Shown in pieces: positions 1 to 64,000 of a stretch of DNA of 64,000 bases. The notes below the pieces were generated by a model. It saw only the letters and a list, made by a program, of their open reading frames with translations, had not been told where the DNA came from and did no database searches. This DNA comes from Acidimicrobiales bacterium. GTDB taxonomy: Bacteria > Actinomycetota > Acidimicrobiia > Acidimicrobiales > AC-9. The stretch covers positions 8,486 through 72,485 of the forward strand of contig DASXCO010000181.1 of assembly GCA_036491125.1 (NCBI GenBank). The letters are read 5' to 3'. Each line of letters opens with the position of its first letter. The stretch's first letter is position 1. The position numbers were made by a program, and so were the translations under genes.

Positions 1-699
1 GTCCTCGAGGACGACGGCGGCGGAGCCCTCGGCCATGAGGAACCCGTCCCGCCGGGCATCGAACGGCCGGGAGATGCCGATCTGGGAGAGGGCGGTCGTG
101 TTGGTCAGGGCGGCAACAGCGGGGTCGATCATGGCTCCCTCCGCGCCGCCCGCCAGCATGACCTCGCAGCGGCCGCTCGCCACGAGGCGCGCCGCGTTGG
201 CGACGGCGTGGGTCCCCGTCGCACAGGCGGTGGAGATCGTCTCGCACGGGCCCCGCCACCCGGTCCGCATGGACACCAGGGCCGAGCCGGCGTTGAGCAT
301 CATCATGGGTACCAGGAAGGGGGAGACACGATCCGAGCCGCGGTCCCGCTCGACGACGAACTGGGTCTCGAGGGTCTCGATGCCCCCCGCGCCGGTACCC
401 ATGACGACGCCCGCCCGGTCGGGGTCGACATCGACGGCGCCGGCGTCCTCGACGGCCATGGCCGCCGCCGCCACGGTCAGCTGGCCGAACCGGTCGACCC
501 GGCGGACCTCCTTTGGACCGAGCCACAGGGACGGATCGAAGCCGACGACGCGGCGCTCGCCCGTCGGCGCGGGGCCGCACAGGCCGTCCCAGAAGGCGTC
601 CTTCCCGAGTCCGCAGCAGGAGACGACCCCCAGTCCGGTGATCGCCACCCGTCGGGCGGTCACCTCATGGGCTCCGGCCTCACCCCACACCAATCGCAT
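1..699 (-). CDS. fabF: 3-oxoacyl-ACP synthase II (KAS II, FabF/KasA-like), N-terminal ~230 aa; rest of gene lies left of the window
   Basis: Own reverse-strand translation from ATG 699 (GTG 663 is an alternative start): ..RRVAITGLGVVSCCGLGKDAFWDGL..VVMGTGAGGIETLETQF..SPFLVPMMMLNAGSALVSMRTGWRGPCETISTACATGTHAV..MLAGGAEG.. The STACATG active-site Cys region is the KAS II signature. Absent from the ORF track because it has no stop inside the window. Confidence 0.8.
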   Translation of the reverse strand, partial: MRLVWGEAGAHEVTARRVAITGLGVVSCCGLGKDAFWDGLCGPAPTGERRVVGFDPSLWLGPKEVRRVDRFGQLTVAAAAMAVEDAGAVDVDPDRAGVVMGTGAGGIETLETQFVVERDRGSDRVSPFLVPMMMLNAGSALVSMRTGWRGPCETISTACATGTHAVANAARLVASGRCEVMLAGGAEGAMIDPAVAALTNTTALSQIGISRPFDARRDGFLMAEGSAAVVLED

Positions 700-787
700 C
701 AGGGCGCCACCTTAGAGCGGACGGCGGCGTCTCCGGCCCCGTCGCCGCCTCTGACCGAGTCGCGGGGAGGCGGCAGCAGGGGGCAGG

Positions 788-1087
788 TCAGTGCTCGTCC
801 CAGTGGCCGTCGTGGGCCGCGTGCCGGTGCTCGCCATGGACGAAATCGGTGTGGTCGTCGTGGGCGACGGCGGCGTGGCCACAGCCCTCACCGTGGGTAT
901 GGTCGTGACTGTCGTGGGTCACGTGGACGGCGGGGACGCACTCGTCCCAGTGCCCGCCGTGGTCCCGGTGGACGTGGCCGTCGTGGAGGTAATCGGTGTG
1001 GTCGTCATGAAGGACTGCGACGTGCCCGCAGCTCACGCCGTGGGCGTGCTCGTGACTGCCGTGGGTCTGGTGGTTGTCAGCGGTCAT
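788..1087 (-). CDS. small His/Cys-rich putative metal-binding protein (99 aa, two-fold internal repeat)
   Basis: Track ORF 788..1321 trimmed to ATG 1087 (GGAGG 10 nt upstream; ATGA overlap with the stop of the upstream ArsR gene). 27 His in 99 aa. The unit HG-x2-CGH-x-AV-x-HDDHTD[YF]-x-H-x2-H-x-H-x2-H-x-GHWDE occurs twice. Confidence 0.75.
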   Translation of the reverse strand: MTADNHQTHGSHEHAHGVSCGHVAVLHDDHTDYLHDGHVHRDHGGHWDECVPAVHVTHDSHDHTHGEGCGHAAVAHDDHTDFVHGEHRHAAHDGHWDEH

Positions 1088-1455
1088 GGGTGATGAACCT
1101 CCGTTGTGGGATCTGACTGGGTAGAGCTCCGGTGGCCGGGCTCTGTGCCGTGGGTGATGGCGTCGTGAGCGATGTGGGCGACGTGGTCGTCCGCCAGGGT
1201 GTAGACGGTCTCCTTGCCCTGGCGGGCGGCGGTGACCAGTCCGGTGCCGCGCAGCACCCTGAGGTGCTGTGAGGCGAGGGACGGCGAGATGCCGAGGTCG
1301 TCGACCAGCTCGTGCACGCACCGAGGGCGCTCGGCCAGCAGCAGGACGATCGCCAGGCGATGAGGCGTGCCGAGGGCCCGGAGCAGATCGCAGCCCTTGG
1401 CGAGGGCCGTGTCATCCGGCGCGACGCTGCGAGGCGTCACCGGGCTCGCTGTCAT
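1084..1455 (-). CDS. ArsR/SmtB-family metal-sensing transcriptional repressor
   Basis: 123-aa ORF with winged HTH CDLLRALGTPHRLAIVLLLAERPRCVHELVDDLGISPSLASQHLRVLRGTGLV. C-terminal DDHVAHIAHDAITHGTE fits the alpha5 metal-site spacing D-x-H-x10-H-x2-E of SmtB/CzrA-type sensors. Confidence 0.9.
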   Translation of the reverse strand: MTASPVTPRSVAPDDTALAKGCDLLRALGTPHRLAIVLLLAERPRCVHELVDDLGISPSLASQHLRVLRGTGLVTAARQGKETVYTLADDHVAHIAHDAITHGTEPGHRSSTQSDPTTEVHHP

Positions 1456-1461
1456 GTCAAC

Positions 1462-1490
1462 AGTTTAGCGATTGTTCAAACGTTTGTCCA
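1462..1490 (-). promoter_or_regulatory. candidate sigma70-type promoter plus operator of the arsR-like operon (leaderless transcript predicted)
   Basis: AT-rich island in GC-rich DNA. On the minus strand: TGGACA (1490-1485), 17 nt, TAAACT (1467-1462), 6 nt, ATG (1455). The perfect 10-bp palindrome CAAACGTTTG (1477-1486) lies in the spacer at the -35 edge. Confidence 0.45.
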
Positions 1491-1525
1491 TGACGGCGGC
1501 CCGAGCAGGCCGGGGACCGAGGTCG

Positions 1526-1966
1526 TCAGCTGGCGACGGGATCGAGGATGACGAGCGGGATCTCCCGGTCGGTGCCCTGCTGGTACTTGTCGTAGTCCGG
1601 CCATACCGCAGTGGCTCGAGGCCACCACTCGGCCTTCTCGGCCGGCGTCGCCGTGTGGGCGCTGTAGTCCTTGAGGTCGGGGCCGTCCTGAAGGCTCACG
1701 GTCGGACTGGCAACCAGGTTGAGGTACCAGACCGGGTGCTTGGGCGCCCCGCCCATGGAGGCAACTACTGCGTACTGGTCGCCGCGCCGGATCCGCATGA
1801 GCGGGTTCTTGCGGATGGCGCCGCTGTGGCGACCGCGTGTCCACAGAACGACGCACGGCTTGCCCTCCAGCTCGGCGCCCTCCTGGCCGCCCGTCCGCTC
1901 GTAGGTGTCCACCTGGTCAGCGACGGGCTCCCAGGCGCTCGGCTCGTACTTTCCCTCCAGAGTCAT
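1526..1966 (-). CDS. deazaflavin (F420)-dependent nitroreductase-family oxidoreductase (Ddn-like)
   Basis: Track ORF 1526..2137 trimmed to ATG 1966 (MTLEGKYEPS..). GKPCVVLWTRGRHSGAIRKNPLMRI..YAVVASMGGAPKHPVWYLNLVASPTVSLQDG matches the Ddn-family split-barrel pattern. Confidence 0.8.
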   Translation of the reverse strand: MTLEGKYEPSAWEPVADQVDTYERTGGQEGAELEGKPCVVLWTRGRHSGAIRKNPLMRIRRGDQYAVVASMGGAPKHPVWYLNLVASPTVSLQDGPDLKDYSAHTATPAEKAEWWPRATAVWPDYDKYQQGTDREIPLVILDPVAS

Positions 1967-1997
1967 GCGGACCTGTCTACCACCACGACCCGTTCGT

Positions 1998-2384
1998 CTA
2001 GCGCGAGAACGGTGTCTCCGGTGTGGCTTGTCGCTCACCGTCGATCGTGAGGTCGACTCGCTCGTTGAAGAAGCACAGAAGCCCGGCGACGCCCTCCGCC
2101 TGAGGGATGGGAGACTCGTAGCTCCACACGATGTCATCGTGCACCTCGCCGCCGACCTCGAGCGACCAGTACGACGCCTGGCCCTTGAACGGGCAGGTCG
2201 TCTCGGTGCTGGTGGGCCGGAGCAGCTCGGTGCGCACGTCCTGGCGGGGAAGGTAGTACCGCGTGGGCAAGCCGGTCTCCTCGAGGAGAACCGGGTGCTG
2301 CGAGTCGGCGACCGTCTCGCCGCCGACTGCGATCTCGACGTGGAGATCGGCAGGCGTGATCGTGATCTGGTGACCCTGTGTCAT
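1998..2384 (-). CDS. DUF427 domain protein
   Basis: 128-aa ORF. ..TRYYLPRQDV..TTCPFKGQASYWSLEV..VWSYESPIPQAEGVAGLLCFFNERVDLTIDG resembles the DUF427 pattern. High GC3. Confidence 0.7.
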   Translation of the reverse strand: MTQGHQITITPADLHVEIAVGGETVADSQHPVLLEETGLPTRYYLPRQDVRTELLRPTSTETTCPFKGQASYWSLEVGGEVHDDIVWSYESPIPQAEGVAGLLCFFNERVDLTIDGERQATPETPFSR

Positions 2385-2436
2385 GGTTCAGGCAACGGCT
2401 CAGAGTCCGCCGGCATTCCGGCGGGCCTCGGGGGAC

Positions 2437-2979
2437 TCAGGATAACCCTTTGGTCATGTCCAGCACGGCAGTCACCGTGCGCCAGTTCCGCACGGTGATC
2501 GGGGTGGCGAGGATCCGGTCGAGGCCGTTGAGCACCTTGCTCTGACCGATGCCGTTCGGGGCCCAGATGTAGATCTCGCGGCCCCTGTGGTGGAGCACAT
2601 CGGGTGGCGACCGGTGCGGATCGAGCGCCGCGATGGCGCGTTGGTCGGGAACGGCCTCCAGGAAGCCGACGTGCAACTGTCTCCCATGGTCGACCCCCGG
2701 CTGGAGGAACGGGTTCTTGGCCGCCACCTCGACCATCTGGCTGGCGCTTCGCACGATGACACCGACGTCGAGCCCGAAGGTGTCGCTCACGTGCTGGCGG
2801 ACGTCGGCTGCGACCCCCTTCTCCTGGAGCCTGCTGCGCAGGACGACGTTGCCGCTCTGCACGTACGTCTGGACGTCACGGTGGCCGCTCGAGGTCAGCA
2901 CCTGGCGCAGAGTTCCCATGGCAACCCGGTTGCGCCCCGCCAGGTTGATGCCCCGTAGCAGCACGACGTAGGTCGGCAC
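2437..2979 (-). CDS. DUF1697 domain protein
   Basis: Track ORF 2437..3645 trimmed to GTG 2979 (VPTYVVLLRGINLAGRNRVAM..). The LLRGIN.gG.n...M N-terminus and ~180-aa size are typical of DUF1697. The upstream 220 codons of the track ORF are Arg/Pro/Ser-rich shadow sequence. Confidence 0.75.
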   Translation of the reverse strand: MPTYVVLLRGINLAGRNRVAMGTLRQVLTSSGHRDVQTYVQSGNVVLRSRLQEKGVAADVRQHVSDTFGLDVGVIVRSASQMVEVAAKNPFLQPGVDHGRQLHVGFLEAVPDQRAIAALDPHRSPPDVLHHRGREIYIWAPNGIGQSKVLNGLDRILATPITVRNWRTVTAVLDMTKGLS

Positions 2980-3035
2980 CTCGGCATACTGCCACCTTCC
3001 CGGGCACCGTCCCCGGGTGCCACGGGCCGCCCCGC

Positions 3036-3374
3036 GTGGCCCAGCCGATGATTCCCGGTGCCGGGCGTCGTCGTAGCAGTGTGGCGCAGCGACACCGGGA
3101 CGCGATGGTCGTGCTCGCCCGCGACGACGTGGAGCTGGCAACCTGGCCGTTTTGGTGGTGGGGTCGCCCGGGCCTCGAAGCCGTGGACGAGCTGGCGCGG
3201 CTGCAGCTCGTCGCCACACGCCTGGGCTGCTCGATCCGCCTGCGCACTGCCTGCGACGAGCTTTGCGACCTGCTGGACCTGGTCGGCCTGAGCGACCTCC
3301 TGCTCGGAGACATCGGCCGAGTGGCCCGGACGGACGGGGACGCCGAGGGCGGTAACGAGATCGGACCTCCCTAG
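3036..3374 (+). CDS. small STAS-like protein (anti-sigma-antagonist fold, C-terminal half recognisable)
   Basis: 112-aa ORF hidden under two long spurious minus-strand ORFs, with high GC3. ..GLEAVDELARLQLVATRLGCSIRLRTACDELCDLLDLVGLSDLL resembles small actinobacterial STAS proteins as I remember them. The N-terminal ~45 aa are atypical. GTG 3036 or ATG 3048 start. Confidence 0.4.
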   Translation: MAQPMIPGAGRRRSSVAQRHRDAMVVLARDDVELATWPFWWWGRPGLEAVDELARLQLVATRLGCSIRLRTACDELCDLLDLVGLSDLLLGDIGRVARTDGDAEGGNEIGPP

Positions 3375-3391
3375 CCGAGGAACCGAGGTAG

Positions 3392-4804
3392 CTAACCCGG
3401 GTGGAGGCTCGGAGGCCGGGCCTCGGTGGTCGCCGACGGGCGGACCCGAGCCCGCCAGCTGGCGTAGGCGGGGACGAGGGCGACCGACGCCAGCACGACC
3501 AGGGACGGCTCGGCCTCGACTCTGAGGCGCGTCTGTCCGTAGGACGCGAAGGTGCTCGCGGTGACGATGACCGCAGGGACGACGAGGGGCCAGACTCCGG
3601 CGCGGCGGCGCCACAGGACGACGACGCCCCCGATCGCGAGCGCAAGCAGCGGATAGAAGAAGGCGAGGCCCAATCCCGTCACCCACTGTGGGCGACCCTC
3701 GTTCTCGTTCCACTGCAGCATGTCGAGCGGACGGAACAGGCTCCAGTCGCGACCGATACGGGCCGCGCTGACGACGACCAGGCGTTGCAGGTGGCCCTTC
3801 ATGTAGTGGATGCCCTCGCCCCGGTAGATCCTGGAGACGGTTGACTCGTCGCCCGCAGGCGGGATGCGGGGCAGACAGACGCCCGGTGCGTCGACCACGA
3901 GCCCCAGACCGTAACCGTGGTAGGCGGCGTCGCAGTTCGACGCCAGGAGTGTGGCCCCGTCGTTGGTCGAGATGAACGTGGCCGTCTGGAAGCGGCTCAG
4001 GTTGTAGGCGACCCAGGGCGCCATCACCAGGCCGGCGGCGACGAGGATCGCCCCGGCTCGGGCCAGACGCCTGCGCATGGTCGCCCGGTGCTTCGGCAGG
4101 ACGAACCAGACGGCGAGGAGAGGGGCGAGCAGGACCAGCTCCGCCCGGGCGAGTGTGGCCAGTCCGCAGACGGCACCAAGCCCGACAGCGGTCAGGAGAC
4201 GGGGCCGCCTCGCCAACCGGTACGCCAGCAGCATGGCGATGACAACGGTGAGAGCGGTCAATGTCTCTGACATGATGAGCCCGTCGTTGACCCAGAGGTT
4301 CGGGTAGACGGCGGCGATGGCGGCGGCGAGAAGTCCCACCCTGGTGCCGGCGATCTCCCGGCCGAGCAGGCCGACGAGCAGCACCGCGGCCGACCCGAGC
4401 ACGACCATCGTGAACCGCATGGCGAGGGCGCTGCCACCGGTGGCCCAGGCGACCGGAGTCAGCACCAGGACCGTGAGCGGTGGGTGCACCGCTGTGGGAA
4501 GCAGCGGTGTGTTGGGGTGAGTGAGCGCCTGGAACGGGTCGGTGAACCCGTGCCCCGTCGCCACCTGCTGCGCCTCGAGCTGGTAGAAGACGGCGTCGTA
4601 GAAGTGCCTGTCGTAGCGGGACACGCCGAGCACGAAGGCGGTGCGCACCCCGAAGGCCACGACCACGATGAGCAGCAGGGCGGTGAAAAATCGTCGGGAC
4701 CCGTCGGGGACCCGTGCAGCGAGGCTGCCTCGGACCCTCGATGGCAGCCGTCCGGTTCGTGTCGGGCGGACCTGATCGTGTTGGCCAGTGGCGGGAGGAG
4801 GCAT
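3392..4804 (-). CDS. GT-C fold membrane glycosyltransferase (GT39/GT83, PMT_2/ArnT-like)
   Basis: About 470 aa with 10 or more hydrophobic segments and a soluble loop. This is the typical polyprenyl-phosphate-sugar dependent transferase architecture. Start set to ATG 4804 (GGAG 4 nt upstream); GTG 4837 is possible. Confidence 0.75.
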   Translation of the reverse strand: MPPPATGQHDQVRPTRTGRLPSRVRGSLAARVPDGSRRFFTALLLIVVVAFGVRTAFVLGVSRYDRHFYDAVFYQLEAQQVATGHGFTDPFQALTHPNTPLLPTAVHPPLTVLVLTPVAWATGGSALAMRFTMVVLGSAAVLLVGLLGREIAGTRVGLLAAAIAAVYPNLWVNDGLIMSETLTALTVVIAMLLAYRLARRPRLLTAVGLGAVCGLATLARAELVLLAPLLAVWFVLPKHRATMRRRLARAGAILVAAGLVMAPWVAYNLSRFQTATFISTNDGATLLASNCDAAYHGYGLGLVVDAPGVCLPRIPPAGDESTVSRIYRGEGIHYMKGHLQRLVVVSAARIGRDWSLFRPLDMLQWNENEGRPQWVTGLGLAFFYPLLALAIGGVVVLWRRRAGVWPLVVPAVIVTASTFASYGQTRLRVEAEPSLVVLASVALVPAYASWRARVRPSATTEARPPSLHPG

Positions 4805-4895
4805 CGTCTCCGTTCTGCTGGCAGCTGTGGCCCGCACGCCAATACGGGCGGCAGGACCCTATCAACCTGCCCGAGGCCAGGGCTATCCTCTCGCC

Positions 4896-5645
4896 GTGTA
4901 CCGTCAGCTCTCAGTGGTGCTGGTCGTGCCAGTGCTCGACGAGGCGGGGAAGATCGGTGAGGTCGTGCGACGTGCGCCCCGCGCGATCGTCGACGAGGTT
5001 GTCGTCGTGGACGATGGATCCACGGATGGGTCCCGTGAGGAGGCCGCCGCCGGAGGCGCCAACGTCATCGAGCTGGGCAGCACCCAGGGAGTCGGCGCCG
5101 CCCTCCGGATCGGCTTCGAGCACGTCCTGGCGAGCGGCGCGGACGCCGCCGTCGTGGCCGCCGGCAACAACAAGGACGCGCCCGAGGAGATCCCGACGCT
5201 GCTCGACCCGATCGCCGATGACCGAGCCGACCTCGTGCAGGGCTCCCGGTTCCTGAGCGCAGGGGCGAGCCTGGGGGACATGCCGGGCTATCGACGGGTC
5301 GCCGTGAGGCTCCACTCGCACCTCTTCTCCCGTCTCGCCGGCTGTCGGGTCACCGACTCGACGAACGGCTTCCGGGCCATCCGCACGAGTGTGCTTCGTG
5401 ACCCGAACCTCGAGCTCGACCGGTCGTGGCTCGATGCCTACGAGCTCGAGCCGTACCTCCTCCTCCGCGCCATCAAGCTGGGCTATCGATTCCTGGAGGC
5501 CCCCGTCACCAAGGTCTATCCCGACCGAGCGCTCGGTCAGACGAAGATGCGCCCAGTTGTCGACTGGTGGTCGATCCTCCGGCCGCTGGCGGTCGCTGCC
5601 ATCGGGGGTGAGCGGCTGTCGCGCCGCTACTATTCGAAGGGATGA
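4896..5645 (+). CDS. GT2 family glycosyltransferase (polyprenyl-phosphate sugar synthase, ArnC/Dpm1-like)
   Basis: LSVVLVVPVLDEAGKIGEVV..VVVVDDGSTDGS..VQGSRF..TDSTNGFRA are GT-A/GT2 motifs. Start moved to GTG 4896 because codons 4788-4895 have poor GC3 and would overlap the divergent gene. Confidence 0.8.
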   Translation: MYRQLSVVLVVPVLDEAGKIGEVVRRAPRAIVDEVVVVDDGSTDGSREEAAAGGANVIELGSTQGVGAALRIGFEHVLASGADAAVVAAGNNKDAPEEIPTLLDPIADDRADLVQGSRFLSAGASLGDMPGYRRVAVRLHSHLFSRLAGCRVTDSTNGFRAIRTSVLRDPNLELDRSWLDAYELEPYLLLRAIKLGYRFLEAPVTKVYPDRALGQTKMRPVVDWWSILRPLAVAAIGGERLSRRYYSKG

Positions 5646-6688
5646 TCGACATCGGCGTGGTGGGCGCCGGCCATTGGGGACCCAATCTCATTCGCAGCTT
5701 CCAGGACCTCCCCGGGAGTCGGGTGGTGTGGGTGATCGATCACGACCGTCGACGCCTCGATGAGGTCCAGGGGCGTTACCCCGGAGTCAGGGTCGGGGAC
5801 GATCCGGTTGCCGCCCTCCCAGACGTTGACGCCCTCGTGGTGGCCACGCCGGCGACGAGCCATTTCGCGCTCGCCCACCTCGCACTCTCGGCGGGCAAGG
5901 ACGTATTGATCGAAAAGCCGATGACAATGGGCATCGGCGACGCGGAGGAGCTCTGCCGGCTGGCGCGGTCGTCCGGCAACGTCCTCATGGTGAGCCACCT
6001 CTTCCTCTACGCGCGGGCCGTTCAGTGGGTGCGCGACTACCTCTGGGCCGGACAGCTCGGATCCGTCTACCACCTCACCATGGTGCGCAACAATCTCGGC
6101 CCGGTCCGGGACGACGCCAACGCCGCCTGGGATCTGGCGGCCCACGACATCTCGATCGCGAACTACTGGCTCAAGGCCGTGCCCATCGCCGTCTCGGCTG
6201 TCGGAGGCAAGTGGATCAACCCCTGCGTCGAAGACGCCGTCTTCGTCACCATGCGCTATCCAGACGATGTTCTCGTCAATCTGCACGCCTCCTGGCTCAG
6301 CCCCCGCAAGGTGCGGGATATCACGGTGGTCGGGAGCCAACGGATGCTGACCCTCGACGACATGAATCTCACCGAGCCAGTGAGGGTATACGACAAGCGG
6401 GTGCTCGATGGGGGCGAACGGAGCAGGGGTGTCGTCGACACCTTCGCTTCCTTCCGGGCCAGCATCCGCGAAGGAGACATCTCCATTCCTCGGATCACCC
6501 TGGAGGAGCCGCTCAAGACCGAGTGCATGCACTTCCTCGAATGTGTCGTGAAGCGGACAGAGCCGATCACGAGCGGACGTCAGGGGACGAGCGTCGTCCG
6601 AGTCCTGGAGGCGATCGATCGTTCCCTGCAGGACGAGGGCAGAGAAGCGGTGCTCGAGGTGGAACGGGTTGACAGTCCCGCTGGTTGA
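5642..6688 (+). CDS. Gfo/Idh/MocA family NAD-dependent sugar oxidoreductase (WbpB/GnnA-like 3-oxidase)
   Basis: MIDIGVVGAGHWGPNLIRSF Rossmann start and EKPM motif (LIEKPMT). ATGA overlap with the GT2 stop. Operon context with an aminotransferase and an acetyltransferase. Confidence 0.85.
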   Translation: MIDIGVVGAGHWGPNLIRSFQDLPGSRVVWVIDHDRRRLDEVQGRYPGVRVGDDPVAALPDVDALVVATPATSHFALAHLALSAGKDVLIEKPMTMGIGDAEELCRLARSSGNVLMVSHLFLYARAVQWVRDYLWAGQLGSVYHLTMVRNNLGPVRDDANAAWDLAAHDISIANYWLKAVPIAVSAVGGKWINPCVEDAVFVTMRYPDDVLVNLHASWLSPRKVRDITVVGSQRMLTLDDMNLTEPVRVYDKRVLDGGERSRGVVDTFASFRASIREGDISIPRITLEEPLKTECMHFLECVVKRTEPITSGRQGTSVVRVLEAIDRSLQDEGREAVLEVERVDSPAG

Positions 6689-7772
6689 CCTGCGAGCGGA
6701 GCACGACGAGATCGCCGACGAGGTTCGTCGAGGATGGGCGCTGGTCATCGATCGCACGGCCTTCATCCTCGGCGAGGAGGGGAAGGCATTCGAGTCCGAG
6801 CTCGCCGGCTTCACCGGAGTCCGCCACTGCGTAGCGGTCGCCAACGGCACCGACGCCCTCGAGATCGCCCTGCGCGCGTGCCGTATCGGCCCCGGCGACG
6901 AGGTCATCGTTCCCGCCAACTCCTTCGTCGCCAGCGCATTGGCGGTGCTCCGGGCCGGCGCCACCCCCGTCCTCGCCGACGTCGACTCCGAGACACTCCT
7001 CGTCGATGCCGAGCACGCGGCTCGACACACCGGACCCCGGACACGGGCCATCATGCCGGTCCATCTGCACGGGCACGTCGCGCCCGTCGCCGAGCTTCGG
7101 CGCCTGGCCGACGAGGTGGGCGCCGTTCTCATCGAGGATGCCGCCCAGGCCCACGGGGCGGCGCGGGGCGACACCAGGGTCGGGGCGGCGGGCGCCATGA
7201 CAGCGATGAGCTTCTACCCGGCGAAGAACCTCGGCGCCTATGGTGACGCCGGCGCCGTGCTCACGGGCTCCGACGAGCTGGCAACGAGTGCCCGCGCCCT
7301 GCGCAACTACGGCAGCGAAGCTCGCCACGAGCACGACGAGCAGGGGTTCAACTCCCGTCTCGACGAGCTTCAAGCCGTTGTCCTCCGGGCCAAGCTCCGC
7401 CGCCTGACCCGCTGGAACCAGGCCCGGCGGGAGGCCGCCAGCCGGTACGACCTGCTCCTCGCCGACCTCGAGAAGGTGCGGAGACCTTCGGGGGCCGACG
7501 TTGACGGCTCCGTCTGGCACCTCTACGTGGTGCGGGTGCCGGACCGTGACAAGGTCCTGGGCCGGCTCAACGAGGCGGGCATCGGCGCTGGCGTCCACTA
7601 CCGGACGCCCATCCACCTCCAGGGCTTCGCCGGGCCCCTCGGTTACGAGAAGGGTGACTTTCCGGTCGCCGAGGCCGCGTGCGAGGAGATCCTGTCGCTG
7701 CCGCTGTTCCCGAGGATCACGCTGGAGCAGCAGGAGCGAGTCGTCGACGAGCTGGATCGCGCCCTGCGATGA
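6669..7772 (+). CDS. DegT/DnrJ/EryC1/StrS family PLP-dependent sugar aminotransferase
   Basis: VPLVDLRAEHDEI.., ANGTDALEIAL, IEDAAQAHGA and SFYPAKNLGAYGDAG (PLP lysine) are family signatures. TTG 6669 start (GAGGTGGA upstream) overlaps the previous gene by 20 nt. Confidence 0.9.
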   Translation: MTVPLVDLRAEHDEIADEVRRGWALVIDRTAFILGEEGKAFESELAGFTGVRHCVAVANGTDALEIALRACRIGPGDEVIVPANSFVASALAVLRAGATPVLADVDSETLLVDAEHAARHTGPRTRAIMPVHLHGHVAPVAELRRLADEVGAVLIEDAAQAHGAARGDTRVGAAGAMTAMSFYPAKNLGAYGDAGAVLTGSDELATSARALRNYGSEARHEHDEQGFNSRLDELQAVVLRAKLRRLTRWNQARREAASRYDLLLADLEKVRRPSGADVDGSVWHLYVVRVPDRDKVLGRLNEAGIGAGVHYRTPIHLQGFAGPLGYEKGDFPVAEAACEEILSLPLFPRITLEQQERVVDELDRALR

Positions 7773-8350
7773 GACCGCCGGCCGGCGTGTTCGTGCACGA
7801 GCACGCCCTGCTGGAGACCGACGACGTTGGCGCCGGGACCAGGATCTGGGCCTTTGCGCACGTGTTGGGCGGTGCCCGGATCGGTCGAGACTGCAACGTC
7901 TGCGACCACGTCTTCATCGAGGACGACGTGTCGATCGGCAACGACGTCACGGTGAAGAACGGGGTGCTCATCTTCGACAGGGTGACGATCGAGGATGAGG
8001 TCTTCATCGGCCCCGGCACCGTGTTCACCAACGATCGCCTGCCGCGCGTCACCTCGCCCCGGCAGACTCCCACCCTGCTTCCGACCCTCGTCCGGCGCGG
8101 CGCCAGCATCGGTGCGAACGTCACGGTCCTCAGCGATCTGACCGTCGGCGCTCGGGCCTTCGTCGCTGCCGGATCCGTCGTCAGTGGCGACGTCCCACCT
8201 CACGGGCTCATGATGGGCAACCCGGCGCGCCGCGTCGGATGGGTCTGCTCCTGCGGGAAGCGACTCCCGCCGTCGCTGCGGTGCGAGTGCGGGCGGGCGT
8301 TCACCCTGTCCGGCGAGGTCGAGGGTCCCCTGCCCGCGGCCGGACCCTAG
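7769..8350 (+). CDS. left-handed beta-helix sugar N-acetyltransferase (WbpD/WlbB/QdtC-like)
   Basis: Track ORF trimmed to ATG 7769 (ATGA overlap with the aminotransferase stop). Hexapeptide repeats (IGRDCNVCDHVFIEDDVSIGNDVTVKNGVLIF..). C-terminal WVCSCG..RCECG Cys4 knuckle. Confidence 0.85.
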   Translation: MRPPAGVFVHEHALLETDDVGAGTRIWAFAHVLGGARIGRDCNVCDHVFIEDDVSIGNDVTVKNGVLIFDRVTIEDEVFIGPGTVFTNDRLPRVTSPRQTPTLLPTLVRRGASIGANVTVLSDLTVGARAFVAAGSVVSGDVPPHGLMMGNPARRVGWVCSCGKRLPPSLRCECGRAFTLSGEVEGPLPAAGP

Positions 8351-8390
8351 GTTGACAGGTCCGACCGGGCGGCCGTGCAGCCGGATCGTG

Positions 8391-9023
8391 CTAGCGAGGC
8401 GGTATCGGTGGGTTCGCCCTCGGTCGGGTGATCTCGAAGAACCCCGGTTCCTGGGAGAGGATCTGGATGGCGTCCCACAACCGGGCGGCCCCTTCGCCGG
8501 TCGGGGCTGGTGCCATCACCGGGCCCTTGAGACCATGTGGCGGGTCGGTCCGCACGACGATCGTCGGCGTCTGGGTCTTGTGCCCGCCGAACTGGTATGC
8601 GATGTCCATGGCCTCGACGATCGGGGCGTCCCACTTCTCGTCGTCGGCTGCGGTGAGAACGTCGGCGTCGAGCCCGCAGGCCGCCGCGCAGGCGGACAGG
8701 AGCGTGTCATCGCGCGCCGTATCGGAGGCGAAGAACCGAGCGCCCCACTCGGTGTACAGGGCGTCGACGGCCTCCTCGCCGTGTGCCGCCCGCGCCGCCT
8801 CGAAGATGCGAAGCATGCGGTGGGACAGGGCGTGGCCGCGAAGGGCAGCCTCGCGCAGGTGCTGGGGGACGGTCGCAGCCACGCCGTAGTCGTCGCGGAT
8901 CTCGAGACAGTAGGAGGGCCAGCTCAGTGACAGGCCGCGCTCGGGGGCCACCTCCTTGAGCCAGCGACCCGTGATCCATGCCCACGGGCAACTCGGATCC
9001 ACGTACATCTCGACGTCGGTCAT
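8391..9023 (-). CDS. DsbA-like thioredoxin-fold protein (Rv2466c-like family), monothiol CPWA variant
   Basis: MYVDPSCPWAWITGRWL N-terminus, alpha-helical insertion and ..TQTPTIVV.. are typical of actinobacterial DSBA-like oxidoreductases. The second Cys of CxxC is Ala. Confidence 0.7.
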   Translation of the reverse strand: MTDVEMYVDPSCPWAWITGRWLKEVAPERGLSLSWPSYCLEIRDDYGVAATVPQHLREAALRGHALSHRMLRIFEAARAAHGEEAVDALYTEWGARFFASDTARDDTLLSACAAACGLDADVLTAADDEKWDAPIVEAMDIAYQFGGHKTQTPTIVVRTDPPHGLKGPVMAPAPTGEGAARLWDAIQILSQEPGFFEITRPRANPPIPPR

Positions 9024-9062
9024 CGCGTCAGACTATCCAGTCACGATCCTGGGACGACCTCG

Positions 9063-9395
9063 TCAGGCGTCGCTGTCGCCGGGCGAGCCGCCCGCCACCT
9101 CGTAGGACCAGAGCTCCGACGAGACCGAGACAGGGCCCCCATGGGGTGAGGGGCGGTCCGCTCCGGCGTGCCCGTGGGCGAAGGCCGGCGAGCTGACCCA
9201 GGCCTGGAACGCCCCCTCGTCCCGCCAGGTCGTGACGACGAGCCATTGATGCCGTCCGTCGGTCGGCCGCAGCAGCTGAAAGCCCTCGAAGCCGTCCTGA
9301 TCATCGACGGCGTGGGCACGGGCGGCGAAGCGCCGGGCGAGCTCGTCGCCGGAGTCCTCGGGGACGGTGATGGCGTTGATCTTGATCACGGTCAT
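9063..9395 (-). CDS. mhuD: heme-degrading monooxygenase, IsdG/MhuD family (ABM fold)
   Basis: MTVIKINAITVPEDSGDELARRFAARAHAVDDQDGFEGFQLLRP..W.VVTTWRDEGAFQAWVSSPAFAHGHAG is colinear with M. tuberculosis MhuD as I recall it. The Asn7, Trp66 and His74/76 equivalents are present. Confidence 0.8.
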   Translation of the reverse strand: MTVIKINAITVPEDSGDELARRFAARAHAVDDQDGFEGFQLLRPTDGRHQWLVVTTWRDEGAFQAWVSSPAFAHGHAGADRPSPHGGPVSVSSELWSYEVAGGSPGDSDA

Positions 9396-9460
9396 GCACC
9401 GATTTGATCAGAGTCGGCTCGGGCGAGGGACATCGGGAACTGCCTCACCCGCTCGCCGCG

Positions 9461-9592
9461 TCAGTCGTCGATCGCCGCGTACGCCCCGGTGAGGAAGTCG
9501 AGGGCGATGTCCGGCGGGTTGGGCGAGCTCCAGGCCGCGTTGGTCATCAATACGGCGACCATCTGCTCGGAAGGGTGTCCGGAAGTGGTCAT
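9461..9592 (-). CDS. candidate small ORF (43 aa) directly after the ABC-2 permease
   Basis: Own translation (below the track length cutoff): MTTSGHPSEQMVAVLMTNAAWSSPNPPDIALDFLTGAYAAIDD. GAGG lies 8 nt upstream, and the ORF starts 9 nt after the permease stop. 38 of 43 codons end in G/C, as in real genes here. Confidence 0.3.
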   Translation of the reverse strand: MTTSGHPSEQMVAVLMTNAAWSSPNPPDIALDFLTGAYAAIDD

Positions 9593-9601
9593 CAGTGAAC
9601 C

Positions 9602-10432
9602 TCACGCCTGCTTCAGGCGGCCCCTCAGGGCGCCGAAGCACAGGGCCATGCTGACGACGGCGACCACCGCGATGGCGGCGAGCGCCTGGCCGAGCTCGCT
9701 CCACTGCCAGCCCTGCATGGTGAGCGACCGCAAGCCGCCGAGGACGTAGGTGACCGGGTTCCAGGCGGCGACGGTGTTCAACCAGCCGGTGAGCTGCGAT
9801 CGGGGCACGTACGAGGACGTGAGGAACAGGAACGGGAAGAACAGCAGGAAGGCGCTGTTCACCGCGGCCGGGTTACCCGTCTTGAGTGCGATGGCGTAGC
9901 CGAACCCGGCGAACGCCAGACTCCAGAGGGCGGCGAACAGGACGAAGACGACGACACCCAGCGGCCCGGCCTCGAAGTTGACGCCGAGGGCGAAGCCCAG
10001 GATGACGATGGGCACGGTGAGGGCGCAGGCCACAGCGACGTCAGCCACCATGTGCCCGAGCAGGATGGAGAGCCGGCGCACGGGTGTCATCAGCAGCCGG
10101 TCGAAGTAGCCGTTCTCGACGTCGAGGACGAGCGCTGGCGCCCGGGAGATCCCGGTGACCCCGAGCAGGATGGCCGTCGCCATCATGAAGGCCTTGAAGT
10201 CGAAGCCCCCGATGCTCCTCTCGGTCAGGCGCTGCAGCGTCCCGATATTGACCACGAAGAAGAACAGCGCGATGAAGACGGGCGGGATGACCGCCGTCAT
10301 GTCGCGGGGGATGGCGCGCAATGCCCGCCCGGCGATGGAAATGACGTCACGGGCGAAACCGGCCTGGCGGGGCCGGATCGCGCTGGGCCGGAGCTCGGTC
10401 CGCTGGCCGGTCGTGATCACGGTCGCTGTCAT
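9602..10432 (-). CDS. ABC-2 type exporter permease (DrrB-like)
   Basis: 276 aa with six hydrophobic segments, typical of the ABC-2 family. ATGA overlap with the upstream ATPase gene. Confidence 0.85.
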   Translation of the reverse strand: MTATVITTGQRTELRPSAIRPRQAGFARDVISIAGRALRAIPRDMTAVIPPVFIALFFFVVNIGTLQRLTERSIGGFDFKAFMMATAILLGVTGISRAPALVLDVENGYFDRLLMTPVRRLSILLGHMVADVAVACALTVPIVILGFALGVNFEAGPLGVVVFVLFAALWSLAFAGFGYAIALKTGNPAAVNSAFLLFFPFLFLTSSYVPRSQLTGWLNTVAAWNPVTYVLGGLRSLTMQGWQWSELGQALAAIAVVAVVSMALCFGALRGRLKQA

Positions 10433-11403
10433 TGGGTGACCTCCTCGATCTCCTCGTCGATGCCTTCCTCCGGGCGGATATGGGTACCGGTCAGCTCGAG
10501 AAACACGTCGTCCAGCGTCGGGGTGCGCAGCGTCAGGTCCCGGACCTGGATGCCGCCGCCGGCGAGGGCGACGGCGACGGGCCCGATCGTCCCGGCGCCG
10601 TTGGTTGCCGTGACGACGACCTCGCTGCCGCTGGCATCGACGGCTTGGACGCCGTCCACACGGGCCAGGGAAGCCAGGGCCGTCCCCGCATCGCCGTCCA
10701 CACGGGCGACGATCACGTCGTTTCCGACCTTGCGCTTCAGGTCTGCCGGCGGACCCTCGGCAACGAGGCGACCGGCACTCAGGATGCCGACCCGGTCGGC
10801 CAGCTCGTCAGCCTCCTCCAGGTACTGGGTCGTCAGGAAGATCGTGACCCCGAGCTGGTTGTTGAGGCGGCGGACCTCCTCCCACACCCGGGCTCGACTC
10901 ATCGGATCCAGGCCCGTGGTGGGCTCGTCGAGGAAGAGGACCTCCGGGTTGTGCACCAGGGCGGCGGCCAGGTCGAGGCGCCGGCGCATCCCGCCCGAGT
11001 ACGTGCTGATCGGCCGGGCCAGGGCATCACCGATGTCCACCAGCTCCTTCAGCTCTACCAGCCTCTCCTCGATCTCGCCACGGGTCAGCCCGTAGAGCCG
11101 TCCCTGGAGCCGCAGCAGCTCCTCACCGGTCTGGCGCGGGTCGAGGGCGGCCTCCTGGAGCGCCACGCCGATCCGCAGTCGTACCTGCCCCGGCTCGGTG
11201 GCGACGTCGTGACCAGCCACCGTCGCCCGGCCGGCCGTCGGCGCCAGCAGCGTGCAGAGCACGCGGACGGTCGTTGACTTGCCGGCGCCGTTGGGGCCGA
11301 GGAAGCCGTAGATCTCGCCCTGGCGGATATCGAGGTCCAGCCCGTCGACGGCCGTCACTCCGTCGAACGTGCGGACCAGGCCTTCCGTCGTGATGGCTGG
11401 CAT
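10429..11403 (-). CDS. ABC transporter ATP-binding protein (DrrA-like)
   Basis: Walker A GPNGAGKST, signature YSGGMRRR, Walker B VLFLDEPTTGLD. Track ORF trimmed to ATG 11403, preceded by AAGGAG 7 nt upstream. Confidence 0.9.
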   Translation of the reverse strand: MPAITTEGLVRTFDGVTAVDGLDLDIRQGEIYGFLGPNGAGKSTTVRVLCTLLAPTAGRATVAGHDVATEPGQVRLRIGVALQEAALDPRQTGEELLRLQGRLYGLTRGEIEERLVELKELVDIGDALARPISTYSGGMRRRLDLAAALVHNPEVLFLDEPTTGLDPMSRARVWEEVRRLNNQLGVTIFLTTQYLEEADELADRVGILSAGRLVAEGPPADLKRKVGNDVIVARVDGDAGTALASLARVDGVQAVDASGSEVVVTATNGAGTIGPVAVALAGGGIQVRDLTLRTPTLDDVFLELTGTHIRPEEGIDEEIEEVTQ

Positions 11404-11490
11404 GCGGTGTCTCCTTGGATGATCGGAGGTGTCGCCGACGAGGGCATCGTCGTGAACAGTCAGGCTCGTCATGGCCTCATCTTCCGGGTC

Positions 11491-11516
11491 GAAACCGGCC
11501 ATCTGATGGCCGGTTT
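11491..11516. promoter_or_regulatory. perfect 11-bp inverted repeat AAACCGGCCAT-ctg-ATGGCCGGTTT upstream of the ABC exporter operon
   Basis: Read directly: 11492-11502 pairs with 11506-11516. It lies about 90 nt upstream of the ATPase start and about 140 nt downstream of the WYL regulator stop. It shares GAAACCGGCCA with the repeat at 12632. Confidence 0.5.
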
Positions 11517-11657
11517 GCAGACGAATTTTCGGATGCCATCGGTCGCCTCCGAGCCGCCGTTCTTGCGGAGGGCGGACGTCGGTGGTGAGACGACGACGCC
11601 AACCGAGACTCATCGCTCACCACGACGGGGTTCGGGCGCCGTCGCACCGACTCTGGT

Positions 11658-12614
11658 TCAGCGCTCGCGGTAGGTGGCGGTGAGCTCTGCCCCCACGCGC
11701 GCCAGGCGCTCGCGCAGCTCCTGGGGGTCGAGGACCTCGACGGCGCCGCCGAGCCCGGCGATCTCGCCGGCGAGTGACTCGACGTGATGTCCTCGAAGCT
11801 CGATCTCGACCCGACCGTCGGCGGCCGCCGCTCCGATGCGGACGCGGTTGCCGAGGACCCAACGGCACAGCTGGACGGCGTCCGGGCTGGCGAGGGCCCG
11901 GGCCCGGACCGGCGTGCGACGCTGCTCGATCTCGTCGGTGATCAGCCGCCATGCCTGGGCCAGCTCGAAGCCGGCCGGACGCACGACGGGCTCACCAGTG
12001 GGCTCGACGGCCGTCATGCGGTCGACACGGAACGTCCGCAGCCCCGCGTCGGTGTCCGCCACCAGGTACCACGTCGAGCCCTTGGCGGCCAGGCCGAGCG
12101 GATGCACGACCCGAGTGCTCGGTTCGCGGTTGCGGGCAACGTAACCGAGCGTGACCTGCTCGGCCTCGACGACGGCGCGCTGCACGGCATCGAGGAGCGG
12201 CGGAGCCGGTCGGGGATTCACGTGATCGTCCCAGCCGCCGGGGTCGACCACCACGGCCGCCGAGGCCGCCTCGGCACCGGACCGCAGCGGCTCGGGGAGG
12301 GCGCGCACCAGCTTGCGAAGGGCGGCCTTCACCTGAGGGGTGGCCGAAGCGGTGGACGGCCCCGCGATCAGGAACAGAGCCCGAGCCTCACCGGCGGTGA
12401 GGCCGCTCAGGTCGGTGCGCCCGCCGCCGGCCAAGCGCCAGCCGCCGTTGCGACCCTGCTGCGAGTAGATGGGCAGGCCGGCCACACCGAGGGCCTCCAG
12501 GTCGCGACGGGCGGTCCGCTCCGAGATCTCCAGCTCCTCGGCGACCTCCGCCGCCGTCAGGTGGCCGCGGGCTTGGAGGAGAAGGAGGATGGCGACGAGC
12601 CGGTCGGCGCGCAC
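11658..12614 (-). CDS. HTH + WYL domain transcriptional regulator (YafY/PafBC-like family)
   Basis: N-terminal HTH MRADRLVAILLLLQARGHLTAAEVAEELEISERTARRDLEAL, and a central WYL module ..GSTWYLVADTDAGLRTFRVDRM.. GTG start. Confidence 0.9.
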   Translation of the reverse strand: MRADRLVAILLLLQARGHLTAAEVAEELEISERTARRDLEALGVAGLPIYSQQGRNGGWRLAGGGRTDLSGLTAGEARALFLIAGPSTASATPQVKAALRKLVRALPEPLRSGAEAASAAVVVDPGGWDDHVNPRPAPPLLDAVQRAVVEAEQVTLGYVARNREPSTRVVHPLGLAAKGSTWYLVADTDAGLRTFRVDRMTAVEPTGEPVVRPAGFELAQAWRLITDEIEQRRTPVRARALASPDAVQLCRWVLGNRVRIGAAAADGRVEIELRGHHVESLAGEIAGLGGAVEVLDPQELRERLARVGAELTATYRER

Positions 12615-12631
12615 CGGATCATCTTCTCAGA

Positions 12632-12658
12632 GAAACCGGCCAGGACCTGACCGGTTTC
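12632..12658. promoter_or_regulatory. inverted repeat GAAACCGG-N11-CCGGTTTC in the divergent WYL-regulator/VOC promoter region
   Basis: Read directly: 12632-12639 pairs with 12651-12658. It lies 18 nt from the regulator start codon and 48 nt upstream of the VOC start codon. Confidence 0.5.
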
Positions 12659-12705
12659 GGGCCTCATGCTGCGATCCGCGCCGCAACCCGAGGAGGACGA
12701 AAATC

Positions 12706-13074
12706 ATGGACTGGAAGCTCGAGCTGGTACAGGTGCCGGTCTCGGACGTCGACCGCTCGAAGGCGTTCTACGCGGACATGGCCGGCTTCAATGCTGACAA
12801 CGACGTCACGGTCAGCGATGAGATCCGCTTCGTGCAGCTGACCCCACCCGGGTCGGCGTGCTCGATCGCCATCGGGACGGGACTCACTGAGATGCCGCCG
12901 GGCGCCGTTCAGGGACTCCAGCTGGTCGTTGCCGACATCGGGCCAGCGCGGGCCGAGCTCGTCGATCGTGGTGTCGACGTCAGCGAGGTCCAGGACTTCC
13001 CTTGGGGTTCGTTCGTGTACTTCCAGGACCCCGACGGCAACGGATGGGCGGTGCAGCAGGTCCCACCTCGGTAG
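12706..13074 (+). CDS. VOC (glyoxalase/bleomycin-resistance/dioxygenase) family protein
   Basis: Track ORF trimmed to ATG 12706 (AGGAGG 12691-12696). ..LVQVPVSDVDRSKAFY.. and ..FVYFQDPDGNGWAVQQ are VOC beta-alpha-beta-beta-beta motifs. Confidence 0.85.
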   Translation: MDWKLELVQVPVSDVDRSKAFYADMAGFNADNDVTVSDEIRFVQLTPPGSACSIAIGTGLTEMPPGAVQGLQLVVADIGPARAELVDRGVDVSEVQDFPWGSFVYFQDPDGNGWAVQQVPPR

Positions 13075-13088
13075 GCGTCAGTCATAGG

Positions 13089-13247
13089 GTGCCAGCCATA
13101 GCACTCACTCATTCCGAACAGCAGTTCCTCGCCGGCCAGCAGCAGGGGCGGCTTGCGACCGTGGCGCCAGGAGGTTTCCCCCACGTGAAGCCGGTCGGCT
13201 TCTCGTACAACGTCGAGCTCGGCTCGATCGACATCGGTGGGTGGTAG
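13089..13247 (+). pseudogene. 5' remnant of a PPOX-class (F420/FMN split-barrel) oxidoreductase gene
   Basis: VPAIALTHSEQQFLAGQQQGRLATVAPGGFPHVKPVGFSYNVELGSIDIGGW then stop. This is only the first ~50 aa of a normally ~130-150-aa family. The convergent gene ends 7 nt later, so no room remains for the rest. Confidence 0.5.
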
Positions 13248-13253
13248 ATGCCG

Positions 13254-14459
13254 CTACTCCAGCCCGAGCTGCTCGACGAGTGTGTCCACGTCGACACCCT
13301 CGGGAATGAGCCCCAGGCGATCGGCGTCGGCCAGCAGCTCCCGTGCTGACTTGGGCCACCACGGCGGCGAGGCCGCGCTCTCGATCGTTGCCGGATCCAC
13401 GGGCGACCGGGTCGCGGACGCCTGGTAGACGGCGAAGCACAGCTGCAGGACCTCGATGGCGCGTGGGCCGGACATCTCTGGCTGCGTTCCCTCGAGCAGG
13501 GCGTCGACGAAGGCGCGAGATGCCAGGCGAAAGCCCGTTCCCCAGTCGGCGTCCAGATTCGAGAAGGAGACCATCGTGCCGTCGGAACGGTGCCAGAGCA
13601 GGGGAGAAAGGTCGAGCATCTCGCCCGTCGCTCGGGTGACCCAGACGAACCCGTCGGTGCCCTGCACCTCGAAGACCTCGTCGGCGCCGTAGTAGCGGGT
13701 CCGTAGTCGCATGTGGGGCGCGTGCGTGACTTCCATCGTCGCCAGCAGATCGTCACGTTCGTACTCGAAGATGGCCGCTGTCGGGGCCTCGAAGAACAGC
13801 GCTCCGCGGCGCACGACCGCCTGCACGCTGCGGATCCGCTCAGGGAACAGCCACAAGGCAACTGCGTACTTGTGGACGACATCGTCGAAGAGGTGCCCCC
13901 CCGGGCTCCTGCTGTCGAACCGCCACTCGTAGCCAGTGGGATCGAGAGCGGACTGGAAGGGCGAGTCGGTGTCGCCGACGACCGTGCGGATGCGGAGCAT
14001 CGTGGGCGTCCCGATGGCGCCGTCGGCGATCAGCCGCTTCGCCTCGACCAGGGGCGGATAGTGATAGAAGCACTCCGAGACGCGGAACACGATCCCCGCC
14101 TCCTCCGCAGCAGCAAGCATGATCCGCGCCTCGGTCACGCTGTTGGCGACGGGCTTCTGGCAGCTGACGTGCTTGCCGGCGCGGGCCGCGGCGACGACGT
14201 GGTCCTTGTGCAGGTGGGTTGGCGTCAGGATCTCGACTGCGTCGATGTCCCGGTCGTCGAGAAGATCCTCCAAACGTGTATAGACGCGGGGTACGTCCCA
14301 CTCACGCGCCCGGCGCTCGGCCACCTCGGCGCGCGGGTCACAGACCGCAACAACGTCGCAGCGCTCGTGCTCGAGGTAGCCCGCCAGGTTGAGGGGCGCG
14401 ATGTTCCCCGCGCCTACCACCCCGAGCCGCACCCGCTCCATAGAGCCCTCCTGGTTCAT
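13254..14459 (-). CDS. Gfo/Idh/MocA family oxidoreductase
   Basis: VRLGVVGAGNIAPLNLAGYL Rossmann start and CQKPV (EKP-type) motif; 401 aa. ATGA overlap with the stop of the upstream LigD-Pol gene. Confidence 0.85.
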   Translation of the reverse strand: MNQEGSMERVRLGVVGAGNIAPLNLAGYLEHERCDVVAVCDPRAEVAERRAREWDVPRVYTRLEDLLDDRDIDAVEILTPTHLHKDHVVAAARAGKHVSCQKPVANSVTEARIMLAAAEEAGIVFRVSECFYHYPPLVEAKRLIADGAIGTPTMLRIRTVVGDTDSPFQSALDPTGYEWRFDSRSPGGHLFDDVVHKYAVALWLFPERIRSVQAVVRRGALFFEAPTAAIFEYERDDLLATMEVTHAPHMRLRTRYYGADEVFEVQGTDGFVWVTRATGEMLDLSPLLWHRSDGTMVSFSNLDADWGTGFRLASRAFVDALLEGTQPEMSGPRAIEVLQLCFAVYQASATRSPVDPATIESAASPPWWPKSARELLADADRLGLIPEGVDVDTLVEQLGLE

Positions 14460-15415
14460 TCGTCGTCGGCGAGTCGATCACCCTCGCGCTCGTCGCGCTC
14501 GGCCCATTCGATCAGCTCGTCGAGGGAGTAGACCGCCGCGTCGATTCCAGCGTGAAGGTCGCCGAGCTTCGCGAACCGTCCCCCGACGGTGGAGACGGTG
14601 CAGTCACCAGGTACGACATCGTCGATCTCGTCCCACATGATGGGCGTCGAGACCGTCGCCCTGCTCACCCCGCGGACCGAGTACGCGGCAGCGATGGTGT
14701 GGTCTCGGCTGTTCTGGTTGTAGTCGACGAAGACCTTGCCCGGCTCTCGGTCTTTGCGCCACCACGTGGTGGTGGCCATCGTCGGAGCCCGGCGCTCGAC
14801 CTCGCGGGCGAAGGCCAACGCCGCCCGCCGGACGTCCCCGAAACTCCAGCTCGCCTCGATGCGCACGTAGATGTGCAGGCCTGAGCCGCCCGAGGTCTTC
14901 GGCCACCCCGTAGCCCCGAGCTCTGTCAGCACCTCCTGTGCGACGTGGGCGACGCGTCGTACGGTGTCAAAGTCGCATTCGGGCATCGGGTCGAGGTCGA
15001 TGCGCCATTCGTCGGGCCGTTCGACGTCTGTGCGACGGCAGTTCCAGGGATGAAACTCGACTGTCGACATCTGCACCGCCCAGATGACGCTGGCCAACTC
15101 GGTCACGCACAGCTCGTCGGCGTGTCGGCCCGAGGGGAAGTCGACACGCACGGTCTCGATCCAGTCCGGGGAGCCGCTCGGGATTCGCTTCTGATGGACC
15201 TTCTCGCCGTCGACGCCCCGGGGAAACCGGTGCAACATACAGGGCCGGTCACGCAAGGCCCGAAGAATCCCGTCTCCGACGCTCACGTAGTAGCGAATCA
15301 GGTCGAGCTTGGTCACGCCGAGCGCCGGGAAGTAGACGCGATCGGGGTTTGTGATTCGGACGGTCCGTCCCTCGACCGGGAGATCGACCCGCGATGATGT
15401 GTCGGTCTCAGCCAC
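14456..15415 (-). CDS. stand-alone LigD polymerase/primase domain protein (NHEJ PolDom, AEP superfamily)
   Basis: RIDLDP (metal-binding DxD), SGGSGLHIYV and VDYNQNSRDHTIAAAYSVR are LigD-Pol motifs. Start set to GTG 15415, overlapping the MarR stop by 8 nt. No ligase or nuclease domain. Confidence 0.85.
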   Translation of the reverse strand: MAETDTSSRVDLPVEGRTVRITNPDRVYFPALGVTKLDLIRYYVSVGDGILRALRDRPCMLHRFPRGVDGEKVHQKRIPSGSPDWIETVRVDFPSGRHADELCVTELASVIWAVQMSTVEFHPWNCRRTDVERPDEWRIDLDPMPECDFDTVRRVAHVAQEVLTELGATGWPKTSGGSGLHIYVRIEASWSFGDVRRAALAFAREVERRAPTMATTTWWRKDREPGKVFVDYNQNSRDHTIAAAYSVRGVSRATVSTPIMWDEIDDVVPGDCTVSTVGGRFAKLGDLHAGIDAAVYSLDELIEWAERDEREGDRLADDE

Positions 15416-15842
15416 TGTCGGCCAGATTCTTCTGGATCGCCTCGAGCGCACGAATGAGGCTCGTGCGCTGGGTCTGGGTGAGCCCTGCCAGTGCCCGGTC
15501 GTTGAGCTCTTGCATCTCTCGACCGATCACCTGCTCGAGTCCTCGTGCCTTCGCGGTCAGCACGAGGCGGACGAGACGGCGGTCGGTGGGATGCGGTTCG
15601 CGGCGCAATAGGCCGGTCGCTTCCATCCGGGTTGCGGCTCTGGTCACCGTCGGCGTGGCCAGACCCAATCTCCGGGCCACCTCGCCGGGGCTGAGGCCGT
15701 CGTCGTCCCACAGACAGCGCAGGACGAACTGCTGTCCCTCGTGGACACCGTGCCTCGAGAACGCCACCATCGCCGCGTGGGCGAGGTCGTGCCTGGTCTC
15801 CCAGAAGACGGACTGGAAGTCAGGCGCGCGATCCTTGGCCAC
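15408..15842 (-). CDS. MarR family transcriptional regulator
   Basis: ..LSPGEVARRLGLATPTVTRAATRMEATGLLRREPHPTDRRLVRLVLT.. is a MarR winged helix. Track ORF trimmed to GTG 15842 (144 aa), because the longer form would run into the divergent gene. Confidence 0.8.
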   Translation of the reverse strand: MAKDRAPDFQSVFWETRHDLAHAAMVAFSRHGVHEGQQFVLRCLWDDDGLSPGEVARRLGLATPTVTRAATRMEATGLLRREPHPTDRRLVRLVLTAKARGLEQVIGREMQELNDRALAGLTQTQRTSLIRALEAIQKNLADSG

Positions 15843-15922
15843 GCCGGCAAGCGTACGTCCCCCTTCGCACAGCAGCCGGCTGATGCTATCTTGTTGCTCG
15901 GCTAACGACAGTGGAGGCACGA

Positions 15923-16516
15923 ATGAAGCGGGATGACCGCCTCGGGCACCACGTCCTCTGGCACTGCGCCGAGCTCGCCAGTAGCGAGCACGCCTGGTTG
16001 GTCGACGACGAAGAGGGCCACAAGCTGGCGGGCGTGGCCGCGTTGCCACTCGACGATGCTCCGTGTCATATCAGCTACGAGGTCATGGTCGACCACCAGT
16101 GGGCCCCGCTCGCCGCCACCGCCACCGTCACGACGGCCGTCCAAGTGTCGACGATTGCGCTGGTATCGGTGGGACAGGGCCGGTGGACGCTCGACGCGAC
16201 GCCGTCACCGCTCCTCGACGGCTGTGGAGACGTCGATCTCGGCTGGACGCCCGCCACCAACACGATCCCGATTCGGCGACTGGCGCTCGAGGTCGGAGAG
16301 ACCGCGCCCATCTCGGCGGCCTGGGTGCGGTTCCCCGAGCTCGACGTTGTGACCAGCGAGCAGCGCTACACCCGTCTGGGCGATGGCAGGTGGCGGTATC
16401 AGTCGGGCGACTACGACTTCGAGCTCCGTACGGACGTGGCCACGGGCCTGGTCCTCGCCTACGGGGACGACCTCTGGCGGGTGGCGGCGATGGCCGTCGG
16501 ACGCCCACCCACTTGA
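15923..16516 (+). CDS. putative glycolipid-binding family protein (DUF1089-like)
   Basis: ..DGCGDVDLGWTPATNTIPIRRL..AAWVRFPELDV..QRYTRLGDGRWRYQSGDYDFELRTDVATGLVLAYGDLW matches my memory of the Glycolipid_bind family. ATG 15923 has GGAGG 5 nt upstream. Confidence 0.6.
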   Translation: MKRDDRLGHHVLWHCAELASSEHAWLVDDEEGHKLAGVAALPLDDAPCHISYEVMVDHQWAPLAATATVTTAVQVSTIALVSVGQGRWTLDATPSPLLDGCGDVDLGWTPATNTIPIRRLALEVGETAPISAAWVRFPELDVVTSEQRYTRLGDGRWRYQSGDYDFELRTDVATGLVLAYGDDLWRVAAMAVGRPPT

Positions 16517-16528
16517 CGCGCCGCGTGG

Positions 16529-17020
16529 TCAGAATCGGTGACGGGTGTGGGTGAAGCTGCCCTTGCCGAAGGCGAGGATCTTGGTGGGGGTCACCGAGAA
16601 CACCAGGGCCGGACCTCCACCCTGATGGTGAAAGGCGCCGCTGCGCGCCTCGTACCGCCATCGTCCGTCCCACTTGGTCGTCCAGGCGTGAGCGAGGCGA
16701 CGGAGCAGCTCGTCGTCGGTGACGGGCACGGCGTCGCCCTCCACGACGACGTCGAGGCCCTCGTTCCATCGGTTGCAGCCGGTCATGAGGATCACGTGAG
16801 AGTTGTGTCGGAGGTTGAGGGCCTTCTGCTCGGTGGGGCCGGTGGAGAAGTGGATGGCGCCGTCCAGCCAGACGGCGACCAGGGGCGAGACGTGAGGCCG
16901 ACCATCGCTCCTGACTGTCGTGATCCAGAAGAGCTCGGCGGTCTCCAGCGCCCGACGGGTCTCTTCCCACGATGTCGGATCGGCGCCGGGTTCGCTGAAT
17001 CGCTCATCGATCGTCGTCAT
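16529..17020 (-). CDS. pyridoxamine 5'-phosphate oxidase (PNPOx-like split-barrel) family protein
   Basis: ..AELFWITTVRSDGRPHVSPLVAVWLDGAIHFSTG.. is typical. Start set to ATG 17020 (MTTIDERF..). Confidence 0.75.
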   Translation of the reverse strand: MTTIDERFSEPGADPTSWEETRRALETAELFWITTVRSDGRPHVSPLVAVWLDGAIHFSTGPTEQKALNLRHNSHVILMTGCNRWNEGLDVVVEGDAVPVTDDELLRRLAHAWTTKWDGRWRYEARSGAFHHQGGGPALVFSVTPTKILAFGKGSFTHTRHRF

Positions 17021-17206
17021 CGGTTCCAACTTCGCCTCCTGTCCTGCGGTCTGGTGAGTCAGACGAGTTACTTCTGTCTGATTCATCGCCCGCTCCGGCC
17101 ATCGGCGATCCAGGGCAGGGGCGCGTGGGCAGATCGGGTCACTTTTCGAGCCAATATTGCTCTTGCCCAGCTCGTCGTGCCGTCGGGGACGTCCCCCGCC
17201 GTGCGG

Positions 17207-17719
17207 TCAGCCGTCGTCGGTCATGTGGAAGGTGAACATCTTGTCGGCGTCGATGCGAGCGTACGTCGGCCCGGAATCGAGGAAAGTCTCCCATTCGCTC
17301 CCGTATCTTGGGAGGTACACACCGAGAAGGGCCTGTCGAAAGCCGGCGCCTTCGGTGCTGCGCACGTCCGCTGGCGTGGCCCGCCCATGGACCGTCACGG
17401 CCAGCTCTTCCCCCGGCAGATGGGTGGCGCTGACGTGGGGGCGACGGCGGATGTGGCGAAACCTCACGGAGTCCGGTGAGGACCCGAAGTAGAACGCGCC
17501 TCGATAGAAGATCCCGTCAACGGGGCCGACGAGGGGTCGCCCGTCCGCGGTCACGGTCGCCAGCGCCAGGAGTCGCATGCCCGTCAGCCGTTCGCACAGC
17601 TCCTGAGCGGTCAGGCGCCGGTCCGGAGTGATGATGCTCGACAGGTGGGCGCCCGCGGTCGTGATGCTGCGATCGAGGAGGTCCTGGAGCGCCGCCAAGT
17701 CCGAAGGAGTCTCGTTCAT
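17207..17719 (-). CDS. pyridoxamine 5'-phosphate oxidase family protein
   Basis: ..LLALATVTADGRPLVGPVDGIFYRGAFYFGSSPDSVRFRHIRRRPHVSATH.. Track ORF trimmed to ATG 17719 (MNETPSD..). Confidence 0.75.
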   Translation of the reverse strand: MNETPSDLAALQDLLDRSITTAGAHLSSIITPDRRLTAQELCERLTGMRLLALATVTADGRPLVGPVDGIFYRGAFYFGSSPDSVRFRHIRRRPHVSATHLPGEELAVTVHGRATPADVRSTEGAGFRQALLGVYLPRYGSEWETFLDSGPTYARIDADKMFTFHMTDDG

Positions 17720-17750
17720 ATCGAGGCCGCGCCGCGCCCGAACAGGGCAC

Positions 17751-17951
17751 TCAGCGGCTGCTGGGGATGACCCTGGAGAGGGCAAGCCCGACAGTGGCGA
17801 TGCCCCCTGCCACGATCACCAGCGGCGCCAGATCCGATCCCTGCAAGCTGATGACGCCGATGTTGTCCAGCAGCAGCGCGAGACCGAGGATCAGGTAGAC
17901 GCACCCGGCGAACAGGGGGAGGGGTTGTGCGTGGCTAGGGCGAGCTGCCAA
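17751..17951 (-). CDS. candidate small two-helix membrane protein (66 aa)
   Basis: TTG 17951 preceded by GGAGG (6-nt spacer), overlapping the end of the upstream gene by 17 nt. ..LPLFAGCVYLILGLALLLDNIGVISLQGSDLAPLVIVAGGIATVGLAL.. Confidence 0.35.
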   Translation of the reverse strand: MAARPSHAQPLPLFAGCVYLILGLALLLDNIGVISLQGSDLAPLVIVAGGIATVGLALSRVIPSSR

Positions 17952-18786
17952 CTTGGACCTCCACTGTGCCGACGCCGACGCGCAGATCCGCCCGGGCCAG
18001 AGCCGGGAGGTTTGCGGCCGCAAGGGGGACTTCGAGCCCGACCCCGTTCTTGTTCACCCCGACGACGGACGCCCGACCCTCACCGACGGCGATCGTACCC
18101 TGGAGAGTGGTGAGTGGCGGAAGGACCACCACCAGGCGACCGACACCGACGCTCGCGACCAGCGGCGGCGGGGGCGTCAGGGTCGGGGGCCGGGGGTAGT
18201 GCCGCAGGTCGATGGTGAGCGAGCCCGCCGTCTGGTGGTAGGAGGACGTCAGATCTGCCGTCGTGGTCGGGCTGACGGTCTGCCACCTCATACCCCCCCG
18301 CAACGGCACATCAGCGCGCCAGACTCCGAGCAGGATCACGGCCAGCAGCAGGCCCACCACCAGCAGCGCGCGCCGACTGTCCGGCCGACGGCTGCCGACC
18401 ACGAGGACCAGCCCCATCACGGCCAGGACGGCGTCGAGCAGGCCGCGCCAGGCCACCTGGGTACCGCCCAGGAGGAGCACGCCGAGGACGATGAAGCCGA
18501 CGCCGGTGGCCAGCGCTCCGAGATGGATCTGGTCAGCTAGAGCGAAGAATCGCTCGCCCTGGAGCCGGTACCAGCTCGGGCCGGCCTGGGGCGTCGCCAC
18601 CGTGGCGGCCCCGTCGCTTGCACGGGCAGCCGGGGGCTTTCCCGGCCCATCGGCTTGACCCGCGCCATCCGGTTCGTCGGCCCCTGGCTGGTCGGCTCGC
18701 TGCGGCTCGTCGACTTCATCGCCGACAGGCTCACCCCGCGGCCCGTCGCCAGCCGCATCGACCTGCGATTGTTCGTGTCGTGCCAT
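17935..18786 (-). CDS. membrane protein with LiaF-like (DUF2154-type) C-terminal domain
   Basis: Acidic low-complexity N-terminus, about four TM helices, then ..GSLTIDLRHY..VGVGRLVVVLPP..GTIAVGEGRASVVGV..ADLRVGVGTVEVQV, which resembles the cell-wall-stress LiaF C-terminal domain. ATG 18786. Confidence 0.5.
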   Translation of the reverse strand: MARHEQSQVDAAGDGPRGEPVGDEVDEPQRADQPGADEPDGAGQADGPGKPPAARASDGAATVATPQAGPSWYRLQGERFFALADQIHLGALATGVGFIVLGVLLLGGTQVAWRGLLDAVLAVMGLVLVVGSRRPDSRRALLVVGLLLAVILLGVWRADVPLRGGMRWQTVSPTTTADLTSSYHQTAGSLTIDLRHYPRPPTLTPPPPLVASVGVGRLVVVLPPLTTLQGTIAVGEGRASVVGVNKNGVGLEVPLAAANLPALARADLRVGVGTVEVQVGSSP

Positions 18787-19023
18787 GTCGAGCACTCACC
18801 CGGGGAATCCCGCGGATCCCACGGCAGCAGAATCCTGTTCTCTCTTGTTTGGACATCGCGCCGTCCGTCTCCTGCGGGTGAGCGACGATCGGGTGCGTCG
18901 GCGCGTTGGGACGATGCCGTGGAGGAATGACCACGAGATCCACTGACCTGCACGTACAGAGGTTCGGTGGGGGGCGGGAGGGACGGGCTGACCGCGGGAG
19001 CCGCACTACACGTGAGGCGGCGT

Positions 19024-20430
19024 TCAGTACCGAGAGCCTGAATCCGTGTGAGCCTCTTCGCTCCCGGCGTCGATGGCGCGGACGAGTTGAGCGTGGTCCC
19101 GCTCGTTCTGATCGGCGTAGAGGTGAGCGAACTCACGGATGGGAGCGTCGAACTTCGGGCCCTTCCCGATGTAGCCATCGATTGCCACTGGGTCGCCGGT
19201 GCGGGCGTGGGCCCGCGCCAGCGTCTCGCCGCACGCAGTGGCGAACTCGACAAGGACAGGAGCGATCAGCTCGGTGGTCGGAATGATCTTCATGTCGCGG
19301 AACTGTCGCACGTAGTAGTCCTCGCCGTGCAGCGAGCCCCAACCGACGAAGATGTCGGTGGCGCTCTGGACCATCCGCTTGCCGTTGATCACACGCGCGC
19401 CGTGGTTGTCGTGCCGGCTCGGGCGGGCATGGGCCTCGTAGACCGACGGGCCAGCCTGCTTGACCTGCAGGAACAGGGGATCCGCGCCGGTGCGGCCCTC
19501 CATGAGCACCAGATAGACCCGCATGCCCACGCTGCCCACTCCCACCACCTGGCGCACGACATCGACCGCAGTGAACCGATCGAACAGGCGCCGTCGATCT
19601 TCCTGGAGGGTGAGCCGGTACTCGGCGAAGAGGTGGTCGACGATATCGGCCTGCTCCTCGTCGCTGATGGCGACGCGGATCGGTGGGTCTTCGGTGATCC
19701 GGGGCCGCCCATGAGCCATCGTCGTGAGCTTTGCGAACGCCCCACGGCTCGTGCGGCGGGTGCGCCTTTTGTCGATATGGATCGACACCCGGCCTCGGTC
19801 CGCCGGCTCGAAGTAGCTCATCCACCTCTCGACGTGCATGCCGTCGTACCAGATATCGAGCTCGGGCATCGTGGTGTAACGGCGCATGCGCTTGCGATAG
19901 GCCTCCACGCCGGCCGCGACCGCCTCATCTCCCGTCGCTGGCCCGATGCCGTTGTGCCGTGCGGCGACCACCAGGCTGGCGGCGAAGCGCTTGACATCCC
20001 ACTCGAACGGACCTGGCAGCGTCTCGTCGAAGTCGCGCAGGTCGAACATCAGGTTCCGCTCCGGAGTGGCCCACAGGCCGAAGTTCAGCACGTGGGCGTC
20101 ACCGCAGAGCTGGACCATCAGCCCACTGTCAGGTCGAGCAGCAAGGTCGGCGGCCATGACCGCGGCAGCTCCCCGGTAGTAGTTCCAAGGCGAGGCCGCC
20201 ATCCGCCGGTGGCGAAGGGGGACCAGCTCTTGGATCCGGGCCTGACTCTGAGCGACGATCGTCGTCAGTGCATCCTGGTTGCGCTGGTCGTCGCCCCAGC
20301 GCCCCATGATCGCCCGCGGTGCCTTCCGGCGCGCGAGCCTGCCGGCTTCTCGGCGCTCGTCGCTCGTCGCGGAGATGTCGTGGGGATCGGCGCCCGATGG
20401 CGATGGTCTCGGTGAGCTCGGCTCCGCCAT
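19024..20430 (-). CDS. DUF2252 domain protein
   Basis: ..LVPLRHRRMAASPWNYYRGAAAVMAADLA..QLCGDAHVLNFGLWATPERNLMFDLRDFDET..WDVKRFAASLVVAAR.. is the DUF2252 pattern. Track ORF trimmed to ATG 20430 (GAAAGAGAGG upstream). Confidence 0.8.
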   Translation of the reverse strand: MAEPSSPRPSPSGADPHDISATSDERREAGRLARRKAPRAIMGRWGDDQRNQDALTTIVAQSQARIQELVPLRHRRMAASPWNYYRGAAAVMAADLAARPDSGLMVQLCGDAHVLNFGLWATPERNLMFDLRDFDETLPGPFEWDVKRFAASLVVAARHNGIGPATGDEAVAAGVEAYRKRMRRYTTMPELDIWYDGMHVERWMSYFEPADRGRVSIHIDKRRTRRTSRGAFAKLTTMAHGRPRITEDPPIRVAISDEEQADIVDHLFAEYRLTLQEDRRRLFDRFTAVDVVRQVVGVGSVGMRVYLVLMEGRTGADPLFLQVKQAGPSVYEAHARPSRHDNHGARVINGKRMVQSATDIFVGWGSLHGEDYYVRQFRDMKIIPTTELIAPVLVEFATACGETLARAHARTGDPVAIDGYIGKGPKFDAPIREFAHLYADQNERDHAQLVRAIDAGSEEAHTDSGSRY

Positions 20431-20632
20431 GGGCCTCTCTTTCTCGGAGCGTGGCCGCCCGGGATGTGCTGGTGAGCCGAGCCTACGCCGGGCCGCCCGA
20501 CGAGGTCGGTAACTCAATGATGGGACCCATGACAGCCTCGCTTCGGGGACCAGGAGGCCCATCCGTGGCGGCCAACGGCACCGAATACCAGGTGTCGTCG
20601 AGCGGAGGCTGGTCGATGAGAGGAGATCCTTC

Positions 20633-21031
20633 ATGTCACTCGTGCGATTTCTGCCCGCATGGTTTCACGCCATTGCCGACTATGCGGTCGCCGCGCTGCT
20701 CATCATCATCCCGATTGCAGTCGGTGGCTCCACCGGCGCGATCGCGACAGGTGTCGTCGTTGGGGCGACTGTCCTGCTCGTCAGCGCCCTCACCAGGTAT
20801 CCACTCGGGGTTGTGAAAGTCCTGCCGTTCACCGTCCACTCGGCGGGCGATTATCTCGCCGCCGCGCTGCTTCTCGCCGCGCCCTGGGCCCTGAACTTTG
20901 CCTCGGCCGATGGTGGCCTCGCCGCCTTCTACACGGTGGGTGGCATTGCGGTCCTCGCCGTGAGCCTGATCACCAACTACCAGTACAGCCCGAGGCGGTC
21001 GCTCGTCGCTGCGGCATCGAACCCGGCGTAG
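20633..21031 (+). CDS. four-helix integral membrane protein with internal two-helix duplication (possibly SPW-repeat-like)
   Basis: 132 aa with GAGAGGAG RBS. HAIADYAVAALLIIIPIA.. and HSAGDYLAAALLLAAPWA.. begin two similar halves. Confidence 0.6.
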   Translation: MSLVRFLPAWFHAIADYAVAALLIIIPIAVGGSTGAIATGVVVGATVLLVSALTRYPLGVVKVLPFTVHSAGDYLAAALLLAAPWALNFASADGGLAAFYTVGGIAVLAVSLITNYQYSPRRSLVAAASNPA

Positions 21032-21537
21032 CCTGCCGAGACCATCAGTTGGCCAGCGCCACCGCCGTCTGTCGCTCGGCGACCGGCGCTGGGCGGCCAC
21101 GAGCTCGCTGCGGAGAGCGATCGTGCGGTGTGCCGCTCCAACCGAGACGGCCGTGGTCGGGTGACGGTCGGCGCCTGACGGCGCCACAGGAGGCCGGGGC
21201 CGGCCGGCCCACGGCGCTCGGCTGGTCGTGACCGGCAGGCGCTCCTGGTAGAGTGAGTGATCAGGGAGCGGGTCGGGGTCTCTACCAGAAGGGTTCTGTG
21301 AGAGCACCACCTCTCGAGCCGCACCTCGCAGGAGCAGGGGGAGCGACGTTTTCGGCACCGGTCCGGATCCTTGTCCCGGCGTCGGGCTGAATGCCCCAGT
21401 TCGCGCCGATACCCGACATCCCGGACCGGGCGGCGACTGTTGGGGGAGAGGACTCGACTTAGAGAGCGGGTCGGAGACGGCCACGCGGCTTCGACAGCGC
21501 CGATCGAATCGGCGCCAGGCGGGCATGGAGTGAAGTA

Positions 21538-24500
21538 GTGATCGACAGCGAGACCGACGCCTTCGAGACAGCCGCCTTCGCGGATGCGGAAGGATTCGCT
21601 ACACCGGAGCAGCGGGGGCTGCTCGAGGCTGACGCGCATGCCTGGCGGCGAGTGCTGGAGCGGCTCGTGAAGGAGACGGAGGAGACGCTGGCGTCGGTCC
21701 GAGGCGTCAAGGGTCCCGAGCGGGCCCAGGTCGTCGCGGATTGCCAAGCCACGCTACGGCGTCTCAAAGCCGGGTACGAGCGCGCCGGATGGTCGCCGTC
21801 AGATGAGTCCGCTGGCCTCAGGAGCGGTGGTGGCCCTCCGACGGTGGATCCCGTGCGAGAGGCTCGTCTGCAAGGCTCGTGGTCGGCCGGCCGCCTCGTC
21901 GTTTGGGCTGGTGGTCCGGGCGCCGCGCCCGCCGACAACGGTGGGCTGGCGGATCGTCTCGAGGCAATCGGTGCGCCACCGCTCGGGTGGGAGGTGCACC
22001 GAGACATCCGGCTCCCGAGCGGCGAGCGGGCGGCGGCGTTGTCGATCCCGCTGGCGGACGGACTGGGGTGGCTCGTCGAGGTCGGCAAGTCCGACACCGG
22101 GACGACGGCTACGGGCAGCGAGCAACGCCAGGGCCGAGAGGAATCCGCTGAGAGCGAGGCGGTGGGGAAGAGCCTGATCTGGCTCGGACGGGTGGCCCTC
22201 CTCGGCGTGCAGCTGGTCATGGACGGATCGGTCGTCCCGACGCTGCACAGGAGCAGGCGGCAGGAACGATCGGCGCAGGAGGAAGTCGCCGTGGAGTGGA
22301 CACCCGCTCTTGTGGGCGACTCGGAGATAAGGAACTTCGCCAGGGCGATGCCCCCCGCCGTCGCAGCGATCACGCCCACCCCGCCTGGTGCAGTCGTTCG
22401 CGCTGTCCTCACCTCCGTGGTCAACGCCATCGTCACCCAGGCCGCGGCGCGGGTCGACGTCCCTGCGCCTCCACCCGTCACGTCATCGGCCGCGTTGGTG
22501 GCCGAGGCAGTCGTCACCCGTCTCGATGGCTCGACGTTCACGGCGCCGACCCGAGCCGCGGCGGAGGTATCGACTCAGCTCGCCCGATGGGCCGCCCCGG
22601 TTACCGGGGGTGACCGACCGGTCCTCACCGTGGCGCTCGATGCTCCCGACGACAGCGGAGCGTGGTTGCTGTCCGTTCTCGGCCAGGGAGCTGACGGAAC
22701 ACTCCTACCGATCGAGCGGGCGCTCGCTGACTCCAAGAGCTCCGGACCTCTCGGAGACGAGCTCCTGCGCCTCGAGCGGGCCTTTCCCGCCTTGCTGCGC
22801 GCCGGTGCGGCGCGCCGGGGCCAGGTGTACCTGGGCCCGGACGAGGCCTGGGATCTGATGACCAGGACCGGCCCCTCGCTTCGTAGCGCCGGCTTCGATG
22901 TCCGCGCGCCCGCCCTGTCCCGGCGCAGACCGGCAGCCCGGCTGCACCTGTCCACGACCTCATCGGGCGACACCGCCGTCGGCGCGCGACAGCTCTCCGA
23001 CGTGCGTTGGTCGGTCGTCTTCGACGACGTCCAGCTGTCCGCCGACGAGGTGACTCGGCTCGCCGCGGAGGCTCGACCGCTGGTTCGCTCTCGAGGCAGA
23101 TGGGTCGAGCTCGACCGTGCCGACCTCGATGCCGCAGCCGAGGCTCTGGTGGAGCGTTCCGCGAGCACACAGATGACTGGTGCCGAGGTCCTGCGCTACG
23201 CCGTGGGCCTCGAGGGATCTCCGCTTGCCGGCGGTCTCACGGTGGAGGGTGAGGGGTGGGCCGCCGACCTGCTGCGCAGGGCCGAGACCGCCGCCACCGA
23301 GCCGGTTGACGCACCCGAAGGATTCCAGGGTGAGCTGCGCCACTACCAGGCCGACGCGCTCGGTTGGCTGGAGTTCCTCGACACCGTCGAGCTCGGCGGC
23401 TGCCTCGCCCTGGACATGGGACTCGGCAAGACGCCGATCGTGCTGGCCCATGCCCTCCGCGATGTGGGCAGCGGCCCGACTCTCGTGATTGCGCCGGCCG
23501 CCGTCGTCGGTAACTGGGCGTCGGAGGCCGCCCGGTTCACACCGTCGTTGCGGGTCGTCGTGCACCACGGCACCGCCCGGTCGTCGGCAGCCGATCTCAC
23601 GGCTGAAGCAGCGGGAGCCGACATCGTCGTGACGACCTACGGCACCGCCCTGCGCGATGTCGACGCATTAGCAGCGGTGGAATGGACCCGTCTCGTGGTC
23701 GACGAGGCTCAGGCCCTGAAGAACCCAGCCAGCGACACGGCACGGGAGCTGCGCCGGATCCCGGCCGGCGCACGCCTCGCCCTCACTGGTACTCCGATCG
23801 AGAACGGCCTCGGAGACCTGTGGGCCATCCTCGATTTCACGAACCCCGGGTTGGTCGGATCCCGCCCGGCCTTCATGGCCCAACTCAGTGGCGAGCCGGA
23901 CGCGGCACTGAGCGCGCTGAACGGCATCCTGGTGTTCAGGCATACCAAGGACGAGCCCGCCATTGCCACCGAGCTTCCCGACAAGGTGGATGAGCTCGAC
24001 CACTGCGCCATGAGCGCCGAGCAGATAGGCCTCTACCAGGCGGTCCTGAACGGGCTCGTCACGCACACGGCCGACATCGATGATTCCCGCAAGGCCAAGC
24101 AGGGAGAGATCCTCGCTGCCATCACGGCCCTCAAGCAGATATGCAACCATCCCGCCGCCTACCACGACGACGGGCGCCCCCTCGAAGGTCGGTCTGGCAA
24201 GCTGGCGCGCCTCGAGGAGCTCGTCGATGCCATCTTCAGTGCCGACGAACGCGTGCTGGTGTTCACGCACTTCGCAGAGTGGGGCAAGCGCCTCGCCGAT
24301 CACCTGACCGACCGGACCGGCGTACCGATCGCCTGTTACCACGGCGGGCTGGCCCGCCGGGCCCGCGACGCCATGGTCGGTGAGTTCCAGGAGAGCAAGG
24401 GCGCCGGCGCCCTTGTCCTGTCTCTGAAGGCAGGCGGTACCGGACTGAACCTGACCGCAGCGAGCCACGTCGTCCTGTACGACCGCTGGTGGAACCCTGC

Positions 24501-24741
24501 GGTCGAGGATCAGGCCCGCGACAGGGCTTGGCGTATTGGCCAAAATCATACCGTCGTCTCCCACCGGCTCATCTGCCCCGGAACGGTGGATGAACGCGTC
24601 GAGGAGATCGTTGCCGGGAAGCGGCGAGTGGCCGACCTCGTGCTGCCACGATCGAGCTCCCTCGCTGATCTCGAGCCCGAGCAGCTCCGTTCCGCGCTGG
24701 GCCTGCGGGAGGACACCTTGTTGACCGAGGACGACGGATGA
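21538..24741 (+). CDS. helZ: SNF2-family helicase/ATPase (HelZ/RapA-like) with ~560-aa N-terminal region
   Basis: LRHYQADALGWL, DMGLGKT (motif I), VVDEAQALKN (motif II), LTGTPIEN, helicase-C motifs LSLKAGGTGLNLTAASHVVLYDRWWNPAVEDQARDRAWRIGQ. A SNF2-associated segment DVRWSVVFDDVQLSADEVTRLAAEARPLVRSRGRWVELD precedes the core. GTG 21538 has GGAG upstream. Confidence 0.9.
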   Translation: MIDSETDAFETAAFADAEGFATPEQRGLLEADAHAWRRVLERLVKETEETLASVRGVKGPERAQVVADCQATLRRLKAGYERAGWSPSDESAGLRSGGGPPTVDPVREARLQGSWSAGRLVVWAGGPGAAPADNGGLADRLEAIGAPPLGWEVHRDIRLPSGERAAALSIPLADGLGWLVEVGKSDTGTTATGSEQRQGREESAESEAVGKSLIWLGRVALLGVQLVMDGSVVPTLHRSRRQERSAQEEVAVEWTPALVGDSEIRNFARAMPPAVAAITPTPPGAVVRAVLTSVVNAIVTQAAARVDVPAPPPVTSSAALVAEAVVTRLDGSTFTAPTRAAAEVSTQLARWAAPVTGGDRPVLTVALDAPDDSGAWLLSVLGQGADGTLLPIERALADSKSSGPLGDELLRLERAFPALLRAGAARRGQVYLGPDEAWDLMTRTGPSLRSAGFDVRAPALSRRRPAARLHLSTTSSGDTAVGARQLSDVRWSVVFDDVQLSADEVTRLAAEARPLVRSRGRWVELDRADLDAAAEALVERSASTQMTGAEVLRYAVGLEGSPLAGGLTVEGEGWAADLLRRAETAATEPVDAPEGFQGELRHYQADALGWLEFLDTVELGGCLALDMGLGKTPIVLAHALRDVGSGPTLVIAPAAVVGNWASEAARFTPSLRVVVHHGTARSSAADLTAEAAGADIVVTTYGTALRDVDALAAVEWTRLVVDEAQALKNPASDTARELRRIPAGARLALTGTPIENGLGDLWAILDFTNPGLVGSRPAFMAQLSGEPDAALSALNGILVFRHTKDEPAIATELPDKVDELDHCAMSAEQIGLYQAVLNGLVTHTADIDDSRKAKQGEILAAITALKQICNHPAAYHDDGRPLEGRSGKLARLEELVDAIFSADERVLVFTHFAEWGKRLADHLTDRTGVPIACYHGGLARRARDAMVGEFQESKGAGALVLSLKAGGTGLNLTAASHVVLYDRWWNPAVEDQARDRAWRIGQNHTVVSHRLICPGTVDERVEEIVAGKRRVADLVLPRSSSLADLEPEQLRSALGLREDTLLTEDDG

Positions 24742-25010
24742 CACCGGCTCCGAAGAATTCCCGACGTACTCCCCGGGGGCGCAGCTCACGAGTAAACCTG
24801 TGGCGTCCCGTACCCCCTGCACCAGAGGCGCAGCCCATGAGGCCTGCTGTCGACCCCACCGCGCTCGTACGCTCGCTCGGTCCGCCGTCGCTGCCCGGGC
24901 AGACAGCCTACGCGGAGCACTACCTGGCGGCTGTGGTCGAGCGGGCCGCCGCCATGGCGGGGGCCGTGGCTGCGGCCGCCGGGGTCATCGCGGAGCCGGT
25001 CGACGACTGA
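24738..25010 (+). CDS. hypothetical small protein coupled to the SNF2 helicase gene
   Basis: ATGA overlap with the helicase stop. GC3 is poor in the first ~30 codons and good from the internal ATG 24837 onwards (MRPAVDPTALVRSLGPP..AYAEHYLAAVVERAAAMAG..), so the true start may be internal. Confidence 0.3.
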   Translation: MTPAPKNSRRTPRGRSSRVNLWRPVPPAPEAQPMRPAVDPTALVRSLGPPSLPGQTAYAEHYLAAVVERAAAMAGAVAAAAGVIAEPVDD

Positions 25011-25119
25011 GGGGTCGGCCGGACCGCCAGGTTGCTTCCATCCGATGAGGCACTCGGGTGTTCGAGGCTCAACGGTCCTCACCTTGCGGGTGGTGGCGCG
25101 GCGGGTAGATGATCAGCAA

Positions 25120-26343
25120 GTGACCGAGCTCGGAACCGTCTCGCTCATCGATCTGATGAGGGACCCGGCGGTCCGGGCGGACCCGTACCCCACCTACGCC
25201 CGGCTCCAGGCCATGGGCCTCGTCCTTCCCACCGTCGTGGGCGGCTGGCTCATCTCACGACACGCCGAGGTATTCGCCGTGCTGCGGGATAACCGTTTCA
25301 GCAGTAGCTCCCGCCACCAGGGCGGCTACGAGCAGCTCGCCGAGCTGGGCCGCCAGCTGGGCCTGTCCGACCTACAGGACCTCATGGGCAGGGTCATGCT
25401 CTTTGCTGACCCGCCCGACCACACCCGACTGCGTCGGATCGTGGGGAAAGCCTTCACCGCCCGCGCCGTCGAGGACATGCGTCCCCGCATCGCCGCCATC
25501 GTCGACCGAATGCTCGATGCAGTGGCTGACGACGGCGGGGCCGACCTGGTGGAGGCGCTGGCCTTCCCCCTCCCCGTAACAGTGATCAGCGAGATGTTGG
25601 GCGTACCGCACGAGGACCACGAGATACTGCGTAGTTGGACGGCAGAGGCGGTGAAGGCGCTCGACCCATCCGATGACATGACCGTGTTCTTCCCCGCGGC
25701 CGAAGCCATCCGGGCTCTGCGGACCTACTTCGACGAGCTCGTACGCCGCCGCCGCCAAGCGCTCGGCTCCGACCTGCTCAGCGCGCTGATCGAAGCCGAG
25801 GACCACGGCGACCGCCTCAGTCACGAGGAGCTGCTGGACACGGCGATCCTGCTGTTCGGCGCCGGGCACGAGACGACCGTCAACCTCATTGCGGGGGGCG
25901 CCCTCAACCTGCTGCGCCACCCTGGCGAGCTAGGCCGCCTGCGGGCCGATCCCACTCTCATCATGAGCGCCGTGGAGGAGCTCCTGCGCTTCGGCCCGCC
26001 GGTCCAGCTGACGGCGCGGATCGCGACGGTCGACGTCGAGCTCGCGGGCCAACCGATAGCGGCGGGCACCGAGGTCGTCGCGCTGATCGCCGCAGCCAAC
26101 CGAGACCCCGATGTCTTCGAGCGTCCGGGCCGGCTGGACATCGGCCGCCGGGACAACCGTCATCTCTCCTTCGGCGGTGGCATCCATCATTGCCTCGGAG
26201 CGCCTCTCGCCCGCATCGAGGGCCAAGAGGCGATCGGGCGACTGATCCGTCGCTTTCCTTCCCTGACCCTCGCAGACCCCGAGATCGAATGGAAGCCGAC
26301 ATCCACCATCCGGGGACCCCAGCGACTGGCGCTGGCCTGGTAG
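25120..26343 (+). CDS. cytochrome P450
   Basis: AGHETT (I-helix), EELLRF (ExxR), FGGGIHHCLGAPLA (heme Cys ligand loop). Start uncertain: GTG 25120 chosen, ATG 25045 possible. Confidence 0.9.
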   Translation: MTELGTVSLIDLMRDPAVRADPYPTYARLQAMGLVLPTVVGGWLISRHAEVFAVLRDNRFSSSSRHQGGYEQLAELGRQLGLSDLQDLMGRVMLFADPPDHTRLRRIVGKAFTARAVEDMRPRIAAIVDRMLDAVADDGGADLVEALAFPLPVTVISEMLGVPHEDHEILRSWTAEAVKALDPSDDMTVFFPAAEAIRALRTYFDELVRRRRQALGSDLLSALIEAEDHGDRLSHEELLDTAILLFGAGHETTVNLIAGGALNLLRHPGELGRLRADPTLIMSAVEELLRFGPPVQLTARIATVDVELAGQPIAAGTEVVALIAAANRDPDVFERPGRLDIGRRDNRHLSFGGGIHHCLGAPLARIEGQEAIGRLIRRFPSLTLADPEIEWKPTSTIRGPQRLALAW

Positions 26344-26406
26344 CTCATCGCGGATTGTCGCATCTCCGTCGGCTGGTCCGCGCGCCGACGACTAGTTTCG
26401 TGGTAC

Positions 26407-27357
26407 GTGACCAATACACGAACGCTGGACGGCCCGATCGGCATCGTCGGCGCCGGCTATATCGGACATCTCTTCGCACAGCAGTTCGCGCTGGCCGGCT
26501 ACGACGTACGAGCGTGGTCACCCACCAGGTCGGTACACACACTGCACGACCGATTGGGGGAGAGCGTGTCGATGCTGGCCGAGATCGGCGCCGTCGGATC
26601 CTCGGCCGTCGACGAGGTCCTGACCAGAGTCTCCACATACGACGACCTGGACACGGCGCTGGCACCCTGTGCCGCCGTCATGGAATCGATCGTCGAGGAT
26701 GCCGAGGTGAAATCCACGTGCTACCGAGACATCGAGGCGGCGATAGGGGCCGATGCGCTCCTGTGGAGCTCGACGTCCAACTTCCCGATGACCCGCCTTG
26801 CCGCGGGCATGGCTCACCCTGAGAGGGCCATCGTCGTGCATCCGGTGCAGACCCAGCTGATCATCTTCGTCGAAGTTGTCCCGGGAGAAAAGACCAGTGA
26901 CGCGACGATCACAGAGACGCTTCGCTTCGCTGACGAAGTTGGCCTACGAGCCGTCCGCGTGCGAAAGGAGATCCCTGGATTCCTCTGGAACCGGATCTGG
27001 TTCGCAATGTTGCGCGAGATGCTCCACCTCGTGGACATCGGGGCAGTCGATCCCCTCGAGCTCGACTCCTTGGTCCAAACCACGCTGCGCGCCTTCATCC
27101 CGGTGTTCGGACCCCTCCAGATGACCGATCTCATCGGCCACGACACCCTGAGGGACATCTCCAACGCGCTCTATCCCGAGCTCGCCACCGATCGAAGGGC
27201 GTCAAGGACCATTGAACAACACGTCGCTGACGGTCGGCTCGGCGTGAAGAGCGGGCGGGGCTTCTACGATGACAACGACCAAAGAGTCGCTGAGCTCACG
27301 AGCAAGCTGTACAGGACCGCCCGTCAGCTCGCTGCCGATTCGACTCGAGCTGAATGA
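26407..27357 (+). CDS. 3-hydroxyacyl-CoA dehydrogenase family NAD-binding protein
   Basis: IGIVGAGYIGHLFAQQFALAGYDV Rossmann motif, ..ESIVEDAEVK.., ..SSTSNFP.., and C-terminal ..GRLGVKSGRGFY.. typical of the 3HCDH family. GTG start. Confidence 0.75.
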   Translation: MTNTRTLDGPIGIVGAGYIGHLFAQQFALAGYDVRAWSPTRSVHTLHDRLGESVSMLAEIGAVGSSAVDEVLTRVSTYDDLDTALAPCAAVMESIVEDAEVKSTCYRDIEAAIGADALLWSSTSNFPMTRLAAGMAHPERAIVVHPVQTQLIIFVEVVPGEKTSDATITETLRFADEVGLRAVRVRKEIPGFLWNRIWFAMLREMLHLVDIGAVDPLELDSLVQTTLRAFIPVFGPLQMTDLIGHDTLRDISNALYPELATDRRASRTIEQHVADGRLGVKSGRGFYDDNDQRVAELTSKLYRTARQLAADSTRAE

Positions 27358-27408
27358 ACCCGCCCAGCGCAGTCCGTGCCCTCCGGCTCATGGCTGGATA
27401 CGTGAGCC

Positions 27409-28413
27409 CTACCGACCAGTCCGGCCGAAGCTGCCCATCTCGCCTAGCCACGCGGCGGTGAGACGGAGGCCCTCGTCGAGGCCGATGGGGTTGTAGCCAA
27501 GCCGCTTGTACGTCTTCGTCTCCGTGAGGTCGCGGTGAGGTGTCCGGACCGAGGCCAGTTTGGAAGCGATCGCCATCAGCGTCGGTCCGAAGACCGCAAG
27601 CAACTCGGGATCGTCCGACGGTGGGACGTCCTCCACCTGATGGTCGACGCCGGCCAGAGCACAGATCCGGTTGCAGGCCTCGGCGGTGCTCACGACATCC
27701 TCGGGACGGCCGTCGAGCATGTAGCGCTCACCCGACACGCCGCGATCGAGAGCCAGAACGCAGCCGCGCGCGATGTCGTCGGCGAAAACCCAGCTCACTG
27801 GAAAGGTGAGATACCGCGTGACGCGTTGACGGAGAGCGGACAGCAGCACCCGGTTGAAGCTTGTACGACCAAGGGCATTGCTCGCCACCGGAGAGGGACC
27901 GAAGATGGCCCCGGGGTGGGTGGATACGACATCTCGGCCGGCTGCCGCTCGGGCCATGGCGTCCTGGAATGCGGCCATCTTGGTGATCGTGTAGGGATCC
28001 GAGCTCGGTTCTTTCATGACCGGGGCGTCCTCGCGCTCGAGACCTCCAGCCGTGTCGAAGAACGTGCCCGTGCTCACGGCGACGACACGGCGCATGTCGA
28101 GCGCTTCGGCGACGTCGAGGACGTGCTTCGTCCCGAGGACGTTGACGGCCTCGAAGTCAGGTAGGTGTTGGCTCGCGCCGCCCAGCAGGGCCGCACAGTG
28201 AATCGCTGCATCGGCGCCGGTGGCGGCGCGCCGCACGTCGTCGGGATCTGTGACGTCGCCCGTCACGATGGCGACCCCCAGGGCGGCGAGAGGCTCCGTG
28301 TCAGCCGAGGCGCGAGCCAGCGCCCGGACGCTGTCGCCGCGCATGACAAGGTGCTTGCAGATGTTGGCACCGGCCAGCCCGGTAGCGCCGGTGACGAAGA
28401 TCGTCTCACTCAT
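27409..28413 (-). CDS. NAD-dependent epimerase/dehydratase (extended SDR) family protein
   Basis: IFVTGATGLAGANICKHL glycine motif; 334 aa. ATGA overlap with the upstream CMD-family gene. Confidence 0.8.
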   Translation of the reverse strand: MSETIFVTGATGLAGANICKHLVMRGDSVRALARASADTEPLAALGVAIVTGDVTDPDDVRRAATGADAAIHCAALLGGASQHLPDFEAVNVLGTKHVLDVAEALDMRRVVAVSTGTFFDTAGGLEREDAPVMKEPSSDPYTITKMAAFQDAMARAAAGRDVVSTHPGAIFGPSPVASNALGRTSFNRVLLSALRQRVTRYLTFPVSWVFADDIARGCVLALDRGVSGERYMLDGRPEDVVSTAEACNRICALAGVDHQVEDVPPSDDPELLAVFGPTLMAIASKLASVRTPHRDLTETKTYKRLGYNPIGLDEGLRLTAAWLGEMGSFGRTGR

Positions 28414-29003
28414 GCCGGGGTCTGCTCGGTGGATTCGGAGAAGGCGGCATCGACCTGGTCGGGGTCATATGCGATGACCGGAGGGCTCGGTCCGAAGACA
28501 TCGAGCGTGTGGATGAAGCGATGGAGACCCATGGTGTTGGCACAGGTGAACCCAAGCTCGACGATCTGGGCCGCGGTGAAGACCTCACCGAGTCGTCGGT
28601 ACATGTCCTCGTCGATCGCATGATGGTCGGCCGAGAGCAGATCGAGGAACTCCACGGCCATTCGCTCCTGCTCCGTCAGCTGCGAGCCCCCGGGAGCAAC
28701 CAGGCAGGCGACGTCCTCGTCGGTTATGGAGTCGTGCTTGCGGGACTGCATGCAGGGCTGGCACTCACCCAATTGGGCGCTGCGTATCCGGATCAGCTCG
28801 ACGATCCGGGCACCGAGAAGGCTCTGCTTCCCCATGACGCCGCGCGCCGCATGCGTCATGAGAATCTGTGCCGTCTTGTAAGCGAAGATCTGAAGTGGGA
28901 CCGGCGTGGCGTAGGTGCCGTCGGCGACCCCTTCTTCGATGATCCGCCGTGGTTCCTCGGCGAGCTGGTCCAACGGGATCGGTTCTATCCTGGGCATCTG
29001 CAT
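28410..29003 (-). CDS. carboxymuconolactone decarboxylase (AhpD-like) family protein
   Basis: ..RIRSAQLGECQPCMQSRKH.. has the CxxC..H AhpD-type motif; about 197 aa, all-helical. Confidence 0.75.
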   Translation of the reverse strand: MQMPRIEPIPLDQLAEEPRRIIEEGVADGTYATPVPLQIFAYKTAQILMTHAARGVMGKQSLLGARIVELIRIRSAQLGECQPCMQSRKHDSITDEDVACLVAPGGSQLTEQERMAVEFLDLLSADHHAIDEDMYRRLGEVFTAAQIVELGFTCANTMGLHRFIHTLDVFGPSPPVIAYDPDQVDAAFSESTEQTPA

Positions 29004-29076
29004 ACCTACTCTCGGCCGGTACAGCGATCTATTGGCGCTGGCCTTTCGAAGCTACAAGGCAGGTGATGTCGTGTCC

Positions 29077-29877
29077 ATGGTGCCTTCGTCTGTGCTGCTC
29101 ACCGACCGCGTGGCTGTCGTGACCGGGGGTGGAGGGGGGATCGGCCGGGGTGTGGCCCGCGCTCTCGCCGCCTTCGGTGCCTCGGTGGCCGTCTGGGAGC
29201 GCGATGCCGAGACTGCGGCGTCGGCGGCGAAGGAGGTCGGTGGGCTCGGCCTCACCACCGACGTCCGCGAGGCTGTTGAGGTCGACGCGGCGCTCGCCCG
29301 TACGATCGCTGAGCTCGGTCCTGTCAGCATCCTGGTGAACAACGCCGGAGGTGTCTTCTCCTCGCCCCTCCTGGAGACGTCCGAGAAGGGCTGGGATGCG
29401 CTCTACCGGGCCAACCTGAAGCACGTGATGCTGTGTACCCAACGTGTCGCCCAGTCGATGGTCGAGAGCGGAACGACGGGCAGCATCATCAGCGTGACCT
29501 CGATCGAGGGAGTCCGGGCGGCGCCCGGGTATGCGGCCTATGCGGCAGCGAAAGCTGGGGTCATCAACTTCACGAAGACCGCTGCACTCGAGCTCGCCCG
29601 TCACGGTATCCGGGTGAACGCACTGGCTCCCGACATCACCCTGACCGAGGGCATGGCGGCGGTCGCCCCGCCTGGAGCTGAGGCCCGTTTTGGCCTCACC
29701 GTTCCCATGGGCCGCCCCGGCCACGTCGACGAGATGGGCGGCGCGGCCGTCTTCCTGGCCGGCTCACTGTCGAGCTACGTCACAGGCCAGACCATTCATG
29801 TCGACGGCGGGACCCAGGCCTCGAGCGGCTGGTATCACCACCCGGAGGATGGGTCCTACATCCTCGGGCCTCCCTGA
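29077..29877 (+). CDS. SDR family oxidoreductase
   Basis: VAVVTGGGGGIGRG, NNAG, S..YAAYAAAKAG (YxxxK). Start ATG 29077 or GTG 29071. Confidence 0.85.
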   Translation: MVPSSVLLTDRVAVVTGGGGGIGRGVARALAAFGASVAVWERDAETAASAAKEVGGLGLTTDVREAVEVDAALARTIAELGPVSILVNNAGGVFSSPLLETSEKGWDALYRANLKHVMLCTQRVAQSMVESGTTGSIISVTSIEGVRAAPGYAAYAAAKAGVINFTKTAALELARHGIRVNALAPDITLTEGMAAVAPPGAEARFGLTVPMGRPGHVDEMGGAAVFLAGSLSSYVTGQTIHVDGGTQASSGWYHHPEDGSYILGPP

Positions 29878-29892
29878 TGCGTCGACGAGCGC

Positions 29893-30687
29893 TCATCTCT
29901 CGTCCTGCGCGGCGGAGCCGACGTGGGCAGACATACCACCGTCGATGGTGATCATCTGGCCCGTGATGTAGCGCGAGTCGTCAGAAGCAAGAAAGACGAC
30001 AAGGTTGGCGACGTCTGCGGGCTCACCGACATACGGCGTGAGCGTTGCCCGCCCGAGACCATCCAGCATGCGGTCGGTCAGGTGAGCGCGGACCGCGTCG
30101 GTGATGATGAGGCCCGGAGCGATGGTGTTGACGCGCACACCCTGCTTCCCGTGGGAGGCCGCCACGTACATGGTCAGCGTATTGACGCCCGCCTTCGAGA
30201 CGCCATAGGCGGTGCGAGTCCGGTCGCCCTTGAGCGAGGCGCCCGAGGACATGTTGATGATGGAGCCACCGCCGTCGCGGACCATCTCGGGAATGGCGTG
30301 CTTGCACATCAACATCTGACTTCGAAGATTGACCGCGATGGTCCTCTCCCAGATCTCGAGAGGCAGGTCGGTCACCTCAGTGTCGCGCGACAGGAAGTCG
30401 GACTCCGTCATGGCTGCGTTGTTATGGAGCACATCGAGGCGCCCATAGCGCGCCACGACTGCTGCGACCGCAGCGACGACTTCGGTTTCCTCCGAGAGAT
30501 CAGCAGACACGCTGAAGGCGGTGCCGTTGAATGCCGTGATTGCCTGCGCGACCTGCTCCGCCCGATCGCCGTCGATATCGACGATGGCGACGGACGCGTG
30601 TTCCCTCGCCAAGGCCAGCGCCGTGGCCTCACCGATTCCCCCGGCGCCTCCGGTCACGATGGCCGCTCGGCCGGCCAGACGCCGCAT
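29893..30687 (-). CDS. SDR family oxidoreductase
   Basis: AAIVTGGAGGIGEA, HNNAA, S..YGVSKAG (YxxxK); 264 aa. Confidence 0.9.
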   Translation of the reverse strand: MRRLAGRAAIVTGGAGGIGEATALALAREHASVAIVDIDGDRAEQVAQAITAFNGTAFSVSADLSEETEVVAAVAAVVARYGRLDVLHNNAAMTESDFLSRDTEVTDLPLEIWERTIAVNLRSQMLMCKHAIPEMVRDGGGSIINMSSGASLKGDRTRTAYGVSKAGVNTLTMYVAASHGKQGVRVNTIAPGLIITDAVRAHLTDRMLDGLGRATLTPYVGEPADVANLVVFLASDDSRYITGQMITIDGGMSAHVGSAAQDER

Positions 30688-30870
30688 GATCAGATCACCT
30701 GAGTTCCACGATGGGCACGGGTCGCGACGCTACCCGTCCGAACCTTCGGGAGCCAGGTCCCTGGGGCAATGGCGATTCGGAGCTCCGGTGGAGGGGGTTC
30801 GGGGGCAGCGCCGTGCCAGTGCTCCTCGCGATCTGGCGTGTAGACCATGGGCCTTGCGTACGGCGCGGGG

Positions 30871-31293
30871 CTAGCTGCGGCGGTCGCGTGCCGCGCAAGC
30901 GGGGCACAGCCCCCGATGCGTGACCTCCACCGCGGTCACCACGTAGCCAGCTAGCGCGTCCTCGGGGATGGTCGGCGACCTCCGGGAGCGAGGGACGTCG
31001 CGGATGGCATGGCAGCGCTCGCACACGAGGTGGTCGTGCTCGTCGCCGACGTTGGGGTCGTAGCGCTTCGGCCCGTCGACGACGTCGACCTCGAGGAGCT
31101 CGCCCATGGACACGAGCTCGTTGAGCGTGTTGTACACCGTGGCCCTGCTGATCTCGGGGAGCCGCTCCCGAGCGAGGTCGTGAACCTCCTCGGCGGTCAG
31201 ATGGACGTGGTCGCCGACGAGCACCTCGGCCACGACCCGCCGTTGTGGGCTGAGCCGCCAGTTCCGGTCCCGTAGGCGGGTGAGCAAGTCCAT
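30871..31293 (-). CDS. furA: Fur family peroxide-responsive regulator (FurA/PerR-like)
   Basis: ..SPQRRVVAEVL..HLTAEEVH..ISRATVYNTLNELV.. HTH, HDHLVCERCHAIRD and CPAC metal sites. Adjacent to katG. ATG 31293 (GTG 31299 possible). Confidence 0.85.
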   Translation of the reverse strand: MDLLTRLRDRNWRLSPQRRVVAEVLVGDHVHLTAEEVHDLARERLPEISRATVYNTLNELVSMGELLEVDVVDGPKRYDPNVGDEHDHLVCERCHAIRDVPRSRRSPTIPEDALAGYVVTAVEVTHRGLCPACAARDRRS

Positions 31294-31315
31294 TCCCACG
31301 TGGCAATGCTATCTC

Positions 31316-31351
31316 TTGACGTACGAACGTGTCGAGAATTAGTATTCGTCC
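31316..31351 (+). promoter_or_regulatory. candidate katG promoter with overlapping inverted repeat (possible FurA operator)
   Basis: AT-rich patch: TTGACG (31316-21), 18 nt, TAGTAT (31340-45). GTACGAA (31321-27) and TTCGTCC (31345-51) form a 6/7 inverted repeat bracketing the spacer and the -10 element. Confidence 0.4.
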
Positions 31352-31391
31352 AAGTTCGAGACCCGAGAGAGCCAAGGCCATCTAGCGAGGC

Positions 31392-31427
31392 CGACACACC
31401 CGGGTGTGTCGAGGCAGCTTCTGCCTC
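31392..31427 (+). promoter_or_regulatory. two abutting perfect hairpins in the predicted katG leader
   Basis: CGACACACCC/GGGTGTGTCG is a 20-nt perfect palindrome (31392-31411). It is followed at once by GAGGCAG-ctt-CTGCCTC (31411-31427). Confidence 0.4.
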
Positions 31428-31436
31428 GTCTGGTGA

Positions 31437-33740
<2,304 letters not shown>

Positions 33741-33775
33741 TCGACGTCCCCCAAACGAAGAGGGGGAACCGGCAC

Positions 33776-35128
33776 GTGACAGTAGTAGGGCAGACGCCCC
33801 TTCCACAGGAGAGGAGACTGGTTACCCCGATCCCCGGCCCACAGTCGTCACGGCTTCACGCCAAGCGAGGCGAGGTCGTTGCGAGCGGGGTCGCCAGCAC
33901 AGTTCCCGTCTACGCGGCCACCGCGTCGGGGGCGGTCGTCATGGACGTCGACGGGAATTCACTGATCGACCTTGCCTCGGGCATCGGAGTGGCAGGTGTC
34001 GGCCACGGGAACCCTGCCGTGGCGGCCGCCGTCGCTGCACAGGCAGAGCGCTTCACACACACCTGCTTCATGGTCGTTCCGTATGAGGGTTATGTCGAGG
34101 TCTGCGACGAACTGAACCGACTGATTCCAGGAGATCACGCAAAGAAATCGGCACTGTTCAACTCGGGGGCCGAGGCGGTGGAGAACGCCATCAAGATCGC
34201 ACGTCACGCCACCGGGCGTTCTGCCGTTGTCGTCTTCGATCACGCCTATCACGGCCGCACCAACCTGACGATGGCGTTGACTGCCAAGAACATGCCGTAC
34301 AAGGACGGTTTCGGGCCCTTCGCTCCAGACATCTACCGAGTCCCGGCCTCCTATCCTTTTCGTGACCCAGAGGGCATGACCGGGGAGGCCGCCGCCGAGC
34401 GCGCCATCGATCAGATCGAATCGCAGGTTGGAGCGTCCAACACTGCCTGTCTTGTCATCGAGCCGGTCCAGGGGGAAGGCGGCTTCATCGTCCCGGCTCC
34501 GGGCTTCCTCGTCGCGATGGCTCGGTGGTGCCGGGACACGGGCGTGCTGTTCGTGGCCGACGAAATCCAGACTGGATTCTGTCGCACGGGAACCTGGTTC
34601 GCTTGCGAGCACGAAGGCGTCGTACCCGATCTGGTCACCACGGCCAAAGGGATCGCTGGCGGCCTGCCACTCTCAGCGGTGACTGGTGAGGCTCGCCTGA
34701 TGGACGAGGTCCACATCGGCGGCCTGGGTGGGACGTTCGGGGGCAACCCGGTAGCCTGCGCCTCCGCCTTGGCGTCGATCCGCACCATGGAGGACCTCGA
34801 CCTCACAAGCGCTGCCTCGAGGATCGGTGTCATCGTCTCGGAGCGGCTCCACGCCCTGCAGGCCGCGCATCCCGCAATAGGTGACGTGCGTGGGCGGGGT
34901 GGCATGTACGCCATGGAGCTAGTGGAAGCGGGAACGAAGAGATCAAATGCGCAAGCGGCCCAGGCCCTGGCCAAAGCCTGCCACCAGGCAGGGCTGATCG
35001 TTCTCACCTGCGGGACGCACGGCAATGTCGTACGGCTGCTCCCACCCCTGGTCATCGATGACGCCCTCCTGTTGGAGGCCCTCGACGTGCTGGCCGAGGC
35101 GGCCGACACGGTGCTCGCTGCCGACTAG
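33776..35128 (+). CDS. gabT: 4-aminobutyrate--2-oxoglutarate transaminase (class III aminotransferase)
   Basis: ..DVDGNSLIDLASGIGVAGVGH.., NSGAEAVENAIKIAR, EPVQGEGGF, FVADEIQTGFCRTG, TTAKGIAGG (PLP Lys). Track ORF trimmed to GTG 33776 (GAGGGGGA upstream). Confidence 0.85.
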   Translation: MTVVGQTPLPQERRLVTPIPGPQSSRLHAKRGEVVASGVASTVPVYAATASGAVVMDVDGNSLIDLASGIGVAGVGHGNPAVAAAVAAQAERFTHTCFMVVPYEGYVEVCDELNRLIPGDHAKKSALFNSGAEAVENAIKIARHATGRSAVVVFDHAYHGRTNLTMALTAKNMPYKDGFGPFAPDIYRVPASYPFRDPEGMTGEAAAERAIDQIESQVGASNTACLVIEPVQGEGGFIVPAPGFLVAMARWCRDTGVLFVADEIQTGFCRTGTWFACEHEGVVPDLVTTAKGIAGGLPLSAVTGEARLMDEVHIGGLGGTFGGNPVACASALASIRTMEDLDLTSAASRIGVIVSERLHALQAAHPAIGDVRGRGGMYAMELVEAGTKRSNAQAAQALAKACHQAGLIVLTCGTHGNVVRLLPPLVIDDALLLEALDVLAEAADTVLAAD

Positions 35129-35259
35129 CAGCCCAGGTCACTGGAGGCGCGGCCTCTCCCCGGTCCCCGATATGCCCTTGCTCATCGGCAATCGTCAGAT
35201 GTCGCGCGGGTTCCTCGCCGAGCAGGGGCGCCACACCCGCTCCCATCGGGGGGACCCGC

Positions 35260-36150
35260 TCACAGCCGCTCGCCGCTCAGACCTTCGAGAGCCTCGATCA
35301 GAGCGGCGTAGTCATCGGAGCCGTGGCCGCGCCCGGCTGCGGCCACAAGAAGTTGGCCGGCCTCGGCTGCCGACGTGAAGGGGATGCCCAGGGACCGGGC
35401 CTCCTCCAGACACAGACGGACGTCTTTTACCATCTGGTCGAGCTTGAACAGTGTCGTGTAGTCGTGGCGGCGCATCAGTGCGGCCTTCTGGTCCAGCATG
35501 GCCGAGGCCCCCGAAGTACCGGGGACGACGCGCTGGAAGGCATCGAGGTCCACCCCGGCTCGCTTGGCCATCAGCAATGCCTCGCCCACCGTCACGGCAT
35601 TGGCTGCAGCCATGCTGTTCGAGACCACCTTGACCATCTGCCCCTGCCCCAGCTCGCCGACGTGCACGATCAGCTCACCCATCGCTTCCAGTAGGTGCCG
35701 TGCCCGCTCCACGTCGCCCGGCGCGCCACCCACCATCATGGTGAGCGTTCCCGTCTCGGCTCCCGGCAGCGACCCTGAAACCGGGGCATCGACGAACGCG
35801 ATCCCTCGCTCGGCCAACGCCTTGGCCACCATACGGGCTGCCGTGGGGCCGATCGTCGAACAGTCGACGCACAACAGCCCCCGCCGGGCGCCCTCGGCGA
35901 CGCCACCGGGTCCCACCAGGACATCCATGACGGCGGGCCCATCGATGACCATGGAGACGACGGCGTCCACCTGGCCGGCCATCGCGGCAGGCGTGTCGGC
36001 CACGCTGGCTCCGTGAGCACGGGCGAACTCCTCGGCCTTCGGCCGGCTCAGGTTCCACACACTCAGCTCGAACCCAGCGCGGCGCAGGCTGGCCGCCATG
36101 CGAGAACCCATCAGGCCCAGTCCAATGAAGCCGATCGCACCGGTTGCCAC
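35260..36150 (-). CDS. NAD(P)-dependent beta-hydroxyacid dehydrogenase (3-hydroxyisobutyrate / succinic-semialdehyde reductase family)
   Basis: IGFIGLGLMGSRMA, ..FVDAPVSGS..A..GTLTMMVGG.., ..GQGQMVKVVSN.. are family motifs. Convergent with gabT. Confidence 0.85.
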   Translation of the reverse strand: MATGAIGFIGLGLMGSRMAASLRRAGFELSVWNLSRPKAEEFARAHGASVADTPAAMAGQVDAVVSMVIDGPAVMDVLVGPGGVAEGARRGLLCVDCSTIGPTAARMVAKALAERGIAFVDAPVSGSLPGAETGTLTMMVGGAPGDVERARHLLEAMGELIVHVGELGQGQMVKVVSNSMAAANAVTVGEALLMAKRAGVDLDAFQRVVPGTSGASAMLDQKAALMRRHDYTTLFKLDQMVKDVRLCLEEARSLGIPFTSAAEAGQLLVAAAGRGHGSDDYAALIEALEGLSGERL

Positions 36151-36433
36151 TACCCGTGGAGCCTAACCGTGCGAAGGCCTTGCGACCGGAGCTGTCCCTA
36201 TGCAGGCGATATCTCCCGGACCGCCCGATACGCAACGCCCTGTGGGGCCCGCTCCGGCTCATATGTGAGTCAGTTGATCGGTTCGTCCGACCGCCTCGTG
36301 TTGGCTTCGAAATGCAATTGCCGCGGCAGTCTGGTATCGCTGGCTTACGAACGGCAGCGAGTGGTGGATCTTGGGCTCGGCGATCAGGAGCTCGACGTCG
36401 TGACGAGCGGCTCGCGCCGAAAGGAGGAGCGCA

Positions 36434-37396
36434 ATGACGTTGATTGGCTACACGATGTTGTGCGAGCAGGCAGGCCCGAGACAGCTGGTGCGAGACGTCG
36501 CTCTTGCCGAGCAAGCCGGCTTCGACTTCGCAGTGATCAGTGATCATTACTTCCCGTGGCTGGACTCACAAGGACACTCCCCGTACGCATGGAGCGTGCT
36601 CGGCGCCGCCGCCCAGGCCACCGATCGCATTCCGCTCATGACCTATGTCACCTGCCCGATCCGCCGCTATCACCCAGCCGTCGTCGCACAGAAGGCGGCG
36701 ACCATGCAGCTGCTGTCCGAGGGTCGGTTCACCCTCGGGCTCGGTGCGGGCGAGAACCTCAACGAACACATCGTCGGCGGCCGGTGGCCCGTGGCCAGCT
36801 TGCGCCACGAGATGCTGGAGGAGGCGGTACAGATCATCCGGGCTCTGTGGAGGGGCGGCACGGTGACGCATCGAGGTAAGCATTTTGATGTCGAATCCGC
36901 CAGGGTCTGGGACCTGCCGGACACCTCGCCGCCGATCGGCGTCGCAGTGTCAGGGCCAGAAGGTTGTCGTCTGGCGGGACGGTACGCGGACGCCATGATT
37001 GCCGTCGAGCCTCGTGCCGACCTCGGCCAGATGTTCGACGAGGCGGGAGGCACCGGGAAGCCTCGCATCGCCCAGATAGCGTTGTCTTACGATCCCGATG
37101 AGCGGGTCGCGGTCACGCGGGCGATGCAGCAGTTCCGCTGGTTCACCGGTGACTGGAAGGTCAACGCCGAGCTCCCACTCCCAGCCTCATTCAATGCGGC
37201 ATCCAGGACGGTGCGCGAGGAGGACGTAACTTCGCAGATGCCATGCGGCCCGGACATCCGGCGCCATGTCGCCGGGATTCGCGAGTTCGAGGCGGCCGGG
37301 TTTACCCACGTGGCCTTGGTGCAGGTCGGTGCTGATACCCAAGAAGAATTCATCTCGTGGGCGGCAACCGAATTGCTGCCCACCCTGCGAGGATGA
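36434..37396 (+). CDS. LLM-class F420-dependent oxidoreductase (G6PDH-related TIGR03557-like)
   Basis: MTLIGYTMLCEQAGPRQLV..AEQAGFDFAVISDHYFPWLDSQGHSPYAWSVLGAAA..TCPIRRYHPAVVAQKAATMQLLSEGRFTLGLGAGENLNEHIVGGRWP. AAGGAGGAG RBS. Confidence 0.85.
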   Translation: MTLIGYTMLCEQAGPRQLVRDVALAEQAGFDFAVISDHYFPWLDSQGHSPYAWSVLGAAAQATDRIPLMTYVTCPIRRYHPAVVAQKAATMQLLSEGRFTLGLGAGENLNEHIVGGRWPVASLRHEMLEEAVQIIRALWRGGTVTHRGKHFDVESARVWDLPDTSPPIGVAVSGPEGCRLAGRYADAMIAVEPRADLGQMFDEAGGTGKPRIAQIALSYDPDERVAVTRAMQQFRWFTGDWKVNAELPLPASFNAASRTVREEDVTSQMPCGPDIRRHVAGIREFEAAGFTHVALVQVGADTQEEFISWAATELLPTLRG

Positions 37397-37422
37397 CGAG
37401 CCGGCCTCACGCATCAACTGTG

Positions 37423-38595
37423 TCAGCGCCGCTGGCTTCGACGCTCGAGGGCCCGAACGATGGCGCCGGCGGCGAGCAGGCCGACAAGAGTCAGCCAACC
37501 GCCGGGGCCGGGCGTACCCGAAGGCCCCCTCTGCTGGCCCCGCGACACCCGGGATGGCTCAGCGCCAAGGGGATCCGCCACCAGCATCGTTGGTCCGTCG
37601 CTGCGCAGGAGGAGGCGGCCTTGCATGGAGAACAGCAGCGCGAAGGACGGGCCCACGAGGAAGACCGCAATGACGAAGATCACGACCAGGGCCACCAGCG
37701 TCGAGTTCGGGGCGCCAGCATTGCCCAAATTCACGGAGGTTCCAGGCAGCACAGCAGGGTACTGGGCCACCCCCCAGCCCCACACGACCAGGGCCACCCC
37801 CAGGGCGGACAAGACACGAAGGCCCTGCCGTCGGCGACTGGCCAAGAGCCCCAGGACGGCCAGGCCGATCACGCCGGCCAGCACGACAAAAGGAAGCGCC
37901 CGGCCGGTCAGGCGGTTGGACAATGTCTCGTTCGAGGCGTGCAACTCCAGAAGGGTGGCTAGCGACAGCGCCCCGGTGACCACTCCGGCGACGATGGCCC
38001 GGAGGGTGAAGTAGCGCCGTAGGCGGTCTTCGTCTCTTCGCGCCGCTTCCTCGATGAGGTAGACGGCAGCCAGATAGGCACACGCGCTCACGAACAGGAA
38101 CCCGATCAGCAGGGAGGTCGCCTGGGTCCACGCCGAGAGACTGAGGTGGGTCGCGTTGGCGGGAACGCTGCCGGCGGCGATGGCCCCGATCACTGTCCCC
38201 ATGAAGAAGGGGGTGAGGAGCGAGGAGAAGGCGAACATGGCCCCGAAGGCACGCTGCAGGCTCAATCGAGCCGTTTCCTTGCGAAAGGCGAGGCCGATCC
38301 CACGCAGGACCACTCCGAACAGCGCCAGCCATAGCGGCACGGCCGCCGTATTCATCACGGCCGAGAATCCGGTGGGGAAGGCGGTCCAGAAGATGACCAG
38401 GGCGAAGACGAGCCAGACGTGGTTGGCTTCCCACACCGGGGTGATGGACTCCTCGATCAGCCGGCGCGGGGCGCGGCCACGGACGTCACCACCGGCCAGC
38501 AGATCCCACAGGCCACCGCCGAAGTCCGCCCCGCCGAAAATGGCGTAGGCGGCGATGGCGGCCAGCAGGATGGCTCCGACCGTGGCCGCGATCAC
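37423..38595 (-). CDS. cydB: cytochrome bd ubiquinol/menaquinol oxidase subunit II with C-terminal extension
   Basis: ..YAIFGGADFGGGLWDLL.. N-terminus and multi-TM body. GTG 38595 overlaps the cydA stop (GTGA). The last ~60 aa (linker plus extra helix WLTLVGLLAAGAIV) extend past the usual end. Confidence 0.85.
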   Translation of the reverse strand: MIAATVGAILLAAIAAYAIFGGADFGGGLWDLLAGGDVRGRAPRRLIEESITPVWEANHVWLVFALVIFWTAFPTGFSAVMNTAAVPLWLALFGVVLRGIGLAFRKETARLSLQRAFGAMFAFSSLLTPFFMGTVIGAIAAGSVPANATHLSLSAWTQATSLLIGFLFVSACAYLAAVYLIEEAARRDEDRLRRYFTLRAIVAGVVTGALSLATLLELHASNETLSNRLTGRALPFVVLAGVIGLAVLGLLASRRRQGLRVLSALGVALVVWGWGVAQYPAVLPGTSVNLGNAGAPNSTLVALVVIFVIAVFLVGPSFALLFSMQGRLLLRSDGPTMLVADPLGAEPSRVSRGQQRGPSGTPGPGGWLTLVGLLAAGAIVRALERRSQRR

Positions 38596-39983
38596 CCGCC
38601 CACCTGTCCCAGGGCGCGCTCCTCCGGCATCGTCGGCGGACCATAGGGAACCCCCGGCTCCTCGTTCCGGCGCCATCGCCTGGCCAGGTAGCGCAGGATG
38701 AGGACCGTGGCAACGCCGAGAAGGGCGTAGAACACAACGGTGATGCTCAAGATGGCCAGTACCCCCCCGTTGGTCGTCGAGGCCGCCGAGGTGGTGAGGA
38801 GGCGATAGACGACCCAGGGCTGGCGGCCGACCTCTGTGACCACCCAGCCGCACTCCATGGCCACGATGGCCGCCACACCGCTGAGGCTGGCAAGGAGCCA
38901 GAACCATCGGATCAGGGGCAGGCGACGTCGACGCCACCAGATGTAGAGCGCCCACAGGCCCAGCAGCAGCAGCAGGCTTCCCAGGCCAACCATGACGTCG
39001 AAAGCCAGGTGGATGAGCCAGGGCGCCGGCGGCCGCTGGGAAGCAGGCACGCTGTTCCAGCCGACCACCTTCGTGCGGGGGCTGAAGCCGACCAGGATGG
39101 AGTCCAGCCAGGGGATCCGCAACCCCCCGTAGACATGCCCGTTGACGTAGACGCCGGCGATGTACTCCGGGACGTGAGTCGCTGCATGCGGGACATACTC
39201 CATGGAGGCGAACTTCACCGGCTGGTCGCTCGCGATGGCCCGGGCGGCGGTGTCTCCGATCACGAGCTGGGGCAGCGTGAGCACGCCCGCCGTCACGAAC
39301 GGGATGGCGAAGCCGGTGTAGTGGTAGCGGTCACGTCGCCCTCGAAACACGCCGGCGGCGTAGACCCCGGCGACAGCGAAACCGGTGACCAGATAGGCAG
39401 CGAGAATCATGTGGGGCATCTCGTAGGAGGCAGCCGTATTGAAGAACACGTTCCACGGGCTCACCGAAACGACGTGGCCGCCTCGGACGGTGAATCCACC
39501 CGGCTGGTTCATCCACGAGTTGACAGCCACGACCGACATGGCACCGAAGATGCCGCTCACCGCGATGGGCACACCTGACCAGAAGTGCGCCCAGCCTCGT
39601 AACCGGCTCCAGCCGTAGAGGTAAATGGCAGTGAAGATGGCCTCCAGGAAGAAGAACAGGCCCTCGACGCCGAAGGGAAATCCCAGCACCTCCCCGTACT
39701 TGCGCATCAGCCTCGGCCAGAGGAGACCCAACTCGAACGACAGCACCGTTCCAGTGACCGCCCCGACGGCGACAAGCACCCCCATGGCCTGTGACCATCG
39801 CCGCGCCAGGAGGAGTGCGACCTGGTTCGAACGCCGGAGGCCGATGAACTCTGCGATCAGCACGATCGTCGGGAAGGCGATGCCGACGCAGGCAAGGATG
39901 ATGTGAAACCCGAGGGTCGTCGCCATCTGGCCGCGGGCAGGCACTACCTGGCCGGCGGCCGCGAACACCGAGGGGTCAGCCAC
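38592..39983 (-). CDS. cydA: cytochrome bd oxidase subunit I (short Q-loop type)
   Basis: ..ARGQMATTLGFHIILACVGIAFP.., ..FGVEGLFFFLEAIF.., ..GWVVTEVGRQPWVVY.. are CydA hallmarks; 463 aa; GTG start. Confidence 0.9.
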   Translation of the reverse strand: MADPSVFAAAGQVVPARGQMATTLGFHIILACVGIAFPTIVLIAEFIGLRRSNQVALLLARRWSQAMGVLVAVGAVTGTVLSFELGLLWPRLMRKYGEVLGFPFGVEGLFFFLEAIFTAIYLYGWSRLRGWAHFWSGVPIAVSGIFGAMSVVAVNSWMNQPGGFTVRGGHVVSVSPWNVFFNTAASYEMPHMILAAYLVTGFAVAGVYAAGVFRGRRDRYHYTGFAIPFVTAGVLTLPQLVIGDTAARAIASDQPVKFASMEYVPHAATHVPEYIAGVYVNGHVYGGLRIPWLDSILVGFSPRTKVVGWNSVPASQRPPAPWLIHLAFDVMVGLGSLLLLLGLWALYIWWRRRRLPLIRWFWLLASLSGVAAIVAMECGWVVTEVGRQPWVVYRLLTTSAASTTNGGVLAILSITVVFYALLGVATVLILRYLARRWRRNEEPGVPYGPPTMPEERALGQVGG

Positions 39984-40223
39984 GTCACGACCATTCGACG
40001 CTGAGAGACTCCCGTGAGGATTACTCCCCTACTCCGCGAACTGTCAAGATGCCGACGGCGTCAGAGTGCTTATGGCGCTACGGATGCGCCTGCTGCTAGC
40101 CTCCCTTTTCGATTGAAGGACCTACCCGATCCGACGGTCCGTCGCCCAGAGGGGAGCTCGTTCGACGACGGCTGAGGGGTAGGGCAGCGTACGAGCAGGA
40201 CTCGTGGACCGGGGGGTACGGCC

Positions 40224-43200
40224 ATGGGGGCGCGTAGCTGGATTGAGTCGTGGCCGGTCTACCGTCAGTTGGCGCAGCACGACCTGCTCGGCCTCGGCGC
40301 GGCGACCAAGAGCAAGCGCAGCGAGGCGCTCGAGCCTCGTGTCCGACGGGCCGAGAAGGTGGCCAAGTCCGTGTGTCCCTACTGCGCGGTCGGCTGCGGC
40401 CAGGACGTCTATGTCGAGGACGGCCGGGTCACCCAGATCGAAGGCGACCCGGATTCGCCGGTCAGCCGCGGCCGCCTCTGCCCCAAGGGTTCGGCGAGCC
40501 TGCAGCTGACGACCGGCGACGCTCGTCAGTACCGGGTGAGATACCGGCGATCCTTCGGCACCGACTGGGAGGATCTGGACCTCGACACGGCCTTGGACAT
40601 GATCGCCGACCGGGTCATCTCGGCCAGGCAGGCCGGCTGGCAGTGGCAGGTCGACGGCGCTCGTACTCGCCGCACGCTCGGTGTCGCCAGCCTCGGCGGG
40701 GCCACACTGGACAACGAGGAGAACTACCTCATCAAGAAGCTGTTCACTGCGCTCGGCGCCATCCAGATCGAGAACCAGGCCCGGATATGACACTCCGCCA
40801 CCGTCCCCGGTCTGGGGACAAGCTTCGGGCGCGGCGGGGCCACAAACTTCCAGCAGGACCTGCAGAACTCTGACTGCATCCTGATCGAAGGCTCGAACAT
40901 GGCCGAGTGCCATCCGGTCGGCTTCCAGTGGGTCATGGAAGCCAAGGCCCGCGGTGCCACCCTCATCCACGTCGACCCGCGCTTCACTCGTACCAGCGCC
41001 CTGGCCGACCTCCACGTGCCGCTACGAGCGGGGACCGACATCGTCTTCATCGGCGGGCTCATCAATCACGTGCTCAGCAATGACCAGTACTTCAAGGACT
41101 ACGTCCTGGCCTACACCAACGCGGCGACGATCCTGACCGAGGACTACGCCGACACCGAGGACCTCGATGGTGTGTTCTCTGGCCTGATCCGCGATTACAA
41201 CGTGTATGACTTCGATGCCTGGCGATACCAGGGAGACGAGGTCAAGGCGGTAGCCGGCGAGCGCGAGCAGCTCGAGGCCCAACACCGCATTCGGCGCATG
41301 GTGCGCCAGGCGGGGCGGGGCGAGGCGCACGGCTGCGGTGGCGCTGCCGCTCATCCGAACCCGGACACCGACCCGACCCTGCAGCATCCACGCTGTGTGC
41401 TCCAGGTGCTCAAGCGGCACTTCGCCCGCTACACGCCCGATCTGGTGGAGCAGGTGTGCGGGGTGCCACAGGGCCGGTTCACCAAGGTGTGCCAGCTCGT
41501 CACCGACAACTCGGGGCCCGACCGGACTACGGCGTTCGTCTACAGCCTCGGCTGGACCCAGCACACCGTCGGTGTGCAGTACATCCGCACCGCCGCCATC
41601 CTCCAGTCGCTGCTCGGCAACGTGGGTCGACCGGGCGGCGGCATCATGGCGCTGCGGGGGCACGCCTCCATCCAGGGGTCCACCGACATCCCGACGCTGT
41701 TCGACCTGCTCCCCGGCTACCTGCCGATGCCGCACGCCTACGGGAACGAGGATCTCGCCACCTACCTACGGGCCGAGTCGACCCGAGAGGGGTTCTGGTC
41801 GAACACCGGTGCCTATCTGGTCAGCCTGCTCAAGGCCTGGTGGGGTGAGGCCGCGAGGGCCGAGAACGACTACTGCTACGACTACCTGCCTCGGCTGACC
41901 GGCAGCCATAGCACCTACGAGACGGTGCTGGCCCAGCTCGACGGCAGGTGCAAGGGCTACTTCCTGTACGGCCAGAACCCGGCCGTGGGCTCGGCTAACG
42001 CCAGGATGCAGCGCATGGGCATGGCCAACCTGGACTGGCTGGTGGTGCGGGACATGGTGATGATCGAGAGCGCCACGTGGTGGAAGGACGGGCCCGAGAT
42101 CGAGACGGGTGAGCTGCGCACCGAGGACATCGGCACCGAGGTGTTCTTCCTGCCCGCCGCCGCCCACACCGAGAAGGCCGGCAGCTTCACCAACACCCAG
42201 CGCATGCTGCAGTGGCGCGACCAGGCGGTCGATCCTGGCGGCGACGCCCGCAGCGACCTGTGGTTCACCTACCACCTCGGGCGAAGGATAAGACAGAAGC
42301 TGGCCTCCTCCGCCGAGGATGCTGATCGGCCGGTTCTCGACCTCACCTGGGACTATCCCGTGCGCGGTCCGCTCGAGGACCCGGACGCCGAGGCGGTGCT
42401 TGCCGAGATCAACGGGTGGGACTCGGATCAGCGGCCGCTGTCGACCTATACCCAGCTCGTCGACGACGGCTCCACCGCGTGCGGCTGCTGGATCTACTGC
42501 GGGGTGCGCGCCGAGGGGGTCAACCAGGCCGCCCGCCGCAAGCCAGGACAACAGCAGAGCTGGGTAGCGCCGGAGTGGGGCTGGGCGTGGCCGGCCAACC
42601 GGCGGGTGCTCTACAACCGAGCGTCGGCTGATCCAGAGGGAAGACCGTGGAGCGAGCGCAAGGCGCTGGTCTGGTGGGACGAGGGCGAGGGACGGTGGGC
42701 CGGCCACGACGTGCCGGACTTCATCGCCGACCGCGCCCCCTCCTACCGCCCGCCCAAGGGCGCCACGGGCACGGCGGCGATCTCCGGCATCGATCCGTTC
42801 ATCATGCAAGCCGACGGCAAGGCCTGGCTGTTCGCCCCGGCCGGCTTGGTGGACGGCCCGCTGCCCGCCCACTACGAGCCCCAGGAATCACCTTTTCCCA
42901 ATGCTCTCTACGCCCAGCAGCACAACCCGGTGCGCCAGCTCATCCGCCACCCAGACGACCGGTACCAGCCCAGCGGCGACGAGCCAGGAGCGGACATCTT
43001 CCCCTACGTGACCACCACCTACCGGCTCACTGAGCACCACACCGCCGGAGGCATGTCCCGGTTCCTGCCCTACCTGTCCGAGCTGCAGCCAGCCTTCTTC
43101 TGCGAGGTCTCTCCCCATCTCGCTGCTGAGCGCGGCCTCGAACATGCGGGCTGGGCGACGATCATCACCGCCCGTAGTGCCATCGAGGCGCGGGTTCTGG

Positions 43201-43475
43201 TCACCGAGCGGATACGGCCTCTCGAGGTGCAGGGCCGGACGCTGCACCAGGTCGGCCTTCCCTGGCACTGGGGTCCAAGCGGGTACACGACCGGGGACGC
43301 CGCCAACGAGCTGGCCCACCTGGCACTCGATCCGAACGTCCACATTCAGGAGGTAAAGGCCATGGCCTGCGACATCCGCCCCGGCAGACGGCCGCGTGGC
43401 CCGGCCCTTCGTGAGCTCGTGCGCGACTATCAGAGCCGCGCCGGCATAACGGACCAGACGGGGACCGAGATGTGA
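40224..43475 (+). CDS. fdnG: formate dehydrogenase (FDH-N/O type) molybdopterin alpha subunit, selenocysteine-containing (TGA 40788-40790 read as Sec)
   Basis: Track ORFs 40224..40790 and 40899..43475 are in the same frame. Read-through gives ..IENQARI-U-HSATVPGLGTSFGRGGATN..CILIEGSNMAECHPVGF.., colinear with the Sec region of E. coli FdnG/FdoG. N-terminal CPYCAVGCG 4Fe-4S motif. No twin-arginine signal seen. Confidence 0.85.
40788..40840 (+). promoter_or_regulatory. UGA-Sec codon plus SECIS-like hairpin
   Basis: GTCCCC-GGTCT-GGGGAC (40803-40819) starts 12 nt after the TGA. The GGUCU apical loop resembles the E. coli SECIS loop. A possible lower stem pairs CTCCGCC (40793-99) with GGCGGGG (40833-39). 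Confidence 0.6.
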
Positions 43476-43476
43476 G

Positions 43477-44391
43477 ATGGGCGCGGCGACAGGCCACGGT
43501 GTGACGAGCGCCCCGAACCTGGACACGGCATCAGCCGATCACCCTGGCCTCGACCCGGCCGCTCGGGCCGGTCATCTTGATCACCCGCCCCGCGTGGGGT
43601 TCTTCACCGATACCTCGGTCTGTATCGGCTGCAAAGCCTGCGAGGTTGCCTGCAAGGAGTGGAATGGCGTGCCCGAGGACGGTCTGCTCCTGACCGGGAT
43701 GTCCTACGACAACACCCAAGGCCTGAGCGCATCGACCTGGCGCCACGTGGCCTTCATCGAGCAACCGGCCCAGGGCCCGATGGACGAGGACACCGCAGCC
43801 CAGCACGACGGTGAGGAGCGTCCTGAGCTGCGCTGGCTGATGTCGAGTGACGTGTGCAAGCACTGCACAGAGGCGGGGTGCCTGGATGTGTGCCCGACCG
43901 GGGCACTGATGCGCACGGAGTTCGGGACGGTCGTGGTCCAAGATGACGTCTGCAACGGGTGCGGCTACTGCGTGTCGGCCTGCCCGTTCGGGGTCATCGG
44001 CAGGCGCCAGTCAGATGGAGGAGCGCACAAGTGCACCCTCTGCTATGACCGGCTGGGTGACGGCCTGACGCCCGCCTGCGCCAAGGCGTGTCCCACCGAG
44101 TCGATACAGTTCGGTCCGCTCGACGAATTGCGGCAGCGCGCGCAGCGGCGGGTGGCCAGCCTGCACCAGTCCGGCAGGACCCAAGCTCGGCTGTACGGTG
44201 AGGACCCGGACGACGGCGTCGGCGGGGCGGGAGCTTTCTTCCTGCTCCTCGACCGCCCTGAGGTGTACGGCTTACCCCCGGACCCGGTTGTGCCCACGCG
44301 TGACCTGCCTCGCATGTGGCGGCACGCCGGCGTTGCCGCGGCCAGCCTCGCACTCACCGCCGTCGCCGCGTCCGTGGGACGCCGGCGATGA
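43477..44391 (+). CDS. fdnH: formate dehydrogenase iron-sulfur beta subunit (4x[4Fe-4S], FdnH-like) with C-terminal TM anchor
   Basis: CIGCKACEVACK, CKHCTEAGCLDVCP, CNGCGYCVSACP and CTLCYDR..ACAKACP clusters. C-terminal WRHAGVAAASLALTAVAASV helix. Starts 1 nt after the alpha stop. Confidence 0.9.
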   Translation: MGAATGHGVTSAPNLDTASADHPGLDPAARAGHLDHPPRVGFFTDTSVCIGCKACEVACKEWNGVPEDGLLLTGMSYDNTQGLSASTWRHVAFIEQPAQGPMDEDTAAQHDGEERPELRWLMSSDVCKHCTEAGCLDVCPTGALMRTEFGTVVVQDDVCNGCGYCVSACPFGVIGRRQSDGGAHKCTLCYDRLGDGLTPACAKACPTESIQFGPLDELRQRAQRRVASLHQSGRTQARLYGEDPDDGVGGAGAFFLLLDRPEVYGLPPDPVVPTRDLPRMWRHAGVAAASLALTAVAASVGRRR

Positions 44392-45338
44392 AGAGCCGCG
44401 CGGGCCGCCGCGGCGGCGAGAAGGCGATGGTGCCGGAGGCTGAGTTCACCTCCTACTACGGCCGGCCGGTGGTCAAGGAAACGGTGTGGGGGCCCGCTGT
44501 GCCCAGCTATCTGTTCCTCGGCGGGCTGGCCGGTGCCTCGTCGGCCCTCGCCGCCGGTGCCCAGATCTCCGGGCATCCGGAGCTCGCCCGCACGGCCAAG
44601 GCCGGTGCAGCCGGCGCCATCAGCCTGTCGCTGGGCGCGCTGGTACAGGACCTCGGCCGGCCCGCCCGGTTCGTCAACATGCTGCGGGTGCTCAAGGTGA
44701 CCTCACCCATGAGTGTCGGCACCTGGCTGCTGTCCGTCTACGCCCCGCTCGCCCTAGCCGCCGAAGCGTCGGCAGTGACGCGAAAACTGCCACGGGCTGG
44801 GCTGGCCGCGACCTTCGCCGCCGCCCCACTCGGGCCGGCCGTCGCTGCCTACACCTCGGTGCTGCTCGGCGACACTGCCGCGCCGGCGTGGAACGACGCC
44901 CGCCGCGAGCTGCCCTACCTGTTCGTCGGATCGGCCGCCACGGCGGCTGGCGGGCTGGGCCTGCTCGCTGTCGCGCCCCAGAAGGCCAGGCCCGCCTCTC
45001 GCCTGGCGGTCGTCGGGGCGGCCACTGAGCTCGCGACTGAATGGCTGATCGATCGGCGCCTCGGCCCCGTTGCAGAGACCTACCGGACAGGCAGATCGGG
45101 AATGCTGATGCGGACGGGGCGCATGCTCGCTACCGGGGGGGCGGCCGGAGCGCTCCTCGGCCGCCGGAACCGGGTCGTCTCGGCACTCTCCGGAGCAGCA
45201 CTGCTCGCCGGCTCGGCCGTCACGCGGTTCGGGGTGTTCGACGCCGGCCGCGCCTCAGTCAGGGACCCGAGGTATGTCGTCGAGCCACAACGGGGACGCG
45301 TAGACGAGAGGGGGATGATCGGATCGTCCAGGCACTAA
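44388..45338 (+). CDS. NrfD/PsrC-family quinone-interacting membrane subunit
   Basis: ..YYGRPVVKETVWGPAVPSYLFLGGLAGASSALA.. and about 8 TM helices typical of the NrfD family. ATG 44388 overlaps the beta-subunit stop (ATGA). Confidence 0.75.
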   Translation: MKSRAGRRGGEKAMVPEAEFTSYYGRPVVKETVWGPAVPSYLFLGGLAGASSALAAGAQISGHPELARTAKAGAAGAISLSLGALVQDLGRPARFVNMLRVLKVTSPMSVGTWLLSVYAPLALAAEASAVTRKLPRAGLAATFAAAPLGPAVAAYTSVLLGDTAAPAWNDARRELPYLFVGSAATAAGGLGLLAVAPQKARPASRLAVVGAATELATEWLIDRRLGPVAETYRTGRSGMLMRTGRMLATGGAAGALLGRRNRVVSALSGAALLAGSAVTRFGVFDAGRASVRDPRYVVEPQRGRVDERGMIGSSRH

Positions 45339-45445
45339 CGAACGCCAGGCTCGCCCAGTGACCTCAGCTGGTCGATCAGAGCTCCGAACCAGATGGCGAG
45401 GGTAGGGAACAAGAGGAAGTGGAGGGCAGGCAGCCATGCGTCTAC

Positions 45446-45901
45446 ATGGGTGTCTGGGGAATATGGATGGCCGGCTTCATGCAGTTCCTGACCGGCGTCT
45501 ATCTCTTCGTGGGTCTTACCTGGTTCAACTCCTTTCGCGCGCCAGCTTTGTACATGGCGGCGTTGGCCTTCACCGCCTACGGAGTTCATTGGTTCGCGAT
45601 CGGCACCAACCGGCTGCGACGTGCCGACCCCCGACCCAGCGGCTTCATGGCCGTGGCGTTCATGTTCATATCGATTCTGGGCATCATCGTCTTCCTCTCC
45701 AACAACGACGCGTCGGTCGCAGGGGTGTTCATAGGACTGACCGCCGTGTACGTGAGCGAGTTCTTCTCCACCTTTCACATTGGCGGCGACATCGGTGAGA
45801 AGGCGCTTGGCTTCTTCCGCCTCGGCACGGGTTTCTGGCTGATTTACCTCACGTTCGCATTCACCCTCAATATCACCTCGGGCTACCACCTCTGGACCTA
45901 G
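45446..45901 (+). CDS. small five-helix membrane channel-like protein (SatP/GPR1-FUN34-YaaH-like or AmiS/UreI-like)
   Basis: ..ALAFTAYGVHWFAIG.. resembles the ..AFTSYGSFW.. segment of E. coli SatP. ..FLSNNDASVAG.. and the overall helix pattern also resemble AmiS. I cannot separate the two families by eye. Lower GC than neighbours. GTG 45419 is an alternative start. Confidence 0.5.
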   Translation: MGVWGIWMAGFMQFLTGVYLFVGLTWFNSFRAPALYMAALAFTAYGVHWFAIGTNRLRRADPRPSGFMAVAFMFISILGIIVFLSNNDASVAGVFIGLTAVYVSEFFSTFHIGGDIGEKALGFFRLGTGFWLIYLTFAFTLNITSGYHLWT

Positions 45902-45942
45902 GATCGAGGCGTACATGCTCTAGAAGATGCAACACTGGCCGC

Positions 45943-46881
45943 ATGGCAGCCAACCGGACCGAGAGCCACGACGTCTCTGACATCGAGTTCGACGCGGAGG
46001 GGACCACCCTGCGGGGCTGGCTTTACCGTCCGAGGTCGGCTCGGTCGCCGGCCCCAGTGGTCGTCATGGCCCATGGTTACAACTGTCTCAAGGAGTTCTA
46101 CCTGGATGAATACGCGGCGTCGATCGCCAATGCTGGTCACTTCGTTGTCGCCTACGACCATCGGAACTTCGGCGACAGCGACGGAGAACCGCGCCAGGAG
46201 CTCGACCCTTGGGCACAGGTCCGTGACTATCGACATGCCATCACCTTCGCGCAGACGCTCGATGGCGTAGACGCCGATCATGTCGGAGTGTGGGGAAGCA
46301 GTTACGCCGGCGGCCACGTGCTCGTTGTCGGGGCGATAGACCGACGAGTGAAGTGCGTGGTCGCCCAGGTGCCGACGATCAGCGGGTGGCAGTCGACATT
46401 GCGGCGTACTCCGCCTCAAGCCGTAGCGGACCAACGCCTGGCTTTCGATGCCGACCGCCTCGAACGCTTCCGTGGTGCACCGCCGAAGATGGTGCCGATG
46501 GTGATGGATCCAGGCGAGAGCGGCCTCGCGTCGCACGGGAGCGCGGATGCTTGGAAGTTCTTCACCGGGCAGAGCTCACCTCCGGAGGACCAGTGGCGAT
46601 TCACGAAATGGCGCAACGAGATCACGCTGCGGTCACTCGAGCTGTATTCAGAGTACGAGCCCGGGTCCTACATCGAGCGAATCGCGCCCACACCTCTGTT
46701 GATGATCGTCGGTGACGCCGACGTCGTTTGTCCGGCCGACCTGGCACTAGAGGCCTTCAATCGGGCCCGACAACCGAAAGAGCTCGAGCTTTACCCCGGT
46801 GGGCATTTCTCTGCCTATACCGATCAACTCGAGCGAGCTGCACGAGCGGCGACGGGGTGGTTCGTCGAACACCTGCACTAA
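45943..46881 (+). CDS. alpha/beta hydrolase
   Basis: ..VVVMAHGYN.., nucleophile elbow GSSYAGG, C-terminal ..GGHFS..; 312 aa. Confidence 0.8.
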   Translation: MAANRTESHDVSDIEFDAEGTTLRGWLYRPRSARSPAPVVVMAHGYNCLKEFYLDEYAASIANAGHFVVAYDHRNFGDSDGEPRQELDPWAQVRDYRHAITFAQTLDGVDADHVGVWGSSYAGGHVLVVGAIDRRVKCVVAQVPTISGWQSTLRRTPPQAVADQRLAFDADRLERFRGAPPKMVPMVMDPGESGLASHGSADAWKFFTGQSSPPEDQWRFTKWRNEITLRSLELYSEYEPGSYIERIAPTPLLMIVGDADVVCPADLALEAFNRARQPKELELYPGGHFSAYTDQLERAARAATGWFVEHLH

Positions 46882-46915
46882 GCCCAGAGCTCGGGGCGAC
46901 GCCTATACTGCGGAC

Positions 46916-47746
46916 ATGCCCATCACGTCCAACGGTGCGGTGTCGCTCTACTACGAGGTCTTCGGTGCAGACGACGCCCCGATGCTGTTGTTGGTGAACG
47001 GGCTCGGAAGTCAGTGCATCAACTTCAAGGTCGAGTTCTGTCAGAAGTTTGTCGGCGAGGGATTCCGTGTCGTCCGATTCGACAATCGGGACGTCGGGCT
47101 GTCCAGTCATCTGAAGGGTGGCCCGAAGTACACCGTCGACGACATGGCCGACGACGGATTCGCGGTGCTCGATGTCCTGGGCGCCGCCGCCGCCCACATA
47201 GCCGGCTGGTCCATGGGGGGGATGATCGTCCAGGCGATGGCGATCAAGCATCCGGCCCGGACCTTGTCAATGACCTCGGTGATGTCGGCACCGGGACCCA
47301 TACCAGTCGAGCGTGCCCCCGATGTGATCGCCGCCTTCACCGCGCCGCCGGCCACGACCCGCGACGAGGCGGCCGAGCGCCACCTGACGGGGCTGCGGGC
47401 GTGGGGGAGCCCGGCCTATTTCGACGTCGACCGCATCACCGCCGATGCGCACGCTGCCTATGATCGCTGCTGGGATCCTGAGGGCAGGGCCCGCCAGGCC
47501 ATGGCGATCGGGTCGTCGCCGTCGAGAGAGGCCGAGCTCGGATCGCTCGAGGTGCCGACCCTGGTGGTACACGGCGACGCGGACCGGCTGGTCCCCCTCG
47601 AAGCCGGGCGGGCGACAGCCGCTGCCATCCCCGGCGCCCGTCTGGAGATAGTGGAGGGCATGGGACACGACTATCCACCCCAGTACTGGGATCGCATGGT
47701 CGGGCTGATCACGTCTCATGCGAGGGCTTCGGTCTCGACGGGCTGA
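46916..47746 (+). CDS. alpha/beta hydrolase
   Basis: ..LLLVNGLGSQ.., GWSMGG nucleophile elbow, ..VHGDADRLVP.., ..GMGHD.. Track ORF trimmed to ATG 46916. Confidence 0.85.
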   Translation: MPITSNGAVSLYYEVFGADDAPMLLLVNGLGSQCINFKVEFCQKFVGEGFRVVRFDNRDVGLSSHLKGGPKYTVDDMADDGFAVLDVLGAAAAHIAGWSMGGMIVQAMAIKHPARTLSMTSVMSAPGPIPVERAPDVIAAFTAPPATTRDEAAERHLTGLRAWGSPAYFDVDRITADAHAAYDRCWDPEGRARQAMAIGSSPSREAELGSLEVPTLVVHGDADRLVPLEAGRATAAAIPGARLEIVEGMGHDYPPQYWDRMVGLITSHARASVSTG

Positions 47747-47824
47747 CGCCGAATCGTTCACGGTGCCAAGGACTGCATTAGGCTTGCTGGCCGGGCACCG
47801 GGTGGGCATGAGAGGGGAACGGGC

Positions 47825-48328
47825 ATGAGTTCTGTTGATTTCCCTCGGCCGAACATGGGCGACTCTGGCGATCTGGAATCACGGGCGCCGTGGGAGCTGA
47901 TCTACGAGTACAGGCCGCGGGTTGTCCAGGTGGTGGAGTACGGCGCGTCAGCAGAGGCTGTGCTCTCACGGCGTACGCCGCCACCACCAGAGGGGGCGCG
48001 GTTCGACCTCTACTTGGAGGGGCCCGTCACCGGGCCGAGGCTGACGGGGACGGTCAAGGGCGTGGACTATCTCTACATCCGGGCCGATGGGCGCGCCCAG
48101 CTCCACATTCACGCACGGATCGCGACCGAGGACGGAAAGAGCGTCGCCCTGGCTGCTGATGGCGTGGCAATACCGTACGAAGAGTCACCCGTGTTTCAGC
48201 TCCGCGAGAACGTGACGCTGACGACCAACCACCCGGAGCTCTTGTGGGTGAACCCGATTCAAATCTGGGCATCGGGAACGGTCGACGTGTCGAACGGGCA
48301 AGTACACGTCAAGGCGTACGTTGCCTGA
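47825..48328 (+). CDS. DUF3237 domain protein
   Basis: ..LEGPVTGPRLTGTVKGVDYLYIRADGRAQLHIHARIATEDGKSVALAADGVA.. fits my memory of the DUF3237 beta-barrel family; 167 aa with RBS. Confidence 0.5.
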   Translation: MSSVDFPRPNMGDSGDLESRAPWELIYEYRPRVVQVVEYGASAEAVLSRRTPPPPEGARFDLYLEGPVTGPRLTGTVKGVDYLYIRADGRAQLHIHARIATEDGKSVALAADGVAIPYEESPVFQLRENVTLTTNHPELLWVNPIQIWASGTVDVSNGQVHVKAYVA

Positions 48329-48330
48329 GT

Positions 48331-49044
48331 TCAGTGACCGGCGATCTGGCCACCGTCGACGTGCAGAATCTCACCGGTGATGAAGGGCGATGTCTCCAGG
48401 AAGATGATGGCGTTGACGATGTCGCTGACTTGGCCTACGTGCCCGATTGGTTGGCGTCCGGCGACTGCATCGTAGGCTTCGGGAGGGTACGTCGGTGTCC
48501 GAATGACGCCTGGCGAGACAGCATTGACCCGAATGCAACGGGAGGCGTACTCGATCGCCAGCGACTTCGTGGCCGAAGCGAGGCCACCCTTGGTGAGCGA
48601 GGTCAACACCGATGGCTCTTCGGAGTTCGCGTAGTCGACGAGCGTCGTCGTGATGTTGAGCACGTGGCCAGCGCCCCCCTTCAGCATCTCGGCGATGGCG
48701 CGTTGAGTGAGAGTGAAGAAGCCAGTGAGGTTCACCCCGACGATGGCTGCATAGTCTTCGGCGGTGTAGTCCGTGAAGGCCTTGGAGATGAACAGACCGG
48801 CGTTGTTGATCAAGGTATCGATCCGTCCGAATCGTCCGAGTGCTTCCGTGATGATTCGCTCGGTCGTGAGGGGCTGGATGATGTCCCCGTCGACCGTCAG
48901 CACGTCTTGGTCCTCGGAAGGCGCGATCGTCCGGGCGTTGGCAACTACCGCCCAGCCGAGCCGGCGGTAGGCGGAGACGAGGCCGGCACCAATGCCCTGA
49001 GAGCCTCCGGTGATGATGGCCACTTTCTGGTCCTGATCGCTCAT
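48331..49044 (-). CDS. SDR family protein (atypical active site)
   Basis: VAIITGGSQGIGAG, NNAG, ..RVNAVSPGVIRTP.. The usual YxxxK tyrosine is not obvious (..VLTSLTKGGL..). Track ORF trimmed to ATG 49044. Confidence 0.8.
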   Translation of the reverse strand: MSDQDQKVAIITGGSQGIGAGLVSAYRRLGWAVVANARTIAPSEDQDVLTVDGDIIQPLTTERIITEALGRFGRIDTLINNAGLFISKAFTDYTAEDYAAIVGVNLTGFFTLTQRAIAEMLKGGAGHVLNITTTLVDYANSEEPSVLTSLTKGGLASATKSLAIEYASRCIRVNAVSPGVIRTPTYPPEAYDAVAGRQPIGHVGQVSDIVNAIIFLETSPFITGEILHVDGGQIAGH

Positions 49045-49158
49045 GGTCTTGCTCTCGCTCGTGGGGAAGGGCCGTGAGGAAGTGCAGGCCTGACGGCGCC
49101 GAGCGAGAATCACGTTGAGAGGGGCTTGGTGGCGCACGGCGCTGGCCGGTTGAGGCAT

Positions 49159-49764
49159 TCAGTTGTAGGGGAACATGGGGTCACTTGGGTGCCGGGCCAG
49201 GGGCGTGGTCTCCACGGTCATCCAGGCGTCCAGCGGCAGCGACTCGAGAATCGCCTGCATCTCGGCGGCGTCCAGCGCTCGCCACAGGCCCAACGCCCGA
49301 GACTCTCCCTGCCTCGCTGTCAGGGTCCAGAGGCGGACAAGGTGTCCTTGCTCGGCCAGCTCATGGGTACGTTGTGCCTCGCGCCTCTCAGCGCCGTCGA
49401 TGTCCTGGCTCGATGTTCCCTCCGGCACGGTGACCGTGAAGGCGGTCAGAAATTCCGGGGCTGCCTCCCGGGCTTCTTTCCGGGGGTTGTTCGGGTGAGG
49501 CATGAGGGGGGTGACCTCATCTGTTCGCCACACGCGCAGGGGCATGGAAGCCAGGACTTTCTCGAGCTGGCCGCGGTCATCGGCGGAGAACAGTCCCAGC
49601 GTGCGCCATTCGCCTGGTTGCAGCGGTGGACGCCAAAGGCGGAGTAGGTGTCCCTCCGCCGCCAGCTCTCCAGAGTGCTGGGCTTCGCGGCTTCGGATGT
49701 CGTCGACGGCTTCTTGGGCTGTTCCATCGGGAACGTGGGTGGTCATATTCACGAGATACTCCAT
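49159..49764 (-). CDS. tandem (fused) muconolactone delta-isomerase-like protein
   Basis: Two ~95-aa halves, each like MIase: MEYLVNMTTHVPDGT..ELAAEGHLLRLWR..GLFSADDRGQLEKVLASMPLRVW..EVTPLMPHP and FLTAFTVTVPEGT..ELAEQGHLVRLWT..GLWRALDAAEMQAILESLPLDAW..ETTPLARHP. Confidence 0.75.
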   Translation of the reverse strand: MEYLVNMTTHVPDGTAQEAVDDIRSREAQHSGELAAEGHLLRLWRPPLQPGEWRTLGLFSADDRGQLEKVLASMPLRVWRTDEVTPLMPHPNNPRKEAREAAPEFLTAFTVTVPEGTSSQDIDGAERREAQRTHELAEQGHLVRLWTLTARQGESRALGLWRALDAAEMQAILESLPLDAWMTVETTPLARHPSDPMFPYN

Positions 49765-49863
49765 AACGCTTCATTCTTGCCTCTCGAGGAGGGGGTCGCG
49801 CCCGTGGAAGACACTGGTTGGTGGCCCCGTTCTCCTTCGCCGGCGGTGAGGTCTGATGCCCGG

Positions 49864-52632
49864 TTATGGTCGGGGCGCCATCCGCGAGTGGTCTGGCAAC
49901 GCGCCGCGGAGGTCCTTGCGGGAGCTGACCCCCAGTTTCGTGAAGATCTTGCGTAGGTGCCACTCAACCGTCCGGGTGCTGATGAAAAGTTGTGCGGCGA
50001 TCTCCGCGTTGGTGCGCCTGTCAGCAGCGAGCCCAGCGATCTGCGCCTCCTGGGGCGTGAGCTCATCAGAGGTCTCGACCGTGCGCTTGCGCACAGTCTC
50101 GCCAGTGGCGAGGAGCTCATGCCTGGCACGCTCAGCGAACCCCTGCGTGCCCATCGTTGTCGTCATCTTGTGGGCGGTTCGTAGCTGATCCCGAGCGTCC
50201 AGCCGGCGATTCTCTCGCCGCAGCCACTCCCCGTAGAGCAGATGAGCTCGCGCCAATGCCGTGCGCACGCGGGTCCGCCGGAGGCGGTCGAGCGCCTCCC
50301 GGTACCAGGACTCGGCGGCCTGGCCTTGGCTCAACAGCGCCTGTGAAGACGCCTCGATTCCCAGTGCCCAGTCACTGCCGCTGGCCTGTGCCATGTCCGA
50401 GAGCTGGCGCAGTGCGCCGGTGGCCTGCTGGGGCTGGCCGCTTCGTGCGGCCGCTTCCACGAGCTCGTACAGCGACCAGGGCGAGATGACAAGCTCGTCG
50501 ACGACGGTGGCTGCACGTGCCGCGTCGGCGGCGCGTCCGTAGTCGCCGAGGCCGTTGTAGAGCACCGCCTGGGCGTACTCGGCGTAGGCCAAGGCTGCGC
50601 CCTCACCCCGGGCGGACGCGCCTCGCGTCATCACCCGGGTCAGTTCGGTGACAGTCGATGCCTCCCCACGCCAGGCCGCAAGAAGGAGTGGCACGTAGGG
50701 CAGCGTGGCCGCTCGGATCCCCGGATCGATCTGCTCACGCTCGGCCAGCAACGCCGCCGCCTGGGACAGGTCCCCCGCCTGAATGTGGTACTCGGCGAGA
50801 TAGTCCAGGGCAAACGGGAGCCAGCTGAGGGTGCCGCTGGCCCGCGCCAACCGGACCTGGCCGACTGCGAGCTCGAACCAGGCCTCGTCGTTCCACTGGT
50901 CCATGGCGATCAGGTTGTACGAGACACACAACCAGTCCAGCTCCTCCGGCTGGGCCCGGTAGTCGCGAAGCGCCTTCCGGAGGCCGGGTGCGGCAGCCGC
51001 GTAGCCATCGGACATCCGCACCGCCAGGCCGCGGACCAGCAGATCCGAGTGCGCAAGGGGCTCGGGTCCGAGGGGCGCGGTTTTCGCTTGGAGCGAGATC
51101 TCTTCTACGTCTCCTTCGTACGCCAGCCGACCGGCGTAGATCGCGGCGACGATGGCTTCGAGATAGGTCTGCCGAGCAAGGTCGGCATCGAGGGTCTGTA
51201 GACGCTGCGCAGCTCGAAGCAAGAGCGGCGGCGCATCCCTACCCCGCCTCAGCGCAAACGTTATCTGGGCGCGCATCCGCTGTACGTGCGCATGGTCGAG
51301 CTCGCTCACGGGTCCAATATCGGCCACTGCCAAGAGCGCCTGCGCAGCCTCGAAGTCCGCCGCGGCATATTTCGCCTCGGCTGCCACCAGAGCCCGTGAG
51401 GCTTGCTGGCTGGGATCCGGCGTCAGTGACACTGCTTTCTCCCAGAAGGCGGCAGCGGCGGCGACCCCTCCTCGGCTTTCGGCACGACTTGCACAGTTGA
51501 TCAGATCGGTGGCCACGGCCTCGTCGGGGCCGCTGGCTGCCTGGGCGCCATGCCAGGCTCGACGGTCGGGGTCGACCGCCGGATCAGTGGCAGCCGCTAG
51601 CGCCCCATGAGCGGCTCGCCGATCCTCTGCGCTGGCGGACCGATAGACGGCCGAGCGCACGAGAGGATGGCGAAAACGGACGTGCTCACCAATCTTCAGC
51701 AAGCCGGTGTCGGTCGCCAGCTTCACTGATCCGAGGTCCAGTCCGAGTACCTGAGCAGCCCGCAGCAGTAGTGCCGTGTCTCCAAGCGGTTCGGCCGCGG
51801 CGAGCAGCATCCACCGCCGAGTCTCGATAGGCAACTGACGGAGGCGTTCCACGTATTCATCCTCGATGCGTCGCGGCAGGGCCTCGGGAGGCGCGAATCC
51901 ACCGAGGAGCTCGCTTGCGCCTGAGCTTCTGCCGAGCTCGAGTAGGGCCAGAGGATTGCCATGCGTCTCTTCGATGATCCGAGCCCGGACGTTCTCGTCA
52001 AGCGGACCGCGGGAGACCGTCGCCAGCACGGCGCAAGCTGACTCTTCGTCCAATCCGTGCAATCTGAGCTCGGGGAGCTGTCCAAAGTCATCGGGCGAGC
52101 TACCTGGCGTTCGCGCCGCCAGCACAAGTGCTATCGACTCCCCCAGCAGCCGGCGGCCGACGAACCCGAGTACCTGAGCCGAGGCCCGGTCGAGCCACTG
52201 TGCGTCATCGACGACGCACAACAGTGGCTGGTGCTCAGAGACCTCGGCCAAGAGGCTGAGCGCGGCCAGCGCAACGAGAAAAAGGTCTGGTGCGGGGCCC
52301 ACCATGAGGCCTAAGGCAACTCCGAGCGCGTCCCGCTGCGGGGCCGGGAGACGCTCGAGGCGGTCGAGCAGAGGCCCGCACAGCTGGTGAAGCGCAGCGA
52401 AAGGGAGCTCCATCTCCGACTCCACCCCCACTGCCCTCACTACCCTCAGATCCGCCGCTGATCTGACCGAATAGTCCAAGAGTGCGGTCTTTCCTACTCC
52501 GGCCTCGCCCCGCACGACCACAGCGGCACTGTGCCCACTACGCGCCTGGTTGAGCAGCCGTTCCAAGACCTCGCATTCGCTGCTCCGCCCTAGTAACAAC
52601 GCCAGCACCCCCGACCCGAAACCATTGCTCAT
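49864..52632 (-). CDS. LAL-type (large ATP-binding LuxR family) transcriptional regulator
   Basis: Walker A GEAGVGKTAL, Walker B LLCVVDDAQWLD, long TPR-like middle, C-terminal LuxR HTH ..LTPQEAQIAGLAADRRTNAEIAAQLFISTRTVEWHLRKIFTKLGV. Track ORF trimmed to ATG 52632. Confidence 0.9.
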   Translation of the reverse strand: MSNGFGSGVLALLLGRSSECEVLERLLNQARSGHSAAVVVRGEAGVGKTALLDYSVRSAADLRVVRAVGVESEMELPFAALHQLCGPLLDRLERLPAPQRDALGVALGLMVGPAPDLFLVALAALSLLAEVSEHQPLLCVVDDAQWLDRASAQVLGFVGRRLLGESIALVLAARTPGSSPDDFGQLPELRLHGLDEESACAVLATVSRGPLDENVRARIIEETHGNPLALLELGRSSGASELLGGFAPPEALPRRIEDEYVERLRQLPIETRRWMLLAAAEPLGDTALLLRAAQVLGLDLGSVKLATDTGLLKIGEHVRFRHPLVRSAVYRSASAEDRRAAHGALAAATDPAVDPDRRAWHGAQAASGPDEAVATDLINCASRAESRGGVAAAAAFWEKAVSLTPDPSQQASRALVAAEAKYAAADFEAAQALLAVADIGPVSELDHAHVQRMRAQITFALRRGRDAPPLLLRAAQRLQTLDADLARQTYLEAIVAAIYAGRLAYEGDVEEISLQAKTAPLGPEPLAHSDLLVRGLAVRMSDGYAAAAPGLRKALRDYRAQPEELDWLCVSYNLIAMDQWNDEAWFELAVGQVRLARASGTLSWLPFALDYLAEYHIQAGDLSQAAALLAEREQIDPGIRAATLPYVPLLLAAWRGEASTVTELTRVMTRGASARGEGAALAYAEYAQAVLYNGLGDYGRAADAARAATVVDELVISPWSLYELVEAAARSGQPQQATGALRQLSDMAQASGSDWALGIEASSQALLSQGQAAESWYREALDRLRRTRVRTALARAHLLYGEWLRRENRRLDARDQLRTAHKMTTTMGTQGFAERARHELLATGETVRKRTVETSDELTPQEAQIAGLAADRRTNAEIAAQLFISTRTVEWHLRKIFTKLGVSSRKDLRGALPDHSRMAPRP

Positions 52633-52811
52633 CCTAGGCGGCTCGAGCTCAGACGACACCCCGTCGAGCGCAGGCGGCCCGCGCGCTGGCGAGCAGCGCC
52701 GACGACCAGCTCCTGGTCGGGACTCCACCAAGGCGTCTGGGATCCAATGTGTTGCTAACGTTGGCTCCGTCCCCGAGCCAGCAGGTCGAGGACGCAGAAT
52801 GGGGGGAGAAC

Positions 52812-54431
52812 ATGACTGATGTCGATGTGCTCGTCGTAGGAGCCGGGCCCGTCGGGTTGACCGCGGCAAGCGAGCTCCGGCGACATGGTCTCGGCTGTCG
52901 CATCATCGATCGGTTGGCGGCCCCGGCGGGTATTGCCAAGGCGGTTGGGATCCAGCCTCGGACCATGGAGGTCTGGGAGGCCACTGGGCTGCTGCCCGAG
53001 GCCCTTGATGCGAGCACTCCGATGCGGGGCCAGAAAGTCTTTGTCAATGGCGAGGAGACATCCGAGATGATGCTGGAGCTCCCGCCGTCGGTGCCGTTCG
53101 AGTTCGTCTCGCTGCCCCAGTACGAGACGGAGCGGATTCTCACCAAGCACCTCGGGCGTCTGGACACCTCCATCGAGAGGGGGGTGGAGCTCACCTCGTT
53201 CAACCAGGACCCGGAGGGAGTGAGTGCAGAGCTCGTCGGACCCGGGGGCCAGGAGACGGTCCGGGCGCAGTTCCTGGTCGGATGCGACGGAGCCCACAGC
53301 GCCACCCGAAAGGGCCTAGGCGTCCAGTTCGCCGGCGATGCCTTCCCAGAGGAGTACATGCTGGGCGACGTCGAGGTCGACTGGTCCATGCCCCCCGGTC
53401 TCGCCATCCGGGCCATGCACCAGACGAACGGGACCGTCGACGATGTCCTGATCTGCATACCGTTGCCGGGACGAAATCGTTACCGCGTGTCGATGCTGGT
53501 CCCCCCGGAGCTGGCGACGAAGCCGCCCAGCGAGGGCGAGGTAGCCCACGGGATGGAGGCCGCTCAGGCCCCTGAGTTGGGCCACATCCAGGCCGTCCTC
53601 GACCGTCTGGCGCCGGAGGCCACGCAGGCCTCGAACCTGCGCTGGTCGTCGGTCTTCCGTATCAGCCACCGGATCGTCGATCGCTACGGAGCCGGCAGGG
53701 TCTTCCTGGCCGGGGATGCCGCCCACATCCACCCTCCCACGGGAGCCCAGGGCATGAACACCGGGATCCAAGACGCCTACAACCTGGGCTGGAAGCTCGC
53801 TCTCACCCTGCAGGGTGTTGCCGTTGACGGGCTCCTCGACACCTACCACGCCGAGCGGCATCCCGTCGGCGAGGAGGTGGTGGGCCGCACGGTGCGCCAC
53901 GCCCGCGGCGGCGTCGAGGGCGATCCCGCTGATCCGTCGACAGTGATACTTCGAGAGGCCCAGCTCCTGGTCGGTTACCCGGACAGCCCCCTCGTTGGCG
54001 AGGACGTCGAGGGCCAGCAGTTGGCCGAGGGGCCGCTCCCCGGCCAGCGCGCCCCCGACTGCCGAGGGCTGCGACGCAGCTCCGTCACTTTCCCGGTGCG
54101 GCTATTCGAGTTGCTGGGCGCGGGCGAACACACGCTCCTCACCTACGCCGAGGATGACGAGCAGGCCGCCGGTCTCGACAAGCTGGCCACCGAGGCGACC
54201 GAACGAGCCGCCGGCCACTTGCGGACGTATGTTGTCCTGGCTCCGGGCGTCGACGCCGCCGGTCTGACGCTGCCTACAGTTCAAGACGCTTCGGGAGAGT
54301 TCTTCGCCTCCTACGACGCCAGAGGCGGGTGCGGGTACGTCATCCGGCCAGATGGCTATGTCGGATACCGAACAGGAAACATCACCATTTCCAACCTGTC
54401 GGCCCACCTGGGGAAGACATTCGCCGTTTGA
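52812..54431 (+). CDS. FAD-dependent aromatic-ring monooxygenase (PheA/TfdB family)
   Basis: VLVVGAGPVGLTAASEL, ..GCDGAHS.., GRVFLAGDAAHIHPPTGAQGMNTGIQDAYNLGWKLA, plus a C-terminal thioredoxin-like domain. ATG 52812 (GGGGGGAG upstream). Confidence 0.9.
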   Translation: MTDVDVLVVGAGPVGLTAASELRRHGLGCRIIDRLAAPAGIAKAVGIQPRTMEVWEATGLLPEALDASTPMRGQKVFVNGEETSEMMLELPPSVPFEFVSLPQYETERILTKHLGRLDTSIERGVELTSFNQDPEGVSAELVGPGGQETVRAQFLVGCDGAHSATRKGLGVQFAGDAFPEEYMLGDVEVDWSMPPGLAIRAMHQTNGTVDDVLICIPLPGRNRYRVSMLVPPELATKPPSEGEVAHGMEAAQAPELGHIQAVLDRLAPEATQASNLRWSSVFRISHRIVDRYGAGRVFLAGDAAHIHPPTGAQGMNTGIQDAYNLGWKLALTLQGVAVDGLLDTYHAERHPVGEEVVGRTVRHARGGVEGDPADPSTVILREAQLLVGYPDSPLVGEDVEGQQLAEGPLPGQRAPDCRGLRRSSVTFPVRLFELLGAGEHTLLTYAEDDEQAAGLDKLATEATERAAGHLRTYVVLAPGVDAAGLTLPTVQDASGEFFASYDARGGCGYVIRPDGYVGYRTGNITISNLSAHLGKTFAV

Positions 54432-54472
54432 TCGACCGCTGGATCTCGCGACTACTGACGAAGGGTGACGCT

Positions 54473-55228
54473 ATGACCGAGAAGGAGATCACCGTCGAGA
54501 CCGACGACGGGAGGATGAAGGCGTTCGTCGTTTACCCCGACAGTGAAGGGCCCTTCCCGGTCGCCGTGCTGTACATGGACGGTGTCGGCTACCGCGAGCA
54601 GGTGAAGGCGAACGCCCGCCGTTTCGCCGCGGATGGCTATTTCTGTGTGGCCCCGGACCTGTTCTACCGCTTCGGCGACAACATCACTATCGATTTCTCC
54701 CAGATGGGAGACCCAGGCGTCCGTGAGCGCGTGATGCGCCTCGTGGGCGGCTTGAAGCCCCAGATGGTCGCCGCCGACACCCGAGCGCTGCTCGCCGCGG
54801 TTGCCGAGAACCCCGCCGCCGCAGCCGGACCGAAGGTGTGCGTTGGCTACTGCATGGGCGCGCGGATGGCCCTGCACGTGGCGTCCGCCCTGCCGGAGGA
54901 GTTCGTGGCCGCCGCCGGCATCCATCCCGCCGCGCTCGCAACCGACGCGCCCGATTCTCCCCACCACGACCTCGCCAACGTGCGCGGCGAGCTCTACTTT
55001 GCTTTCGCCGAGATTGACCAGTCCGCCACGGCGGAGGTCGTCGACCGCTTCCGCGCCGAGCTAGAGAGACAGGGCGTCCGAGGGGAGGTCGAGCGGCTGC
55101 CGGGCGCCTCGCACGGCTTCGCCATGGCTGACCTGCCGGTCTACGACGAGCGGGCAGCCGAGCATTCTTTCCAGCGGACATTGGAGCTGTGGCGGCGCAA
55201 CCTCGCGCAGGAGACGGTCCAAGGCTGA
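54473..55228 (+). CDS. dienelactone hydrolase family protein
   Basis: ..PVAVLYMDGVG.., nucleophile motif VGYCMGA (Cys), ..GASHGF.. Track ORF trimmed to ATG 54473. Confidence 0.85.
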   Translation: MTEKEITVETDDGRMKAFVVYPDSEGPFPVAVLYMDGVGYREQVKANARRFAADGYFCVAPDLFYRFGDNITIDFSQMGDPGVRERVMRLVGGLKPQMVAADTRALLAAVAENPAAAAGPKVCVGYCMGARMALHVASALPEEFVAAAGIHPAALATDAPDSPHHDLANVRGELYFAFAEIDQSATAEVVDRFRAELERQGVRGEVERLPGASHGFAMADLPVYDERAAEHSFQRTLELWRRNLAQETVQG

Positions 55229-55255
55229 GTGACGCCCTCGGTGTCCCACCGAAGG

Positions 55256-56122
55256 TTAGACGCCCTTCTCAAGCTCGGCGACATCGGCGTCGGTGAGGGT
55301 TACGCTGGCGACCTTCATGTTCTCTTCCAGGTGGGCGAGGCTCGACGTACCGGGGATCAGCAGCACGTTGTCGCGGTGCGCGAGGAGCCAGGCCAGACCA
55401 ACCTGCGCGGTCGAAGCGCCGACGCGTTCGGCAACGGCCCGGACAGCGGCGCTTTCAGTGACCTTCGGCATGCCAGGGAACGCGGACCCGAGCGGGAAGT
55501 ACGGCACGTAGGCGATGCCGGAGCTGTGGCAGAGGTCCAGCACATCGGTGTCTTTTTGCTCGACCAGGCTGAAAGCGTTCTGCACGCACACGATGTCAGC
55601 CTGCGCGACGGCCTGCTCGACCTGGGCCCGGGAAGCGGTCGAGATGCCAACGCCAGCGATCTTGCCCTCGTCGCGTAGCGAGACCATCTCGGCCAGCTGC
55701 TCGTCGAGCGGCACCCGCTGGTCGACGGGGAGCTCGTGTTGCTCCATCAGCCGCAGGTTTACGGCCCCGAGCCGGTCGGTGGCCAGGCTCCGCAGATTGT
55801 CCTCGACCGCCGAGCGCAACTGCTCGGGCCGCTGGCCAGGGAGCCAGCCGCCCTGCTCGTCGCGGAAGGCGCCGACCTTGGACACCAGCACCAGGTCGTC
55901 GAAGTAGGGGTGCAGCGCCTCGCGGATCAGGTCGTTCGAGACGTCGGGCCCGTAGTACTGGGCCGTGTCGATGTGGTTGACGCCGAGCTCGACCGCACGC
56001 CGCAACACGGCAACAGCCTCGTCGTGATTGCGCGGCGGCCCAATGACGCCGGGGCCGGGAAGCTGCATAGCGCCGAAGCCGATGCGGTGCACGGTGAAGG
56101 CGCCAAGGGAGTACGTGTCCAC
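55256..56122 (-). CDS. aldo/keto reductase
   Basis: ..IGFGAMQL.., ..GVNHIDTAQYYG.., ..LVSKVG.., ..IPGTSSLAHLEEN.. are AKR motifs. GTG start. Confidence 0.9.
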   Translation of the reverse strand: MDTYSLGAFTVHRIGFGAMQLPGPGVIGPPRNHDEAVAVLRRAVELGVNHIDTAQYYGPDVSNDLIREALHPYFDDLVLVSKVGAFRDEQGGWLPGQRPEQLRSAVEDNLRSLATDRLGAVNLRLMEQHELPVDQRVPLDEQLAEMVSLRDEGKIAGVGISTASRAQVEQAVAQADIVCVQNAFSLVEQKDTDVLDLCHSSGIAYVPYFPLGSAFPGMPKVTESAAVRAVAERVGASTAQVGLAWLLAHRDNVLLIPGTSSLAHLEENMKVASVTLTDADVAELEKGV

Positions 56123-56195
56123 GATGTCAACGTTAGCGCGAGATCAGCCGCGAGCTTGAGGGACCCGAGCCACGACCGGGCCAGGAAACGGGCTG

Positions 56196-56804
56196 CTATG
56201 TCAGTGTGGGCGGAGGTTGCTTCCAGGCGTTCCAGTAGGCGATGTCGGTCGTCGGACGACGGGGCGCCTCGCTCCACTTGCCAAGCGGGTAACCGACCGG
56301 GATCATTGCGAAAGGTGTAAACGCCTCGGGCACGTCGAGCACCTCTTTGACATCGGCCTCGCGAAGGCGATGGACCGTGGTCAGTGTGGTACCCAAGCCC
56401 AGAGCCCGGGCTGCGAGCAGGAGGTTCTGCACAGCAGGCCACACGGACGCATCAGCATGGCCCCTGGCGCAAGGAATGACGATGGCTGGCGCCTGGCCCA
56501 TGTGCTCACCCAGATGATCGGCCGAACGGAGCAACCGCGTCGCTGCCGCGTCCTCGTCACCCGAGTCGACCGCCGACTGGTAGCTCACCCGCGCCCGCTT
56601 CCAGCACGCCCGGTAGATGTCGCCGAGCCGCCGACGCTTGTTCTCATCAGTGACGATGAGCCATCGGGTCGGTTGGAGGTTGCCACCAGAGGGCGCCTTG
56701 CTGGCCGCCTCGACGATGGCGAGCAGATCCCGATGACCGACTGGGCGCTCAGGGTCGAGCCGACGCATCGCCCTGGTCGTACGGATGGCCTCGAAGAGCT
56801 CCAT
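56196..56804 (-). CDS. nitroreductase family protein
   Basis: MELFEAIRTTRAMRRL..AASKAPSGGNLQPTRWLIV.. and ..NLLLAARALGLGT.. are typical nitroreductase-fold motifs. Confidence 0.85.
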   Translation of the reverse strand: MELFEAIRTTRAMRRLDPERPVGHRDLLAIVEAASKAPSGGNLQPTRWLIVTDENKRRRLGDIYRACWKRARVSYQSAVDSGDEDAAATRLLRSADHLGEHMGQAPAIVIPCARGHADASVWPAVQNLLLAARALGLGTTLTTVHRLREADVKEVLDVPEAFTPFAMIPVGYPLGKWSEAPRRPTTDIAYWNAWKQPPPTLT

Positions 56805-56903
56805 GCCGACATCCTCCCACCGGCGGGTGTCGAGGGCGAGGGCTCAGGACTGGGTGGGGTAGGACTGGGCTGATGGTCGAGCATCTCGTTATGCTGCGGT
56901 CTG

Positions 56904-57767
56904 GTGAGCTCGCTCCAGCCGGTGATAGCCCGTAAGACCTGGCGATCTGTCGAACCCGTACACGCCATGATCTACTTCGCTCCCGAAGCGGCGGAGCGAT
57001 ACGTCGCCCTGGGCCTCGATGGCCAGATGGGCTATTTCGCGTCGCGCTCCGCTCCCATGGGCCCGGTCGGCGTCGAGGTCGTCATCGCCACGTTCTTCAA
57101 CTTCAATCCCGACCTCGTCGGGAGCGCCATCCCGGTCGCTTGGGAGAAGGCGACTTGCGGGGAGATCCTCGAGGCGAGGCTTGCCGGTGCTGACATGGCC
57201 CTCCGCCGGGTGCTGGGCGACGCGGCTGGCTCACCCGAGATGGCTCGGGCCGCGGAGCTCGCCCGCATCGCTGCCGAGGCTGCCTCGGAGCGTCCCGAGG
57301 GACGGCCCCTCTTCGCCGGGCACTCCAAGCTGCCCTGGCCGAGCGAACCACACCTCGTCCTCTGGCAGGCCCAGGCGCTCCTGCGGGAGTATCGCGGTGA
57401 CGGGCATGTAGCCATCCTCACCGGAGCCGGACTCACCGGCATCGAGGCGCTGGTGCTGCATGCGGCGACCGGCGAGGTCCCGGCTGAAGCGCTGCGCGTG
57501 ACGCGGTCCTGGTCACATGAGCAGTGGAACGAGGGCGTCGAGGCCGTCCGCTCACGGGGCTGGCTGTCCGCCGGAGAGGAGCTGTCGCTCTCGGAGGCCG
57601 GCCGGGCCCATCGCCAACAGGTGGAGGATGCTACCGATCACCTGGCCCTCCACCCCTATGCGGCCCTCGGTGACGAACGCTGCTCAGAGCTGCGCGCCCT
57701 GGCCCGGCCGTTCAGCAGGACGATCGTGTCGGCCGGCATGCTTTTCGGCGCTCCGCGCAGCGGCTGA
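56904..57767 (+). CDS. conserved actinobacterial hypothetical protein (SCO6745-like as I recall the family)
   Basis: ..ARKTWRSVEPVHAMIYFAPEAAERYVALGL..GYFASRSAPMGPV..ATFFNFNP.. matches that family from memory. 287 aa, good GC3, GTG start. Confidence 0.6.
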   Translation: MSSLQPVIARKTWRSVEPVHAMIYFAPEAAERYVALGLDGQMGYFASRSAPMGPVGVEVVIATFFNFNPDLVGSAIPVAWEKATCGEILEARLAGADMALRRVLGDAAGSPEMARAAELARIAAEAASERPEGRPLFAGHSKLPWPSEPHLVLWQAQALLREYRGDGHVAILTGAGLTGIEALVLHAATGEVPAEALRVTRSWSHEQWNEGVEAVRSRGWLSAGEELSLSEAGRAHRQQVEDATDHLALHPYAALGDERCSELRALARPFSRTIVSAGMLFGAPRSG

Positions 57768-57909
57768 ATCGAGATCCGCCAGGCCGTGGTGGCGTACGTG
57801 ATCCGCTGCCACCAAGCGAGCAGCCCTACGTCGCAGCGGTCAGCGATTGGTTTCGGACTTGGCGAGCGTCAGAACCAGTGACAAGCTCAGCTCACGAGGA
57901 GGTAGCCAC

Positions 57910-58383
57910 GTGACCGACGACAGTGTCAGCGCGACCACGGTCATCAACGCCCCGGCGGAGGCCATCTTCGTAGTCCTTGCCGATCCGGCAAAGCACGCCG
58001 CGATCGATGGCACCGGCTGGGTCCGTGAAACCCTCGACACCACGCCGTTGACCGCCGCCGGGCAGATATTCCCGATGTCCATGTACCACCCGAACCACCC
58101 AGACGGTAACTACCAGATGGCCAACCGGGTCCAGAAGTTCGACCCGCCGAGCACCATCTCCTGGGAGCCAGGCTACGACGCCGGCGACGGTACTCTGGGC
58201 TTCGGCGGCTGGACCTGGCGCTACGACCTCACGCCAGCTGGACCCTCGGGCACCACAGTCACTCTCTCCTATGACTGGTCAGCAGTCCCGGACTCCATCC
58301 GGGAGCACATCGGCTTCCCGCCGTTCCCTCCGGAGCATCTGGGCAACTCCCTGGCCCACCTCGCCGAACTGGCTACCTTATGA
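57910..58383 (+). CDS. SRPBCC (polyketide cyclase/dehydrase-like) family protein
   Basis: ..SATTVINAPAEAIFVVLADPAKH.. N-terminus typical of the SRPBCC fold. GTG 57910 has GAGGAGG 8 nt upstream. Confidence 0.75.
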   Translation: MTDDSVSATTVINAPAEAIFVVLADPAKHAAIDGTGWVRETLDTTPLTAAGQIFPMSMYHPNHPDGNYQMANRVQKFDPPSTISWEPGYDAGDGTLGFGGWTWRYDLTPAGPSGTTVTLSYDWSAVPDSIREHIGFPPFPPEHLGNSLAHLAELATL

Positions 58384-59037
58384 GCAGCCCGTACTCCCGT
58401 TCCGAACGAGACGGGCGTGCACGACCGAGGACGAGCTGACGAATTCGACACACTTGTAGGCGAGCGGGCGGTTGAGGTGGTCGAAGAGTCGCTCTCCGCA
58501 CCCAAGAAGTATGGGGACGATGGCCAGGTGCATCTCGTGGATAAGGCCGGCGCGCAGATACTGCTGGATCGTGGCGGCGCCACCACCAATCCTCACGTCG
58601 CTGCCCTGGGCTGCCTCGAGCGCTCGCTCGAGGGCCGCGTTGATACCGTCGGTGACAAAGTGGAACGTCGTCCCACCTTCCATCGTTATCGATGCCCGCG
58701 GTTGGTGGGTGAGCACAAACACCGGGTGGTGAAAGGGCGGGTTATCGCCCCACCAGCCCCTCCAGTCCTCGTCACCCCATGAGCCACGAATCGGTCCGAA
58801 CATGTTGCGGCCCATGATGGTCGCGCCGATACCGACGTCGCCCTGTGCGGCGAAGCCATCGTCAATAGCTTCATCGCCGCCCTCCATGTGGGACATCTGC
58901 CGGTAGGTTCGGGTTGCGAATGCCCACCTGTGCAATTCCTGGCCGCCCACGCCGAGCGGGTGGTCCAGGCCCTGGTCGGGTCCGGCTCCGTACCCGTCGA
59001 GCGAGAGCGAAAAGCTGTGCACCCGCACTTTCGGCAT
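58378..59037 (-). CDS. dihydrofolate reductase-like (RibD C-terminal domain) family protein
   Basis: MPKVRVHSFSLSLDGYGAGPDQ.. and ..IGGGAATIQQYLRAGLIHEMHLAIVPILLGCGERLF. Track ORF trimmed to ATG 59037 (GAGAGGAG upstream). Confidence 0.8.
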   Translation of the reverse strand: MPKVRVHSFSLSLDGYGAGPDQGLDHPLGVGGQELHRWAFATRTYRQMSHMEGGDEAIDDGFAAQGDVGIGATIMGRNMFGPIRGSWGDEDWRGWWGDNPPFHHPVFVLTHQPRASITMEGGTTFHFVTDGINAALERALEAAQGSDVRIGGGAATIQQYLRAGLIHEMHLAIVPILLGCGERLFDHLNRPLAYKCVEFVSSSSVVHARLVRNGSTGCS

Positions 59038-59216
59038 TTTGTACTCCTCTCTGAGGGGACGTATCTCGCCTCGCACCAGGGACGTCGAAGCCATCCACGG
59101 GATCTCGACATGCTTGTGTGAAGAGCTTGTGGAAGAGTGATGTCGAGGCGGAGCGGCCGGCACCGACCTTGAGGCACACGGCGCCACCGCCGCCCGACCC
59201 GAGGAGGAACGGCCTC

Positions 59217-59579
59217 ATGAAGTACCTACTGCTGATCTACCAGAACCCCGCAGCTCGCCAGGCGCTGCCGCAGCCGGAGATGGAAGCACTGATGGGAGAG
59301 GCGGGAACGATCATGGACGAGCTGGTGGAGACCGGCGAGTGGATCGGCGGCGAGGCGCTCGCCGACCCATCGACTGCCCGCTCGGTCCGGGTCCGCGACG
59401 GCCTCGCCGCCATCACCGACGGGCCCTTCGCCGAGGCGAAGGAGCAGATGGTCGGTTACTGCATCGTCGACTGCGAGACCATGCAACGGGCCGTGGAGAT
59501 CGCCACGAGGTGGCCCGAGGCCAGGCTGTGGGGCATGGAGGTCCGGCCGATCCTGAGCCCGAATGGGGTCGAGATGTGA
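59217..59579 (+). CDS. YciI (DGPF-motif) family protein
   Basis: MKYLLLIYQN.. and ..ITDGPFAEAKEQMVGYCIVDC..; GAGGAGGA RBS. Track ORF trimmed to ATG 59217. Confidence 0.85.
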   Translation: MKYLLLIYQNPAARQALPQPEMEALMGEAGTIMDELVETGEWIGGEALADPSTARSVRVRDGLAAITDGPFAEAKEQMVGYCIVDCETMQRAVEIATRWPEARLWGMEVRPILSPNGVEM

Positions 59580-60853
59580 GCTCTGCTCCCGTCGAGGGCC
59601 TGCTCCGGGAGGCCGCGCCGCGGGCCCTCGCCGCGCTGATCCGCCGTCACGGACGCTTCGACGCCTGCGAGGACGCCGTCCAAGAGGCGCTCCTTGCTGC
59701 CAACCTGCAGTGGCCGGAGCGCGGCATCCCCGACGACCCTGCCGGTTGGCTCATCACCGTGGCGTCGCGCCGGCTCACCGATCAGCTCCGTAGCAACGAG
59801 TCGCGCCGGCGCCGGGAGGACGCCTTCGCCTTCTCGGTCCCACGGGGCGACGTCGAGGTCGCCGACGAAGACGACACGCTGACCCTGCTCCTGATGTGCT
59901 GCCACCCAGAGCTCACTCCTGCGTCGCAGACCGCCCTGACCCTGCGGGCCGTGGGCGGCCTCACCACGGCTGAGATCGCCCGGGCCTTCCTCGTCCCGGA
60001 GCCCACGATGGCGCAACGGATCAGCCGCGCCAAGCAGCGCGTCCAACGCGCCGGCGCCCGCTTCGAGCCCCCGCCGCCTTCTGATGCCCAGGCGCGGCTC
60101 GCCGTTGTCCTCCACGTCCTCTACCTGGTGTTCAACGAGGGCTACGCCGCCACATCGGGCACCGAGGTGACTCGTGTCGAGCTCACCGCAGAAGCGATCC
60201 GACTCACTCGTCTCGTTCACGACCTCCGCCCTGACGACGGCGAGGTGGCCGGCCTACTCGCGCTCATGTTGCTGAACGACAGCCGGCGCCGGGCGCGCAC
60301 CGGGCCCGACGGCACACTCGTCCCGCTGGCCAAGCAAGACCGCTCGCGGTGGGACCTCGGGCTCATCGAGGAGGGCATCGAGCTTGTGACTGTGGCCCTG
60401 AAAGGTTCGCCGCTCGGGCCGTACCAGCTGCAGGCGGCGATCGCCGCCGTGCACGCCGAGGCGCCCGAGGCCATGGACACCGACTGGGCTCAGATCACCG
60501 CGCTCTACGAGGTGCTCGAGCGGCTCTCGCCCAGCCCCGTCGTGCGGCTGAACCGGGCCGTCGCCGTCGCCATGGTCGACGGGCCGGAGGCCGGGCTCGA
60601 CCTGCTCGCGACCCTGGACAAGGACGAGCGCCTGGCCGCCCACTACCGCGTCACCGCCGTCCGCGCCCACCTGTTCGACCTCGCTGGCGAACACGATGCG
60701 GCGCGGTCGAGCTTCCTCGACGCCGCCCGGTCGAGCACAAGCCTCCCCGAGCGGCGATATCTGGAGGCCCAGGCGGAGCGGCTGAACTCCCCCGGATTTT
60801 CTCCGTCGAGGTGTCGATCCGACCGGAACCCGCTCGACGCTCTGCCAGAGTGA
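59576..60853 (+). CDS. ECF-type sigma-70 family factor with long C-terminal (DUF6596/TPR-like) extension
   Basis: Region 2 ..CEDAVQEALLAANLQWPERGIPDDPAGWLITVASRRLTD, region 4 ..LRAVGGLTTAEIARAFLVPEPTMAQRISRAKQRV, then ..YLVFNEGYAATSG..GPYQLQAAIAAVHA..LNRAVAV.. GTG 59576 overlaps the YciI stop (GTGA). Confidence 0.85.
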   Translation: MSSAPVEGLLREAAPRALAALIRRHGRFDACEDAVQEALLAANLQWPERGIPDDPAGWLITVASRRLTDQLRSNESRRRREDAFAFSVPRGDVEVADEDDTLTLLLMCCHPELTPASQTALTLRAVGGLTTAEIARAFLVPEPTMAQRISRAKQRVQRAGARFEPPPPSDAQARLAVVLHVLYLVFNEGYAATSGTEVTRVELTAEAIRLTRLVHDLRPDDGEVAGLLALMLLNDSRRRARTGPDGTLVPLAKQDRSRWDLGLIEEGIELVTVALKGSPLGPYQLQAAIAAVHAEAPEAMDTDWAQITALYEVLERLSPSPVVRLNRAVAVAMVDGPEAGLDLLATLDKDERLAAHYRVTAVRAHLFDLAGEHDAARSSFLDAARSSTSLPERRYLEAQAERLNSPGFSPSRCRSDRNPLDALPE

Positions 60854-60880
60854 GGCAAGAGCTGCCCACGCAGAGGAGAA

Positions 60881-61234
60881 ATGGAGCAGACCATGCGATT
60901 CCTGGGATACACCCTTGCCAACGAGGCAGAGGCCCCGACCGAGGCCCCGTCCCCCGATCTGTACGAGAAGATGGGGCGGTTCGTCGAGGAGGCGACCAAG
61001 GCCGGCATCATCGTCGCCACCGGTGGAATCGCCCCCACATCCGAGGGCGCCCGGATCAGTCTGAAGAGTGGCGAGTACACCGTCGTCGACGGGCCTTTCG
61101 CCGAGGCCAAGGAGCTGGTGGGTGGCTGGGCGCTCCTGGAGTGCCGGGACCTGCCCGAAGCCGTCGAGTGGTCCAAGCGGTTCCTCGGCGTCCTTGGCGA
61201 GGGCGAGGTGCGCGTCCGCCCCGTCTCGGGCTGA
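60881..61234 (+). CDS. YciI (DGPF-motif) family protein, second copy
   Basis: ..VVDGPFAEAKELVGGWALLEC..; starts 27 nt after the sigma gene stop. ATG 60881 or ATG 60893. Confidence 0.85.
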   Translation: MEQTMRFLGYTLANEAEAPTEAPSPDLYEKMGRFVEEATKAGIIVATGGIAPTSEGARISLKSGEYTVVDGPFAEAKELVGGWALLECRDLPEAVEWSKRFLGVLGEGEVRVRPVSG

Positions 61235-61268
61235 CGCAGCGGCGCCCCCTCTCCTGCCGAAGGCACGA

Positions 61269-61316
61269 CGTGGTGGTTGAATCGGTGGCGTGCCGGATAC
61301 CGATTCAACCGCCACG
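61269..61316 (+). promoter_or_regulatory. 18-bp stem hairpin whose 12-nt loop contains the start codon of the second sigma gene
   Basis: Read directly: CGTGGTGGTTGAATCGGT (61269-86) pairs with ACCGATTCAACCGCCACG (61299-61316). This includes a 12-bp perfect core and one G.U. The loop GGCGTGCCGGAT holds GTG 61290. Confidence 0.6.
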
Positions 61317-62588
61317 ATCGAGGCCGCCTACCGGGTCGAGTTCCCAAAGGTGGTCGCGGTGCTGGCCAGCTTCACCGGCGACATCGCTCTTGCCGAGGAC
61401 CTTGCTCAGGACGCGCTCGCGGACGCGCTGCTCCAGTGGCCTCGCGACGGGACCCCGCACAACCCTGGTGCATGGCTCACCGCCGTGGGGAAGCGCAAAG
61501 CGATCGACGCCTTCCGCCGACAGCGTACGTTGGCGACCAAGTACGCCCAGATCGGACGCGAGCTGCAGGCCCATTCGGCCCTCGGCGACGGGGACGACGC
61601 GACGCTCGACGCGGTGTCGAGCGAGGAGATCGACGACGACCGCGTCCGGCTGATCTTCGTCGCCTGCCACCCCGTCCTGGCGCTGCCCGTCCGGGTAGCG
61701 TTGACCTTGCGCCTCGTGGGTGGGCTCACGGTGCCCGAGATCGCCCGGGCCTACGTCGTCCCCGAGGCAACAGTCGCCCAGCGCATCGTGCGGGCCAAGA
61801 AGGCCATCGCCCGAGCTGGCGTCCCGTTCGAGGTCCCGGTCGGTGAGGATCGCTTGTCGCGCCTGGGCGCCGTGCTCGAAGTCATCTACCTCGTCTTCAA
61901 CGAGGGCTACTCGGCCACCACGGGCGAGGACTGGGTGCGGCCCGAGCTTTGCAGCGAGGCGCTTCGCCTCGGCCGCGTGCTCGCCGCGCTCGTGCCCGAC
62001 GAGCCCGAGGTGCACGGCCTCGTCGCCCTCATGGAGATCCAGTCCTCCCGCCTGCGCGCCCGCACCGGCCCCACCGGCGCGCCCGTTCTGCTGCTCGACC
62101 AGGACCGCCGCACGTGGGACCGGCTCCACATCGGGCGCGGCGAGACAGCGCTGGCCCGGGCTGACGAGCTCGCCAATACCCGGGGCCCCTACACCCTGCA
62201 GGCCGCCATCGCCGCCTGCCACGCCCGCTCCTTCCGGCCCGAGGAGACCGACTGGGACGAGCTCGTCGCTCTCTACACCGCGCTCGCCCGCGCCACACCG
62301 TCGCCGATCGTCGAGCTCAACCGCGCCGTCGCGGTATCGCGGGCCTCGGGGCCGGCCGAAGCCCTGGCCCTGGTGGACGTCCTCGTCGGCACCGCCACGC
62401 TCGAGCGCTACCACCTGCTCTACAGCGTGCGGGGCGATCTGCTCGACCGGTTGGGCCGCCACGATGAGGCGGCAGCAGAGTTCGAGCGAGCGGCAGCATT
62501 AGCGACCAACGGACAGGAGCGCACCCTCCTGTCCGAGCGCGCTCGGGCCAGCCGGTCCACCAACGCCGCCGGTCCCGGCGAGGGATGA
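61290..62588 (+). CDS. ECF-type sigma-70 family factor with long C-terminal extension, second copy
   Basis: ..AEDLAQDALADALLQWPRDGTPHNPGAWLTAVGKRKAID.., ..LRLVGGLTVPEIARAYVVPEATVAQRIVRAKKAI.., ..YLVFNEGYSATTG..GPYTLQAAIAACHA..LNRAVAV.. It is a paralogue of 59576..60853. Confidence 0.9.
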   Translation: MPDTDSTATIEAAYRVEFPKVVAVLASFTGDIALAEDLAQDALADALLQWPRDGTPHNPGAWLTAVGKRKAIDAFRRQRTLATKYAQIGRELQAHSALGDGDDATLDAVSSEEIDDDRVRLIFVACHPVLALPVRVALTLRLVGGLTVPEIARAYVVPEATVAQRIVRAKKAIARAGVPFEVPVGEDRLSRLGAVLEVIYLVFNEGYSATTGEDWVRPELCSEALRLGRVLAALVPDEPEVHGLVALMEIQSSRLRARTGPTGAPVLLLDQDRRTWDRLHIGRGETALARADELANTRGPYTLQAAIAACHARSFRPEETDWDELVALYTALARATPSPIVELNRAVAVSRASGPAEALALVDVLVGTATLERYHLLYSVRGDLLDRLGRHDEAAAEFERAAALATNGQERTLLSERARASRSTNAAGPGEG

Positions 62589-62764
62589 CCGGCGCCACCG
62601 CCGATCTCCAGGAGGCACAGGGAACGGAACGCCGAGCGGACATGATCCGCGCTCGACCTCGGTGCCGCTTAGGTCGACATCCACCTTGGGCGCCACCGAA
62701 CGCCGGCTCGGTGCGGCAACTGACGCTCCAGCGGTGGGTCCCGCGGCTCGGTTACTGTGCCCTT

Positions 62765-63448
62765 GTGGGCCGCTTGGTGCTCTGGGACGTGGACGGGACA
62801 TTGCTGAGGACGCCAGGAATCGGCGTCGCAGCCATGCACCGGGCGCTCGAACGGGTGGTGGGCGTAGCCCCTGCTGAGACGGTGCGCTTCGCGGGCATGC
62901 TCGACTCGGACATTGCCCTCGCCTACCTGGAATCAATGAAGGCTGACCCGGAGGTCCATCTGCAACCGGTGCTCGCCGCCTGTGTGGAAGAGCTCGAGGC
63001 GGCCAGGGAGGACATCGCCGAGCGCGGTTGGGTTCTCCCTGGGGTCACCGATGCTCTGGCCGCCCTTGATAAGGAGCGGGGAGTACGCGAAACGCTGCTG
63101 ACGGGCAACTTGCGGGCCAACGCCATCCTAAAGGTCAGCGTCCTGGGACTCGATCCGTGGCTGGACCTGGAGGTAGGAGCCTACGGGGAAGACGCCCGTC
63201 AGCGTCACGAGTTGGTGCCGGTTGCTCTCGAACGGCTTGCCAAGCTCCGCAACCGGATCTACCACCGTGGGGAGGTGTGGGTCATCGGCGACAGCGAGAA
63301 CGACCTCGCTTGCGCGAAGAAGAGCGGCGCTCACTGCCTGCTCGTGGGAACTGGATGGGGCCTTCCGGACGGGGCCGCCGAGGAGGCCGACGCCTTCATG
63401 GAGGAGATATCGGATACCGACGCCGTGCTCGACATCATCTTGGGATGA
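62765..63448 (+). CDS. HAD-superfamily hydrolase (phosphatase-like)
   Basis: LVLWDVDGTLL (motif I), ..LLTGN.., ..WVIGDSENDLACA (motif IV). Start moved to GTG 62765, because upstream codons from ATG 62585 have poor GC3. Confidence 0.75.
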   Translation: MGRLVLWDVDGTLLRTPGIGVAAMHRALERVVGVAPAETVRFAGMLDSDIALAYLESMKADPEVHLQPVLAACVEELEAAREDIAERGWVLPGVTDALAALDKERGVRETLLTGNLRANAILKVSVLGLDPWLDLEVGAYGEDARQRHELVPVALERLAKLRNRIYHRGEVWVIGDSENDLACAKKSGAHCLLVGTGWGLPDGAAEEADAFMEEISDTDAVLDIILG

Positions 63449-63532
63449 CAGGCAGAGGGGTTCTGAGCGCTCGGTGAGTTCGGGGATCTTGGACGACGCC
63501 GGGTAGTTCGGCTGTTCTGATCTGATTGACGG

Positions 63533-64000
63533 ATGCCCACGGACGAATTCGACGCAGTGACCGAACCGCACCGCCATGAGCTCCGGGTCCACTGCTACCG
63601 GATGTTGGGATCTGTGCACGACGCCGATGACCTTGTGCAGGAGACCATGTTGCGGGCCTGGCGGGCCTACGACCGGTACGATCCCGAACGGGCATCGGTC
63701 CGCACGTGGCTCTACAGGATCGCGACGAACGCCTGCCTGAACGCGCTCGCGAGCCGGGCGCGGCGCCCGTTGCCGTCGGCGGTGGGCGCACTGTTCGAAG
63801 ACCCCGAGGCTGCGTTCGTTCCTGGCGTCGAAGTACCGTGGCTCGAGCCGATCCCCGCCGATCCAGCGGCGTCTGCGGTCGAACGAAGCCGGCTCCGGCT
63901 CGCGTTCGTGGCTGCCTTGCAGTTGCTCCCGCCACGCCAGCGGGCCGCGCTCATCCTCCGCGAGGTGTTCGAAGTGCCCGCTGCCGAGGTCGCCGAACTG
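63533..64000 (+). CDS. ECF sigma factor (TIGR02960/SigG-J-like), N-terminal 156 aa; continues beyond window end
   Basis: Own translation from ATG 63533: [97 protein letters not shown] (regions 2 and 4). Not in the track because it has no stop in the window. Confidence 0.85.

Follow-up and report, generated by a model that had tools for sequence, protein, structure and literature searches.

The two open reading frames at 40224..40790 (188 aa) and 40899..43475 (858 aa) of the 64-kb stretch of DNA analysed here (the window) very probably constitute one gene, fdhA, in which the UGA at codon 189 would encode the catalytic selenocysteine (Sec) of a formate dehydrogenase (FDH), with a recoding hairpin on its 3′ side. 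The alpha subunit of FDH is the most widespread bacterial selenoprotein (PMC5029168), and Sec-containing FdhA proteins with SECIS elements have been described in mycobacteria (PMC13449736) and in Streptomyces incarnatus (PMC4498112). The gene and its recoding elements, as we read them, are listed below.

40224..43475, + strand: fdhA, a 1083-codon gene for a predicted Sec-containing Mo/W-bis-PGD formate dehydrogenase alpha subunit of the actinobacterial type
40788..40790, + strand: UGA codon 189, predicted to encode the catalytic Sec and followed by His190 (from alignment with 1h0h, fdnG and fdhF, and from orthologue conservation)
40803..40819, + strand: apical hairpin of the putative SECIS, with a 6-bp stem GUCCCC/GGGGAC (40803-40808/40814-40819) and the loop GGUCU
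40785..40843, + strand: weak match to Rfam SECIS_3 (RF01989, FDH-type bacterial SECIS), at 20.6 bits and E 0.016 in a permissive local search, far below the gathering score of 63

One reading frame runs through the UGA

The initial annotation had proposed that the two frames are halves of a single Sec-encoding gene, and its particulars were borne out. The frames lie in the same phase with starts 675 nt (225 codons) apart, and the peptide that had been quoted across the stop, ..TALGAIQIENQARI*HSATVPGLGTSFGRGGATNFQQDLQNSDCILIEGSNMAECHPVGFQWVMEAK.. (the asterisk marks the UGA), was recovered exactly on re-translation. In the translation of 40224-43475 the TGA at 40788-40790 is the sole internal stop, and the 894 codons 3′ of it contain neither a further stop nor a frameshift. 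Reading through the TGA yields a continuous FDH, as had been claimed: the resulting protein of 1083 aa matches the NCBIfam family NF041513 (formate_DH_Act) from end to end (1978.4 bits, where the cut-off is 1400; residues 6-1072 aligned to positions 2-1067 of the 1067-position profile). The read-through protein also scores 922 bits against TIGR01553 (cut-off 814) and matches the PDB sequences 1h0h and 1kqf, as well as Desulfovibrio vulgaris FdhA, with E values of about 1e-205. We regard these matches, to the curated family and to the PDB sequences, as settling the identity of the predicted protein.

The break falls on the active site. In the alignment with D. gigas FDH (1h0h; QARIXHSATV), codon 189 falls opposite the Sec, written 'X', and His190 comes directly after it; aligning the read-through protein to FdnG (37% identity over 1068 residues), FdhF and Desulfovibrio FdhA places the TGA on the Sec position throughout, equivalent to the TGA of fdnG codon 196 and fdhF codon 140. 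The Escherichia coli motif cited in the initial annotation proved correct (DNQARV*HGPTV in FdnG and CCARV*HGPSV in FdhF), and FdnG shares with the protein encoded here the motif QAR(V/I)-U-H. The conserved active-site arginine is likewise in place: 'ALRGHASIQGSTD' corresponds to 'ALRGESNVQGSTD' in D. vulgaris FdhA, at position 441 ('ALRG'). Upstream of the TGA, the N-terminal [4Fe-4S] cysteine motif CPYCAVGCG...CPKG is present, and the Pfam domain PF04879 (Molybdop_Fe4S4) matches the 188-aa part. E. coli FdnG carries a twin-arginine signal; none is visible in the read-through protein.

The sequence on both sides of the TGA evolves as coding DNA. Values of dN/dS were about 0.1-0.3 on either side (0.09-0.29 over all three segments); they were 0.13-0.29 for codons 190-225 and 0.16-0.29 downstream of the TGA, the same as upstream. 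Taken in the initial annotation for conserved enzyme sequence and not spacer, the 36 codons that separate the TGA from the following ATG thus behave as such, and they include the catalytic His190. Synonymous change was reduced in this segment, with dS of codons 190-225 below that of both flanks in all eight of the pairwise comparisons.

The TGA is not an assembly slip, because two other contigs carry the same sequence: an independent JGI contig (L098), 99.8% identical, has the same TGA and the same hairpin, and a Logan contig of run X2 covers 40764-40814 with zero differences. Among orthologues, the codon was TGA at 91 of 95 loci, TAG at one and a cysteine codon at three, and all 32 additional distinct sequences, taken from loci located by way of SelA, had TGA. 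The 50 nt surrounding the TGA occur unchanged in 15 species-level genomes with fdhA genes only 73-84% identical overall; no genome in the collection exceeded about 84% identity, and the nearest relatives were uncultured soil metagenome-assembled genomes (MAGs) at about 80%. The source organism itself comes from soil metagenomes (JGI 3300036780 and others). In the three cysteine orthologues (L074, L094 and L095; TGT or TGC) the reading frame is continuous. A natural two-gene split was seen in none of the orthologues, and in every one of them the split point is the Sec codon. Together, these observations establish the continuity of the gene, the Sec position and purifying selection on both sides of the TGA. 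The expectation that automatic annotation would divide the gene held for the JGI calls (188 aa and 858 aa) and failed for the NCBI pipeline, which gives homologues as one CDS.

A conserved hairpin follows the UGA

The SECIS-like hairpin of the initial annotation, GTCCCC-GGTCT-GGGGAC, is present 12 nt past the TGA; were 40809 and 40813 also to pair (G.U or A-U), the loop would shrink to the triloop GUC. Positions G23-U24, with numbering from the U of UGA, correspond to 40810-40811. The proposed likeness of the loop to E. coli SECIS elements also stood, given that fdhF has the loop GGUC(U) in matching register: in fdhF, as here, the UGA is followed by 18 nt and then GGUCUG, and the apical stem-loop starts 11-12 nt past the UGA. 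In the fdnG SECIS, the loop G23-U24 lies at the same distance from the UGA.

The significance of the hairpin comes from comparative data, because in the single sequence it is not beyond chance. The + strand of the window holds 39 perfect hairpins with a 6-bp stem and a 5-nt loop, and folding the sequence by itself gave non-significant z-scores (-0.75 and -0.43). Across 77 distinct sequences, by contrast with such single-sequence measures, 99.8% of 539 cells in paired columns were paired, and a further 32 TGA sequences had no stem mismatch. The hairpin is kept with compensatory changes in the TGA orthologues. Columns 24 and 36, the wobble positions of the codons Val+5 and Gly+9, carried C-G in 41 sequences, U-A in 28, U-G in three, G-C in two, G-U in two and a mismatch in one, so that five pair types occur and both sides have changed in 32 cells. 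Both of the common types are found within the genus Nocardioides (U-A in L051, C-G in L060). None of 500 shuffles reached the observed covariation score or percentage of pairing, and slid registers were only 25-68% paired. The three cysteine orthologues read GCG/GCC-GGG-CTG/CTC-GGC in this region (for example, GTG GCG GGG CTG GGC) and have no stem.

Because only one pair is free to vary, the argument for RNA structure rests on the covariation of that pair together with fixed minority codons. Gly+7 is GGT in 72 of the 72 sequences with Gly there, although GGT makes up 13% of the Gly codons in the gene; Pro+6 is CCC in 92 of 92, although the commonest Pro codon of the gene is CCG. Minority codons are therefore fixed where the predicted RNA would need them. 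In a scan of synonymous-codon entropy the SECIS codons did not stand out (they ranked 25th among 125 windows), and most alignment columns have low entropy because of a strong GC3 bias. Fixed minority codons, pair covariation and pairwise dS were the measures used in its place.

At gathering thresholds, an Rfam search of the whole window returned neither SECIS nor tRNA-Sec. The weak SECIS_3 match extends over model positions 1-59 of 59, with the UGA and the GUC loop in register; several lower-stem pairs of the model are non-canonical in this sequence. A lower stem, as placed by RNAalifold or by the Rfam model, is not supported by covariation: its pairs were either invariant C-G pairs in Gly and Arg codons or mismatched. 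The E. coli fdhF SECIS has a bulged U17; here, U17 pairs with A31 in a continuous 6-bp stem, whose G+C content is higher, and no lower stem emerged as conserved. We discounted a second combination of TGA and hairpin, at 43838/43853 within fdhB, as an out-of-frame coincidence. We infer from the comparative evidence that the hairpin at 40803-40819 is a bacterial SECIS element, with predicted binding to SelB.

Operon context and Sec machinery

Two genes follow fdhA on the same strand, and a divergent gene pair lies on its other side.

43477..44391, + strand: fdhB, predicted 4x[4Fe-4S] electron-transfer subunit with a C-terminal membrane helix (Pfam Fer4_11, Fer4_7)
44388..45338, + strand: predicted NrfD/PsrC-type membrane anchor, presumed quinone-reducing subunit (Pfam NrfD PF03916)
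37423..39983, − strand: cydAB, predicted cytochrome bd oxidase (Pfam Cyt_bd_oxida_I, Cyt_bd_oxida_II; JGI calls on L098)

FdhB matches TIGR01582 (FDH-beta) with an E value of 8.6e-56 and a score below the cut-off of that family, and like E. coli FdnH it has a C-terminal helix. The third subunit is of the NrfD/PsrC type, unlike the cytochrome b FdnI of E. coli formate dehydrogenase-N (1kqf); in the homologous RefSeq operons, the third gene is annotated as 'NrfD/PsrC family molybdoenzyme membrane anchor subunit'. The cydAB genes are divergent from the fdh operon and form part of its context, not of the recoding device. Because the operon adjoins these cytochrome bd genes, the arrangement suggests formate-driven respiration at low oxygen.

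Members of NF041513 provide the closest comparison. Examples are fdh on plasmid pYA7-1a of Arthrobacter sp. YA7-1 (WP_264638076.1), fdnG of Tsukamurella tyrosinosolvens (WP_197726957.1) and mycobacterial fdhA (PMC13449736). Both annotated homologues, from Arthrobacter and Tsukamurella, have TGA at codon 189, as here, and the actinobacterial homologues share with this locus the position of the hairpin, the loop (G/A)GU(C/U)U and the gene order of fdhA, 4Fe-4S subunit and NrfD/PsrC anchor. The plasmid-borne homologues in RefSeq are single CDSs across the TGA, and protein identity between the plasmid examples and the gene here is only about 63-68% over the first 339 residues. They differ from this locus in carrying selD-selC-selA-selB directly after the operon, a cluster that is absent from the 64 kb here.

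Within the window, tblastn with the E. coli proteins (E 1e-5) gave no match to selA, selB or selD, and ARAGORN found no tRNA. Among relatives, 35 loci have tRNA-Sec(UCA) and 37-40 have SelA, SelB and SelD no more than 10 kb from fdhA. Seen from the other side, 50 of the best 80 SelA loci have fdhA within about 6 kb and one more has fdhB only. Linkage is not universal: in the Acidothermaceae MAG SMAG_U2044, a TGA-containing fdhA and selA lie on different contigs (L088 and L249). The nearest MAG relatives were not among the matches listed (best 80 loci each) in two SelA scans of the genome collection, for which the query was an alignment and the Planotetraspora protein, respectively. On the reading of fdhA as a Sec gene, selA, selB, selC and selD would be expected elsewhere in the source genome.

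Alternative explanations

Four other accounts of the locus were weighed. That the gene is naturally split into a 188-aa Fe-S domain protein and an independent catalytic protein of 858 aa with its start at ATG 40899 is exactly what gene callers predict, and a GAAGG lies about 10 nt upstream of that ATG. We nevertheless consider it extremely improbable, given that the 36 intervening codons are conserved under purifying selection with the catalytic histidine among them, that the break coincides with the Sec codon in every orthologue, and that NF041513 spans the break and the cysteine orthologues are continuous. Errors in sequencing or assembly, or a cysteine codon recently mutated to a stop, would need one substitution from TGC or TGT to TGA, and cysteine-type homologues do exist; the same TGA, however, recurs in the JGI contig, the Logan contig and 91 other species, and the cysteine-type genes differ in the neighbouring codons and lack the hairpin, which leaves this account with next to no probability.

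A different kind of alternative accepts the UGA and denies its decoding as Sec. If the organism had lost its Sec machinery, the UGA would terminate translation at 188 residues and the rest of fdhA would be an untranslated, recent remnant. The absence of sel genes and tRNA-Sec from the window, when many relatives keep them beside fdhA, is in line with such a relic, and FDH pseudogenes with a SECIS have been reported in mycobacteria (PMC13449736). Against it, the 894 downstream codons are open and their dN/dS matches that of the upstream part, fdhB, the anchor gene, the hairpin and the minority codons are all intact, and unlinked fdhA and selA occur in SMAG_U2044; we therefore judge a relic unlikely. 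It is also conceivable that the UGA is read through independently of SelB, so that Trp or Cys is inserted by a suppressor or near-cognate tRNA and the only role of the hairpin is to slow the ribosome or block RF2. UGA-C is a weak termination context; our analysis turned up no direct support for this route. The terminators of fdhA itself and of its neighbours are TGA, the loop G-U sits in the SelB register and the genes of this family are found in close genomic linkage with selA, selB, selC and selD, all of which make SelB-free read-through very unlikely.

The reading that we favour is thus Sec insertion at codon 189, and the locus would work as follows. The product of fdhA would be the catalytic subunit of a membrane-bound, three-subunit formate dehydrogenase, together with FdhB (Fe-S) and the NrfD-type anchor. 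In the mRNA, the hairpin 12 nt past the UGA would present G-U at positions 23-24; following the standard mechanism, SelB-GTP carrying Sec-tRNA(Sec) would bind it as the ribosome reaches the UGA. Competing with RF2, SelB would then bring tRNA(Sec), which has the anticodon UCA, to the A site, and translation would proceed into the 894 remaining codons. We infer both the binding of SelB and the actual insertion of selenium at this codon.

A possible sequence preference 5′ of the UGA

Of the 95 actinobacterial sequences, 94 have A or U directly before the UGA (position -1), where fdhF and fdnG of E. coli have C. With GC3 at about 88% in the genomes concerned, A or U at this position forces the use of the rare codons ATA, ATT or GTT. 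We found no description of this preference in the literature. It is possible, although we would not count it as probable, that the actinobacterial FDH signal is a distinct SECIS variant, defined by a bulge-less, G+C-rich stem of 6-7 bp, a GU(C/U) loop and a seemingly required A or U at position -1.

Discussion

The finding amounts to the correct annotation of a well-known type of gene, not a discovery, and it leaves knowledge of selenocysteine decoding unchanged. Its practical weight lies in what metagenome pipelines report at such loci: a 188-aa Fe-S protein and an 858-aa, N-terminally truncated molybdoenzyme, in place of what is very likely one selenoenzyme. The comparative data also provide a clean, reusable description of the actinobacterial FDH SECIS, an element that current Rfam models miss at their thresholds. 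If the preference at position -1 does influence local unfolding at the UGA, or how SelB competes with RF2, it would be a lineage-specific determinant of the context for Sec insertion. For the organism itself, an uncultured soil actinomycete, the reading of fdhA as one selenoenzyme would mean that it needs selenium and the machinery for Sec.

Gene continuity across the TGA

As described in the initial annotation, two open reading frames (ORFs) lie here in one frame, with starts 675 nt apart. They and the neighbouring genes are:

40224–40790, + strand: 5′ ORF, 188 aa
40899–43475, + strand: 3′ ORF, 858 aa, in the same frame as the 188-aa ORF
43477–44391, downstream of fdhA: FdhB, 4×[4Fe–4S], with a hydrophobic helix at the C-terminus
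44388–45338, downstream of the FdhB gene: NrfD/PsrC-type membrane protein
37423–39983, upstream of fdhA and divergent: cydAB

Translated as one gene, fdhA, positions 40224–43475 give 1,083 sense codons, with a TGA at 40788–40790 (codon 189) as the sole internal stop and a further TGA as the terminal stop. An independent contig from a JGI metagenome (L098; 9.4 kb, 99.8% identical) carries the same TGA and the hairpin that follows it, and a Logan contig from a soil-metagenome run spans 40764–40814 with zero differences from the window, so the TGA is genuine and not an artefact. The JGI calls on L098 are proteins of 188 aa and 858 aa, the two-gene outcome that had been anticipated from automatic annotation.

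Pairwise dN/dS against eight orthologues (Nei–Gojobori, three codon segments) was 0.09–0.26 for codons 1–188, 0.13–0.29 for codons 190–225 (up to the next ATG) and 0.16–0.29 for codons 226–1083, indicating that the part downstream of the TGA has been kept as protein. The 36 codons between the TGA and the ATG are thus enzyme sequence, as proposed. A two-gene split at Met226 is excluded by the dN/dS of the part after the TGA, and the same values argue against a dead gene, in which the downstream part of fdhA would no longer be maintained. Taken together, these data confirm the arrangement and support its interpretation as a single fdhA gene. In four Microflora Danica metagenome-assembled genomes (MAGs) that are among the closest MAG orthologues (L015, L017, L018 and L020), the frame stops at 562–1006 codons instead of about 1083; these look like assembly indel or frameshift errors and not real truncations.

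The selenocysteine position and its orthologues

The read-through protein matches the solved formate dehydrogenases of Desulfovibrio gigas (1h0h, E = 8e-209) and Escherichia coli (FdnG, 1kqf, E = 2e-205), as well as D. vulgaris FdhA and, more distantly, FdhF. The TGA aligns with the selenocysteine (Sec, 'X') of 1h0h (IEHQARIXHSATVAAL, against IENQARI-HSATVPGL in the window), and the arginine of the window's ALRG motif lines up with D. vulgaris FdhA at position 441. The E. coli Sec motif given in the initial annotation proved correct in NC_000913 (fdnG, QARV-TGA-HGPTV; fdhF, CARV-TGA-HGPSV). The protein scores 1978 bits (cut-off 1400) over residues 6–1072 against NCBIfam NF041513, 'formate_DH_Act'. 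No twin-arginine motif was found in the N-terminus of FdhA (MGARSWIESWPVYRQL...), which falls inside the NF041513 family profile.

A 50-nt pattern around the TGA recurs exactly in 15 species-level genomes, mostly actinomycete MAGs together with Ornithinicoccus halotolerans, with fdhA genes only 73–84% identical overall to the window. Another 80 loci came from a protein-guided scan; they belong to Streptomyces, Actinomadura, Nocardioides, Kitasatospora, Pseudonocardia, Geodermatophilus and Saccharomonospora, as well as to many MAGs. Among these 95 loci, the codon at the Sec position is TGA in 91, TAG in 1 and TGT or TGC in 3; SelA-retrieved loci supplied another 32 distinct sequences, all of them with TGA. 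In four soil metagenomes, assembler word depth over 40713–40930 was about 350–6000, against about 15–30 on the flanks, and many co-occurring soil actinomycetes share the k-mers that surround the Sec codon and SECIS. The exact 50-mer is shared by 15 species because of the same conservation that raises word depth.

The TAG codon belongs to Geodermatophilus sp. TF02-6 (NZ_QOHF01000010.1; L085:10559–10624), with the hairpin intact (GTGCCC-GGTCT-GGGCAC) and no tRNA-Sec within that locus. UAG-encoded selenocysteine reportedly occurs in Geodermatophilus and Blastococcus, which fits this codon. Two genomes with Cys-type FdhA, Streptosporangiaceae MAG RYN_225 (L074/L225) and Actinoallomurus soli WRP6H-15 (L095/L222), also encode SelA, and these proteins are probably Cys paralogues alongside a Sec system and not replacements after Sec loss. 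Actinomycete-type fdhA with TGA and hairpin was also seen in a Gemmatimonadaceae MAG (L005) and a Candidatus Melainabacteria MAG (L093); in a Dormibacteraeota MAG retrieved through SelA (L159), tblastn matches to fdhA and fdhB lie nearby. The placement of these three in bins labelled as non-actinobacterial phyla reflects either binning contamination or horizontal transfer.

The hairpin downstream of the TGA

The hairpin GTCCCC-GGTCT-GGGGAC was located exactly, at 40803–40819, twelve nucleotides past the TGA. Taken alone it is unremarkable: single-sequence folding gave z-scores of −0.75 and −0.43, and 39 perfect hairpins with a 6-bp stem and a 5-nt loop occur on the + strand of the window (67.6% G+C). 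A second TGA with a perfect 6-bp, 5-nt-loop hairpin 12 nt on (43838–43869, in fdhB) was dismissed as chance, since this TGA is not in the fdhB frame; its occurrence shows that such a motif is not diagnostic by itself.

Conservation is more informative. In an indel-free alignment of 77 distinct TGA/TAG sequences, we scored a structure of seven pairs, comprising the 6-bp stem and a loop-closing G·U or A–U pair. Of 539 cells, 99.8% are paired, so the hairpin is conserved in TGA-containing orthologues; sliding the 3′ arm by 1–3 columns lowers pairing to 25–68%. Most stem positions are constrained by protein and RNA alike, and the sole pair free at both ends joins the wobble positions of Val+5 and Gly+9 (counted from Sec). 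This pair is C–G in 41 sequences, U–A in 28, U–G in 3, G–C in 2, G–U in 2 and mismatched in 1, and it switches within one genus (Nocardioides eburneus, U–A; N. cheoyonin, C–G). None of 500 shuffles came up to the real alignment in covariation score or in percentage of paired cells. Codon choice is likewise fixed: Gly+7 is GGT in 72/72 sequences with Gly there (GGT makes up 13 of the 100 Gly codons in the gene) and Pro+6 is CCC in 92/92. These codons differ from the commonest codons of this gene (GC3 = 0.875), and dS over codons 190–225 is below that of both flanking parts in 8/8 pairwise comparisons. In the three Cys-type orthologues, Ala replaces Pro, codons are ordinary and G/C-ending, and the stem is absent.

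The resemblance to E. coli SECIS loops extends to the register: with the U of UGA as nucleotide 1, the loop G falls at 23 and the loop U at 24, as in fdhF (UGA, 18 nt, GGUCUG) and fdnG. The Rfam SECIS_3 model aligns in register, but its score of 20.6 bits (E = 0.016) is well short of the gathering score of 63. U17 is paired in the window hairpin, whereas it is bulged in the E. coli element, and, unlike in that element, the alignment gives no support for a conserved lower stem.

The codon before the UGA (window 40785–40787 and loci L001–L095) is ATA in 34, ATT in 28, GTT in 32 and ATC in 1, ending in A/T in 94/95 Sec-type loci and in 32/32 further sequences (L101–L263). In the three Cys-type loci, the codon before Cys is GTC or GTG, and ATC, GTC and GTG prevail elsewhere in fdhA. 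E. coli fdhF and fdnG carry GTC, with C at −1, whereas nearly all the actinobacterial Sec-type genes carry A or U. To judge from these codons, A/U immediately 5′ of the UGA looks like a selected context effect.

Selenocysteine machinery in relatives

The initial annotation predicted sel genes elsewhere in the genome. The window holds no tRNA (ARAGORN), no Rfam family at gathering score and no tblastn match to E. coli SelA, SelB or SelD; all records of its organism come from soil metagenomes. From about 25 kb on, the remainder consists of ordinary actinomycete genes (P450, Fur, a catalase-peroxidase-like protein, dehydrogenases, hydrolases, a LuxR-type regulator and sigma factors).

In relatives, fdhA and the sel genes are tightly linked: 35 loci have tRNA-Sec(UCA) no more than 10 kb from fdhA, and for SelD, SelB and SelA the corresponding figure is 37–40 loci. 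Two SelA scans directed at the nearest MAG relatives yielded the best 80 loci each, among which those relatives do not appear. In a set of 80 SelA-retrieved loci, fdhA lies within about 6 kb in 50, and fdhB only in 1 more. The genes can also be unlinked: in an Acidothermaceae MAG (SMAG_U2044), TGA-fdhA (L088) and selA (L249) are on separate contigs. A RefSeq module of fdh (one CDS), a 4Fe–4S gene, nrfD, selD, tRNA-Sec, selA and selB is carried by the conjugative plasmid pYA7-1a of Arthrobacter sp. YA7-1 and by a Tsukamurella tyrosinosolvens replicon; both fdh CDSs cross a TGA at codon 189, and in each the window's hairpin comes after it. On pYA7-1a (NZ_CP110115.1:29393–48409; L182), typed as conjugative, fdhA(Sec)-fdhB-nrfD-selD-tRNA-Sec-selA-selB sits beside an integrase, an arrangement that could readily carry the Sec trait from one actinomycete to another. 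Saccharomonospora halophila 8 has been listed as an 'orphan SelD' organism (Peng et al. 2016, PMC5029168). Its 19-kb scaffold NZ_KB912486.1 (L092) carries SelD, tRNA-Sec(UCA) and TGA-fdhA with the hairpin, and the 'orphan' status may result from a fragmented draft assembly.

Proposed decoding and implications

The standard bacterial model of Sec decoding very probably applies to UGA189. SelB loaded with GTP as well as Sec-tRNA(Sec) would bind the apical hairpin, and the complex would decode UGA189 as Sec, with sel genes expected elsewhere in the genome. Sec189, His190 and the conserved Arg would form the active site on a Mo/W-bis-PGD cofactor, and electrons would pass through FdhB and the NrfD-type anchor to the quinone pool. 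This third subunit is of NrfD/PsrC type and not a cytochrome b. Given the divergent cydAB, a respiratory link from formate to bd oxidase is possible.

Among the selenoprotein families of bacteria, formate dehydrogenase alpha is the most widespread (PMC5029168). In mycobacteria, a Sec formate dehydrogenase has its SECIS directly 3′ of the UGA, with about 40% of genomes positive (PMC13449736), and one has been noted along with selABCD in Streptomyces incarnatus (PMC4498112). The finding is the correct re-annotation of an already known gene type, for which NF041513 is a dedicated NCBI model, with two small departures worth recording: the bulge-less hairpin and the near-absolute A/U right before the UGA.
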